DNA of 64,000 nt from Anaeramoeba ignava BMAN (GCA_028826165.1 JAPDFW010000114.1:744001-808000); one strand, 5' to 3'. Shown: positions 1-64,000, counted from the first letter of the stretch. Made by a program: numbers and translations. The notes: generated from the sequence alone by a model not told the origin.

Positions 1-1838
1 GCACTGTTCTCGCAAAAAACGCTGCTAATAACTTCTTTTATGATTACAGTCCTCAATCCACTTTTTTGAACTCAAATGGAAAACCTTCAGTTTATTCCTT
101 TATTCATCATACCTCTTTCGGAAACTACCAGTTCGTTGCCTTGGATTTGTCGATATATCCACTTGTTTCTGGGCCATTGGGTTTCTTTGCGTTTCTTGAT
201 TCAGAAAAATTGGATCAACTCGAATCAAATTTTGATTTGAATAAAAATTATTATCAATTAAATCAATCGATTATTTTCACTCATTCTCCTGTTGCTGCGA
301 TCCAAAAGCAATCCACTAAATCCTCATCAGGCAAAACTTTCAAAAATTTGATCCAAGAAAACCGAGTTCTTGCGGTTCTTGATGGGCATTTCCATTACTC
401 GGACATGTATTCAAGACTATATTCAAAAAAGGACACAATTTTTGATTTAGAACTCAATTCACTTCAAAATGATGGAATTATCAGAATATTCGCAATGGAT
501 AATGATCTGTTTTCCTTCCAAGACAGCAGCACTTCTAACAAGGACGAGCCAATTATTGTGATCACAAATCCAAAGGACAGTCGGTTTATCAGTCAAAAGG
601 AGCCTTTGTATAAAATCAAAGAATCAACTCACATTCGAGTTTTGATTTTTCATTCTTCCACTTTTAATCCTTCCAAAATTTCCTCTGTTTCTTGCGAAAT
701 AGACGGCAAAAGTATCTCTTCTAACATGCAAAGAGTTGACCCAAATAAACCTCTCTTTGTTGCTCCGTGGAACCCTTCTTCTTACAGTCATGGAAAACAC
801 GAAATAAATGTTGCGATCTGGGATTCAAATGGGAACAAAATTTCCTCACAAAAAAATGAATTCTCTGTCGATAAAACACCCTCTTTTCTGGGAATCAATT
901 TGTACCAAATTGTCCAAAGAACAAATCTCTACGACTTCTTGCTTTATTGGGATATCATTCTTATTATTTTTTATCTTCTTCAATTTGGCATTTTGGCAAG
1001 ACTGATCAAAAAAATGATCCAAAAAAAGCAAAAAGGATTTGAAACATTTTCTCAGAAATTTGGAAAGAAATCCAAAAAGATGCGTTTTCTTCATTTCTTT
1101 CCGTATTCGTATCAATCAATGATTTGGAAATTTGGAATGATTCCAAAAAAAAAATGGATCGCAATTTTAATTTCTGGTTTGCTTTTTATTTTTGGTCCAA
1201 ATATTGCTGAAATGACACAAGGCAGATGGGGCGCTGCCTTTTTTTTCGGAGTTGGCTTCAATAACAGTATTCATATGTATTCGTCCATGCTGTGGTATAC
1301 TATGCTTGGAATCACAGGAGTCTTTCTTCCAACTTTGATCTTCGCAAGTCTTCCAGTTATCGAGCCCCCAAAATCTGATAATTTCCGACTCAGATTACTT
1401 TTCCATCCAGAGACTTTTGTTGCTCTCATCGGTACCGTTGGGTTTATGTTCTATTTCTCTTTTGATTTATGGAGCGGTTATTATCTTAGCTCTGTCTTCT
1501 TGAGTTTTGGTTTGTTTTGGCCTTCTTTTATTTGTTTTTGGATTATAATTGTTACTATTGTTCAAGATTATCGTAAAATTGATCATTTGAAAACTACCTT
1601 TTCTATTTTTGAGATTTCAAACGATAATGCTCAAGTTAATGATCCAGATATTGAAATGAATGAACAAAATGAAAATCAAAATCAAAATCAAAATGAAAAT
1701 CAAAATCAAAAACAAAATCAAAATGAAAATGAAAATGAAAATGAATATCAAAATCAATACCAAATTCAATTTCAAAATCAAAAAGATCAAAAAAATCTTC
1801 AATACAAAAATTTATTGAATAATTTGGATGAAAATTAA
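1..1838 (+). CDS. TMEM62: TMEM62-like metallophosphoesterase-domain membrane protein, 5'-partial (frame open from window start)
   Basis: HSP and VLDGHFH metallophosphoesterase motifs; DLEL..RIFAMDNDLFSF, PIIVITNPK, HIRVLIF and PLFVAPWNP segments typical of TMEM62; several C-terminal TM helices; QN/EN tail. Confidence 0.8.
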   Translation, partial: TVLAKNAANNFFYDYSPQSTFLNSNGKPSVYSFIHHTSFGNYQFVALDLSIYPLVSGPLGFFAFLDSEKLDQLESNFDLNKNYYQLNQSIIFTHSPVAAIQKQSTKSSSGKTFKNLIQENRVLAVLDGHFHYSDMYSRLYSKKDTIFDLELNSLQNDGIIRIFAMDNDLFSFQDSSTSNKDEPIIVITNPKDSRFISQKEPLYKIKESTHIRVLIFHSSTFNPSKISSVSCEIDGKSISSNMQRVDPNKPLFVAPWNPSSYSHGKHEINVAIWDSNGNKISSQKNEFSVDKTPSFLGINLYQIVQRTNLYDFLLYWDIILIIFYLLQFGILARLIKKMIQKKQKGFETFSQKFGKKSKKMRFLHFFPYSYQSMIWKFGMIPKKKWIAILISGLLFIFGPNIAEMTQGRWGAAFFFGVGFNNSIHMYSSMLWYTMLGITGVFLPTLIFASLPVIEPPKSDNFRLRLLFHPETFVALIGTVGFMFYFSFDLWSGYYLSSVFLSFGLFWPSFICFWIIIVTIVQDYRKIDHLKTTFSIFEISNDNAQVNDPDIEMNEQNENQNQNQNENQNQKQNQNENENENEYQNQYQIQFQNQKDQKNLQYKNLLNNLDEN

Positions 1839-2000
1839 TAAGATTAAAAAAAGAAAATAATCTTTCTTTTCCTATTTTTGTTTTTTTCATAAATTAAAAA
1901 AAAAAATCCAAAATACTTTTTTTCCTTTTTTGTTTTAAAAGAACTTTATTTTGTTTTTTTTTTTTGGAAACTTTGAGTTAAAAGAAAAAAAAGTTTTGAA

Positions 2001-2260
2001 TTGAATTTTGGATTTAATTTTGAATTTAATTTTGAATTTAATTTTGAATTGAATTTTGAATTTAATTTTGAATTTAATTTTGAATTGAATTTTGAATTGA
2101 ATTTTGAATTGAATTTTGAATTAAATTTTGAAATGAATTTTGGATTAAATTTTGAATTTAATTTTGAATTTAATTTTGAATTTAATTTTGGATTTAATTT
2201 TGAATTTAATTTTGAAATGAATTTTAATTTTGAAAAATTTTGAATTGAATTTTGGATTTA
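2001..2260. repeat. Hexamer-based microsatellite (TTTGAA/TTTAAT)
   Basis: Visible tandem units; produce the spurious NFEF ORF. Confidence 0.85.
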
Positions 2261-2317
2261 TTTCTCTAAAACTTTTCAGTCTCCAAAATCTTGTTAGGAA
2301 AACTTTATTAGGACCTT

Positions 2318-4463
2318 TTAAAATTCAGTCTAAAATTAAAAAAATTAATAAAATTTTTTAATTAATAAAATTAAAAAAATTAATAAAATTTTTTAATTAT
2401 TCTTACCCAAGCTTTAGCAATAGTTTTCTTCATTTCATCTATAAAATATTTTTAAATATAAAAATTAAATTAAATTAAATTAAATTACAAACTAAAAAAT
2501 GTCAAAAAAAAATCAATTACCATCACCCTCTAAATAATTAAAATTAAAAATTAAAAAATTAAAAATTAAATTAAAAATTAAAAATCGGAAAAAAATATAT
2601 AAATTAAAAATTAAAAATTAAACTTACCGTTGTACATCTGTTTCATTAAATCCATTAAAGACTCTGAAGGATCTTTGGTTTTTTCTGGTTGATTTGGTTT
2701 AAAAAGTGGTTTTGTTGATTTTAATGATGACCAATGTGGAGTTCCTTTTTTTGCCAAAATTACTTCTATTCTATTACGTAATTTCCTATAAAAAATAAAA
2801 TTATATTTTTAGAAAATCATTGATTTATTTTATTTTTATTTTGATTTTTTTGATTTTTACTTGAACTTTGATTTATCTGGAATAATTTCTTCAGTTAAAT
2901 TTTTAATTGTAAGTTTATAATCAGAACCTTGGAAATCATGAATTAAAATGGAAACTGATTTTGTATTGAAGGCAACTTTAATGTTTTTAGAATCTAATTG
3001 ACCAATTCCTTTTTTCATGATATAAATTCTAAATCCAACAAATTAATATTTAATATTTAATATTTAATATTTATTTAATATTTAATATTTAATATTTATT
3101 TAATATTTAATATTTATTATTTATTTAATATTTATTATTTATTATTTATTATTTATTTATTATTTATTTAATATTTAATATTTATTATTTATTTTATATT
3201 TAATATTTAATATTTATTTAATATTTATTATTTAATATTTATTATTTAATATTTATTATTTATTTAATATTTATTATTTAATATTTAATATTTAATATTT
3301 AATATTTAATATTTAATATTTATTTATTATTTAATATTTATTTTTTATTTATTATTTAATATTTATTATTTAATATTTATTATTTATTTAATATTTAATA
3401 TTTAATATTTAATATTTATTATTTATTTAATATTTAATATTTATTTAATATTTATTTAATATTTAATATTTAATATTTAATATTTTATTTAATATTTATT
3501 ATTTAATATTTATTTTAATATTTATTTTATTTTATTTAATATTTATTTACTATTTATTTTAATATTTATTATTTAATATTTATTTAATATTTATTATTTT
3601 AATTATTTTAATATTTAATTATTTATATTTATTTATTTATTATTTAATATTTAATTATTATTTAATATTTATTTAATTAATATTTATTTAATATTTAATA
3701 TTTAATATTTAATATTTATTATTTTATTTTATTTATTTATTTATTTTATTTATTTTTATTTTATTTTATTTTTATTTTATTTAATATTTAATATTTATTT
3801 ATTATTTATTATTTATTTAATATTTTTATTTAATATTTATTATTTATTTAATATTTATTATTTGTTAATATTTAATATTTATTTAATATTTATTTTTATT
3901 TTTATTTATTTATTATTTTATTTAATATTTATTATTTATTTAATATTTAATATTTAATATTTATTATTTATTATTTATTTAATATTTAATATTTATTTAA
4001 TATTTATTTAATATTTAATATTTAATATTTATTTAATATTTAATATTTATTATTTAATTAATATTTTATTTAATATTTATTATTTAATATTTAATATTTA
4101 ATATTTAATATTTAATTATTATTTAATATTTATTATTTAATATTTAATTATTATTTAATATTTATTATTTATTTAATATTTATTATTTATTTACGTCACA
4201 GAACTAGATGATTGATCCCATGAATAATCTGTTATTGGTTGATAAAGTTTTTTAACATTTGCCCTATTTATGATATCTTTTTGTGGAATTGGTTTTCTTT
4301 CTTCTTGTTTTTGTTCAACTTGATTTGTTTCTTTTTCATTTGGTTCTTTTTCTAAAATTTCAATTTGTTTTTTAAGATATTCTTGAACTAATTCATTTTT
4401 TGATTGTTCAAGAAATTGTTGAAGTTCTTTAATTGCTTCAGCTTTTAAATCGGTGTTTTCCAT
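2318..4463 (-). CDS. CACYBP: Calcyclin-binding protein / Siah-interacting protein (CS + SGS domains); exons 4463-4195, 3028-2861, 2785-2628, 2529-2521, 2438-2407, 2329-2318
   Basis: Spliced translation gives ITDYSWDQSSSSVTIYI (CS domain) and [29 protein letters not shown] (SGS domain). All junctions are GT-AG and in phase. The last exon is uncertain. Confidence 0.85.
3029..4194 (-). repeat. 1166-nt intron almost entirely A/T (TTTAATA/TTTA microsatellite mosaic)
   Basis: GT at 4194-4193 and AG at 3030-3029 on the minus strand; interior has only a handful of G/C bases. Confidence 0.85.
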
Positions 4464-4696
4464 ACCTAACAAATATATTCACAAAACAAAACTTTGAATT
4501 GAAAAATGAAAAATTAAAAAAAAATGAAAAAAAATATTTTGAAAAAAAAAAATTTTTTTTTAAATTAAAAAACAAAAACAAAAACAAAAACAAAAACAAT
4601 TTTTTTCCGGTTTTAAATAATAAAAAATTGGATTAAATTTTATTTAATAAAAAATTTAAAATTCATTTTTCTTTCTTCTTTTTAAATCCAAAAATA

Positions 4697-5080
4697 ATGT
4701 CATTTCAAATAAATTTACAAGAAGAAATAATTGAAAATTATTTAAAATCAATTGATCAAGAAATGTCAATAATTTACAATGAAGTTAAAACTGAATTAGA
4801 AGAAAAAGCAAAAGAAAAAATAAATCAACAAAAATTATACGCAGAATCAAAACAAAAACTAGATTTAGAAAAACAAAAAGAAATTGAAGAAATAACTATA
4901 AAATATAACGAAATTATTTCAAAAATTTACAAACGTCGTGGTATTTTTGATAAATCAAGCCCATCAAAAAAAGAACAACTTGAATCTGCAAATCAAAAAC
5001 GTGATCAAGAATTGAAAATTGTTAATGAAAAATATTATCAAAAAGAAAAGGATTTGTCTGCTCAATTTTTCAAAAATTAA
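4697..5080 (+). CDS. Hypothetical coiled-coil protein (127 aa)
   Basis: ATG-initiated E/K/Q-rich helical ORF with non-repetitive codons, preceded by a TTCATTTTT element at ~4662. Confidence 0.65.
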   Translation: MSFQINLQEEIIENYLKSIDQEMSIIYNEVKTELEEKAKEKINQQKLYAESKQKLDLEKQKEIEEITIKYNEIISKIYKRRGIFDKSSPSKKEQLESANQKRDQELKIVNEKYYQKEKDLSAQFFKN

Positions 5081-5318
5081 TTCAATTTTAAACTATATTT
5101 TAATAAACTTCTATACATTAAATTCGACTCTTTGTTTAAAAATCAATCAATTTTCTAATTATTATATTTTTCGAAATTATTCAATTTTTTTTATTTTTTA
5201 TTTAAATTAAAAAAATCAATTTAAAAAATCATTATTTTTTTTTCATTTTTTTTTCATTTTTTCTTTCATTTTTCATTTTTCTCTCATTTTTTCTTTCATT
5301 TTTTCTCTTATTTTTAAA

Positions 5319-6901
5319 ATGAATCCAAATCAACAAAGAAAAAAAGTATTAAAACAACGATCAAAAAATCGTAAAAAAAATCAAAAATCGAAAAAAAAAA
5401 TTGAACAATCACAAAAATTAAAGAATGAAAAACAAGCAGATATTTTATATGAAAAAGCAGTTAATTTTGCGCAAATGTTTGAATATGAAAAAGCAATACA
5501 AGTAATTATTGAGAATTTATATAAAAAAACGGTTTTATAATCGAAAAAGAAAATAAATTAACAAAATTAAAATTAAAATTAAAATTAAAATTAAAATTTT
5601 TTTTATTTTTTAAATTAGAATTTTAGTCAAGCATTAAAATTATCACCAAATAATACAAAAATTATGGATGAAATGGCAATAACTTTACTTGAAAATGGAT
5701 TTGCAGAAGAATCTTTAAATGTTAATTTTATAAAAAATAATTTATTTTTTAATTCATTTTAAATTATTTTTTTTTTAATTGAAATTTTATTAATTAGTTA
5801 CTTAATAAAAGTGTTAAATTAGCTCCAAATATTAATCCAACAAAATATCTTTATTTAGCTCAATTATCTGAAGGATTTGAATCAATTATTTTATTTAAAA
5901 AAGCACTTGAGTTATTATTTCAAGAAAAAGAACAAATTGAAAATAAAAATCAAAATGAAAATCAAATTGAAAATGAAAATCAAAATCAAATTGAAAATGA
6001 AAATCAAAATCAAATTGAAAATCAAAATCAAATTCAAAATGAAATTCAAATTCAAATTGAAAATCAAAATCAAAATGAAAATCAAAATGAAATTGAAAAT
6101 AAAAATCAAATTCAAATTGAAATTCAAATTGAAAATAAAAATCAAATTCAAAATCAAAATCAAAATCCTGATTTAATTTCAATTTCAAATAAAATTGCTT
6201 CAGTTTATTGCTCAATGACAGAAATATATATGACTGATTTATGTTATGAAGAAGATGCAGAACAAAATTGTGAAGATTTTCTTAAAAAAGCTCTTGAAAT
6301 ATCACCAAATAATATTGAAGTTTTATTATCATTTTCTAATTTGAGAATAACCCAACAAAAAAACGAAGAATCATTAAATTTTTTAACTCAAAGTTTAAAT
6401 TTATGGCATCAACCTCTTTCACAAAAAAATACAAAAGAAAAAACAATTCAAATTGAAAATAATAAGGATGTTCAAAATCAAACTGTGATTGATTTACCAG
6501 ATATTCAAATTAGAATCCAAACTTGTAAATTATTGATTGAATTAAATAAACCCGAAATTGCAAAAGATATTCTTATTCAAATTATCAAGGAAAATAATAC
6601 TTTGGCTGAAGTTTGGTTTCTTCTTGCAACAGTTTATGATTTTTTGAAGGATTTTCTAAGAGCAAAAAAATGTGCTCAAAAAGCTAAAAGTTTAATTCAA
6701 GATTTTGAATTTGAAGACCAAGATATTCTTTATAAAATTGATGAATTATATTCTTCTCTTAAAGGAAAGAAAATAGAAAATCAAAATCAAAATCAAAATC
6801 AAAATGATGATGATGATGATATTGATATTGATATCAATTTTAATATTGATTTAAATCATGAAATGGAAGATGGTGAAAGAGATAAAATGAATAAATTTTA
6901 A
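5319..6901 (+). CDS. ACL4: ACL4-like TPR assembly chaperone of ribosomal protein uL4; exons 5319-5501, 5619-5720, 5798-6901 (true stop probably 6989)
   Basis: [46 protein letters not shown] matches the Acl4 signature; TPR helices; the acidic tail continues past 6901 if one T is removed from the homopolymer. Confidence 0.8.
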
Positions 6902-7029
6902 TGATGATAGTGATGAAGATGATTATAATGATGATAATGATGATAATGATGAAGATGATGATGAAATAATGGAAATTGATGAAAACTAATATAAATATTA
7001 ACATAAAAAATAATTTAAATAATAATTTC

Positions 7030-8985
7030 AATAATTTCAATAATTTCAATATTAATTTAAATATTCAATTTAAATATTCAATTTAAATATTCAATTTAAA
7101 TATTCAATTTAAATATTCAATTTAAATATTCAATTTAAATATTCAATTTAAATATTCAATTTAAATATTCAATTTAAATATTCAATTTAAATATTCAATT
7201 TAAATATCAATTTAATATCCAATTTAAATATTCTAGAATTCAAAATAATAAAAATATTTGATTTAAAAATTTTCTAAATTATTTCTTTTAAAATAATTCA
7301 AAAACTTTCCAAAATAATTTTGAAAAATTTAAATTCTTCAATTTAAAAATTTTGAAATATCAAATTTTAAAAACCCTCTTCAAAATGTATCAAAAGAAAT
7401 TTTTAGTTTAAAATAAATTTAAAATTTTAAAATTTTCAATTATGGAAAAACAAAAACAAAAATCAACTTCAAATAAATTTTAATTCTTTTGATTGTAAAA
7501 ACTTTTTTTTAATTTAATTTTAATTCAATTTCCCATTCAAAAACTTTCAAAATTTTAATTTTGAAAAATTTTTATTCTTCTCTCTTTAAAAATTTTAATT
7601 TAATTTAAAAACCCTCTTCAAAATGTATCAATTTTAAATTTTTAGTTTAATTTTAAATCAACCACTTTTTATTTTAATTTAATTTTAATTCAATTTTAGT
7701 TAATTTTTTAATAATTTTTATTTTAATTTATTATTAATTTTTCAATTTATGGAAAAACAAAAACAAAAATCAATTCCACTTTTTATTTTAATTTAATTTT
7801 AAATCAATTTTAAATCAATTTTAATTTAATTTTAATTCAATTTTAAATCAATTTTAAATCAATTCTAATTTAATTTTAATTCAATTTTAATTTAATTTTA
7901 ATTCAATTTTAAATCAATTCCACTTTTTATTTTAATTCAATTTTAATTTAATTTTAATTCAATTTTAATTTAATTTTAATTCAATTTTAAATCAATTTTA
8001 ATTCAATTTTAATTCAATTTTAAATCAATTTTAAATCAATTTTAAATCAATTTTAATTTAATTTTAATTTAATTTTAATTTAATTTTAATTCAATTTTAA
8101 ATCAATTTTAATTTAATTTTAATTTAATTTTAATTTAATTTTAATTCAATTTTAAATTTAATTTTAATTTAATTTTAATTTAATTTTAATTTTAATTTAA
8201 TTTAATTTAATTTAATTTTAATTCAATTTTAAATCAATTTTAATTTAATTTTAAATCAATTTTTAAATCAATTTTAAATCAATTTTAATTCAATTTTAAA
8301 TCCAATTTTAAATCAATTTTAATTCAATTTTAATTTAATTTTAATTCAATTTTAATTTAATTTTAATTTTAATTTAAAATCAATTTTTTAAATCAATTTC
8401 ACTTTTAATTTTAATTTAATTTTAATTTTAATTCAATTTTAAATCAATTTTAATTCAATTTTAATTTAATTTTAAATCAATTCCACTTTTTATTTTAAAT
8501 CAATTAAACTTTTAATTTTAATTTAATTTTAATTCAATTTTAAATCAATTTTAAATCAATTTTAATTCAATTTTAATTCAATTTTAATTTAATTTTAATT
8601 TAATTTTAATTTAATTTTAATTTAATTTTAATTTAATTTTAAATCAATTTTAAATCAATTTTAATTTAATTTTAATTTAATTTTAAATCAATTTTAATTT
8701 CAATTTCAATTTTAATTTTTCAATTTTAAATCAATTTTAAATCAATTTTAATTCAATTTTAATTCAATTTTAAATCAATTTTAATTTAATTTTAATTTAA
8801 TTTTAATTTAATTTTAAATCAATTTTAATTTAATTTTAATTTAATTTTAAATCAATTTTAAATCAATTTTAAATCAATTTTAATTTAATTTTAATTTAAT
8901 TTTAATTTAATTTTAAATCAATTTTAAATCAATTTTAAATCAATTTTAATTTATTTTAATTCAATTTTAATTTAATTTTAATTTA
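7030..8985. repeat. Intergenic AT satellite: 13-mer TTTAAATATTCAA array (~7035-7230), degenerate duplicated blocks (~7350-7780) and ~11-mer ATTTTAA(T/A)TCA/ATTTTAATTTA array (~7790-8985)
   Basis: Tandem units read directly from the sequence. Confidence 0.85.
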
Positions 8986-9037
8986 TGATTATTTTTATTT
9001 ATGATCTTAATTTTGTTTTAAAAAAAAAAAAAGAAAA

Positions 9038-11622
9038 TTAATTATTAAGTGTGAGAAGTAAATTATCACAAACTAAATCAATATTCGTAAATTTATGTTC
9101 TTCTGATAAAGGTAAATTAGAAGTTCTAGAAAGAAATAAAAGTAAATTATCTATATTAGATCGAGAAGATATTGTGTTATTTTTCTGCATAATTTCAAGC
9201 ACTTTTGATGTAATTTTTTCAAGAAAAACTCTTTGAATAATATTCTTTAATTGATTTTGATTTCTTTGAATTTTTGAAAGAATATTTTCACATAAATTAT
9301 TCTGAATGGTAATATTTTCTTCAATTTGATCTTGTTTCAAAATATTTTCCCTAAATTGATAATCTAATTCACAAAGCTTGACAAAATCAAGTAGTAAAGA
9401 ACCTTTCAAATCCCAATCGTGAATATCTTGTTGATAAGGAGAAAGTTTTTCTAGCATATTTTTCAATTGAGTGAAATTTTCTGTTAGAACAAAAAGAGGT
9501 GCAATTTCAAAGAAAATTATCTTGTGACTTTCGTTAAACATTTGGGAATGAATCAACGAATCAACTTCAATTTCAGGTTTTCTTTCGCATTTTGCGCGAA
9601 TTGCTTTTGCTTGATAAATCCATTTGCCAGGAACATTAATTTTGGATAAAAATCGATATTTCTCCATTTCTTGCTGTTGAATTGACTCAATTTGAACATT
9701 TCGAATAAGTAAATCTTGTGCATGCTTTTCAAACCCTTCATGCATCGCCACAAAGATAGCCCATTCCCAAAGTCCGCAAGCCTCGAGCTGTGAAATAAAG
9801 TTGATCGAGAGCTTCAAACTTTGGATCAGATCAAAATTGCTAAAACCTAATATTTTCATCACTTGGTAAACGTGCCAAACTAATCCATAATCAAATACTG
9901 CTTCGTTCTCACTCTCGCTTTCAATAAGACAATCAATTAAATTTCTGCGAGAACAGTATATATTCATTAATTCAAATCGAAGATCGTAAATTTGATCCTT
10001 TTCGACTGCTTTGTAAATTTTGTTGAATTTTTCAACCACTTTTGAAATTGGTGAGTTTGGTGATTTTCCAAAAAAAAACACAATTGCAAACCAACGAATC
10101 CAATTAAGATTTTTTGGAAATTTTAGTGATTTAACATCTCCACCGATTAGCTTGTAAATATCAAGAATTTGCTTATTAAATTGTTGAAATTTCCCTGTTT
10201 TTTCCCATACAATCATTTGGTTTTTCAAATCTTTTCTGAATTCAATACTTCCGTTTATTGATAATGGGATCAAAGCAGCCAATTCATATTGATTTTGAGA
10301 TAAAGCCTCTCTTGAAGCTTCTTCCAGTGAATTAGTTGATACTTTATCAAAAAGATTTGGAGTTATTCCTTCCAAAGATTCTTCCTTTTTCACTTCAAGT
10401 TGTGATTGTTTTGTGATCCATCTATTAAGTTGAATTTTTCGTGATATATTTGAATTATAATCATCTGTTTCTTGAATAACTGATTTTTCTAATTCATTAT
10501 CACTTTGATATCCTCCCCATAAAGAATTCACTAATCTCCATGAGCTTAGTTGTTTTTCAAGCATGTTTTTGACTGGTTTTTCGTTATCATCAACTTTGTG
10601 AAGAATTGATTTGATCAAGTTTATGTATTTTTTGATTCCAATCGAAGAAATTAATTCTGGATTTGAAACAAATTTTGATTTTGGTTCATTTAAATTTGAC
10701 ATATAAACTCTAAGTGTTTGGATTCTTTCATGAACAAAAGTGGAAAGAAATTTTTTGTTTTTTAAAAATTGGGAAAGAATAAATTGTTGGAGGATTAAAA
10801 CAGTTCTTGAAGAATCAGTTTTTGATAATTTTTGTAAATTTTGATTTTGATTTTGATTTTGATTTTGATTTTGATTTTGATTTTGATTTTGATTTTGATT
10901 TTGATTTTGATTTTCATTTAAATTTTGATTTTGATTTTGATTTTCATTTAAATTTTGATTTTGATTTTGATTTTGATTTCTAACTTGATTAAATGGAATA
11001 ATAATTTTTCCTTCAATAGTAAAACTAACTCTAAAAGATTTCCCTAAAAATATTCCTGAATCAATCAAAAAATTTGATTTTTCTGAAACAATAGATTTCT
11101 TTAAAGGAATATTCGAAATTGTATTATTTATTGTTGTTTCAATTGGTTCAATTATTTCTTTTTGGTTTGGAATTTCTGGATATTCATCTCTAATTATTTC
11201 AGAAGTTGATTTTGTTTCAGTTTTTGTAAACTTTGTTGAGAATTTCTTTTGATTTGAAAAAACTAAGTTTTTTGAAAATCTGTTTTGTTTTTTTGGTAAA
11301 AATGAAGGAAAAAATAGAGATTTTTTTGTTTGATTTTGAATTTGATTTTGAATTTGAGTTTGAATTTGAGTTTGATTTTGATTTTGATTTTGAATTTGAT
11401 TTCATTTTCAATTTGATTTTCATTTTGATTTGATTTTTGAATTGGTTTTTTAATTGATTTTTTAATTGATTTTTTAATTTCTAGTTTTTTAATTGGAGAT
11501 TTTTTTCTTTTTTTTTTTCTTTCATTTTTTTTTCTTGATTGACTTTTTTCATTTTGAATTTTGTTTTTAATTTCATTTTGAATTTGTTTATCAAATTTAA
11601 TTTGAGAAAAATTGAAAGACAT
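9038..11622 (-). CDS. NUP96: Nucleoporin Nup96 (C-terminal moiety of Nup98-Nup96) as an apparently stand-alone gene; 5' structure uncertain
   Basis: PLKKSIVSEKSNFLIDSGIFLGKSFRVSF resembles Nup96 xDxxLFMGRSFRVGW; WRLVNSLWG, LNWIRWFAIVFFF, FISQLEACGLWEWAIFVAMH and VPGKWIYQAKAI match the Nup96 helical solenoid. Upstream ATG at 11622 is in frame but separated by a TAG at 11263-11265. Confidence 0.8.
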
Positions 11623-11909
11623 TTTTAAAAAACTTTTAAAAAAAAAAAAATGAAAAAAAAAATTTAAAAAAAAATTATTTTTTCTTTGTTTTCTTTTTTG
11701 TTTTTTTTTTAACAAGAAAAATATATAAAAAAATTTTTTTCTGTTTAAAAGACATAAAATTTAAACTAAAAATAAAAATAAAATTAAATTAAAACCAATA
11801 GAAAAAAAATAAATTTAATTGAATCAAAAAAAAATCAAAATTTAAAAATTTTAAAAAATAAAAATAATTTAAAATCAAATCCAAAAAAAAAATCAAATTA
11901 AAAATAGAA

Positions 11910-14903
11910 ATGATTAAAAGTGAATCAACAACAAGTTCAGAATATATAAAAAGCCATCAATCTTCACGTTCTAATTCTGATTTTTTAGAATTACATGAAT
12001 TAAACCCATTTAGATTAGAAGAAATGGGAAAATTAAAAATAAATGAAGAAATAGAAGAAAATGAAAAAGAAAAAGTTGAAAAAACTGAAGATTTAAATAA
12101 ATATTTTGTTTATCAAGGAAAAGGTGTTTATTGTCTTGATGATAATGATATTGTAAATTTATTTCAAAGTGAAAAATTATTGCCTTCTGATTCATCTACT
12201 GTTACTTATCAGGAGCCTAGTTTCGTTATATCAGTTTTACCTGCAGAAAGTATTAATTATTTTCAAATATTTAATTTAATATATAAATTATTTGAAATAT
12301 TTAAATTGTTTTCAAATATTTAATTTATTTTGAAATATATAAATTAATATTTAAATTAATATTTAAATTATTTTGAAATATTTAAATTATTTTGGAATAT
12401 TTAAACACTTAAACCATTTTTAATTTAACTATTCAAATTAATATATAAATTATTTTGGAATATTTTAAAATTATTTTGAAATATATAAATTATTTTGAAA
12501 TATTTAAATTATATTGAAATATTTAAATTATTTTGAAATATTTTTATAAATTATTTTGAATACTTAAACCATTTTTAATTTAACTATTTAAATTAATATA
12601 TAAATTATTTTGAAATATATAAATTATTTTGAAATATTTAAATTATATTGAAATATTTAAATTATTTTGAAATATTTAAATTATTTTGAAATATTTAAAT
12701 TGTTTGAAATATTTAAATTAATATATTAAATTATTTTGAAATATTTAAAATTTTTAATTTAACTATTCAAATTAATATATAAATTATTTTGAAATATTTA
12801 AATTATTTTGAAATATTTAAATTGTTTTGAAATATTTATATTAATATTTAAATTAATATTTAAATTTTTTAAATTTAATATTCAAATTAATATTAAATTT
12901 AAATTAATTTTAAAAATTAATATTAATATTTAAATTATTTTGAATATTTAAACACTTAAACCATTTTTAATTTAACTATTCAAATTAATATTTAAATTAT
13001 TTTGGAATATTTAAACACTTAAACCATTTTTAATTTAATATTCAAATATTTAAATTATTTTGGAATATTTAAACACTTTAAACCATTTTTAATTTAACTA
13101 TTCAAATTAATATTTAAATTATTTTGAAATATTTAAATTAAAATTTAAATTAATATTTTATATTAAAATATTTATATTAATATTTAAATTAATATTTAAA
13201 TTATTTTGAAATATTTATATTAATATTTAAATTAATATTTAAATTATTTTGAAATATTTATATAAATATTTAAATTAATATTTAAATTAATATTTATATT
13301 AATATTTAAATTAATATTTAAATTAATATTTAAATTAATATTTATATTAATATTTAAATTAATATTTATATTAATATTTAAATTAATATTTAAATTATTT
13401 TGAAATATTTATATTAATATTATTTATATTAATAAAACAAAAGTTTGGCTTCTGATTTTTGAATACTTAAAAGTTCCAGAAGTAATAAAAATATCAATGG
13501 TATGCAGAGATTTTCAAGATCTTACATACGATCGGGAATTATGGAGAAGATTAGCAATAAAAATCAACGAAGTATTCATTTGGAACAAACTAAGTGTTGC
13601 CGAACAACGATTGGAAGAATACAAAGTAATTGGATATCAACTAAATATAGAAAACGAAATTATTTCACTTCGAAAAATACAAGAAGAAAAAACAGAACAA
13701 GAAATAAACGAACAAGAAAAAGAAAATTTGCAAAAGAATTTGCGATCGGCTCGAATGCTCCAAAAAACAAACATTTCTGAGGACAGAATCCACCAGTTGT
13801 ACCAATCAACACCTCATTTACTTTCGGATAATCCTCCACAAAGAAATCATCCAATTTTATCAAATATTCGTTTATTAAGAAAAAAAGAAGTTGCCGATCA
13901 AGAAACTACAAAAAGAGACGAAAATGACGAACTTGTTCCTGTCGCAATTACTAACGAAAATACCCGCATGCAATATATAAACTTGCTTGAGAATCCCAGA
14001 GAATCGTTGATCGAGAAATTTATTGCGATGAAAAATCAATACGATGAAAAAAGGGAATTTCAAGCGCGCAGAGAACAAGAATTACGAGCACAAGAAAAGA
14101 CGCTCCGGCGCCGCGATACAACATCGTTTCTTTTCGGCATATTCGTCTGTCTGTGGCACTTCTCTTTGCTGATCTTCTTGATTTTGTTGAATTGTCGGAT
14201 CGAAAAAATCATTTCTATTGATTATTCAATTATGTTTATTCCAATGTTTATCACTTTATCGATTTCTGCTTTTTTTCTCTTCATGCTCTCCTTTTATGTC
14301 TATTCTGTGCATGACAGTTTTTCGATCCGTCTTTTCGCATCCGTTTCCGAAGTGTTGAATGTGCAGTTTCTATTGATTGCACTTAAACAAGATGACAAAA
14401 TAACAGCTAATTGGCCTACTATTTTTTTCCCGTTTTTTTTATTAGCGGCTTTCTTTGTGATTTTTATCTTTTGTGTTTGCATCTATGAATCAAGCCATCC
14501 AGCGAGTCTTTTTCTCCCGATGCTTACCTCGCTGATGTTTATGCTTTTTATAATATTTCTTGTTCTGAAACTCAATAGAAATATATACTGGAATTGGGCG
14601 TCAGTTTTTTCGCCTCTTTTCGTCATTTATTTACTCCCTTGTTTTGGTTGTTGCTGTGCTTGTTTGTCCCCAGAGGGCTGGGCTTTGCAAGCAATCTCGG
14701 GAGCTGTGTTTATAATATTGCTTCCGTTGGGTATTTTCCAGATCCTGCTTGCATTGTATCTTGAGGGAAATGATAATGTTTCCTCAATCAGTTATGTTTT
14801 TATTCCTCTTTATATCCTGAATGGATTCATTTTCTTCTTCACTGGCCCTTCTTGTTTTGTTTTAACTTGCCAGTTCTTTTTTCTTCACCACGATATGTGC
14901 TAA
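11910..14903 (+). CDS. F-box protein with C-terminal multi-pass TMEM185/TMEM60-like membrane domain; exons 11910-12249, 13444-14903
   Basis: Removing intron 12250-13443 restores SVLPAEIWLLIFEYLKVPEVIKISMVCRDFQDLTYDRELWR (F-box). The C-terminus has ~8 TM helices with repeated W/Y-x-x-(I/V)-F-x-P motifs (NWPTIFFP, WNWASVFSPLF, SYVFIPLY). Confidence 0.75.
12250..13443 (+). repeat. 1194-nt repeat-expanded intron (TTAAATTATTTTGAAATAT and TTAAATTAATAT units)
   Basis: GT at 12250 and AAG ending 13443 flank the tandem AT units. Confidence 0.8.
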
Positions 14904-15112
14904 TTTTGTCTTTCCATTTTAGAAAAAACAATTTAATTTAATTTAATTTAATTTAATTTAAATTTGATTTAATTTAATTTAAATTTAATTTGAATTTAAT
15001 TTGATTTAATGTTTTCGGGAGATTTTATTTTAATTTTAATTTTTTGTTTCTTTTTTAAAATTGAAATAAAATTGCAATCATTTTTGAATAATTTTCTTTT
15101 TTTCTGATAAAT

Positions 15113-17700
15113 TTAATTCCTTTTTGTTTTCGGTATAAAAAATGGTGAATTTGGTAATCTTTGTTTTAAATTCACTGATTTAATGATCCAATCAGGATTT
15201 AAAATTTTCACGTTTTTTGATTGTTCAAAATATTTCTTTAATTCTTGATCCCAAAAACTTAAAGAAGTAATTATATGAGTTGTTTGTTTTGGAATAAATT
15301 CTGTATTAATTTCTCCTTCATAAGCAACCACAATCCTTTTCAAATCATCAACTCGTTGGATTTGGTTTTCTTGATAAAAGAGCACATAAATATCTTTAAA
15401 TATTGAAAGAAGTGGAGATGGAAACGAATATTTTCTTTCACAGAGAAGTTTTTCTTCTTTCAAACAATCAAAAACCCAATGTTTATTAACAATATTTCCT
15501 GAAATTTCATTTACTTTCTTAAAAACTTCATTCTTTTCCCCACAAATCAAATGTGTTGTTTGATTATTCAAAATATTCCATTTTTCAGATATTTTTCCTC
15601 CCATTTGAAGAATGGCATCTTTTATTTTGTTTGTTTCTTTGTCATCAAATCCTGTAATCAAAGCATTGATTTCTTTCATAATTTGTTTTAGCAAATGATT
15701 CTTTTTTTTTTCATTTTCATTTTCATTTTCATTTTCATTTTCAATTTCATTTTCAATTTCCATTTCATTTTGATTTTGATTTTGATTTTCATTTTCATTT
15801 TGATTTTCATTTTGATTTTCATTTTCATTTTCATTTTCAGATATAACTCCAGAATCATTATAAACAAATATTTCCAAATTATAAGAAGTCAAAATATCCA
15901 ATAAAATATTTTCCATTTTTTCCCCAAAAATTTCATAAGTTTTCAAATTAATATGAACATCTGCTTCCAAAAAAAATGCTATACTTGCCAATCTTTGCAA
16001 ACTTAAAACCATTTTTTCTTCATCAATTTTGTTCCCCATTGTATGAACTATAAGATTGCAAACATAAACAATATTGCCATTTGTCATTTTGTTATTATCA
16101 ACTTCCACAACTTGAACATCACCAAGAAATGAATTTGTTTGATTTTTATAGCATTCTTGATAAAAATCCTCTGTTTGTTTCCATTTTTGTGAGATTGATA
16201 CAGCAATTGGATAATTTTGCCAATCACCATTCACTGAAACTAAATGCATTATTATCGCATTACGAATTTGCTTTTTCTTATTAAATGTTGCGCAAGGAAA
16301 CAGAAAATCATCATCAAGTCGTTTGATAATTTTCCTTGGTTTTGGTTTCAAAACCTCTGCATTATATGTCCATTTATCAGTAAATTCATCATATTCTTCA
16401 TTCACTAAATTTGTTGATGTTTGAATTATTGATTCCTGTTTTTGATAATTTTGTGCCTGTTTTGCTGATTCAAAAAATTGGCTCAATTCTTGCAAAGTTG
16501 TTGGTAATAAAGCATCCTCTTCACAAATTTTAACAACTTTCGGGAATCTTAATGAAATATTATTAGCTGTATGTCTTGGTGATTCAACAAAAACATTTGC
16601 TTTCACTTCCCAAATTTGACTTTTTTGTGGATCTTGAACTAAATAATCTGGAATTATTTCTGTTGTCAAATTCAACCATTTTGGTATTTCTTTTGTTAAT
16701 TTCATTCCAAGACAACTTTGTAATTTATTTTCCGCTATTGTTTTTTGTTTTACAAAATGAATTCTTGTTATTTCTTTTCTTATTTTCCTTTCTTTTCAAT
16801 TTATTTTTGTGAATATTACACATATTTGATTTAAATGCACAAATACAAACTGTTTTATATTTTTTAGTTTGTTCATCATAAACTCCAAGAAGAAAAAGAG
16901 GAATATCATTTTGGAATTCTTTTTGTTTTTTTTGTTTTAATATCCAAATCAATTCAAAACATTTTTTTTTACAAATTTCAAATTACTTTTTTTGTAAAGT
17001 CCCAATACAATTAAATTAAAAGGACCGATAAAATTATCCTCAATTTTTTTTAAATTATCTTCCATTATTTTTTCCAAAGCAATTCCTTTTTGAAAATCAG
17101 AATAAGCATTTCGACTAATTGCATCCAAAACAACTTTTTGATTTAAATTATTTTTTAAATATCCGAGTAAAATCCTTAAAATCCAAAGAAAATCATCTAA
17201 ATTGATTGATTGATTAATTGATTAAAATAAAATTTTCTTTTTCTTTTTCTTTTTCTTTTTAAATATAAACCTTTTGTAATTGAAGATTGAATTAAAGATT
17301 TCAATAAATTCTTCTTTTTTCGTGAACTTTCTTGGTTAAATTTTTCTAAAAAATCATGAAATTCTTGAATTGTTATTTCTTTTTTCCTTTTTTTATTTTG
17401 ATATGAATCAAATTTTTCTGAAATAAAAAAATCAATTGTTTTAATAAGATCTTTTGTTTTTGAATAATTTTCTGTTATTGCAGAATTTTCAATTCCAAAA
17501 AGAGAACAAATAAAATCAATTGTTTTTTTTTTCTTTAAAAATTTAAAATTTGGAAAATTAAATATTAAAATATTAATTATTAGTTTTTTTTCTGAAATGG
17601 TTTGTAATTTTTGGTAAATAAATTGTGTTTTTTTGCTTTCATCTTGTTCTTGATTAATTTTATTTAAAAGAACACAAAATTCATGAAATGATTCTGACAT
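15113..17700 (-). CDS. DNA ligase III-like protein lacking the adenylation domain: DBD-OB-macrodomain-BRCT-BRCT, 786 aa; exons 17700-17271, 17196-16987, 16918-16820, 16734-15113
   Basis: Four exons splice in frame (2361 nt). DBD: FHEFCVLLNKI, DDFLWILRILL, VLDAISRNAYSDF. OB fold: NLIVLG, FLLGVYD..KYKTVC, PKWL..PDYLVQDPQKSQIWEV..HTANNISLRFPK (Lig3: PSWL..PDFIVPDPKKAAVWEI..HTADGISIRFPR). No KxDG motif. Confidence 0.8.
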
Positions 17701-17791
17701 TTTAAAAAGAGAAGAAAAAATGAAAAAAAAAACACAAAAAAATTTTTTTCATTTTTTTTTCATTTTTTTTCATTTTTTTTCATTTTTGCAA
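17701..17791. promoter_or_regulatory. Candidate 91-bp bidirectional promoter with oppositely oriented TTTTCATTTT (Inr-like) elements
   Basis: Divergent ATGs at 17700 (-) and 17792 (+); AAAAAATGAAAAAA at ~17715-17730 and four TTTTCATTTT copies at ~17745-17787. Confidence 0.55.
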
Positions 17792-20700
17792 ATGAAATTT
17801 GGTAAATTCCTTCGATTAAATAAAGTTTCTGAATGGGAAAGTCATTATATAAATTATAAACAACTTAAAAAGATCATCAAGCAAATCAAACTCAATAAAC
17901 AAGGTAAATAAAATATAAAAAAAAAAAAAAATTTTTTTTCCAAGTGTTTTAAAGAAAATTTTCAATAATATTCTTCTTTTAATTAATAATTTTAATAAAT
18001 TTTATTAATTTAATAAATAATTTTATAATTTAATTTATAAATAATTTTAATAAATAATTTAATAAATAATTTTATAAATAATTTTATAAATAATTTAATA
18101 AATAATTTAATAAATAATTTAATTAATAATTTCATTAATAATTTTATAATTAATTTAATAAATAATTTAATAAATAATTTAATAAATAATTTTATAAATA
18201 ATTTTATAAATAATTTAATAAATAATTTTTATAAATAATTTAATAAATAATTTAATAAATAATTTAATAAATAATTTAATAAATAATTTTATAAATAATT
18301 TTTATAAATAATTTTATAAATAATTTAATAAATAATTTTATAAATAATTTAATAAATAATTTTATAAATAATTTAATAATTAATTTTATAAATAATTTTA
18401 TAAATAATTTTATAAATAATTTAATAAATAATTTAATCAATAATTTAATCAATAATTTTATAAATAATTTAATAATTTTATAAATAATTTTATTAATAAT
18501 TTTATAAATAAATTTATAAATAATTTAATAATTTAATAAATAATTTAATAAATAATTTTATTAATAATTTTATAAATAAATTTATAAATAATTTAATAAT
18601 TTTATAAATAATTTTATAATTAATTTTATATATAATTTAATAATTAATTTAATAAATAATTTTTATAATTAATTTAATAATTAATTTAATAAATAATTTA
18701 ATAAATAATTTAATAAATAATTTTATAATTTAATTTATAATTTAATTTATAAATAATTTTTATAAATAATTTAATAAAATAATTTAATAAATAATTTAAT
18801 AAATAAATTAATAAATAATTTAATAATAATTTTAATAAATTTTATTAATAATTTTATAAATAATTTTATAAATAATTTAATAAATTAATAATTAATTTTA
18901 TAAATAATTTAATAATTAATTTAATAATTTTATAAATAATTTAATAAATAATTTAATAAATAATTTTTTAATAAATAATTTAATCAATAATTTAATAAAT
19001 AATTTTATAAATAATTTTATTAATAATTTTATTAATAATTTTATTAATAATTTAATAAATAATTTTTATTAATAATTTTATAAATAATTTAATAAATAAT
19101 TTTATTAATAATTTTATAATTAAATTAATAATTTAATAAATAATTTTATAAATAATTTTTTATAAATAATTTTATTAATAATTTAATAAATAATTTAATA
19201 AATAATTTAATAAATAATTTTATAAATAATTTAATAAATAATTTAATAAATAATTTTATAAATAATTTAATAAATAATTTAATAAATAATTTAATAAATA
19301 ATTTTATAAATAATTTTATAAATAATTTAATAAATAATTTAATATATAATTTTATAAATAATTTAATAAATAATTTAATAAATAATTTAATAAATAATTT
19401 AATAAATAATTTTATAAATAAATTAATAAATAATTTAATAAATAATTTAATCAATAATTTAATAAATAATTTAATAAATAATTTTATAATTTAATTTATA
19501 AATAATTTAATAAATAATTTAATAAATAATTTAATAAATAATTTAATAAATAATTTTATAAATAAATTAATAAATAATTTAATAAATAATTTTAATAAAT
19601 AATTTAATAAATAATTTAATAATAATTTTATAAATAATCTTATAAATAATTTAATAAATAATTTAATAAATAATTTTATAAATAATTTAATTAATAAATA
19701 ATCTAATAAATAATTTAATAAATAATTTTATAATTAATTTAATAAATAATTTTATAAATAATTTAATAAATAATTTTTAATAAATAATTTAATAAATAAT
19801 TTAATAAATAATTTAATAAATAAATTAATAAATAATTTTATAAATAATTTTATAAATAATTTAATAAATAATTTTATAAATAATTTAATAAATAATTTTA
19901 TAAATAATTTTATAAATAATTTTATAAATAATTTTATAAATAATTTTATAAATAATTTTATAAATAATTTTATAAATAATTTAATAAATAATTTTATAAA
20001 TAATTTTAAAGAGGAGGAACAATTTTGGAAACAATTTAAAGCTATGATTGATAAAGTCAATAATTATTATTTAATTCTTGAGAAAGAACTAATTGGAAGT
20101 TTTCCATTAGCACAAAAATTCAGTGAAAAAGAGGTTTTTGTTGTTAAAGGAAATGATCCACCAGCTCGATTTCGAAAACCAGCTTATAGAGTTGAAATTG
20201 AAACATTCTTTCTTGATCTTCAAAAACTTAAACAATATGCTGATTTGAATTATTTAGCTTGCGCAAAGATTCTTAAAAAATTTAAAAAGAATACTCACAA
20301 AACTACTGGTGATAACTTTCTTCAATCTCATGTCAGCCAATTACCTTTTCATTCTTCTCAAAATCTTCAAAAATTATATAAAAATGGTCTTGTAATTTTT
20401 CCTTTTAAATTTAAAATTAAAATTAAAATTAAAATTAAAATTAAAATTAAAATTAAAATTAAAATTAAAATTAAAATTAAAATTAAAATTAAAATTAAAA
20501 TAATTAAAAATTAAAATGAAAATTAAATTAAAATTAAAATTTAAAATTAAAATTAAAATTAAAATTAAAATTAAAATTAAAATTAAAATTAAAATTAAAA
20601 TTAAAATTAAAATTAAAATTAAAATTAAAATTAAAATTAAAAAAATTAAAATTAAAATTAAAATTAAAATTAAAATTAAAATTAAAATTAAAATTAAATT

Positions 20701-21050
20701 AATTAAAATTAAAATTAAAAATTAAAATTAGAATTAAAATTAAAATCAAAATTAAATTAAAATTATAATTAAAATTAAAATTAAAATTAAAATTATTATT
20801 AAATTTAAAATCAAAATTAAATTTTTAAAAGGTTGTTTTTTCTCATGTTTTTACTGAGAAAAATTTGGAAATTGCAAAAGAAACAATTGAAGATATTATT
20901 TCTAAATATCGATTTGATCTAACTCGTATTTCTAAAAGTACTGAATCTGGATTTGCAGCAATTTCATTATGGGATCAACTTGATAGAACTGTTAAAAGGA
21001 GAAATTCACTTAAGAAAATGAAAGAAAATGAACAAGCAAATCAAAAATAA
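17792..21050 (+). CDS. Stand-alone SPX-domain protein (phosphate/inositol-pyrophosphate sensor); exons 17792-17903, 20012-20391, 20832-21050
   Basis: MKFGKFL..EWESHYINYKQLKKIIK, F..IDKVNNYY and LKQYADLNYLACAKILKKFKK are the three SPX blocks; in-phase GT-AG joins; no TM domain. Confidence 0.88.
17904..20011 (+). repeat. 2108-nt intron filled with a 12-mer ATAAATAATTT(A/T) minisatellite
   Basis: Tandem 12-mer between donor 17904 and acceptor 20011; source of the spurious KLFI ORFs. Confidence 0.88.
20392..20831 (+). repeat. (AAAATT)n intron
   Basis: Hexamer array between GT and AG. Confidence 0.88.
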
Positions 21051-21319
21051 AGAAGTGATTTATTTTCTCATTCTTTAAAATTTCTCTTTTCAAAATTTTT
21101 CACTTTTTTTTTTCATTCATATTCTTCTTTTTTTTTTTCTTTGTTTTTGACAATATTTCAATCAAAACAAATTCAATAAAAAAGATTTAAACTTTTTTTT
21201 TAGTTTTGAAATAATAAAACTTTATCAAAAAATTTAGTCAACAAATCATTTATTCTTTTTATTTTTTTTTTTTTAAAACAAAAAGTGGAACTTGAAAAAA
21301 AAAGCAAAAAAAAATTTTT

Positions 21320-21943
21320 TTGTTCTTCTTTTTTTCATTTGATTCCTTGCTTTTCTTTTTTCTTTTTTTTCTTTTGAAGATCAGCAATAATTTGATTAAT
21401 ATAAATTGATAATTCTGAACAAATTAAATTTGAATTTCCACATTCAAAAACAAATTTTTTTTGATTAATTTTAACAATTAAAAAAAAAGAACCCAACCCT
21501 AATTTTAAAATTAAAATTAAAATTAAAATTAAAATTAAAATTAAAAGAACCCTAATTTAAAAATTAAAATTAAAATTAAAATTAAAATTAAAATTAAAAT
21601 TAAAATTAAAATTAAAATTAAAATTAAAAAAAAATTAAAATTAAAATTAAAATTAAAATTAAAAAAAAAATGGAATAAAAAAAGTGGAACAAAAAAATAA
21701 ATATAATTTTCTTACTGATGTTCCCCAACTATCAATGTCATAATAAGAAAATGTTAAAGATTCTTTTTTAGGAAAAACATTAAAAATTTCAAAACTGTCA
21801 GGTGTTAATGTCAAAGTTATATATTCTGGAAGTATTTTTGATGGATCTTTTATTACTTTACAAGTAAATTGAGTTTTTTTTCTTCTTCTTATTGTTGGAG
21901 TATTTGGAAGTGTTTCTTTATATTTATTTCCATTATTTCCCAT
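21320..21943 (-). CDS. Small putatively myristoylated PH/PTB-like (FERM-C-like) domain protein; 2 exons, 3' end approximate
   Basis: MGNNGNK N-terminus; beta-rich LTLTPDSFEIFN..FSYYDIDSWGTS, then after an intron KKFVFECGNSNLICSELSIYINQII (PH-fold terminal helix). Exon 2 needs a homopolymer correction. Confidence 0.5.
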
Positions 21944-22215
21944 TCTTCTTCTTATTTATTTTTTATTTTATTTATTTTTAAAAATGAATTAAATTTTTTT
22001 TTTTAAAATTTTTTTTTTAAAGATTTGGTTTTTAGTTTGACTTTGAATATTTAACAAATTTTTTTGACTTTTTAATTTTAGATTAATTTTGACATTTAAA
22101 ATTTAAAATTTATATTAATTTTTATGATAATTTTAATTAATGTCTTCTTTTAATTTTAATTAAATTTTTTTTTTCTTTTTTTTTTCATTTTTTTTTTAAT
22201 TATTTTTATTAAAAA

Positions 22216-25200
22216 ATGGTTGATGTTAAAGAAGCTTTAAAAAGTTTAGAAAAAACCAAAGAATTTGTGAAAAAATATCAAGTTGATTATGCATTACATG
22301 TATATTAAAAAAAAAGACACAAAAAAACAATTTTTTTTATTTAAATTTAACAAATTATTTAAATAGAATGTAAATTAAGATTTTATTTTTTTAAATTTTT
22401 TAAATTTTTTTTTCCTCTTTTTTATTAATTGGATTTATTTTCTTTTTAGGATCCATCTCCTCTTTATCAAGCAATAAGCGATTCAGAAAATTATGGACAG
22501 AGAAAAGAAGTTATTAAATACCTTCTCAAGAAACATGCAAACATTAATTTTATACATGTATTAAAACAATTTTAAAAATAAGAAATCAATTAATTTTTAA
22601 CAAAATATTAACAAAATAAAAAAATTTATAATTTTAGCCCGATGTAGTTTTATTTAAATTTTTAAATAATTTTTAAAAGTGAATTGTTAATTGTTAATTT
22701 TTAATTCTTTTTCATTTACATTTTTTTAGTCTGTATTTTTGTTTAAATATAATCTTTTTTTTTTTTCATAATTTGATTAAAAAAAAATTCAAAATATCAA
22801 ATACATTCCATTTCATTTCATTTCATTTTATTAAAATAGAAAGATACACCTTTGCATTTAGCAGTTGAAGATCAAAATGAGGACTTGGTTGATTTACTTT
22901 TACAATACAGCCCAGATCCAGCTATTAAAAATGTATAAATTATTGAATTAAATTATTGAATTAAATTATTGAATTAAATTTTTGAATTAAATTTTTGAAT
23001 TAAATAGCAAGTAAAAATAAAATATAAAGTTAAATTCAAAGAAAATTCAAACAATTAATTATTTTGATATTAATTTTTATAGGATGGTCAAATTCCACTC
23101 CATTTAGCAGATGAAAATTATTCCATTTTCAAAAAATTAATAAGATATATGCTCAAAAAACACAAAGAGGCAATATACACTAAAGATGTATTTAATCAAC
23201 CAAAAATATTTGAAAAACAAATTTCAGTTTAATTGATAAATGAAAAAAAAATATTTTAGAATGTAAATTTTTTACTTAATTAACTAATTAATTAATAACT
23301 AAATTTTTTTTATATAAATTGAAATTATAGGATGTAAATTTTGTTTCAATTTAAAAAAACATTTTGATTTTAAATTCCTTTATACTTTAAATTGTTTTAG
23401 GATGAAACACCTTTTGATAATTTAGAAAAAAATAAGAAAAAAGAAATTGAAGAAATAATAAAACGTAAATTTATTCATTTCAATATCTAATTTTTTTCTA
23501 TTAAAAAGTAACTAAATTTTTATTTTATTTATTTAGAAGAGGAAAATAAATCAAAAGATAAAAAAAAAGATTCTGGAAACAAAAAATTTATTCCAACATC
23601 AATAACAGAATCAACAAAAGAATCAACAGAATCAACAACAGAATCAACAACAGAATCAACAACAGAATCAACATCAAGTGATACAGATCAAAAAGAAAAA
23701 GAAAAAGAAAAACAACAAAAAGAGAAAGAAAAACAAAAACATAATTCAAAACATCAATCAAAGCAGCAAACAAAAGATCAATCAAAACATCAATCAAAAG
23801 ATCAACCAAAACATCAATCAAAAGATCAATCAAAACATCAATCAAAACATCAATCAAAAGATCAATCAAAAGATCAATCAAAACATCAATCAAAAACAGA
23901 AAAAGAAAAAGCAAAACAAAAAGAAACAAAAGATTCAAAACATAACTCAAAAAATCAATCAAAAACAGAAAAAGAAAAAAAAGGAGTAAAAGAAAAGAAA
24001 ACAGATCCAAAAGATACAAAGAAATCAAAACATCAATCAAAGACAGAAAAAGAAAAGAAAGGAGTAAAAGATTCAAAACATAACTCAAAACATAAATCAA
24101 AAACAGAAAAAGAAAAGAAAAGAGATAAAAGATAAAAATAAATCAAAACATGAATCAAAAACAGAAAAAGAAAAGAAAGGAGTAAAAGATTCAAAACATG
24201 AATCAAAAAGTAAATCAAAAACAGAAAAAGAAAAGAAAACAGATCCAAAAGATAAAAAGAAATCAAAACATCAATCAAAAACAGAAAAAGAAAAAGCAAA
24301 ACAAAAAGAAACAAAGGATTCAAAACATAACTCAAAAATCAATCAAAAACAGAAAAAGAAAAAGCAAAACAAAAAGAAACAAAGGATTCAAAACATAACT
24401 CAAAAAATCAATCAAAAACAGAGAAAGAGAAAGAGAAAGAGAAAGAGAAAGAGAAAGAGAAAGAGAAAGAGAAAGAAAAACAGAAAGAGAAACAAAAATC
24501 AAACATAAAAGAAATTTCTGAATCAAGAAGTCGATTTGAAATTGTTACTCTTTCTGAAATCAACGAAAGAATAGAGCCAAATATTCCATATGAATATTTA
24601 GATTACGAAACAGAAAAAACAAATTTAAATGTCTTTTTTTATCTTTCACAAATGATTGAAACATCTAAATTTATTCAAAAAGGATTACTTTGGGATGAGA
24701 AAATCAAATTTGAAACAATCGTTAATGAATCAAATTGTTTTGAAGAAATTGTATTTCGTTCTGAACAAATATTAAATCAAAAAACAACAAAAAGCATGCA
24801 AATTAAGAATCTTCCTGAATACCAGAAAATTTCTCAACAAAACGAACTTATAATATCAATTCTGCAAGACATGTCTGAAGGAAATCACATTGATCCCACA
24901 AAAATTAACAGCATATCTTTCTCATTTTTGAACGAATTGAATGATTTAAAATGCGTAAGATCCTATTTTGATTTTTATAATCATTTCGAAGAATACAAAA
25001 AAATCGAAGAAAATTTCCGATCGATTTTGAACCAAGTTTTCCATTTTGGAAACAAAGAACAATTCAAAGATCGGTTATCCCTCAAAAAATTAATTTCGAA
25101 TCTTGCGCCTTTTAAAACAACTGTCCCAAATAAGAATGGGTTTGAAATTTACCCGATCGAAAATACTGCACAATCAATGATTGAAAATTTATTACCTCAT

Positions 25201-26349
25201 TTAATTCTCAATAATATTGGGATAATGCCGTTGTCTTTTTGTGTTGAAAACGAAAGCAAAATCAATCTTTATTTCCCAAAGAAATACATCACATTTGAAA
25301 AATACCTTGGAAAGAAACCCAGCGAAGAAAACATTATAGTTTTGATTCGACAAATTCTTCGTACAATGTGTTTCTTGCATTCGCATCAAGTCGAACTAAA
25401 AGAAATTTCCACAAAAAGTATTTTTGTTTCAGAAAATGAAGAAGAACTTCATGCCGTTTTTGAACCAAAAGCAATCAGTTTCAATATTTCCAAGAAAATC
25501 AACACTGAATACTATAATAATCTTGAAAAAAGTTTCCAGAATTTTTATTTCAAAGTTGCTCCTTTTTTACAATTCCCAAAATTCTCAATGGATAAAGAAG
25601 ATCCATTTTTCGGATATTTTTTACTTCAATCTTTTCTTATAAAACCAAAAAAATTTTCGTTTCCAGATTATTTTAAAAAATCATCCCGTATTTTTGAAGT
25701 TCCAAAAATGGAGCCAATCAATCAAGATTCAAAAGAAATTAAAAAATTTGTTCCACAAAAAGAAAAAGATAAATTTGCCATTCAAAAAATTCAAAAAATT
25801 ATTGATGTTGGTGATTTTATTGATTATGAGCTTCGAAAAAAGCAAATGAACAAAAAATTCAAATCAAAATCTAAATCAAAATCTAAATCAAACTCAAAAC
25901 TCAAATCAATATCAAGAAGTGTTTTATCAAGTCAATTTGTTATTGACAAAACACAAAATGAAGTTTATTTGTTTTCTCCAAGTCGATTTAGTCCAAAATT
26001 CCCATTTCCGTTTTTAATGGATTCGGATCGTCTTTTTTTCACTGATTTTGAAACAGCTGATTATTTTAATCTTGGCAAAATTCCCAAAGTTCAAAACGAA
26101 AAAAATCCTCAAAAAGATCCAATTTATACTATATTTATTTATCAAGTTAATTTAGCTAAAATTTTAACTCTTCAAGAAAATCAAAGTGAAATTTTGAAAA
26201 AACCTATTAATTGGGATGAAAAAAAATGCAATTCAATACAAACAAGTATTGGTTTGGATTCTAAATCAAAATCTCACGTATTTTATGTTCCTGATTCTTC
26301 TCATTCTTATCGAATTTATGAAATGGAATATTCAAGAAAAGAAAATTAA
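22216..26349 (+). CDS. Ankyrin-repeat protein with charged low-complexity linker, pseudokinase-like segment and degenerate PARP-like C-terminus; exons 22216-22299, 22367-22369, 22450-22557, 22638-22643, 22730-22732, 22840-22932, 23008-23010, 23083-23187, 23260-23262, 23331-23333, 23401-23464, 23537-26349 (frameshifts in the repeat region)
   Basis: SPLYQAI, TPLHLAV, IPLHLA and TPFD ankyrin motifs in successive exons; KDQSKHQS/KTEKEK repeats at ~23690-24480; RQILRTMCFLHSHQV resembles the kinase alphaE helix; ORF 24652-26349. Confidence 0.7.
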
Positions 26350-26535
26350 TTAATTAATTAATTAATTAAAACAACAATTTTTCTCCATTTTTTTTTTTCT
26401 TCTTTTTTTTTTTTAATAAAAAAAATTTTTTTTAATTTTTTTCTTTTTCATTTTTTTTCATTTTTTTTTTTTAAATTTAAAAAAATTTTTTTTCAATTTA
26501 TTTTAAAAAAAAAAAAACACACACAATAAAAAGAA

Positions 26536-29500
26536 ATGAGTGATAATAGACAAAAATTTTCACAAAATTCAAATAGAAGTCGAGGAAATTATCCAAAAAA
26601 ACCTTATAATAAATTTAATCAAAATTATCAAAATTATCCAAATCAAAATTATCCAAATCAAAATTATCCAAATCAAAATTATCCAAATTATCAATATTAT
26701 CCAAATCAAAATCAATATTATCCAAATCAAAATCAAAATTATCCATATTATCAACAACCATATATTCAACCAACATATACAAATCCAAATCCAAATACAT
26801 TTCAAAATATAAATATAAATATAAATTCAAATTCAAATCCAAATCCAAATCCAATTCAAAATCAAAATGTTGGAGATACAACTCAAACACAAATTCCAGT
26901 TATAATCAATCGACAAAAAGCAAAAGTCAATGTTGACAATAAACAAGAAATAAAACAAGAAAATAAAGATGAAATTAAAGATGAAATAAAACAAGAAATA
27001 AAACAAGAAAATAAAGATGAAATTAAACAAGAAATTAAAGATGGAAATAAAGATGAAAATAAAGATGAAAATAAAGATGAAAATAAAGATGAAATTAAAC
27101 AAGAAAATAAAGATGAAATTAAACAAGAAAATAAAGATGAAATTAAACAAGAAAATAAAGATGAAATTAAACAAGAAAATAAAGATGAAATTAAAGATGA
27201 AAATAAAGATGAAAATAAAGATGAAATTAAACAAGAAATTAAAGATGAAATTAAACAAGAAAATAAAGATGAAATTAAAGATGAAATTAAAGATGAAAAT
27301 AAAGATGAAATTAAAGATGAAAATAAAGATGAAATTAAACAAGAAATTAAAGATGAAAATAAACAAGAAATTAAAGATGAAAATAAAGATGAAATTAAAC
27401 AAGAAATTAAAGATGAAATTAAACAAGAAATTAAAGATGAAATTAAAGATGAAATTAAAGATGAAAATAATGATGAAAATAAAAATGAAAATAAAAGAAA
27501 TTAAAGATGAAAATAAAAATGAAATTAAAGATGAAAATAAAGATGAAATTAAAGATGAAAATAAAGATGAAATTAAAGATGAAAATAAAGATGAAATTAA
27601 AGATGAAAATAAAGATGAAATTAAACAAGAAATTAAAGATGAAAATAAACAAGAAATTAAAGATGAAAATAAAGATGAAAATGAAGAAAAAAAAAATCCA
27701 ATTAAGAAAATTCGATATTCAAGAGAACAATTAGAACAAATGAGAGGTAATCAATCACCAGTTATTCAACATATTCCTAGAGGTATAGAGAAACTCATTG
27801 ATTTTAAAGTTGTTCTTAAAGCAAACAACCCTTGGAAATCGAATCCAGATGATGAATTTGATTATGAAAAAGAAAATGATATTGAAGCAAAAATTATGGA
27901 ATTTAGATCGTAAATAAATTCAAAAATAAATTCAAAAATATTTAAATTCAAAAATATTTAAATTCAAAAAATATTTAAATTAAAAAATATTTAAATTCAA
28001 AAATAATTAAATTCAAAAATAATTAAATTCAAAAATAATTAAATTCAAAATAATTAAATTCAAAAATAAATTCAAAAATAATTAAATTCAAAAATAAATT
28101 CAAAAATAATTAAATTCTAAATATTTAAATTCAAAAATAATTAAATTCAAAAATATTTAAATTCAAAAATAATTAAATTCAAAAATAAATTCAAAAATAT
28201 TTAAATTCAAAAATAAATTCAAAAATAAATTCAATAATAAATTCAAAAATAAATTCAAAAATATTTAAATTCAAAATTAAATTCAAAATAATTAAATTAA
28301 AAAATAAATCAAAAATAATTAAATTCAAAAATAATAAATTCAAAAATAATTAAATTAAAAATAATTTGAATTAAAAAATTTAGATTGCTAAATAAATTAG
28401 CTCGCCAAAATTTTCAAAAAATCTTAAACTCTTTTCTTGATATTCCGATTGAAAATTTACAAGAATTAAACAGAGTGATTGATTTATTTTTCCAAAAAGC
28501 AATTGAAGAAGAATTCTATTCTGATCTTTATTCAGATTTTGCATCAAGTTTGAATCAAAATTACAAATTAGCATTTCAAGATCCAAAAAAAAAAGATAAC
28601 AAAACAAATTTCAAAAAACAATTACTTCGAAAATGTCAATCTTTATATAAAAAATCAGTAAATTCATTCAAAAAAGATGATTCTGATTTAACAGATGAAA
28701 AAAAGAAAAAAATAAGAAGAGAAGCTCTTGGAAATGCAAAATTTATTGGAGAACTTTATCGAAATGAACTTATAAAATCAAACATTATGTACAAATGTTT
28801 GGATGAACTTTTTCAAGATGTTCAAGATGATTCTATTGAAACTGCTTGTAAATTATTAATTACTGTTGGTTCGAAATTGTTAAGAGATGCTCAAAAAGAA
28901 TTAGCAAAAAATAAAGGAATTAGGGAAAAAAAAAAACCTAAAAGTGTTTATAAATATAACTTAACAGTTGAAAGTTTATCTAAATCTAAAAAATTAACAC
29001 CAAGAATTAAATTTAAACTGATGGTATTTTATCCAAATATTAAAATTAAAATTAAATTTAAAATTAAAATTAAAATTAAAATTAAAATTAAAATTAAAAT
29101 TAAAATTAAAATTAAAATTAAAATTATAACTAAATTTAAAATTAAAATTAAAATTAAAATTAAAATTAAAATTAAAATTAAAATTAAAATTAAAATTAAA
29201 ATTAAAATTAAAATTAAAATTAAAATTAAAATTAAAATTAAAATTAAAATTAAAATTAAATTTAAAATTAAAATCAAAATTAAAATTACATTTAAAATTA
29301 AAATTAAAATTAAATTTAAAATTAAAATTATAGGATGTAAAAGATTTATTTAATGGTGAATGGAAACAACCAACTAAACTTAATCAATCAACTCCAAATT
29401 TACGTCTATGGAAACGTCCAACAAAACAAAGTATAAAATTCAAACTTATTTATGAAAAAAATAACAAAAATTTTAATTGTTTATTATTTTTTTAATTTGT

Positions 29501-30359
29501 TTAGAACCTGAAGTATTTCAACAACAATCACAAACAGAGTAAAAATTAAAATTAAAATTAAATTTAAAATTAAAATTAAAAATTAAAAATTAAAATTAAA
29601 ATTAAAATTAAAATTAAAATTAAAATTAAAATTAAAATTAAATATTAAAATTTAAATTTAAATTTAAAATTAAAATTAAAATTAAAATTAAAATTAAAAT
29701 TAAAATTAAAATTAAAATTTAAATTAAAATTAAAATTAAATTTAAAATTAAATTTAAAATTAAAATTAAAATTTAAATTAAAATTAAAATTAAAATTAAA
29801 ATTAAATTTAAAATTAAATTTAAAATTAAAATTAAAATCAAAATTAAAATTAAAATTAAAATTAAAATTAAAAAAAAATAGTCAAGAAATGAGAGAACTC
29901 ATTTCGAATTTCAAAGAAAAAGATCGTTCATTAATCTCCAATTTTCCAAACATAATTCAAAAACTTACATTTCCACGAATTTTTTGTTCATTTTGTGAAT
30001 GTATTTTTGATTCTAAAGAAGTTGGTGAATTAATAGATTTTTATTTTGAATTAATTTCTGAATCAAAAGAAATTATAAAACAAACATCAAATCAAGCAAT
30101 TCAAGATCAATCAAAAAATTTGAAAAATTTAATAATTGATTCACCAAAAGCACATGAATGGTTTGCAGATATTATTAGAGACATGATTTTGGAAGAATTT
30201 GTTGAAGCATCAATTATTTCTGAAATTTTGAAAATTTTTGATTCATCAAAAATTCTCGAAACAAAAATTCCATCTTTTATTGAAATTTTATTAGATATAG
30301 AAGAAAAGGAAAAACAAGATCTTTTCAATTCTTGTATTCCTGATAAATTCAAAAATTAA
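26536..30359 (+). CDS. EIF4G: Translation initiation factor eIF4G-like (MIF4G + MA3-like); exons 26536-27909 (frameshift ~27500), 28384-29023, 29334-29430, 29505-29538, 29882-30359
   Basis: IRYSREQL 4E-binding-like motif; FRSLLNKL, LFFQKAIEEEFYSDLYS, FKKQLLRKCQ, ALGNAKFIGELY, IETACKLLITVG and RIKFKLMDV are MIF4G hallmarks. Confidence 0.88.
26940..27685 (+). repeat. Coding 12-nt tandem repeat (KDEN/KDEI/KQEI/KQEN) in eIF4G
   Basis: AAAGATGAAA(A/T)T / AAACAAGAAA(A/T)T units. Confidence 0.85.
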
Positions 30360-31140
30360 TTCAATTTAAAAATTAAAATCAATTTAAAAATCAATTTAAA
30401 AATTAAAATCAATTTAAAAATCAATTTAAAAATTAAAATCAATTAAAATCAATTTAAAAATTAAAATTAATTTAAAAATTAAAATCAATTTAAAAATCAA
30501 TTTAAAAATTAAAATCAATTTAAAAATTAAAATCAATTTAAAAATTAAAATCAATTCAAAAATTAAATTCAATTTAAAAATTAAAATCAATTTAAAAATT
30601 AAAATCAATTTAAAAATTAAAATCAATTTAAAAATTAAAATCAATTTAAAAATTAAATTCAATTCAAAAATTAAAATCAATTTAAAAATTAAAATCAATT
30701 TAAAAATTAATTTAAAAATTAAAATCAATTTAAAAATTAAATTCAATTTAAAAATTAAAATCAATTTAAATTAAATCAATTTAAAAATTAAAATCAATTT
30801 AAATTAAATCAATTTAAATTCAATTCAATTTAAAAATCAATTTAAAACCAAATCAAAAAATTAAATTCAATTTAAAAATTAAATTCAATTTAAAAATTCA
30901 ATTCAATTTAAAAATTAAAATCAATTTAAAAATCAAATTCAATTTAAAAATTAAAATCAATTTAAAAATTAAAATCAATTTAAAAATTAAAATCAATTTA
31001 AAAATTAAAATCAATTTAAAAATTAAAATCAATTTAAAAATTAAAATTAATTTAAAAATTAAAACCAATTTAAATTCAATTCAATTCAATTCAATTTAAA
31101 TTCAATTCAATTTAAAAATCAATTTAAAAATCAAAATTGA
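30360..31140. repeat. Intergenic 18-mer AATTTAAAAATTAAAATC minisatellite
   Basis: Tandem units directly after the eIF4G stop codon. Confidence 0.85.
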
Positions 31141-31597
31141 AATTTAAATTTGATAATCTTTTGATCAAGTTTTTCCCTTTTAATTTCCTTTTTAATTCCC
31201 ATTTTTCTTTTCACCTTTTTTTTAATTTTTCAATTCTTTTTTGCTTTTTTTTCTTTTCAAATTTCTGATTTAATCCAAAATAAAAAAATTAAATAAAAAA
31301 AAAATAAGAAAAGAATTATTTTTTATTTCTCTTTTATTAAATTAAAAGCAAATAAAACAAAAAGAAGAAAAAGAATAAAAATGATCAATAAAGAAATAAA
31401 TAAATAAACAAATAAATAAATAAGAAAAATGTTCCACGTTTTTTTAAATTTTAAATTAAAAAATAAATAAAAAAACAAGAAACAAAATTAAAATTTAAAT
31501 TTAATTTTTTTTTTAATTTTAATTTTTTCACTTTTTTATTTTCCAATTTTATCTTTTTTTATCTTTTTTTATCTTTTTTTATTTTTTAAAAAAAAAA

Positions 31598-34464
31598 ATG
31601 CAAATTGATTTTGAAACCCTAAAAAATATCAAGTCACCAAATGAACTCAAATTATTTTCAGTAAAATATTAAAATTAAAATAAAAATAATAATAAACAAA
31701 AATTAAAAAAACCAAATTTAACGAAATTTAAACAATTAAAAAAAAAATTTTCCAACTCATAAAATCATTTCATCAAAAAAATTAAAATTAAAAATTAAAA
31801 ATTAAATTGAAAAAAGAATGATCTAAATCATTCAATCCAAATCTTACATACAATAACAAAACATAATGGAAAACTTGTTAAATATGCAGATTCTTGGTCA
31901 AATTCTCAAACTGAAGGTTCTCTTTATCATTTTATGTAAGTTAATTAAATTAAAATTTTATTTTAAAAAAAAAAAAAGAAAAAACAAATTCATTTTTTTT
32001 CATTTTTTAATAATAAAAAGTTCACAAGTAATTCTTCAGATAAATAGTCAAAATGAAAGAACAGCAACACTTATTAATGCATTTACTGGATTTTCACAAA
32101 CAATACAGTAAAAATTAAAATTATAATTAAAAATTAAAATTAAAATTAAAATTAAAATTAAAATTCATTTATAATTAAAATTCATTTATAAAATTAAAAT
32201 TCATTTATAAAATTAAAATTAAAATTAAAATTAAAATTAAAATTCATTTATAAAATTCATTTATAAAATTAAAATTCATTTATAAAATTAAAATTAAAAT
32301 TAAAATTAAAATTAAAATTAAAATTAAAATTAAAATTAAAATTAAAATTAAAATTAAAATTAAAATTAAAATTAAAATTAAAATTAAAATTAAAATTAAA
32401 ATTAAAATTAAAATTAAAATTAAAATTAAAATTAAAATTAAAATTAAAATTAAAATTAAAATTAAAATTAAAATTAAAATTAAAAATTAAAATTAAAATT
32501 AAAATAAAAATTAAAAATAAAATTAAAATTCATTTATAAAATTAAAATTAAAATTAAAATTAAAATTAAAATTAAAATTAAAATTAAAATTAAAATTAAA
32601 ATTAAAATTAAAATTTAAAATTAAAATTAAAATTTAAAATTAAAATTAAAATCAAAATTCATTTATAAAATTAAAATTAAAATTAAAATTAAAATTCATT
32701 TATAAAATTAAAATTAAAATTAAAATTAAAATTCATTTATAAAATTAAAATTAAAATTAAAATTAAAATTAAAATCAAATTAAAATTAAAATTCATTTAT
32801 AAAATTAAATTTAAAATTAAAATCAAAATTAAAATTAAAATTAAAATTAAAATTAAAATTAAAATTAAAATTAAAATTAAAATTAAAATTAAAATTAAAA
32901 TTAAAATTAAAATTCATTTATAAAATTAAAATTAAAATTAAAATCAAAATTAAAATTTAAATTAAAATCAAAATCAAAATTAAGAAATGTATTGTTAAAA
33001 TATCAAAAATATGAAGAAGTTAGCACAAAAGTAAGATCAATTGAAGAAGAATTAAAAACAGAAAGACGAAGATCATCAATATCACAAGAATCACAAAAAA
33101 GAGCACAAAAAAAAGGAAATCAATTAAGAGTCAGTATATCACAAACAGAGATTCAAGAATCAACTGGGAAAATAGAACAATTAGTAAAGGATTTAGAGAA
33201 AGAAACAGAAAAACAAGTTAAACTAGGAAAACAATTCAAAAGTTATTATTTAATGACAATAAGAAAAGCACTTATTTTATTAACAAAAAATCAAATTGAA
33301 TATTTTCGAAACAGAATTGATGATTTAAAAAAGCAAGCCATTGCCGTTGATAATTTACCTGATGAAATACAAATTGGAGATTCTCAAATTGATACAAAAA
33401 TGAATAAAAAAACGAATAAAAAAATGAATAAAAAAACGAATAAAAAAATGAATAAAAAAATGAATACAAAAATGAATAAAAAAATGAATACAAAAATTGA
33501 TAAAAAAAACAATCAAAAAACGAATAAAGAAATTGTCAAAAAACTTGATGACAGTTTGAATTCAATTAATACAGGTTTCAAAAATCTTAATCAATCAACC
33601 AAACACAGACTTGAAAAAGATCGTTTTCCTGGTTGTAAAGTACTAAAAATGAAAAGGCTTCAAGAAAATCAAAAATTAAATCAAATTTCAACTCAATTCC
33701 AAACTTCAAATAATTTAAATCAAAATCAAACAAAGAATGAAATTCAAAAAAAGAATCAAAATGAAAATCAAATCAAAAAAAAGAATGAAAATGAAACTCC
33801 AAAAAAAGTCGATGAAAAAAAGAAACAAAATCCAAATCAAATTAAAAGTCAAACCAAAAAAAAGAAACAAAATCAAAATCAAGCTCAAACTCCAAAAAAA
33901 GTAAATGAAAAAAAGAATGAAAATGAAACTCCAAAAAAAGTAAATGAAACTAAAAAAAAGGATGAAATTACAAATCAAATTAAAAATGAAATTAAAAAAA
34001 AGAAACAAAATCAAAATCAAGCTCAAACTCCAAAAAAAGTAAATGAAAAAAAGAATCAAAATCAAATTAAAAATGATACTAAAAATGAAACTAAAAATGA
34101 TACTAAAAATGAAACTAAAAATGAAACTAAAAATGAAACTAAAAATGAAACTAAAAATGAAACTAAAAATGAAACTCAAACTCCAAAAAAAGTAAATCAA
34201 AAAAAGAATAAAAAGATTCAAATCCAAACTCCAAAAACAGTAAATGAAAAAAAGAATGAAAAAATTCCAAATGAAATCCAAATTCAAATCAGAAATAAAT
34301 ACAAAAGTTTATCTCAACAAGAAATTAAAAGAAAATTTCAAAACAGAAAAAGTCAACCAATTTTTAATAAAAATAATACAAACAAAGTTGAAAGCAAAAC
34401 TCTTGATAATAAAGAAATGAAATCAGAAATTGAAAGCAAAGCGAATCCCAAATCCAAAATTTGA
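31598..34464 (+). CDS. Hypothetical protein with BAR-like coiled-coil N-terminus and K/N/Q-rich TPKK-repeat tail; exons 31598-31660, 31817-31935, 32021-32107, 32985-34464
   Basis: In-phase GT-AG joins give a continuous helical region. The tail has repeated (E/Q)TPKKV motifs matching the CDK consensus S/T-P-x-K. Confidence 0.6.
32108..32984 (+). repeat. (AAAATT)n intron with interspersed CATTTAT units
   Basis: Hexamer array bounded by GT and AG. Confidence 0.85.
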
Positions 34465-34914
34465 ATTGAATTAAAATTAAATTAAATTATTTTTGAATTG
34501 AATTAAAATTTGAATTGAATTGAATTAAATTGAATTAAAATTGAATTAAATTGAATTGAATTATTTTTGGAATTAAAATTAAATTGAATTAAAATTTGAA
34601 TTGAATTAAAATTGAATCGAATTGAATTATTTTGAAATTAAATTGAATTATTTTTGAAATTAAAATTTGAATCGAATTAAGATTATTTTGAAATTGAATT
34701 GAATTGAATTGAATTGAATTAAAATTTGAATCGAATTAAGATTATTTTGAAATTGAATTGATTATTTAATCCAAATCAAAAAATAAAAGAAAAAACAAAA
34801 CAAAATTATTTCAAATTTTTTTTTATTCAAAAAAGAATTTTAAAGAAAAAAGAAAAAGAAAAAATTTAAAAAAAAAAACGTCAAAGAAATAAGAGAAAAA
34901 AAAAGAAGAAATTG

Positions 34915-35481
34915 TTAATTAGACTCTTTTGAAATGACAGTAAATTCACAAGCCGGAATTAAAGAGCAATGAACATCCACATCAGCATCAATTCCCAAAG
35001 CGGATAAAGCACCACGAATAAGACCGCAAGGAAAATACAAAAAACGTTGAACAATTTGGATTTGATTTTCATTCAAGTCAAATTTCTTAAGGTTTTTTCC
35101 ATCAAAAGGAAAAGAAAGATTGCGCAACGGACGGAAATTTTCATCACGAATAATCCACATTCCTCGATGATTTGTTTTTAAATTATCAACGTTTTTTCCA
35201 AATAATAAAGTCCAAAAATCTTTGCATAAAAATCGTATTATATCAACTTGCTCGCGAAATCGCGAACGATCTTTTGTGTAACGGTCGGCTAGTTTTTGTC
35301 CGATTTGATAGCCTGCGTTACTTAGTTTAGCCTTCGTTATTTTTTTTTGATCTTCTGGATCATTTATAAAATCTTCATTGTTTTCTTCTTTGGTTGGTTC
35401 GCTTGGCTCAGATACTGATGATACTACGTAGTTTACAAATTCGTTCAGTAATAAACTCCATATACTTTCTGATACGCTCAT
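34915..35481 (-). CDS. TRAPPC6: TRAPP complex subunit 6 (Trs33)
   Basis: LSNAGYQIGQKL, DIIRFLCKDFWTLLFGKNVDNLKTNHRG, FPCGLIRGALSALG, PACEF. Confidence 0.95.
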   Translation of the reverse strand: MSVSESIWSLLLNEFVNYVVSSVSEPSEPTKEENNEDFINDPEDQKKITKAKLSNAGYQIGQKLADRYTKDRSRFREQVDIIRFLCKDFWTLLFGKNVDNLKTNHRGMWIIRDENFRPLRNLSFPFDGKNLKKFDLNENQIQIVQRFLYFPCGLIRGALSALGIDADVDVHCSLIPACEFTVISKESN

Positions 35482-36140
35482 TTTATGTTTTAATTTGTTT
35501 TTTTGAATAAGAAAAAAAATGAATTTTTTATTTTTTTATTTTTTTATTTTTTATTTATTTTTTATTTATGACTCATTTTTTGTTTTTTTTTGTAATTTTG
35601 TTTTTTTTTTTTTAATTAATTCCACTTTTTTAATTCCACTTTAATTGAATTCAATTTAAATCAAAATTTAAATCAAAATTAAAATTAAAATCAAAATCAA
35701 AATCTAAATCTAAATCAAAATCAAAATTAAAATCTAAATCAAATCAAAATCTAAATCAAATCAAAAACTAAATTAAAATCAAAATCTAAATCAAAATTAA
35801 AATCAAAATCAAAATCAAAATCAAAATCAAAATCAAAATCAAATTCAAAATTAAAATCAAAATCAAAATCAAAATCAAAATCAAATTCAAAATTAAAATC
35901 AAAATCAAAATCAAAATCAAAATCAAATTCAAAATTAAAATCAAAATCAAAATCAAAATCAAAATAAAAATCAAAATCAAATTTAATCAAATAAAAGAAG
36001 AAAAGGGAAAAAAGGGAAAAAATTTTTTTTCTTAATTTATTATTTGGTTTTTTTTTTTTAATTTGAAAAAAATTTTTTTCATTTTTCGTTCATTTTTTTT
36101 CTTTCTTCTTATTTCTTATTTTTTTATTTTTTTATTTTAA

Positions 36141-39100
36141 ATGAAACCAAATACAAACTTTCCACAACCAGGACCACTCACACGACAAAAATCAAGACAT
36201 TTTTGGTTAATTGAAAATGAGAAAGATGAGTAAGTTTCTAATTGTATTTTTTTTTTAATTTTTATTGATTGTTATTTTATTTTATTTTATTTTGTTTTAT
36301 TGCTTTTTTTTAAATATTTGGAGTTTCCAAAAAATAACAAAAAAATTAAAATAAAAAAATTATTTAAAACAAAAAATTCCAATTTAAATTCTAATTTAAT
36401 TTTTAATTTAATTTCCAATTTAATTTTTAATTTAATTTCCATTTAATTTCCATTTAATTTTTAATTTAATTTTTAATTTAATTTCCAATTTAATTTTTAA
36501 TTTAATTTTTAATTGAAAAAATTCCAATTTAATTTTTAATTTAATTTTTAATTTAATTTTTTTAGACTTTTAAAGGATTCTGGCTTAATTCTTGATTATC
36601 AAACCGTTGATGATCTTGGATTTTTAGGTTTTTTTATTATGTTTTTTTTAACAAAAACCTTTCTTATTCTTTTAATTCATTTCTAATTTTAGAAAAACAA
36701 GAGAAAGTTAAAAAAGAAGATATTGAAAAAAAAGGATTAGATTTCCAAAATGAAAAGAATCAACTTCTTTGGAAATTAATGTCTGCTTATTTAGATTCAA
36801 GTAATCATTTAATAAATTAAAATTAAAATTAAAATTAAAATTAAAATTATAATTAAATTTAAAATTTAAAATCAAAATCAAAATCAAAATTAAAATTAAA
36901 ATTAAAATTAAAATTAAAATTAAAATTAAAATTAAAATTAAAAATTAAAATTAAAATTAAAATTAAAATTAAAATTAAAATTAAAATTAAAATTAAAATT
37001 AAAATTAAAATTAAAATTAAAATTAAAATTAAAATTAAAATTAAAATTAAAATTAAAATTAAAATTAAAATTAAAATTAAAATTAAAATTTAAAATTAAA
37101 ATTAAAATTAAAATTAAAATTCAAATTAAAATTAAAATTAAAATTAAAATTAAAATTAAAATTAAAAATTAAAATTAAAATTAAAATTAAAATCAAAATC
37201 AAAATCAAAATTAAAATTAAAATCAAAATTGAAATCAAAATCAAAATCAAAATCAAAATTAATATTAAAATTAAAATTATAAAAAAAAGATCCAACTTGC
37301 ATTCAAAGACAAATTGTTAATCATATTGAATACACAATTGCTAGATCACGTTTTAATTTTGATATTTTTGGAGCTTATCTTGCAACAAGTTATTCTGTTC
37401 GAGATCGTTTAATTGAACTTTGGAATGATACACAACAACATTATCATCATGTTTATGCAAAACAAGTTTATTATTTCTCTGTTGAATTTTTATTAGGAAG
37501 ATTTCTTCAAAATGCAATTTTAAATTTGAATTTAGATTCAAATTATCGAGATGTAAAAATAATTTAGAAATAATTTAATTCAAAAATAAATTTAGAAATA
37601 AATTAAGAAATAATTTAATTTAAAAATAAATTTAATTTAGAAATAATTTAATTCAAAAATAAATTAAATTTAAAAATAAATTTAATTCAAAAATAATTTA
37701 ATTCAAAAATAAATTTAATTCAGAAATAATTTAATTCAAAAATAATTTAATTTAAAAATAAATTTAATTTAAAAATAAATTTAAAAATAAATTTAATTTA
37801 AAAATAAATTTAAAAATAAATTTAATTTAAAAATAAATTTAAAAATAAATTTAATTTAAAAATAAATTTAAAAATAAATTTAATTTAAAAATAATTAAAT
37901 TCAAAAATAAATTTAATTCAAAAATAATTTAATTCAAAAATAATTTAATTTAAAAATAAGGCGCTGAAAGGTTTAGGTTATACTATGGAAGAAATTTATG
38001 AACAAGAATATGATCCTGCTTTAGGGAATGGAGGATTAGGAAGACTTGCTGCTTGTATGCTTGATTCATTATCAAGTCAAAATTATCCTTGTTGGGGTTA
38101 TGGATTAAGATATAATTATGGGATGTTTAAACAAGAAATTGATGATGATGGAAAACAAGTAAATTAAATTAATATTTAAATTAAAATTAATATTTAAATT
38201 AAATTAATATTTAAATTAATAATTTAAATTAAATTAAATAAAATTAAATAAAATTAAATCAAATTAAATTAAAATTAAATTAAATTAAATCAAATTAAAT
38301 TAATATTTAAATTAAATAAAATTAAATCAAATTAAAATTAAATTAAATAAAATTAAAGATTGAAAAAGTTGATTATTGGTTAACACATGGAGCACCTTGG
38401 CAAATTGAAAATATGCTTATTCAAATTCCTGTTCATTTTTATGGTCATGTTATATCAATTGAGAATAAACGTAAATGGGTTAGTGAATTAACTGTAATTG
38501 CTCAAGCAAATGATATTTTTATCCCAGGATATGGAACAGATAACACAAACACATTAAGATTATGGTCATCAAAACCTTCTACAGTAAATATTTATATATT
38601 AAAATTAAAATTCATTTTAAAAATGAAAATTAAAATTAAAATTATTAAAATTAAAAATTAATATTAAAATTAAAAATTAAAATTAAAAATAAAATTAAAA
38701 ATTAAAATTAAAATTAATATTAAAATTAAAAATAAAATTAAAAATTAAAATTAAAATGAAAATTAAAATTAAAATTAAAATTAAAAATTAATATCAAATT
38801 AATATTAAAATTAAAATTAAAAATTAATAAAATTAAAAATTAAAAAGGAATTCGATCTAGGAAGATTCAATCAAGGAGATTACTATTCAGCACTTTCACA
38901 AAAACAACTATCAGAAAACCTAACAAGTGTACTTTATCCTGATGACTCAACAGACGAAGGAAGAAAACTTCGACTTCAACAAGAATACTTCTTATCATCA
39001 GCATCAATGAAAGACATAATCCGACGAGTAACAAAGAGTTACAAGATGCCAATCACTGATGTTCCAAAATTATGCGCAATTCAATTAAACGACACACATC

Positions 39101-40854
39101 CAGCAATTGCAATCCCAGAATTAATGCGAATTCTAATTGATGAATACGATGTCAAATGGGATCAAGCCTGGGACATCACAACCCAGACATTTGCTTACAC
39201 AAACCACACAATCCTTCCTGAAGCACTTGAAAAATGGGACATCGAATACTTCCAGACACTTTTCCCAAGACATATGGAAATCATCTTCGAAATCAACTGG
39301 AAATTTCTCGAATTTGTCAAATCAAAGTTTCCTAACGATAACGACCGCTACTCCAGAATGAGCTTGATCGAGGAAGGATTCGTCAAGCGCGTCCGTATGT
39401 CTCATCTAGCAATTGTCGGGTCTCATGCAGTCAACGGTGTTGCGGGTATTCATACAAAAATTTTGGAATCGACTCTTTTTAAGGACTTTTATGAATTGTG
39501 GCCAGAGAAGTTTCTTAATGTTACCAACGGCGTAACCCCAAGAAGATGGCTCAACCAAGCAAATCCCCTGCTTGCCGAGGCTATTACAAAGCGTCTCGGA
39601 ACAAGTGATTGGATCACAAATTTGAATCTTCTTGAGAAATTGCGGAATTTTGCGGACGATCAAGAATTCCAAACACAATTTGCTCAGATCAAAATGGAAA
39701 ACAAAAAACGGCTCAGAGAATACATCAAGAAAACTATGAACATCAAGATCCCAATCAACGCGCTTTATGATATTCACATCAAACGGATCCATCTTTATAA
39801 AAGACAACTTTTGAACATTCTTTCGGTTATTTACCGTTATTTGACAATCACAAAAATGAAAAAAGAGGATCGCGAAAAGATTGTGAAGCGCGTGGTTATT
39901 TTTGCAGGTAAATCCGCGCCAGCTTATAAAGAAGCCAAGGCTGTTGTTCATTTGATCAATCGTGTCTCTTATGTTATCAACAACGACCCAACTATTGGCG
40001 ATGCTCTCAAGGTTGTTTTTGTTCCTAATTACGGAGTATCGCTTGCTGAACTGCTCATCCCTGCTGCAGATATATCACAACAAGTCTCAACTGCAGGCAC
40101 AGAGGCAAGCGGCACTGGAAACATGAAATTCGTCCTCAATGGCGCCCCTATTCTTGGCACACTTGATGGAGCAAATATCGAGATTGCTGAATGCGTTGGT
40201 AAGGAAAACATGTTCATCTTCGGAATGAATGTCGAACAGGTCAATAAGGCTCGAATAGAAAATGCAAACAAAGGCACAAGTCATGTTATAACAAGGGAAT
40301 TAAAATCCGTTATTGCGGCTATAAAAGGGGGATTATTTGGAAATTATCTTGATTTTTCGATCATCATTGACCCCCTTTTATCATCTGATTTTTTCTGTGT
40401 TTCAAACGATTTCGACGATTATTTAAAGACTCAAGAAAAAGTGGATCAGACGTTTATGAACAAGAAAAAATGGAACAAAATGGGAATTATGAATATTGCC
40501 GGATCAGGGTTTTTTTCGATCGACAGAACCATTAATGAGTATGCCAAGAAGATCTGGTCTGTTTCACCTCAGCCTCTTCCTCCAATGAATGAAGACGACA
40601 TCGAAGTCAAGCAGCCTATGCGGCGCGATATTGACACAAGTCCTCGTCTTAATAGTCCCACAGACAGTGATCCAAATTCCGGCGGAAAAAGTAGTTCTTA
40701 TAGAAGAGTTCATCTTTCTACTTCTTTGTCAAGAACTCCGGATTCAAGTGTTCTTTCGGATGATAATAAATCTGATCCGGAGAAAAAATCTTTGGAATCT
40801 AGAAGACATCAAACCCCTATTTTGGGAACTAAAGAGGGATTTAATACTAATTGA
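36141..40854 (+). CDS. Glycogen phosphorylase; exons 36141-36229, 36566-36627, 36693-36800, 37290-37552, 37961-38158, 38359-38583, 38848-40854
   Basis: [59 protein letters not shown] and [10 protein letters not shown] (PLP lysine); all exons splice in frame. Confidence 0.97.
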
Positions 40855-40869
40855 TTTTATCAAGAAAAT

Positions 40870-41630
40870 TTAAGAACAATTTTTAAAAAAAATTTTAAAC
40901 AATTTTAACAAGAAAATTTAACAAGAATTTTAACAAGAATTTTAACAAGAATTTTAAAAAGAATTTTAAAAAGAATTTTAAAAAGAATTTTAAAAAGAAT
41001 TTTAAAAAGAATTTTAAAAAGAATTTTAAAAAGAATTTTAACAAGAATTTTAACAAGAATTTTAACAAGAATTTTAACAAGAATTTTAACAAGAATTTTA
41101 AAAAGAATTTTAACAAGAATTTTAACAAGAATTTTAACAATTTTAACAAGAATTTTAACAAGAAAATTAAAAAGAAAATTAAAAAGAATTTAACAAGAAA
41201 ATTAACAAGAATTTAACAAGAATTTATAATTAAATTTATAATTAAATTTATAATTAAATTTATAATTAAATTTATAATTAAATTTATAATCAAATTTATA
41301 ATTAAATTTATAATTAAATATATAATCAAATTTATAATTAAATTTATAATCAAATTTATAATCAAATTTATAATCAAATTTATAATCAAATTTATAATTA
41401 AATTTATAATTAAATTTATAATTAAATTTATAATCAAATTTATAATCAAATTTATAATTAAATTTATAATTAAATTTATAATCAAATTTATAATTAAATT
41501 TATATTTAAATTTATAATCAAATTTATAATTAAATTTATAATCAAATTTATAATCAAATTTATAATTAAATTTATAATTAAATATATAATTAAATATATA
41601 ACAAAATTTATAATTAAATTTATAATCAAA
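40870..41630. repeat. Two adjacent 12-mer minisatellites (AACAAGAATTTT and AAATTTATAAT(T/C))
   Basis: Tandem units read directly; source of the LKFL and IINL ORFs. Confidence 0.85.
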
Positions 41631-41883
41631 TTTATTTTGATTTATAAACTTTCTTTTATTTTTTTAAATTCATTAAATTCTTACAAATTATCCATTTTAA
41701 ATTTATCTTTTCTTGTCAATTTCAAATTAATTTCCAAAAAAATTTCCTTTTTTTTTAAAAACAAAACAAAACAAAATTCAAAGTCATTTTTTTTTTTGGA
41801 TTTTTTAAAAGAAAAAAAAATTTTTTTTGTTCCATTTTTTTCATTTTTTTCATTTTTGCTTTTGTTTATTTTTTTTTTATAAA

Positions 41884-43579
41884 ATGGATTATAATCAAAT
41901 TGATGAATTACTTCCTATTGAAATTTTTTATCCAGAAGAAGCAAAAAAAGCATTTGTTGTTTGTTCATTTGAAAATGTAAATTTTAAATGTTTTTTCATT
42001 TTTTTTCTTTTCATTTTTTTCATTTTTTTTCTTTTCATTTTTTTCATTTTTTTTCTTTTCATTTTTAAGTGGAAATTTCCTCATGAAATGAAATTAAATC
42101 CAAAAGATAATTTATTTCATGTTACTTTATTTCTTCCAGAAGGAAAACATTTTTATAAATTTGTAATAAATGAAAATTATGGAGATGGTTTTGATTGGAG
42201 AGTTTCAACAGAACAACCTTATACTTATTTATATTCAGGAAATCCAGCAAATTATGTTATAATTTCAAGAAAAAATAATCAAGAAAATTTTAATTTTGAG
42301 AAAAAAGAAAATTTAATTCAATTATGTATTTAAAATTATATTTAAAATTATATTTAAAATTATATTTAAAATTTATTCAAAAAAATAATAATTCTTTTTA
42401 GCAAAAATTATCAAATCTTCTGTCTCTTTTAAATCTTCTAATTTTTTCCTTCTTAATTTAATTGCAATTGAATCAATGTTCACAATTCCAAAAACTACAA
42501 ATTATACAGAAAATTTAATCAATAAAATTATACTTTCTGCACAAAAAGCAGAAAAATCAAATTTAAATTCAAATCAATCAAAAAATTTAATAGAATTTAT
42601 TAAAAAAAATGAAAGATATCATAAATATTTATCACAAATTAAACTTAGAACAACTTCATTTTTTATGAATGAAGAACTTTCTTCAATTATTCAAAATATT
42701 ATAACTCAGCTTTCTTCAGATTCTTTTCATCTTACAAGTTGTTTATTATCAACAAAAACAGGATTTATTTCAAATAAAATTCAAGTTATATTTCTTCATC
42801 CAAATTCTCAAGTTATTTTATTATTCAATTTAAGTTTAAATCAAAACCCTTTTCTTCAAATTTTTAATGATTTACAAGATGCTTTTAATCATATTCTTAT
42901 ATTTTTCAAAGAAAATGATGGAGAAGAATCTAAAAGAAAAAAAATTTTGCAATTTTTTATTCAGTTAAACAATTTAAATCAAAATTTAAATCAAAACCAA
43001 AATTTAAATAATCAAAATGAAAATCAAAATGAAAATCAAAATCAAAATCAAAATCAAAATCAAAATCAAAATCAAAATCAAAATCAAAATCAAAATCAAA
43101 ATCAAAATCAAAATCAAAATCAAAATTTAAATCAAAATTTAAATCAAAATTTAATGGAAAATCAAAATCAAAATGAAAATCAAAATGAAAATCAAAATCA
43201 AAATCAAAATCAAAATTTAATGGAGAATCAAAATCAAAAGGAAAATGAAAATTTAATGGAAAATCAAAATGAAAATCAAAATGATTTTTGGATTTCTTTT
43301 GCAACTCAAGTTTTAGATGAAATTGGAAAACTTTCAGATAAAATTGAAAAAATAGAACAAATTCAAAAAAATAAAATTGAATCAAATTTCGTTTCAAAAA
43401 AAGAATTTAATTCATTTAAAATTAATTTACTCAAGAAAATACAAAAAATTGAAGAAGAAAACAAAAAATTTCATTCTTTATTAATTCAAAATCAAAATCA
43501 AAATAAAAATCAAATTCAAATTCAAAGGAATCGAAATCAAAACAAAACAAATTCAACAAGAAATTTTAAATCAAAATGA
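41884..43579 (+). CDS. CBM48 (AMPK-beta-type glycogen-binding) domain protein; exons 41884-41976, 42070-42325, 42402-43579
   Basis: AKKAFVVCSFEN|WKFPHEM..FHVTLFLPEGKHFYKFVIN..DWRVSTEQP..GNPANYV fits the AMPK-beta CBM pattern (V.GSFNNW, L.LP.G.H.YKF.VDG.W, G..NN). No AMPK-beta C-terminal domain is evident. Confidence 0.75.
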
Positions 43580-43628
43580 AAAATGAATTTAAATGAAAAT
43601 AAAAAATAAAAATGCAAATAAATCTAAA

Positions 43629-45274
43629 TTAATTCTCTTTATTTTTTAATGTAAATCTTGATAATAAATTTTCTTCAATTGAAAGTGAATTTAAACAATC
43701 AACAGAATATTTCATTTCATCATTCCAATCATTTGATTTAACAATAAAACACAAAATCATTTCTTTTGCAACTTTTTCATTAACTCTATTCATTTCAATA
43801 AGTTGAATCCAACTAATATTATTATTATTAAATTTTTCTTGAGATGGAATTACTTTAATAGAATATCTAAAAGAATTTTGATTTTGATTTTAATTTTTAA
43901 TTTTAATTTTAATTTTAATTTTAATTTTAATTTTAATTTTAAATTTTAATTTTAATTTTAATTTTAATTTTAATTTTTTACTCTGCATGAAATTTTTCAG
44001 GATTTCCTCTATAAATAATAAAATCAGTTGCAAATTTTAATCCTATTTTGATAATCCAACCTTTTGAAATGAAATGATGATAAACTTTATATAAATAAAT
44101 AAAAGAATCTGAATTTTTAACAAATTGAATCCAAAGATTTGAAGAATCTATTTTTTTCTATTAAATTTAATAATATTAATAAATTTTCATTGTTTAATTA
44201 AATTAAAAAACAATCATTATTTTGTTTTTGAAATTATTTGAAAAAATAATATAAATTTTTATATACTCCAAAAACATCATAAACTTCTAAAATTTTCTTT
44301 TCAGAAACTAAATAAAAAGTTTCAAAATGATTTAATTGAAGAACTTCTGTCAATTCTTCTCTTGTTTTTAATATATTTTTTATCATTAATTTTTTATTTG
44401 GTTTGTTAAAACGTTTTTGATTTTTAAATTGATTTTGATTTTTAAATTGATTTTGATTTTGATTTTGATTTTGATTTTGATTTTGATTTTGATTTTGATT
44501 TTGATTTTGATTTTGATTTTGATTTTGATTTTGATTTTGATTTTGATTTTGATTTTGATTTTGATTTAAATTTTGATTTTGATTTTGGTTTAAATTTTGA
44601 TTTTGATTTTGATTTTGATTTTGATTTTGATTTAAATTTTGATTTAAATTTTGATTTAAATGTTGAATATGATGTTGAAGTTGATTTTGAATATGATTCT
44701 GAATTTGTTTTTGAATTTCTAATTGCATATCAATTTTTTTTTGATTTTCATTTTGATTTTAATTTTGATTTTGATTTTGATTTTGATTTTGATTTTGATT
44801 TTGATTTTGATTTTGATTTAAATTTCGATTTTTATTTTGATTTTGATTTTGATTTAAATTTAAATTTTGATTTTGATTTTGATTTTGATTTAAATGTTGA
44901 ATATGATGTTGAAGTTGATTTTGAATATGATTCTGAATTTGTTTTTGAATTTCTAATTGCATATCAATTTTTTTTTGATTTTCATTTTGATTTTGATTTA
45001 AATTTAAATTTTCATTTTCATTTTTAAATTGATTTTGATTTAATTTTTCATTATATATTGTTTGATTTCTAGTTAAATTTTGTTTGGATAATTTATTTAA
45101 TTTTGGTTGTCCTCGACTCATTGTTCCTTTCCCAAAATAAAACCCAAAAGAACACAAAAATTTAATATCTTCAGGATTAGAAACAAAAACAATATTTTGA
45201 TCTAAAATTGCTTTAACAATTTTTTCAGAATTTTCAGAATTTTCAAATTGTTTTCTTTTTTTATTTCTTTTCAT
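43629..45274 (-). CDS. TSEN2: tRNA-splicing endonuclease catalytic subunit SEN2; exons 45274-44267 (in-frame TAA at 44761-44759), 44157-43982, 43866-43629
   Basis: [62 protein letters not shown] and RVNEKVAKE supply the Tyr-His-Lys triad. Confidence 0.85.
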
Positions 45275-45343
45275 AACAAAATAAAGAGAAAAAAATGAAA
45301 AATGAAAAATGAAAAATGAAAATTGAAAATTAAAAAATTTTTT

Positions 45344-48300
45344 TTAATCTAATGATCCCCAATCTTTTCCAATTTTAGTTCGGACTGGAAGAGGAACTTG
45401 AAAAGGAACAACGTGTTCCATTACATTTACAATAACTTCTCTTATTTCTTCCAATCTTTCATTTTTAACTAAAAATAAAAGAAGAAAATAAAACAATTAA
45501 TCCAAAAAATATTTTAAATTTTAAATTAAATTTTAAATTGATTTTGATTTTACTTTCAAATACTAATTCATCATGTATTTGAAGAAGCATAGATACTTCT
45601 TCTTCATATCCTTTTTTCACAACTTCTGTATTCACAAGTTGCATTGCTAACTTCATAATATCTGCACTTGTATTATGAACAATTATTCCATTTGCACAAT
45701 ATCCATGAAATTTTGATTCAACAATTAAATCATATGTTTCTTGTATTTTTTCTTTTGAGGAAATAATTCCTTTAACAATATAAAAATGAGAAAAAAGATT
45801 TGAAATCTCACTTGATTTCTCATATTTTTTTGCTTGTTTTTCACTCAATTCTTTAAATGTTACAAAGTTTCCATAAATATTCTCAATAAAAATTTCATAG
45901 TTTTTTTCAAATAAAGATGAATAAACCATTTCTTTTAACTCTTTGAATTTAATTTTGTTCTTTTCCAAAATAACTTTCAATTCTCTAAATTTCCCAATTT
46001 GATTCTTTTCAAAAAAAGAATAAATTCCAATTGATTTTAATAATTGATTCAATTCAAAATTCTTTTTTTTAGCAAATTTAAATGTCATTTTTGCTTCACA
46101 ATAGTTGATTGAATTATTTATCGTCTCAAAATATGAAACTGCAAATCCAACAAAAAAACTTATTCTTTCTTTCCAACTAATTTTCCAAATTCTTTCTGGA
46201 AAAAGAATGCAATTTGAATTGAAGAAGAATTTTTCCCAAAATTTCCTTTTTAAATGAATTTGCAACAAATTGTTATCATTTTGAACATTTTTCAAATTGG
46301 ATTTTGGGAAAAGTTTATTGAAAATGGATAAACAATGTTGAAAAGATTTTTTTGATTTGAATTTGAAAAATAGATCATTTTCATCAGCATCCATTTCACA
46401 ATTATAAAGAAATCCAAATAAATACCAAAAAAGAATTTTAGAATTCATATTGAAATTGAAATTGAAATTATTATCTTCATTTTGTAAATATCCATTTTGT
46501 AATCCTTGTTTTGAAAACAATAAAACACTCTTTTTGGTTATGTTTTTGGCTTTTATCCAAAAATATTCTTTAGTTTCAAAATCAAAACTTAAAAAAGGAT
46601 GGTCCTTTGTGCACCAAATTGAAGTTCCATCATTAAATTCAACTTTGATTGTAATTTGTTTTGGTTTTTGAAGAGCTTGAAAAAATTGGAATTTATATCC
46701 ATCCCAAACTTTGATATTTTGATAATTTTTAAATTTTTGAAATAATTTTTTGATGGAAAAAATTCCTTGTGAAGTCCAAATTTTTGCTTTTGGATACAAA
46801 CAGCCTAATATTAATATAAATAATAAAATATTAATATAATTTTAATAATTTTTTTTCTGTTATAAAAACCTTGAATTGTCGTATTTAATGATATTCTTTC
46901 ATCTTGACTTCTTTTATTATGATTTGTTGAATTTATATTAGGTAAAGGTCTTGATCTTCCAATTATGGTTCGAGTATATCCTAAAGAACGTGCTGATTGT
47001 TTAATCGATTCCCGGAAATTGGATAAATGAGGGAAACTGTCATTAAGATTTTTGATCAATTCTTTTGATTCATCAAGAGAAACTTTTAAAGTATGAGATA
47101 ATTTTGTTGGACCCATCCCATACATATATCCATAAAGAACCCTCTTTATCATTGCTCTTTCATCTTTTGTAACTGATTCTGCTGACTTCTTGAGTATTTC
47201 ACTTGAAATTAAAATGAGAATATCAACATCATCTTGGCGAAGAATAGAAATCATTTTGGGTTCATTTGAAAGATGAGCAAGAATCCTGAGTTCTAAAGCA
47301 GCATAATCAACAGACATTAAAGTGTATCCTGGTTTGCTTACAAAGAATTTACGAAGTGCTGGTGTGATGTTCTGGAGATTTGGGGAAACAGAAGTTAGTC
47401 TTCCTGTTGATGTTCCCACTTGAGATAGATTTGTGACTATTCTTATTGTTGATAATCTTTGCAATTTCTCACTCGGATTTGGTTCTTGCTTTTCTGGATT
47501 CTCTTTTTTCCAGCGTTCTTGAATAAGTTTTTGAAAAGCATTTGAACTTGAATTTGGAGTTGCAATGGGAGTGACAAGATCAATTTTCACTTTGGAAGGA
47601 GATCTTTTCTTTGTTTTTTTGGTTCGAGAATGCAAGTTTTGTTTGTGATTTTCTTTGTCTTTCTCTTTCTCTTTCTTTTTCATTTTCTTCTTGACTGATA
47701 ACATCTGGAAAGGAAAAATACAAGCTTTGGTTTTGGGTTTGCAAAGCTTGCTTCTCAATACGTAATCTTGTTTGTTCTTGTGCACTTTTCAACAAGGATT
47801 TCAAAGTTGCAGATTGCTTCTGGATTCCTCTGTATTTCAAAACAAGAGGGATAATTGGATGAGCATCAGCATAACAAGAAAGAATCTCTTCCGAAGTTGT
47901 TCTGAGGGTTTTTGTTTTGTTTCTTGTAGATTTATTGCTTTCCTTTGGGTTTTGTTCTTCAAGAACTCCCAGTTCATCATAAAGCACTTTGCCAAGTTGA
48001 ACAGGACTTAAAATGATAAATTTATGTCCTGCTTCTTTATAAATTTGCTTTGCTACTTCCTCTAGTTCATTGTCCAACTTTTTTGTGTGTTCAACACAAT
48101 TTCCAAAATCAAAAAGCATTCCTTTGGATTCAATTTCTCTCAACAAAAACGCAAAGGGCATCTCAAATTGATTAAATGTATCAAGTAATCCAAGTGCAAG
48201 AAGCTTCTCGCAAATCTTGTTTTTGGCCTTTTCTGTTCGTAAAAGATCACCAAAAACCTCTTCTCTAATAGAATCAAAGCTTTGATCTCGAAGTTGATCA

Positions 48301-49109
48301 AATTGTTCTTGTTCTTTAATTTTAGGAAGATCTTCCCAATCAAAACCAATTTGTGAAAGAAAAAGTGATCTTAATTTTTCAGAAATTTTGAGCTTTTCAG
48401 TCTCATGTTTCCCGGCAGCATTCAAACGATATAAAAGATCTTCTTGTGTTAATTTTGGATCATTTTTCTCTTCATTTCTCTCTTCATTTTTTGTGCTTGT
48501 TTCAATATCAGGAAAAGAAAATATTTTTGCAAGATTGTCGAAATCATATTGTTCAAGACTTGGATCACAAAGCCAACAAGCAATTTTAAGATCAAAAGGT
48601 ACTTGATCTGTTTTTGGGATTTTCTGCAAAAATAAAGCACGAGAAATTGCTTCAATATCAAAAAGAGCAACTAAAGTAGAATTAGGAACGTTTTCCACAA
48701 GTTTTCTGAATTTATCAAAAGACAAAAGACATTTAAGTTCAGAATCAATAAGTAAAACAATTTTGGGGTTTATCAATCCAGGTTTATCCTTTATTTCCAC
48801 ACTTTCTTCTTTTCTTTTTCTTCCTCGAGGTTTTTTGATTTTTCTTTTTCTAAATGTTGTTTCTTCTTGAGAAATAATTACAGCCCAACAAATTGTTTTA
48901 GCTTTTGAAACTTGTTCTAAAAGAAATTCCCATGCAGAATCTTCAAGAGGAATTGTTTGAAATGATTGTTGAGTTGTTTTTTGTTCTAAAATTAATTCTG
49001 TTTCAACTTTTGCAACTAAAGGTTTTAATTCTTGTTGGAAATAAATTGATTTTGTTTGGTCAATTTGTTGTGTTTTGTTTTTAAAATTTGAAAAGGGTAA
49101 GTTTTTCAT
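45344..49109 (-). CDS. Family A DNA polymerase (Pol nu/Pol theta polymerase-domain-like, no helicase) containing an intein; exons 49109-46870 (frameshift ~47670), 46804-45554, 45468-45344
   Basis: SPVQLGKVLY, HPIIPLVLKYR, GTSTGRL..PNLQNI, motif A SVDYAALELRILAHLS, motif B RAMIKRVLYGYMYGMG, NTTIQG|TSADIMK, motif C QIHDELVFE, C-terminal VPLPVRTKIGKDWG. Confidence 0.92.
45672..46802 (-). mobile_element. Intein (377 aa) with degenerate LAGLIDADG homing endonuclease, inserted at IQG/TSAD of the family A polymerase
   Basis: Block A CLYPKAKIWTSQG (Cys1 at 46802-46800); block B GTSIWCTKDHPF (TxxH); block F ETYDLIVE; block G HGYCANGIIVHN followed by Thr+1. Endonuclease remnants: WYLFGFLYNC, PERIW, ISFFVGFAVS, LNQLLKSIGI. 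Removing it restores NTTIQG-TSADIMK. Confidence 0.95.
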
Positions 49110-49314
49110 TATTTAAATTTATTAATTTATTATTTAAATTTTAAAAAACAAAAAAAAAGGAAAAAATGGTGAATCTTTTATAATGTTTTAGAAAGAAAAA
49201 AATAATTTCTTTTTCTTTTACTCTTTTATAGTTTTCGTTTTTTATTTTTTTTTTTTTCCTTTTCTTTTTTTCATTTTTTTCATTTTTTTTCTTTCATTTC
49301 TTTTTTAAAAAATA

Positions 49315-52300
49315 ATGTTAAATTCTTTTAGATATTTTTTAGATTCTTCTGAAAAAAATAACCAACAAAAAAATACTTCAATTCAAGAACCAATTTTAAA
49401 TTATAATTTTCTTTACACAAAATCTCTTGATGTTTATTTTCAAATTTCAATGTAAAAACAAAATCAAAACAAAACCACAATCAAAAATATATTCTCTTGT
49501 TTAAACTTTATTCTTTTCTTTTTTTTTCTTAAAATGGATTATTTAGAAAAAATATACTTGGAGATATTTTCAACAAATATAGACAAATTTTAAATTCATT
49601 AGATCTTTATTCTCAATATTTAGATATCCAGAAAAAGAATATGAGTTTTCAAATTACTGGTCAGTTATTTTCTTCTGGAAGACCTATCTGTGAAATTCAA
49701 AAGACAAGACATCAATTTCTTGAGAGGGAAATAAATTTAGATGAAGTTGTTGTTTTTCCAATTTTTATCAAAAATTTACCAAGAAATACGATAATTGAAT
49801 TTAATTTAATTGCTGTATTTTCACCTCAAACAACAATTGTATTGGGAAAAGCATTTGCGACAGTATTTAGTCGTCAAAATAATAAGATGAGATTTGGAAG
49901 TTATATTCTTCCGTTATATTCACCTCATATTGAAATTCAAGAAGATAATTTGATTAATTTGAATGATTTTATAGACAAGAATAATGAGAATGAAAATCAA
50001 TTTAAAAATGAGAATGAAAATCAATTTAAAAATGAAAATCAAAATGAAAATCAATTTAAAAATGAAAATCAAAATGAAAATCAATTTAAAAATGAAAATC
50101 AATTTAAAAATCAAAATGAATTTAAAAATGAAAATCAAAATGAAAATCAAAATGAAAATCAAAATGAAAATCAAAATGAAAATCAAAATGAAAATCAAAA
50201 TCAAAATCAATTTAAAAATGAAAATCAAAATGAAAATGAGAATCAAAATCAAAATCAATTTAAAAATCAAAATCAAAATCAAAATCAAAATCAAAATCAA
50301 AATCAAAATCAAAATCAAAATCAAAATCAAAATCAAAATCAAAATCAAAATGAAAATCAAAATCAAAATCAAAATAAAAATGAAAATCAAAATCAATTTA
50401 AAAATCAAAATAAAAATCAAAATTTAAAAATGAAATCGTTGTCACAAGAACAAGAAAAAGAAGAAAATCACAAAATTCATTATCGCCAATACCATAAACA
50501 ATATAATTATTTGCTTAAAACACCACAAATTCATCTATTAGAAAAGATTTCCCGAGGTTATCAAACCAAAAAGATAAATAACCAAGTTGTTGAAAATTCA
50601 TGGTTAGATCAACAAGCAATGAAAAAGATTGAATCAATATTCACAAAACAATTTCTTGAAGATTCCAAAATTTCACTTGTTATAGATTTTCCAATATTTA
50701 CTAGAAACTCCATTTTTATCCCGATATTCTTCAAAAACCCTAAAAGAATAATGAAAAAAAGAAGAAGAAGTAGTTTCCATTCATCAAAGAAAATAATCAA
50801 AAAGATTGAGAAGATAAACAATCCAAAACCAACACTAAAACAAGGCCCAAATCAAGATCAAGACAAAGAACAGATCAATATGGTTCATCTTGAAAGTATA
50901 ACATCGATGTACAAAATCAACAAGAATCAGCAAGAAAACGTACCCAAAACTATACGCAAATTTGAACGTCCGAAAATCTACATCAAGAAAGGAGGACTTT
51001 TCCCTAAAATTTATGATTCAGAAATCCAAACAGACAATCCAGCAGAGTTGATGAACCGATTCATGCGCAGAAATATATTCAAAACAAATCAAGCGCATGA
51101 AGCTTCATTACTAAATGTAGAAGAAAATGTTTTTAAACCAAATTATGGAGAAAAAAGAATAATTAGCAAAATATTAGAAAAGCCACTGACATATAAATTC
51201 AGTGATTTTGAGAGAGATTTGATCAAAAAATACAGATTTTGGCTTGTGAAAAATCGCAAACCAATTGCAATATTTATTCGAAGTGTTGATTGGAACGAAA
51301 AAACACAACAAAAACAAGCAGAGGAAATTTTCAAGCAAATAAAAGACTCAAACACCATGCATATAGGGGATATCATGGAATTTTTGACTTCCAATTATAA
51401 CTATTATATTGTGCGCAAATTCTCTGTCGAGATGCTGCGCCATAAAACAGATGAAGAAATTGAACCTTTTCTTTTGCAGCTTGTTTCGAGTTTGAAATAC
51501 GAAGGAAAAAATTTAAAAAAATCAAAGCTTGCGAATTTCCTTCTTGAACGAGCAATGAAAAACATAAAGATTGCAAGCAATTTATATTGGTTTTGTAAGG
51601 TGGAAACAGAGAACAAAATTTATGGATCATTTTATTCACCATTTTTATCAACTCTCAATGAAAAAATGGGGAAAATATTCGAATCACAAGAAAAATTTTT
51701 TCACTCATTATGCAATTTACAGAAGGCAATTAAAAACATAAATAAACCACGAAAAGAAAAGATTCAGATGCTGAATGAGATGTTAATCAAAGGTGAATTT
51801 TCTCATTTAAACAGTTTTCCCGAAAGCATTTTCCCTCTTGATCCAGGCTATTTGATGGAAGGAATTGAAGGGAAAGGGGCTTTTATATTTAAGAGCACAA
51901 CACAACCACTTGGACTTAAATTGCGAGTAAGAGAGCGTATAGAAGAAGAGGAGAAAGAGAAGAAGGAAGATGAAAGCACAGGAGATTCTGGACAACTAAT
52001 CCGAAGCGTTTTTAGTAACAGTGTTTTTGGTAAAAACGTATCGAATTCAAAAAAGGACGAGCAAAAAGAAATACCAGAAAGAAACTACGGGATTTTATTC
52101 AAAATGGGAGATGATATGCGACAAGATCAACTAGTTGTGCAGTTGATTCAACTGATGGATTTGATACTCAAAAAGGAAAATGTGGATCTAAATTTGACGC
52201 CTTATCGCGTGCTTCCTTTTAGCACTCAAGCAGGACTAATTGAGCTAGTACAGAACGTGAGGTCTTTATTTGACGTTCTTCAAGAAGGAACGATCCTGGA

Positions 52301-52871
52301 TCATTTGAAGAAATTTCCGTTCAATATTGACGAAGAGTCGCCGAATGGAATCAAAAGGGAAGTGATGGAAAGATACATCAATAGTTGCGCAGGATACAGC
52401 GTAATTACTTACATCCTGGGCATTGGAGACCGTCATTTGGACAATTTACTGCTTGTCAACGACGGCAGACTTCTCCACATTGACTTTGGTTTTATTCTTG
52501 GAAAAGATCCGAAACCTTTTCCTCCACCATTCAAGCTAAAAAAAGAAATGATTGACCCAATGGGTGGCGCAAATTCTTCCGATTACCGCAAATTCAAGTC
52601 CCGTTGTTGTCTTGCTTTTAATGTTCTTCGCAAATCCGCAAATCTTGTTATTAATTTACTTTATTTGATGAAGGACTCAAATATTCCAGATATCACAAAT
52701 AATTCTGCTGATTGCATCCTCAAAGTCATAGAAAATTACCAGTTGGAATTGACTGAAGAAGAAGCTGAAAATTATTTTATTCGTCTTATCGATCGCGCTG
52801 TTTCTTCTTTCGGTTCAAAATGGACAGATGGTGTTCATGTTATTGAACAATATTGGAGAGGCTTTTTTTAA
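49315..52871 (+). CDS. VPS34: Class III phosphatidylinositol 3-kinase Vps34; exons 49315-49451, 49547-52871
   Basis: C2 domain, WLDQQAMKKIE, helical-domain FLLQLVSSLKYE, kinase FKMGDDMRQDQL, SCAGYSVITYILGIGDRHLDN, HIDFGFILGKDPKPFPPP and C-terminal HVIEQYWR. Confidence 0.95.
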
Positions 52872-52879
52872 ATATTAAA

Positions 52880-52912
<33 letters not shown>

Positions 52913-53089
52913 ATTTTTTTGTTGTTATTTTTACTTTGGAAAAAAAAAGAGAAAAAAAAAATTTTTTTTATTGGACTGAATTTGAAAAAAAAACAATCTT
53001 AAAAACGAAAATTTTTTTTTTCATTTTCTTTCCTTTTTTTTTTAAAATAAATTTAACCTAATTTAATTAAAAAATTAAAAAATTAAAAA

Positions 53090-55386
53090 ATGAATAAGAA
53101 TTCAGATGAAAATTCAAATGAAAATTCAAATGAAAATTCAGAAATAAGTGGAGAAGATCCATTTTCAGTTGCAGATACAGAAAATCCTGATCAAGAATTA
53201 ACCGAAAAAATTTCTGAAAGTGAACAATCTCAAGAAGATTCTCCACTTCTTCCTGAAAAAGAAGAAAAGAAAGAAAAGCCAATAAAATGCTGTTTATGTT
53301 ATGACAAAATGAATACAGGATTCAAAAAAATACAAATCAAACCAATACCTTTTTTCATATCAATAACAATTTTTGTTGTTATACTTTTAATACCAGTTTT
53401 AAAAGAACATCCAGAAGCACATCGATGTTTAGCAATTCTATTATTTGTAGCTTCACTTTGGGCAACAGAAACTTTACCTTTATTTGTGACTGCTTTGCTT
53501 GTCCCTATTCCTGTTGTTTGGTTAAGGGTTTTACTTGATGATAATAAAAAACCTTTAGATGGCGAGCAAGCTTCTCCTCAAATTACTTATCGTTTTTTCG
53601 ATCCTGTTGTTATGTTATTTCTTGGCGGTTTTTGTATTGCTCAAGCTTTACATAAATATCATTTATCTGAAAAGTTAGCAAGTATTATTTTAAGGAAAGC
53701 TGGAACTAATCCTAAAAAAATATTATTTTTAACTATGATGTTAGGACTTTTTCTTTCTATGTGGTAATTTATTTAGCATTTCCCAAATTAATTTATTTGA
53801 TTTTATTTGAATTTATTTGAATTGAATATTGAATTGAATATTGAATTGAATTGAATATTGAATATTGAATTGAATTGAATATTGAATATTGAATTGAATA
53901 TTGAATTGATTTGAATTGAATTGAATTGATTTGATTTGATTTGAATTAAATATTGAATATTGAATTGAATTGAATTGATTTAAAAAAAAAGGATATCAAA
54001 TGTTGCTTCTACTGTTGTTTGTATTTCTGTTCTACTTCCACTAATTCGAAATAATATCCCAGATGGAGATCCATTTCAAAGAGCACTTTTAATTGGAATA
54101 GCTTATTCAAATAATTTAGGAGGAATGACAACTCCAATAGCTTCACCTCAAAATGCAATTGCTGTTAAAGTTGCTAATCAAATTTCATCAAGAACTCAAC
54201 AAATTGGATTTTTAAGATGGACTGGTATTGCTTTACCAACAGCATTTCTTGTAACACTTGCTTGCTATTTTCTCATTTTGAAATTTTATAGAACAAAATT
54301 GAAAGCAATTCAGCAAGTTAAATATGTTTCTGAACCTTTAACTTATCAACACTGGGTTATAATTATTACAACAGCAATAACAGTTATATTATGGTGTGTG
54401 AATGGATTTATTGATAAGTAATCTATTAAAATTAACTTAATATCCAATATTTATTATTTAATATTTATTATTTAATATTTAATATTTAATATTCATTATT
54501 TATTATTTATTATTTATTATTTAATATTCATTATTTAATATTCATTATTCAATATTTATTATCCAATATTCAATATTCAATATTCATTATTTATTATTTA
54601 ATATTTAATATTCATTATTCATTATTTATTATTTAATATTTAATATTCAATATTTATTATCCAATATTTATTATTTATTATTTAATATTTAATATTTAAT
54701 ATTTAATATTCAATATTCAATATTTATTATTTAATATTCATTATTCATTATTTATTATTCATTATTCATTATTTATTATTCATTATTTATTATTTATTAT
54801 TTATTATTTATTATTTAATCCAAAATAAATTAGAACGATTGGAGATCTTGGAATAACTGCAATAATCCCAGTTATTGTATTTTTTGGAACAGGAATTTTA
54901 TCAAAAGAAGATTTTGGGAAATTATCATGGCCAATTTTATTATTAATGGGAGGAGGATTAGCACTTGGATATGCAGTTCAACAATCAGATCTTCTTCATT
55001 TAATAGCAAATGGAATAAGTGATATAGTTGGAGATTCATGGTTAATATTCATAATATCAGCATTTTCAGTTTTAATGGTATTTGCAAGTACATTTATCAA
55101 TTCAACAGTTGCAGCAGCAATTGTTCTTCCTATTGTTGGACAAATTGGATATTCAAATAATCATATGAAAGCAATGTTAGTTCTTGTTGATTTGATGACT
55201 TCAGGTGGTCATTGTCTTCCTTTTTCTTCTTTTCCAAATGCAGCTACTTTTGCTGTTGCTAATGATAAAGGAAAACAATATCTGAGAACAAAAGATTATT
55301 TAATTGTTGGTGTTTCAGTTACAATTCTTTCTTATATTTCAATGACTTTTATTAGTTATAATATTGCAATGTCTTTCAAATATTAA
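53090..55386 (+). CDS. SLC13/DASS Pho87/90/91-like phosphate transporter, copy 1 (no SPX domain); exons 53090-53763, 53992-54417, 54834-55386
   Basis: CLAILLFVASLWATETLPLFVT, LFLGGFCIAQAL, SMWISNVA, SNNLGGMTTPIASPQNAIA, LMGGGLALG, SSFPNA. Confidence 0.9.
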
Positions 55387-55946
55387 AAATATTTCCTTTC
55401 TTTTTTTTTAATTTTTCTATTCTTCTTCTTCTTTTTTTTTTTGATTTTGATTTTGATTCATTAAATTTTGATTTTGATTTTGATTCATTAAATTTTGATT
55501 TTAATTTTGATTTTGATTTAAATTTTGATTTTAATTTTAATTTTTAATTTTGATTTTAATTCATTAAATTTTAATTTTAATTCTAATTTTTAATTTTAAT
55601 TTTAATTTTAATTGATCGGGTTTAAAAAAAAATATAAAAATTTTAATTTTTCTTTTTCAATTTTTTTTTGTTTTCATCAATTTTTGAATATAAAAAAAAA
55701 ATCAACAAACAACCATTTTAGTAATAAAAACAATTAATAATCAATAAAAAAAATACGATATCCTTTTTGCTTTAATTGTAAACTAACAATTTTTATTACA
55801 AAATAAACAAAAACAAAATAAACATAAATTTACTTTGAATTTTCTTTTGGTTCAAATAATAAAATTTATTAATAAAATAACTTTAAAATATTTTCCTTTT
55901 TCAAAATAGAAAAAATAAACAAAAAAATTTTAATTCCAAATCATCA

Positions 55947-58903
55947 ATGAAAAGAAATCCAAAAAATTCAAAAGAATTGCAAGAAAAAAAGGGAAATTTA
56001 GAAGAATCGGAAACAGAAATGAAAACAAAATCCATTTCAGAAGAAGAAAATTTAAATGAAGAAATAAATATAAATTTAAATGAAGAAAATAATTTCAATC
56101 AAGAATCAAGTGGAGAAGATGATTTTACTTTATCAAATAAAGAAAATGATCTTGAAGAATTGAAGGAAAATATTTTTCCAAACGAAGAAGATCAAAATCA
56201 AAATCAAAATCAAGAAGAAGTATTATTAATGCAAGAAGAAAAAACGAAAAAAACCAAAAAAACCAAAAAAGCAACAAAATGTTGCAAAATTTATCACAAA
56301 ATGGATTCAGCATTCAAAAAAATCAAAGTGAAAATGATACCTTTTTTTATATCATTAACAATTTTTCTAATTGTTCTTGTAATACCAGTTTTAAAAGAAC
56401 ATCCAGAAGCACATCGATGTTTAGCAATTCTATTATTTGTAGCTTCACTTTGGGCAACAGAAACATTCCCTTTATTTGTGACTGCTTTGCTTGTTCCTGT
56501 TCCTGTTGTTTGGTTAAAAGTTCTTCTTGATGACAATAATCAACAAATGGATGCTGAACAATCTTCTCCTCAAATTACTTATCGTTATTTCGATCCTGTT
56601 GTTCTTTTGTTTCTTGGTGGTTTTTGTATTGCTCAAGCTTTACATAAATATCATTTATCTGAAAAGTTAGCAAGTATTATTTTGAGGAAAGCTGGAACTA
56701 ATCCTAAAAAAATATTATTTTTAACTATGATGTTAGGACTTTTTCTTTCTATGTGGTAAGTTATTTAGCATTTCCCAAATTGATTTATTTGAATTTATTT
56801 GATTTTATTTGATTTTATTTGATTTTATTTGATTTTATTTGAATTGAATTGAATTAAATTGAATTGAATATTGAATTGAATATTGAATTGAATTGAATAT
56901 TGAATTGAATTGAATTAAATTAAATTAAATTGAATTGTTTTGATTGATTGATTGATTAAATTGAATTGATTTAAAAAAAAAGGATATCAAATGTTGCTTC
57001 AGCTGTTGTTTGTATTTCTGTTCTATATCCACTAATTAAAAATAATATTCCAGATGGAGATCCATTTCAAAAAGCGCTTTTAATTGGAATAGCTTATTCA
57101 AATAATGTAGGAGGAATGATAACACCAATAGCTTCACCTCAAAATGCAATTGCTGTTAAATTAGCTGATGAAATTTCATCAAGAACTCAACAAATTGGAT
57201 TTTTACAATGGACTGCAATTGCTTTTCCAACAGCTCTTATTCCAACACTTGTGGGTTATTTTCTCATTTTGAAATTTTATAAAACAAAATTGGTAAAAAT
57301 TGAACAAATTCCTTATACACCTGAAAAACTAAATTATAAGCATTGGATTGTCATTATTACAACAACAGTAACAGTTTTATTATGGTGTTTGAATACTTTT
57401 ATTAATAAGTAATTTTTTTCAATTCAATATTCAATATTCAATTCAATATTCAATATTCAATTTAAATCAAATAAAATCAATATTCAATTACAATGGAATT
57501 CAATATTCAAATTCATTTTTCAATTTGAAATTTATAAAAACAAAATTGGTAAAAATTGAACAAATTACACCCAGAAAAACTAAATTCAATTTCATTATTA
57601 CAACAACAGTAACAGTTTTATTATGAATTGTTTGAATACTTTTTATTTTAATTTTTATTCAATTCAATATTCAATTCAATTCAATATTCAATTCAATATT
57701 CAATTCAATATTCAATTCAATATTCAATTCAATATTCAATTCAATATTCAATTCAATATTTAATTCAATTCAATTCAATTCAATATTCAATTCAATTCAA
57801 TTCAATATTCAAATTCAATATTCAATTCAATATTCAATATTCAAATCAAATAAATTCAATATTCAATATTCAATTCAAATTCCATTATTCAATATCAATT
57901 CAATTCAATATTCAATATTCAATTCAAATATTCAATATTCAATATTCAATATATTCAATTCAATATTCAATTCATTCAAATCAATATTCAATATTTCAAT
58001 ATTCAATATTCATTCAATATTCAATATTCAATTCAATTCAATTCAATTCAATTCAATTCAATATTCAATTCAATATTCAATTCAATTCAATTCAATATTC
58101 AATTCAATTCAATTCAATATTCAATTCAATTCAATTCAATTCAATATTCAATTCAATATTCAATTCAATTTAATTCAATTCAATATTCAATTCAATTCAA
58201 TATTCAATTCAATTTTCAATTCAATATTCAATTCAATATTCAATTCAATTCAATTCAATATTCAATTCAATATTCAATATTCAATTTAATATTTAATTAA
58301 ATTCAATTTAATCCAAAATAAATTAGAACGATTGGAGATCTTGGAATAACTGCAATAATCCCAGTTTTTGTATTTTTTGGAACAGGAATTTTATCAAAAG
58401 AAGATTTTGGGAAATTATCATGGCCAATTTTAATATTAATGGGAGGAGGATTAGCACTTGGATATGCAGTTCAACAATCAGATCTTCTTCAATTAATAGC
58501 AAATGGAATAAGTTATTTAGTTGGAGATTCATGGTTAATATTCATAATATCAGCATTTTCAGTTTTAATGGTATTTGCAAGTACATTTATGAATTCAACA
58601 GTTGCAGGAGCAATTGTTCTTCCTGTTGTTGGACAAATTGGATATTCAAATAATCATATGAAAGCAATGTTAGTTCTTGTTGATTTGATGACTTCAGGTG
58701 GTCATTGTCTTCCTTTTTCTTCTTTTCCAAATGCAGCTACTTTTGCTGTTGCTAATGATAAAGGAAAACAATATCTTGGAATTAAAGATTATTTAATGGT
58801 TGGTGCTTCTTTTACAGTTCTTTCTTATATTTCAATGACTTTTATTAGTTATAATATTGCAATGTCTTTTCAAATATTAAAAATATTTCCTTTCTTTTTT
58901 TGA
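55947..58903 (+). CDS. SLC13/DASS Pho87/90/91-like transporter, copy 2; exons 55947-56755, 56983-57408, 58327-58903 (true stop probably 58880)
   Basis: Same motifs and intron positions as copy 1; one extra T in TCTTTT near the stop compared with copy 1. Confidence 0.9.
57409..58326 (+). repeat. 918-nt intron of (ATTCA)n/ATATTCA microsatellite containing a degenerate copy of the upstream exon end
   Basis: GT at 57409, AG ending 58326; pentamer array. Confidence 0.8.
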
Positions 58904-59409
58904 TACTTTGATTTTAATTTTAATTTTAATTTTGATTTTGATTTTGATTTTAATTTTAAATTTAATTTTAATTTGATTTTGATTTTGATTTTGATTTTGA
59001 TTTTAATACTTTAATTTTGATTTTAATTTTAAATTTGATTTTGATTTTAATTTTAATTTTGATTTTAATTTTGATTTTGATTTTAAATTTTGATTTTAAT
59101 TTTAAATTTGATTTTGATTTTGATTTAAATTTGATTTTAATTTTAATTTTAATTTTAATTTTGATTTTGATTTTAATTTTAATTTTGATTTTTAAATTGT
59201 AAATGTGGATTGTTATTTTGGAATTTGGGTCAAATTAAAATATTTAAAAAAAAAAAGAAAAAGGAAAAAAAAAGAAAAAAAAATTTTTTTTAAATTTCAT
59301 TTTCTCTTTTTTTTTTGTTTTTTTTCTTTTTTAAATTAGAATCATCAAAATTCAATCAAAATAAAAAATCCCCTTTAAAAAAAATAAATTAAAAAAAATA
59401 AATTAAAAA

Positions 59410-60669
59410 ATGAGCACAACAGATAATAATGAAACCAAATTAAACTCAGAAACAACATTCGAAGATCCATTTCTAATCGCAGACACAGAAAATATGGATA
59501 CAGACTTCAAAGATTCAACAGAAAGATCATATGAATCTTCAACTGAAAGTTATGAACAATATGAAGATCAACCTCTTATTCGAAGAGCAAACGAACAATC
59601 AACAAAATGTTGCAAATTTTATGACAAACTAAACCGAGCTTTTCAAAAAATAGAAGTGAAAATGATACCTTTTTTCATTTCCATAATAATTTTTCTAGTT
59701 GTTCTTTTAATACCAGTTTTAAAAGATCATCCAGAAGCACATCGATGTTTAGCAATTCTATTGTTTGCAGCTTCACTTTGGGCAACAGAAACATTCCCTT
59801 TATTTGTGACTGCTTTGCTTGTTCCAATCCCTGTTGTTTGGTTCAAGGTTCTTCTTGACGATGATAACAAACCAATGAGTGCTGGTGAAGCTTCGTCTCA
59901 AATCACTTATCGTTTTTTCGATCCTGTTGTTCTTTTGTTTCTTGGTGGTTTTTGTATTGCTCAAGCCTTGCATAAATATAATTTATCCGAAAGGTTGGCT
60001 AATATCATTTTGAGAAAGGCAGGAACTAAGCCTAAAAAAATTTTGTTTTTAACTATGCTTTTGGGACTTATTCTTTCTATGTGGTAAGTTATTTGAAATA
60101 ACTTTTAAAAATTCGAAATGGTTTTTTTTTTTAAATATTAACATGAAAGGAGTAAATTCTGTCATGTTAAAAAATTTTTTTCATTTTCGAAAAATTTTTA
60201 ATTGATTAATTTGATTTAAAAAAAAAAGGATATCAAATGTTGCTTCTACTGTTGTTTGTATTTCTGTTCTACTTCCACTAATTCGAAATAATATCCCAGA
60301 TGGAGACCCATTCCAAAAAGCACTTTTACTTGGAATAGCTTATTCAAATAATGTAGGAGGAATGACAACTCCAATAGCTTCACCTCAAAATGCAATTGCT
60401 GTTAAAGTTTCAAATCAAATATCAGATAACAATGAACCAATCGGATTTTTCCAATGGATTGTTATTGCTTTTCCAACTGCATTTCTTGTCATGCTATTTA
60501 CTTATTTATTTCTCTTAAAATTCTACAGAACAAGATTGAAGGCTGTCGAGCAAGTTATTTACACACCACAAAGATTAACTTACAAGCATTGGATTGTTAT
60601 AGTGACAACAATAGTAACAGTTTTATTATGGTGTTTGAACAGTCTTATTGATGAGTGATTATTCCAAAA

Positions 60670-60701
<32 letters not shown>

Positions 60702-61293
60702 ATTTTTATTAATTTTTAATTTTTAATTTTTAATTGAAAGTTTTGTTGGAGATCTTGGAATAACTGCAATAATCCCAGTTATTGTATTTTTTGGAACAGG
60801 AATTTTATCAAAAAAAGACTTGGGCAAATTATCATGGCCAGTACTATTATTAATGGGAGGAGGATTAGCACTTGGATATGCAGTTCAACAATCAGGATTA
60901 CTTCATTTAATAGCAAATGGGATAAGTGATATAGTTGGTGATTCAATATTACTTTGGGTGATTTCAGCATTTGCAGTTTTAATGATATTTGCAAGTACTC
61001 TTATTAGTTCAACAGTCGCTGCTGTTATTGTTCTTCCTATTGTTGGTGCAATTGGTGATTCTCATCACCACTTGAGACTCATGTTGGTTCTTGTTGATTT
61101 GATGACTTCAGGTGGAAATTGTCTTCCTATTTCTTCTTTTCCAAATGCAACTACTTTTGCAGTTTCAAATGACAAAGGAAATCAATATGTGAAAACTAAG
61201 GACTATTTAGTTGTTGGGTTTTTTGTTACAGTATTGACTTATTTGGGAATGATTTCCTCTAGTTATGGAATTGCAACTCTTTTCAAATATTAA
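59410..61293 (+). CDS. SLC13/DASS Pho87/90/91-like transporter, copy 3; exons 59410-60083, 60229-60654, 60741-61293
   Basis: Same motifs and intron positions as copies 1 and 2, more divergent sequence. Confidence 0.9.
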
Positions 61294-61911
61294 AATTCTT
61301 TATTTTTCCTTCCTTTCTTGTTATTGGTAAATTTCAATAATTTTTTTTTAATTTAATTTAATTTAATTTAATTTAATTTAATTTTTATTTTTATTGTTTT
61401 TATAGATTGCAGATTTATAGTTCCATTTTTTTTATTAATCCTTTCATTCTTTTATTTTTTCTTTTTCTTTAAATTAATCTCTGATTGATTTTAGTTCCAG
61501 AAAAGTGGAAGATTCCATATTCTTTTTTTTTTTTTCTTTAAACAAATTTTTTTTTGGTTTTTCTAAATTTTTCTAGATTTGATTGAATATTTTTTTCATT
61601 TTTTTGGTGAAGAAAATTAAAAAAAAGAGACTAAATTCATTTAAAAATAACAAATCAAAACAAAATCAAAAAGAAAAAAAAAATATGAGATTTGAATAAT
61701 TTTTGAATTGAATTTTTTATTAAAATTAAAAGTTTGTTTTATTTAAAAAAGAAAAAGAAAAAAAAAGAAAAAAAGTGGAACAAAATTTTGATTTAAATTT
61801 AAATTAATTTTAGTTTAGTTTTTTTTTTGTTTAAAAATTAAAAATAAAATTGAAAGAAATGAAAATTGTTTTGTTTTTGGAAAATTTTATTCAAAAAAAA
61901 AAAAAAAAATC

Positions 61912-64000
61912 TTAATTTGAACTTTTTGTTGATTCTTGATTATCTAAAGTAACTTCTTGATTATAAATTGCACGAGAAAGAACATTACGAAACAGAACAG
62001 GTTGAGTATCAGTTTCTCTTAAATCAACAGAAGATTGAGTATCTGAAGTAGATTCAACATCAAAACGAGAAGAAGAAACCATATTTCTTGTTTGAGAAAG
62101 CATTCGTTTGATTTGTCTTCTTGCTTTAGCTTGCTGAGTTGTTCTTATTTCGTCTGCTTTTATTCTGGCTTCTTCAACAATAGTAATAAATACATTGAGG
62201 AATGTGTACATGAAAATACACACAAATATATATTCATAAACTCTTGAAATAAACGCCATTGAATTGCTATGTCTAAATGATCTGTTGAATGAATCTCGTA
62301 TGACATCTCCATTCATAACTGCAAATAAAGTTACTGCTGATTGGTCTATTGTCGAGAAAACAAGTGAATAACTTCCATAAAAAATTGTTGCCATAACTTA
62401 TTTTGTTTTTGTTTTTAATTAATAAAAAAAAAGTGGAACAAAAATTAAAAGAATTTTTTCTTTTTACAAGTAAATCCAAAAAACATTGGAAGTGTTCCTA
62501 AAATGCATCGAATTACATCAGGAAGTGCTTCTTTAAGTGTTGTAATCAAAATATAAAATCTTTCATGCCATTGGAAATAACTTATAATAATAATAATAAT
62601 AAAGAAATTTTTTTTTTTTAAAAATAAATTTTTCAATTTAAATTTAAATTTTGATAAGAAATTTTTACTAAGTTAAAATATAACATGCCAAAAAGCAAGT
62701 AAATCCCATAAAAATATCTTCAATATAAATTCCATTTTTTTTTCCATAAATTTTTGCATTAATAAAGAAATTTTCAGAAACAACATTTAGAATGCAAGAA
62801 ACAAGTGTTGCTATGTGCCAATAATCAATAAATTCTGAACGAAGTTTTGAACGGGCTTTTGGATGAACAGGATTTGAGTTTTGGTCTGTATTATCTGTTA
62901 ATTCGATGATTTGAGTCGGAGCAATTTTTTTAAATTGCTTTATAAAATTTATTTAATAAGGATTTTGATTAATTTTTATAAATTATTTAATAAGAATTTT
63001 GATTAATTTTTATTATAAATTTATTTAATAAGAATTTTGATTAATTTTTATTAAATTATTTAATAAGAATTTTGATTAATTTTTATTAAATTTATTTAAT
63101 AAAAATTTTGATTAATTTTTATTATAAATTTATTTAATAAGAATTTTGATTAATTTTTATAAATTTATTTAATAAGAAATTTTGATTTATTTTTATTAAA
63201 TTATTTAATAAGAATTTTGATTAATTTTTATTAAATTATTTAATAAGAATTTTGATTAATTTTATGAAATTATTTAATAAGAATTTTGATTAATTTTATT
63301 AAAGATTTATTTAATAAGAATTTTGATTAATTTTATTAAAGATTTATTTAATAAGAATTTGGATTAATTAATTTTTGAATTGATAAATTTTGGACAAACT
63401 CTATAAAGTGAATATTCGTAAAGAAGAGTACGAATTGTTAATGCAAATAACCAAATAGATGCTATAATAATTATAAATGCATAAATAACTGAAATTCCTC
63501 CCAAAATATCTTTTATTTTTGCTATTTTTTTTTAAAAAAAAAAACAAAATTTAATATTCAAATTAAAATATCGAATCAAAATTTTCAAATTTTCAAATTT
63601 ACGTTCATATTCATCTGAACATAATTCTGTTTGTGTTTGAATATAAGAATTAATAACGCCTGATCTAACTTCATAATCAAAAGTGTTCTAGATGAAAATA
63701 AATGGATTATTTTAAAAAACCAAATGTTTTTTCTTCTTTTTAAAATGTAAAAATTTTTTGATATAAATTACAATAACACTCCAAATAATACAAAATGGAG
63801 GATCAGAAGGATAAATTGTTTTGAATGATATTTTAATATTAGATGTTTTATATTGAGCCATAATTTCATGTATTTCTGTGATTGATTTGTTTTGAAAAGG
63901 TCCAAGAAGTGAATCTGGACAAAGTGGGAAAGATTCTGGAAATTTATAATAATATTGATAATCATAAAATGTTTTCTTTTTCTTTTTGCATTAAAATATT
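61912..64000 (-). CDS. Mucolipin (TRPML)/polycystin-type cation channel, multi-exon, 5'-partial (extends past window end)
   Basis: YILITTLKEALPDVIR, FSTIDQSAVTLFAVMNGDVIRDSF (TRPML pore LFSLINGDD-like) and SRVYEYIFVCIFMYTFLNVFITIVEEA (S6). Confidence 0.8.
62945..63370. repeat. Intronic ~34-nt minisatellite (TTATTTAATAAGAATTTTGATTAATTTTTATTAAA)
   Basis: About 12 tandem copies inside the mucolipin-like gene. Confidence 0.8.

Follow-up and report, generated by a model that had tools for sequence, protein, structure and literature searches.

A gene of Anaeramoeba ignava appears to encode an orthologue of DNA ligase III (Lig3) that has lost its nucleotidyltransferase (NTase, adenylation) domain, and we hold with moderate confidence that selection has kept it as a non-catalytic adaptor of PARP-linked repair. 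The gene lies on the minus strand at positions 15113-17700 of the window, the 64,000-nucleotide, very AT-rich stretch of DNA that was analysed (C104:744001-808000 of the 42.8-Mb assembly G000). Four exons (17700-17271, 17196-16987, 16918-16820 and 16734-15113) give 786 codons plus a stop. The product is identical to P0001, the 786-aa NCBI protein "DNA ligase 3 [Anaeramoeba ignava]", encoded on a contig of 1.03 Mb. This match ruled out a dictyostelid origin, to which the AT-richness and the Asn/Glu repeats had pointed. We checked the gene model exon piece by exon piece against P0001, and the whole-protein analyses used the P0001 entry. The pieces 17272-17700, 16988-17194, 16821-16916 and 15116-16732 (minus strand) correspond to residues 1-143, 145-213, 215-246 and 248-786, the codons for D144, K214 and S247 being split by introns. 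The last exon (539 residues) is 100% identical to P0001. The three introns, of 74, 68 and 85 nt, each have GT..AG ends and a length that is not a multiple of 3. The uninterrupted 786-codon frame described in a previous sequence-only reading of this window was borne out by the exon translations and the intron borders.

The gene has close neighbours on both sides. One of them (13497-14903, plus strand), tail-to-tail with it at a distance of 210 bp, encodes a membrane protein that is TMEM185-like and matches an F-box weakly at its N-terminus. The second neighbour starts at about 17792 (plus strand), in head-to-head orientation, and under 100 bp separate it from the start codon of the Lig3-like gene; its first residues, MKFGKFL, look like an SPX domain. 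The segment 18001-20000 has a GC content of 0.4% and consists of short tandem units, and its six-frame ORFs are repeated LIKLFIK.

The assignment to Lig3 is supported by the DNA-binding domain (DBD, PF04675), by the C-terminal BRCT domain (PF16759) and by the best solved match, which is Lig3. In addition, the named top database matches are Lig3 proteins from animals and protists. Pfam found a complete DNA_ligase_A_N domain at residues 4-171 of P0001 (65.5 bits, E 9e-18, model positions 1-174 of 174), and the DBD, which aligns to that of human Lig3, extends over residues 4-178 (17093-17691, minus strand, including intron 1). Residues 98-111 of the DBD (window 17368-17407) are rich in Lys and Arg and otherwise unremarkable. 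An N-terminal PARP-like zinc finger was sought in P0001 with Pfam and was absent. Since several catalytically complete protist Lig3 proteins also lack this finger, it does not define the lineage.

The NTase domain is missing. Pfam gave no DNA_ligase_A_M (PF01068) match in P0001, even at E 10, and no K.DG motif was present in the protein. In the phmmer alignment with human Lig3 (3L2P), residues 83-192 of the A. ignava protein matched chain residues 94-201 (DBD) and residues 203-336 matched chain residues 436-577 (OB-fold domain, 61.6 bits), whereas chain residues 202-435, the 234 residues of the NTase domain, had no counterpart. Among 181 homologues having both domains, the median distance from the DBD end to the OB start was 245 residues, against 21 in A. 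ignava; the next smallest positive spacing was 150. A local tblastn search of the 64-kb window found no NTase-like fragment. These results agree with the sequence-only reading, which had described an intact Lig3-like gene without an adenylation domain or KxDG motif. Its list of expected domains held for DNA_ligase_A_N, BRCT and the lack of DNA_ligase_A_M, but DNA_ligase_A_C gave only a sub-threshold Pfam match.

In the place of the DBD tail and the NTase domain of about 230 residues there is a junction of about 25 unassignable residues (179-204; 17015-17092, minus strand), delimited by the 3L2P gap, HMM scores and model confidence. Over residues 175-204, the DBD-end HMM and the motif IV-V HMM each scored about -1 bit, and pLDDT in the structure model was below 50 over residues 171-189. 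Different alignments placed residues of about 180-218 differently. One MAFFT run suggested an NTase remnant at residues 190-218; this was rejected by HMM scoring, in which LIVLG...FLLGVYD fitted the OB start (8.6 bits), as the sequence-only reading had it, rather than an NTase piece (0.6 bits). The junction lies wholly within exon 2. Thus, the earlier statement that the DBD runs into the OB fold within one exon was correct, but the linker is about 25 residues and not about 12, because residues 179-204 have no assignable homology.

The OB-fold domain covers residues 205-340 (16454-17014, minus strand, including introns 2 and 3), as delimited by phmmer, the OB-start HMM and the structure model. 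The model was confident from residue 200 or so onwards (pLDDT 93-97), and Foldseek matched it to the OB domains of Lig1, Lig3 and Lig4. Motif VI (residues 309-320, RFPKVVKICEED; 16514-16549, minus strand) was partly changed in an alignment with 10 Lig3 orthologues. It reads LRFPKVVKICEED in A. ignava and RFPRVxKIRDDK in the family, with the second Arg replaced by Lys and RDDK by CEED; erosion of this motif had already been claimed. The sequence shows a protein that can neither self-adenylate nor seal nicks, because the NTase domain has gone, along with the motif I lysine and the AMP pocket, and motif VI is eroded. This is in line with the prior description of a catalytically dead ligase.

The OB fold is followed by a macrodomain of the ALC1/TARG1 class (residues 378-544; 15842-16342, minus strand), identified by profile matches, structure modelling and Foldseek. 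As a single sequence it matches the macro-like protein BT1257. An iterated search found the same macrodomain directly after the OB domain in 36 of the 171 collected homologues. A model built from the homologue alignment reached a pLDDT of 90, and its top Foldseek matches were BT1257, a Streptomyces macrodomain, ALC1, Poa1p, TARG1 and DarG, with the PDB entries 2AFC and 5E3B among the matches. Furthermore, a profile of the Lig3-attached macrodomains matched the ALC1 macrodomain at E 3e-32 and that of TARG1 at E 3e-21. The ALC1/TARG1-like macrodomain recognised in the sequence-only reading is thereby supported by model, structural matches and family profile alike. It is the only ALC1-type macrodomain in the A. 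ignava genome. Residues D723 and G750 of ALC1 are functionally important, and the ALC1 mutation G750E abolishes poly(ADP-ribose) (PAR) binding. The macrodomain of A. ignava, of the same fold class as those of ALC1/CHD1L and TARG1, keeps the Asp equivalent to D723 (D389), whereas the equivalent of G750, a Gly in most homologues, is Pro422. In addition, 3 residues are missing from the second ligand loop relative to other Lig3 macrodomains, so that A. ignava stands out within this family. Because of this substitution and the shortened loop, ADP-ribose reading by the macrodomain seems doubtful.

A low-complexity linker rich in Asn, Glu and Gln (residues about 546-590; 15704-15838, minus strand) separates the macrodomain from the BRCT domains. 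It was the source of most spurious matches within the organism's own genome and swamped the word-based homologue searches. The first BRCT (residues 595-685; 15419-15691, minus strand) was found by Pfam at residues 598-671 and by the BRCT genome scan at window 15461-15682; its best solved match was BRCT1 of XRCC1 (2D8M, E 3.4e-8, residues 595-689). The second BRCT (residues 688-768; 15170-15412, minus strand) is of the Lig3 C-terminal type (LIG3_BRCT, PF16759, 42.3 bits), and the genome scan matched it at window 15176-15406. Both kinds had been named correctly beforehand.

Comparison with known relatives showed that the macro-BRCT-BRCT tail is the usual architecture of protist Lig3 and that only the loss of the NTase domain is unusual here. 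The tail occurs in catalytically complete Lig3 of Naegleria, Dictyostelium purpureum, Gefionella, diplonemids, Capsaspora and others, with a full NTase domain every time. The macrodomain of Dictyostelium Lig3 has been published (Gunn et al. 2016, PMC5087659). The best database matches of the A. ignava protein were such proteins, including those of D. purpureum (F0ZSY6, P0013) and Naegleria gruberi (D2W3T0, P0019). They share with it the order DBD, OB, ALC1-type macrodomain, BRCT and Lig3-type BRCT, and many likewise lack the N-terminal zinc finger. Where A. ignava has its unassignable residues, however, all of them have a complete DNA_ligase_A_M domain that includes KYDGER. Human Lig3 resembles the A. 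ignava protein in its directly alignable DBD and OB domain and in its Lig3-type C-terminal BRCT, but it has a zf-PARP finger and an NTase domain, both missing in A. ignava, and it lacks the macrodomain and the internal BRCT. The A. ignava protein also resembles XRCC1 in its first BRCT, which is nearest to XRCC1 BRCT1, and in the non-catalytic scaffold role proposed for it; it differs in having no XRCC1_N domain (PF01834) by Pfam, that domain being encoded by a separate gene on C67. The suggestion that the gene merges the roles of Lig3 and XRCC1 was not upheld, since the tail is ordinary in protist Lig3 and A. ignava has a separate XRCC1 gene.

A literature search found no description of a ligase pseudoenzyme of this kind. 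One database protein, the "DNA ligase 3" of Nephila pilipes (P0066, GFS87919.1), has zf-PARP, DBD, a partial OB domain and a Lig3 BRCT without an NTase domain. This absence is most likely an annotation artefact caused by missed exons, because the draft-genome model also lacks part of the OB domain. Another protein, P0003, was considered as an orthologue from a sister species and rejected, its nearest relatives being Heterolobosea. Neither A. flamelloides nor A. pumila was represented by an orthologue in any of the homologue searches.

Constraint on the individual domains was expressed as the similarity of the A. ignava protein to 19 full-length orthologues divided by the similarity among those orthologues. 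The ratio was 0.38-0.52 for the DBD, 0.64 for the OB domain, 0.67 for the macrodomain, 1.09 for the first BRCT and 1.00 for the second. Among the 20 sequences, the A. ignava DBD and OB domain were the most diverged and its macrodomain was third lowest, and its BRCTs were average. Stops account for about 10% of random codons in the A. ignava genome, and the chance of 786 open codons at the base composition of the exons is about 1e-36. We also simulated neutral substitution towards the local base composition in 323 N-terminal codons, leaving out window 17368-17407 and ignoring indels. At an amino-acid divergence of 5% the frame was still open in only 13% of the replicates, and at 12% in 0.6%; because indels were ignored, these rates are conservative.

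These values bear on the possibility that the deletion killed the enzyme and left a relic that is becoming a pseudogene and has acquired no stop or frameshift yet. Such decay would be in keeping with the divergence of the DBD and OB domain, the eroded motif VI, the altered ligand loops of the macrodomain and the failure to find an orthologue in the searched data from other Anaeramoeba species. However, despite the high stop frequency the frame is intact over its 786 codons, as are the three canonical introns, and in the neutral simulations stops appear once divergence reaches a few percent. Moreover, the BRCTs show the degree of conservation seen in functional orthologues, and the OB domain and macrodomain still give confident folds. 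We therefore consider a decaying relic unlikely, though it is an explanation to be taken seriously. The gene is probably still in use, on two indirect arguments: neutral drift would soon close the frame, and in a dead gene the BRCTs would be expected to decay with the other domains.

The A. ignava genome was searched with PF01068, PF04675, PF04679 and a bird Lig3 query; the search was six-frame, and its results are a lower bound. All other ligase NTase, DBD and OB matches belonged to one gene, Lig1 (C58:255261-258882). A full-length Lig3 elsewhere, which the sequence-only reading had proposed to look for, was not found, Lig1 and the Lig3-like gene being the only ones recovered. Two further matches were rejected as ligases: the NTase match on C138 is an mRNA capping enzyme, and the weak DBD match at C58:230561 is an ankyrin/BTB protein. 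No NTase domain, DBD or OB domain of the Lig4 type was detected in the assembly, and the absence of Lig4 is tentative, because a six-frame search gives a lower bound. Tentatively, then, the genome has no detectable catalytic ATP-dependent DNA ligase besides Lig1. Ku-domain loci, by comparison, numbered three or four (on C109, C64 and C93).

A search for XRCC1, also proposed earlier, led to a probable orthologue at G000:C67:459768-463603 (L025:1251-5104). It comprises two XRCC1_N exons and a Lys-rich linker, followed by exons whose best matches are XRCC1 BRCT1 (2D8M, E 2.8e-8) and BRCT2 (3PC6/1CDZ, E 0.003). An apparent stop at L025:2479 needs to be spliced out if the exons form one gene. The idea that this XRCC1 has no BRCTs was rejected, as the BRCT scan showed the BRCT1- and BRCT2-like exons just downstream. 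PAR signalling is represented in the genome as well, by more than 25 matches to the PARP catalytic domain, by two genes for PARG and, on C61, by a PARP1-like gene that includes zf-PARP pieces. Among the PARP-domain matches, 9 genes or more are arranged in tandem on one strand at G000:C78:56115-87290.

From these observations we propose the following course of events. An internal in-frame deletion would have removed the NTase domain from an ancestral protist Lig3, leaving a protein in which the DBD, OB domain, macrodomain and both BRCTs are still encoded and predicted to fold. Selection would then have kept this protein as an adaptor, with no catalytic part of its own, in the PARP-dependent repair of strand breaks. 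By analogy with the vertebrate XRCC1-Lig3 complex, its C-terminal BRCT may bind the BRCT2 of XRCC1, which has its own gene; human Lig3 is found in complex with XRCC1, whereas the pairing in A. ignava, like all binding partners named here, is proposed from the vertebrate case. A link to PAR made by the PARP1-like enzyme would be provided by the first BRCT and perhaps also by the macrodomain, and Lig1 would do the sealing. The remnants of the DBD and OB domain, under weaker constraint, may add general DNA affinity. Nick recognition, the weakest part of the model put forward in the sequence-only reading, requires the zinc finger and the NTase pocket in Lig3. Since the A. ignava protein has neither and its DBD and OB domain evolve fastest, nick binding by it is doubtful.

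A reason why the chemistry could be spared may lie in the organelles. In animals, what makes Lig3 essential is its catalysis in the maintenance of mitochondrial DNA. The hydrogenosomes of Anaeramoeba are not known to contain DNA. Given that Anaeramoeba has hydrogenosomes (PMC11550330), the mitochondrial role of animal Lig3 provides a plausible reason why ligase chemistry would be dispensable in A. ignava.

Alternatively, the protein may have been recruited to a use unrelated to XRCC1- or PARP-linked repair. It might bind DNA or chromatin as a regulator, or it might compete with Lig1 or Ku by keeping them from nicks or ends, and the fast evolution of its DBD and OB domain would then represent adaptation and not relaxation. 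The accelerated change of these domains within a preserved frame, the altered macrodomain pocket and the presence of Ku with no Lig4 detected are compatible with such a use. However, nothing positive points to any role of this kind, and the conserved parts are exactly the XRCC1- and PAR-linked modules. A new use of this sort is accordingly quite improbable.

It is very improbable that the real gene has an NTase domain and that its absence reflects an artefact of assembly or annotation: the assembly is indeed Nanopore-based, with Illumina polishing and with RNA-seq mapped to the assemblies (PMC11550330), and NTase-less Lig3 models do arise from annotation, as in N. pilipes, but the junction is in frame inside one exon and the introns of this 2.6-kb gene are at most 85 nt, so that there is no room for a hidden exon, and the searches found neither an orphan NTase domain of the Lig3 type elsewhere in the assembly nor any NTase-like fragment in the window. 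Short-read contigs from four runs in two studies hold 70-94% of the words sampled stretch-wide, a weak point against an artefact, as the junction words are not separated in this figure.

The adaptor reading, a Lig3 without its NTase domain kept for PARP-linked repair, thus continues to be the one that we favour. Its fuller form, in which a selectively maintained Lig3 pseudoenzyme arose because loss of the organelle genome allowed the chemistry to be deleted and the XRCC1/PAR-linked scaffold role to be kept, is more tentative, and we place it somewhat short of an even chance. Non-catalytic nuclear roles of Lig3, such as break sensing and XRCC1 scaffolding, are still debated. The claim is a lead rather than a result, concerning one gene in one genome. 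If it is true, the A. ignava gene would be a natural separation-of-function allele, revealing a nuclear role of Lig3 that is independent of ligation, and would offer a natural experiment on the non-catalytic roles of this protein. DNA ligase would then join the enzymes that have pseudoenzyme descendants.
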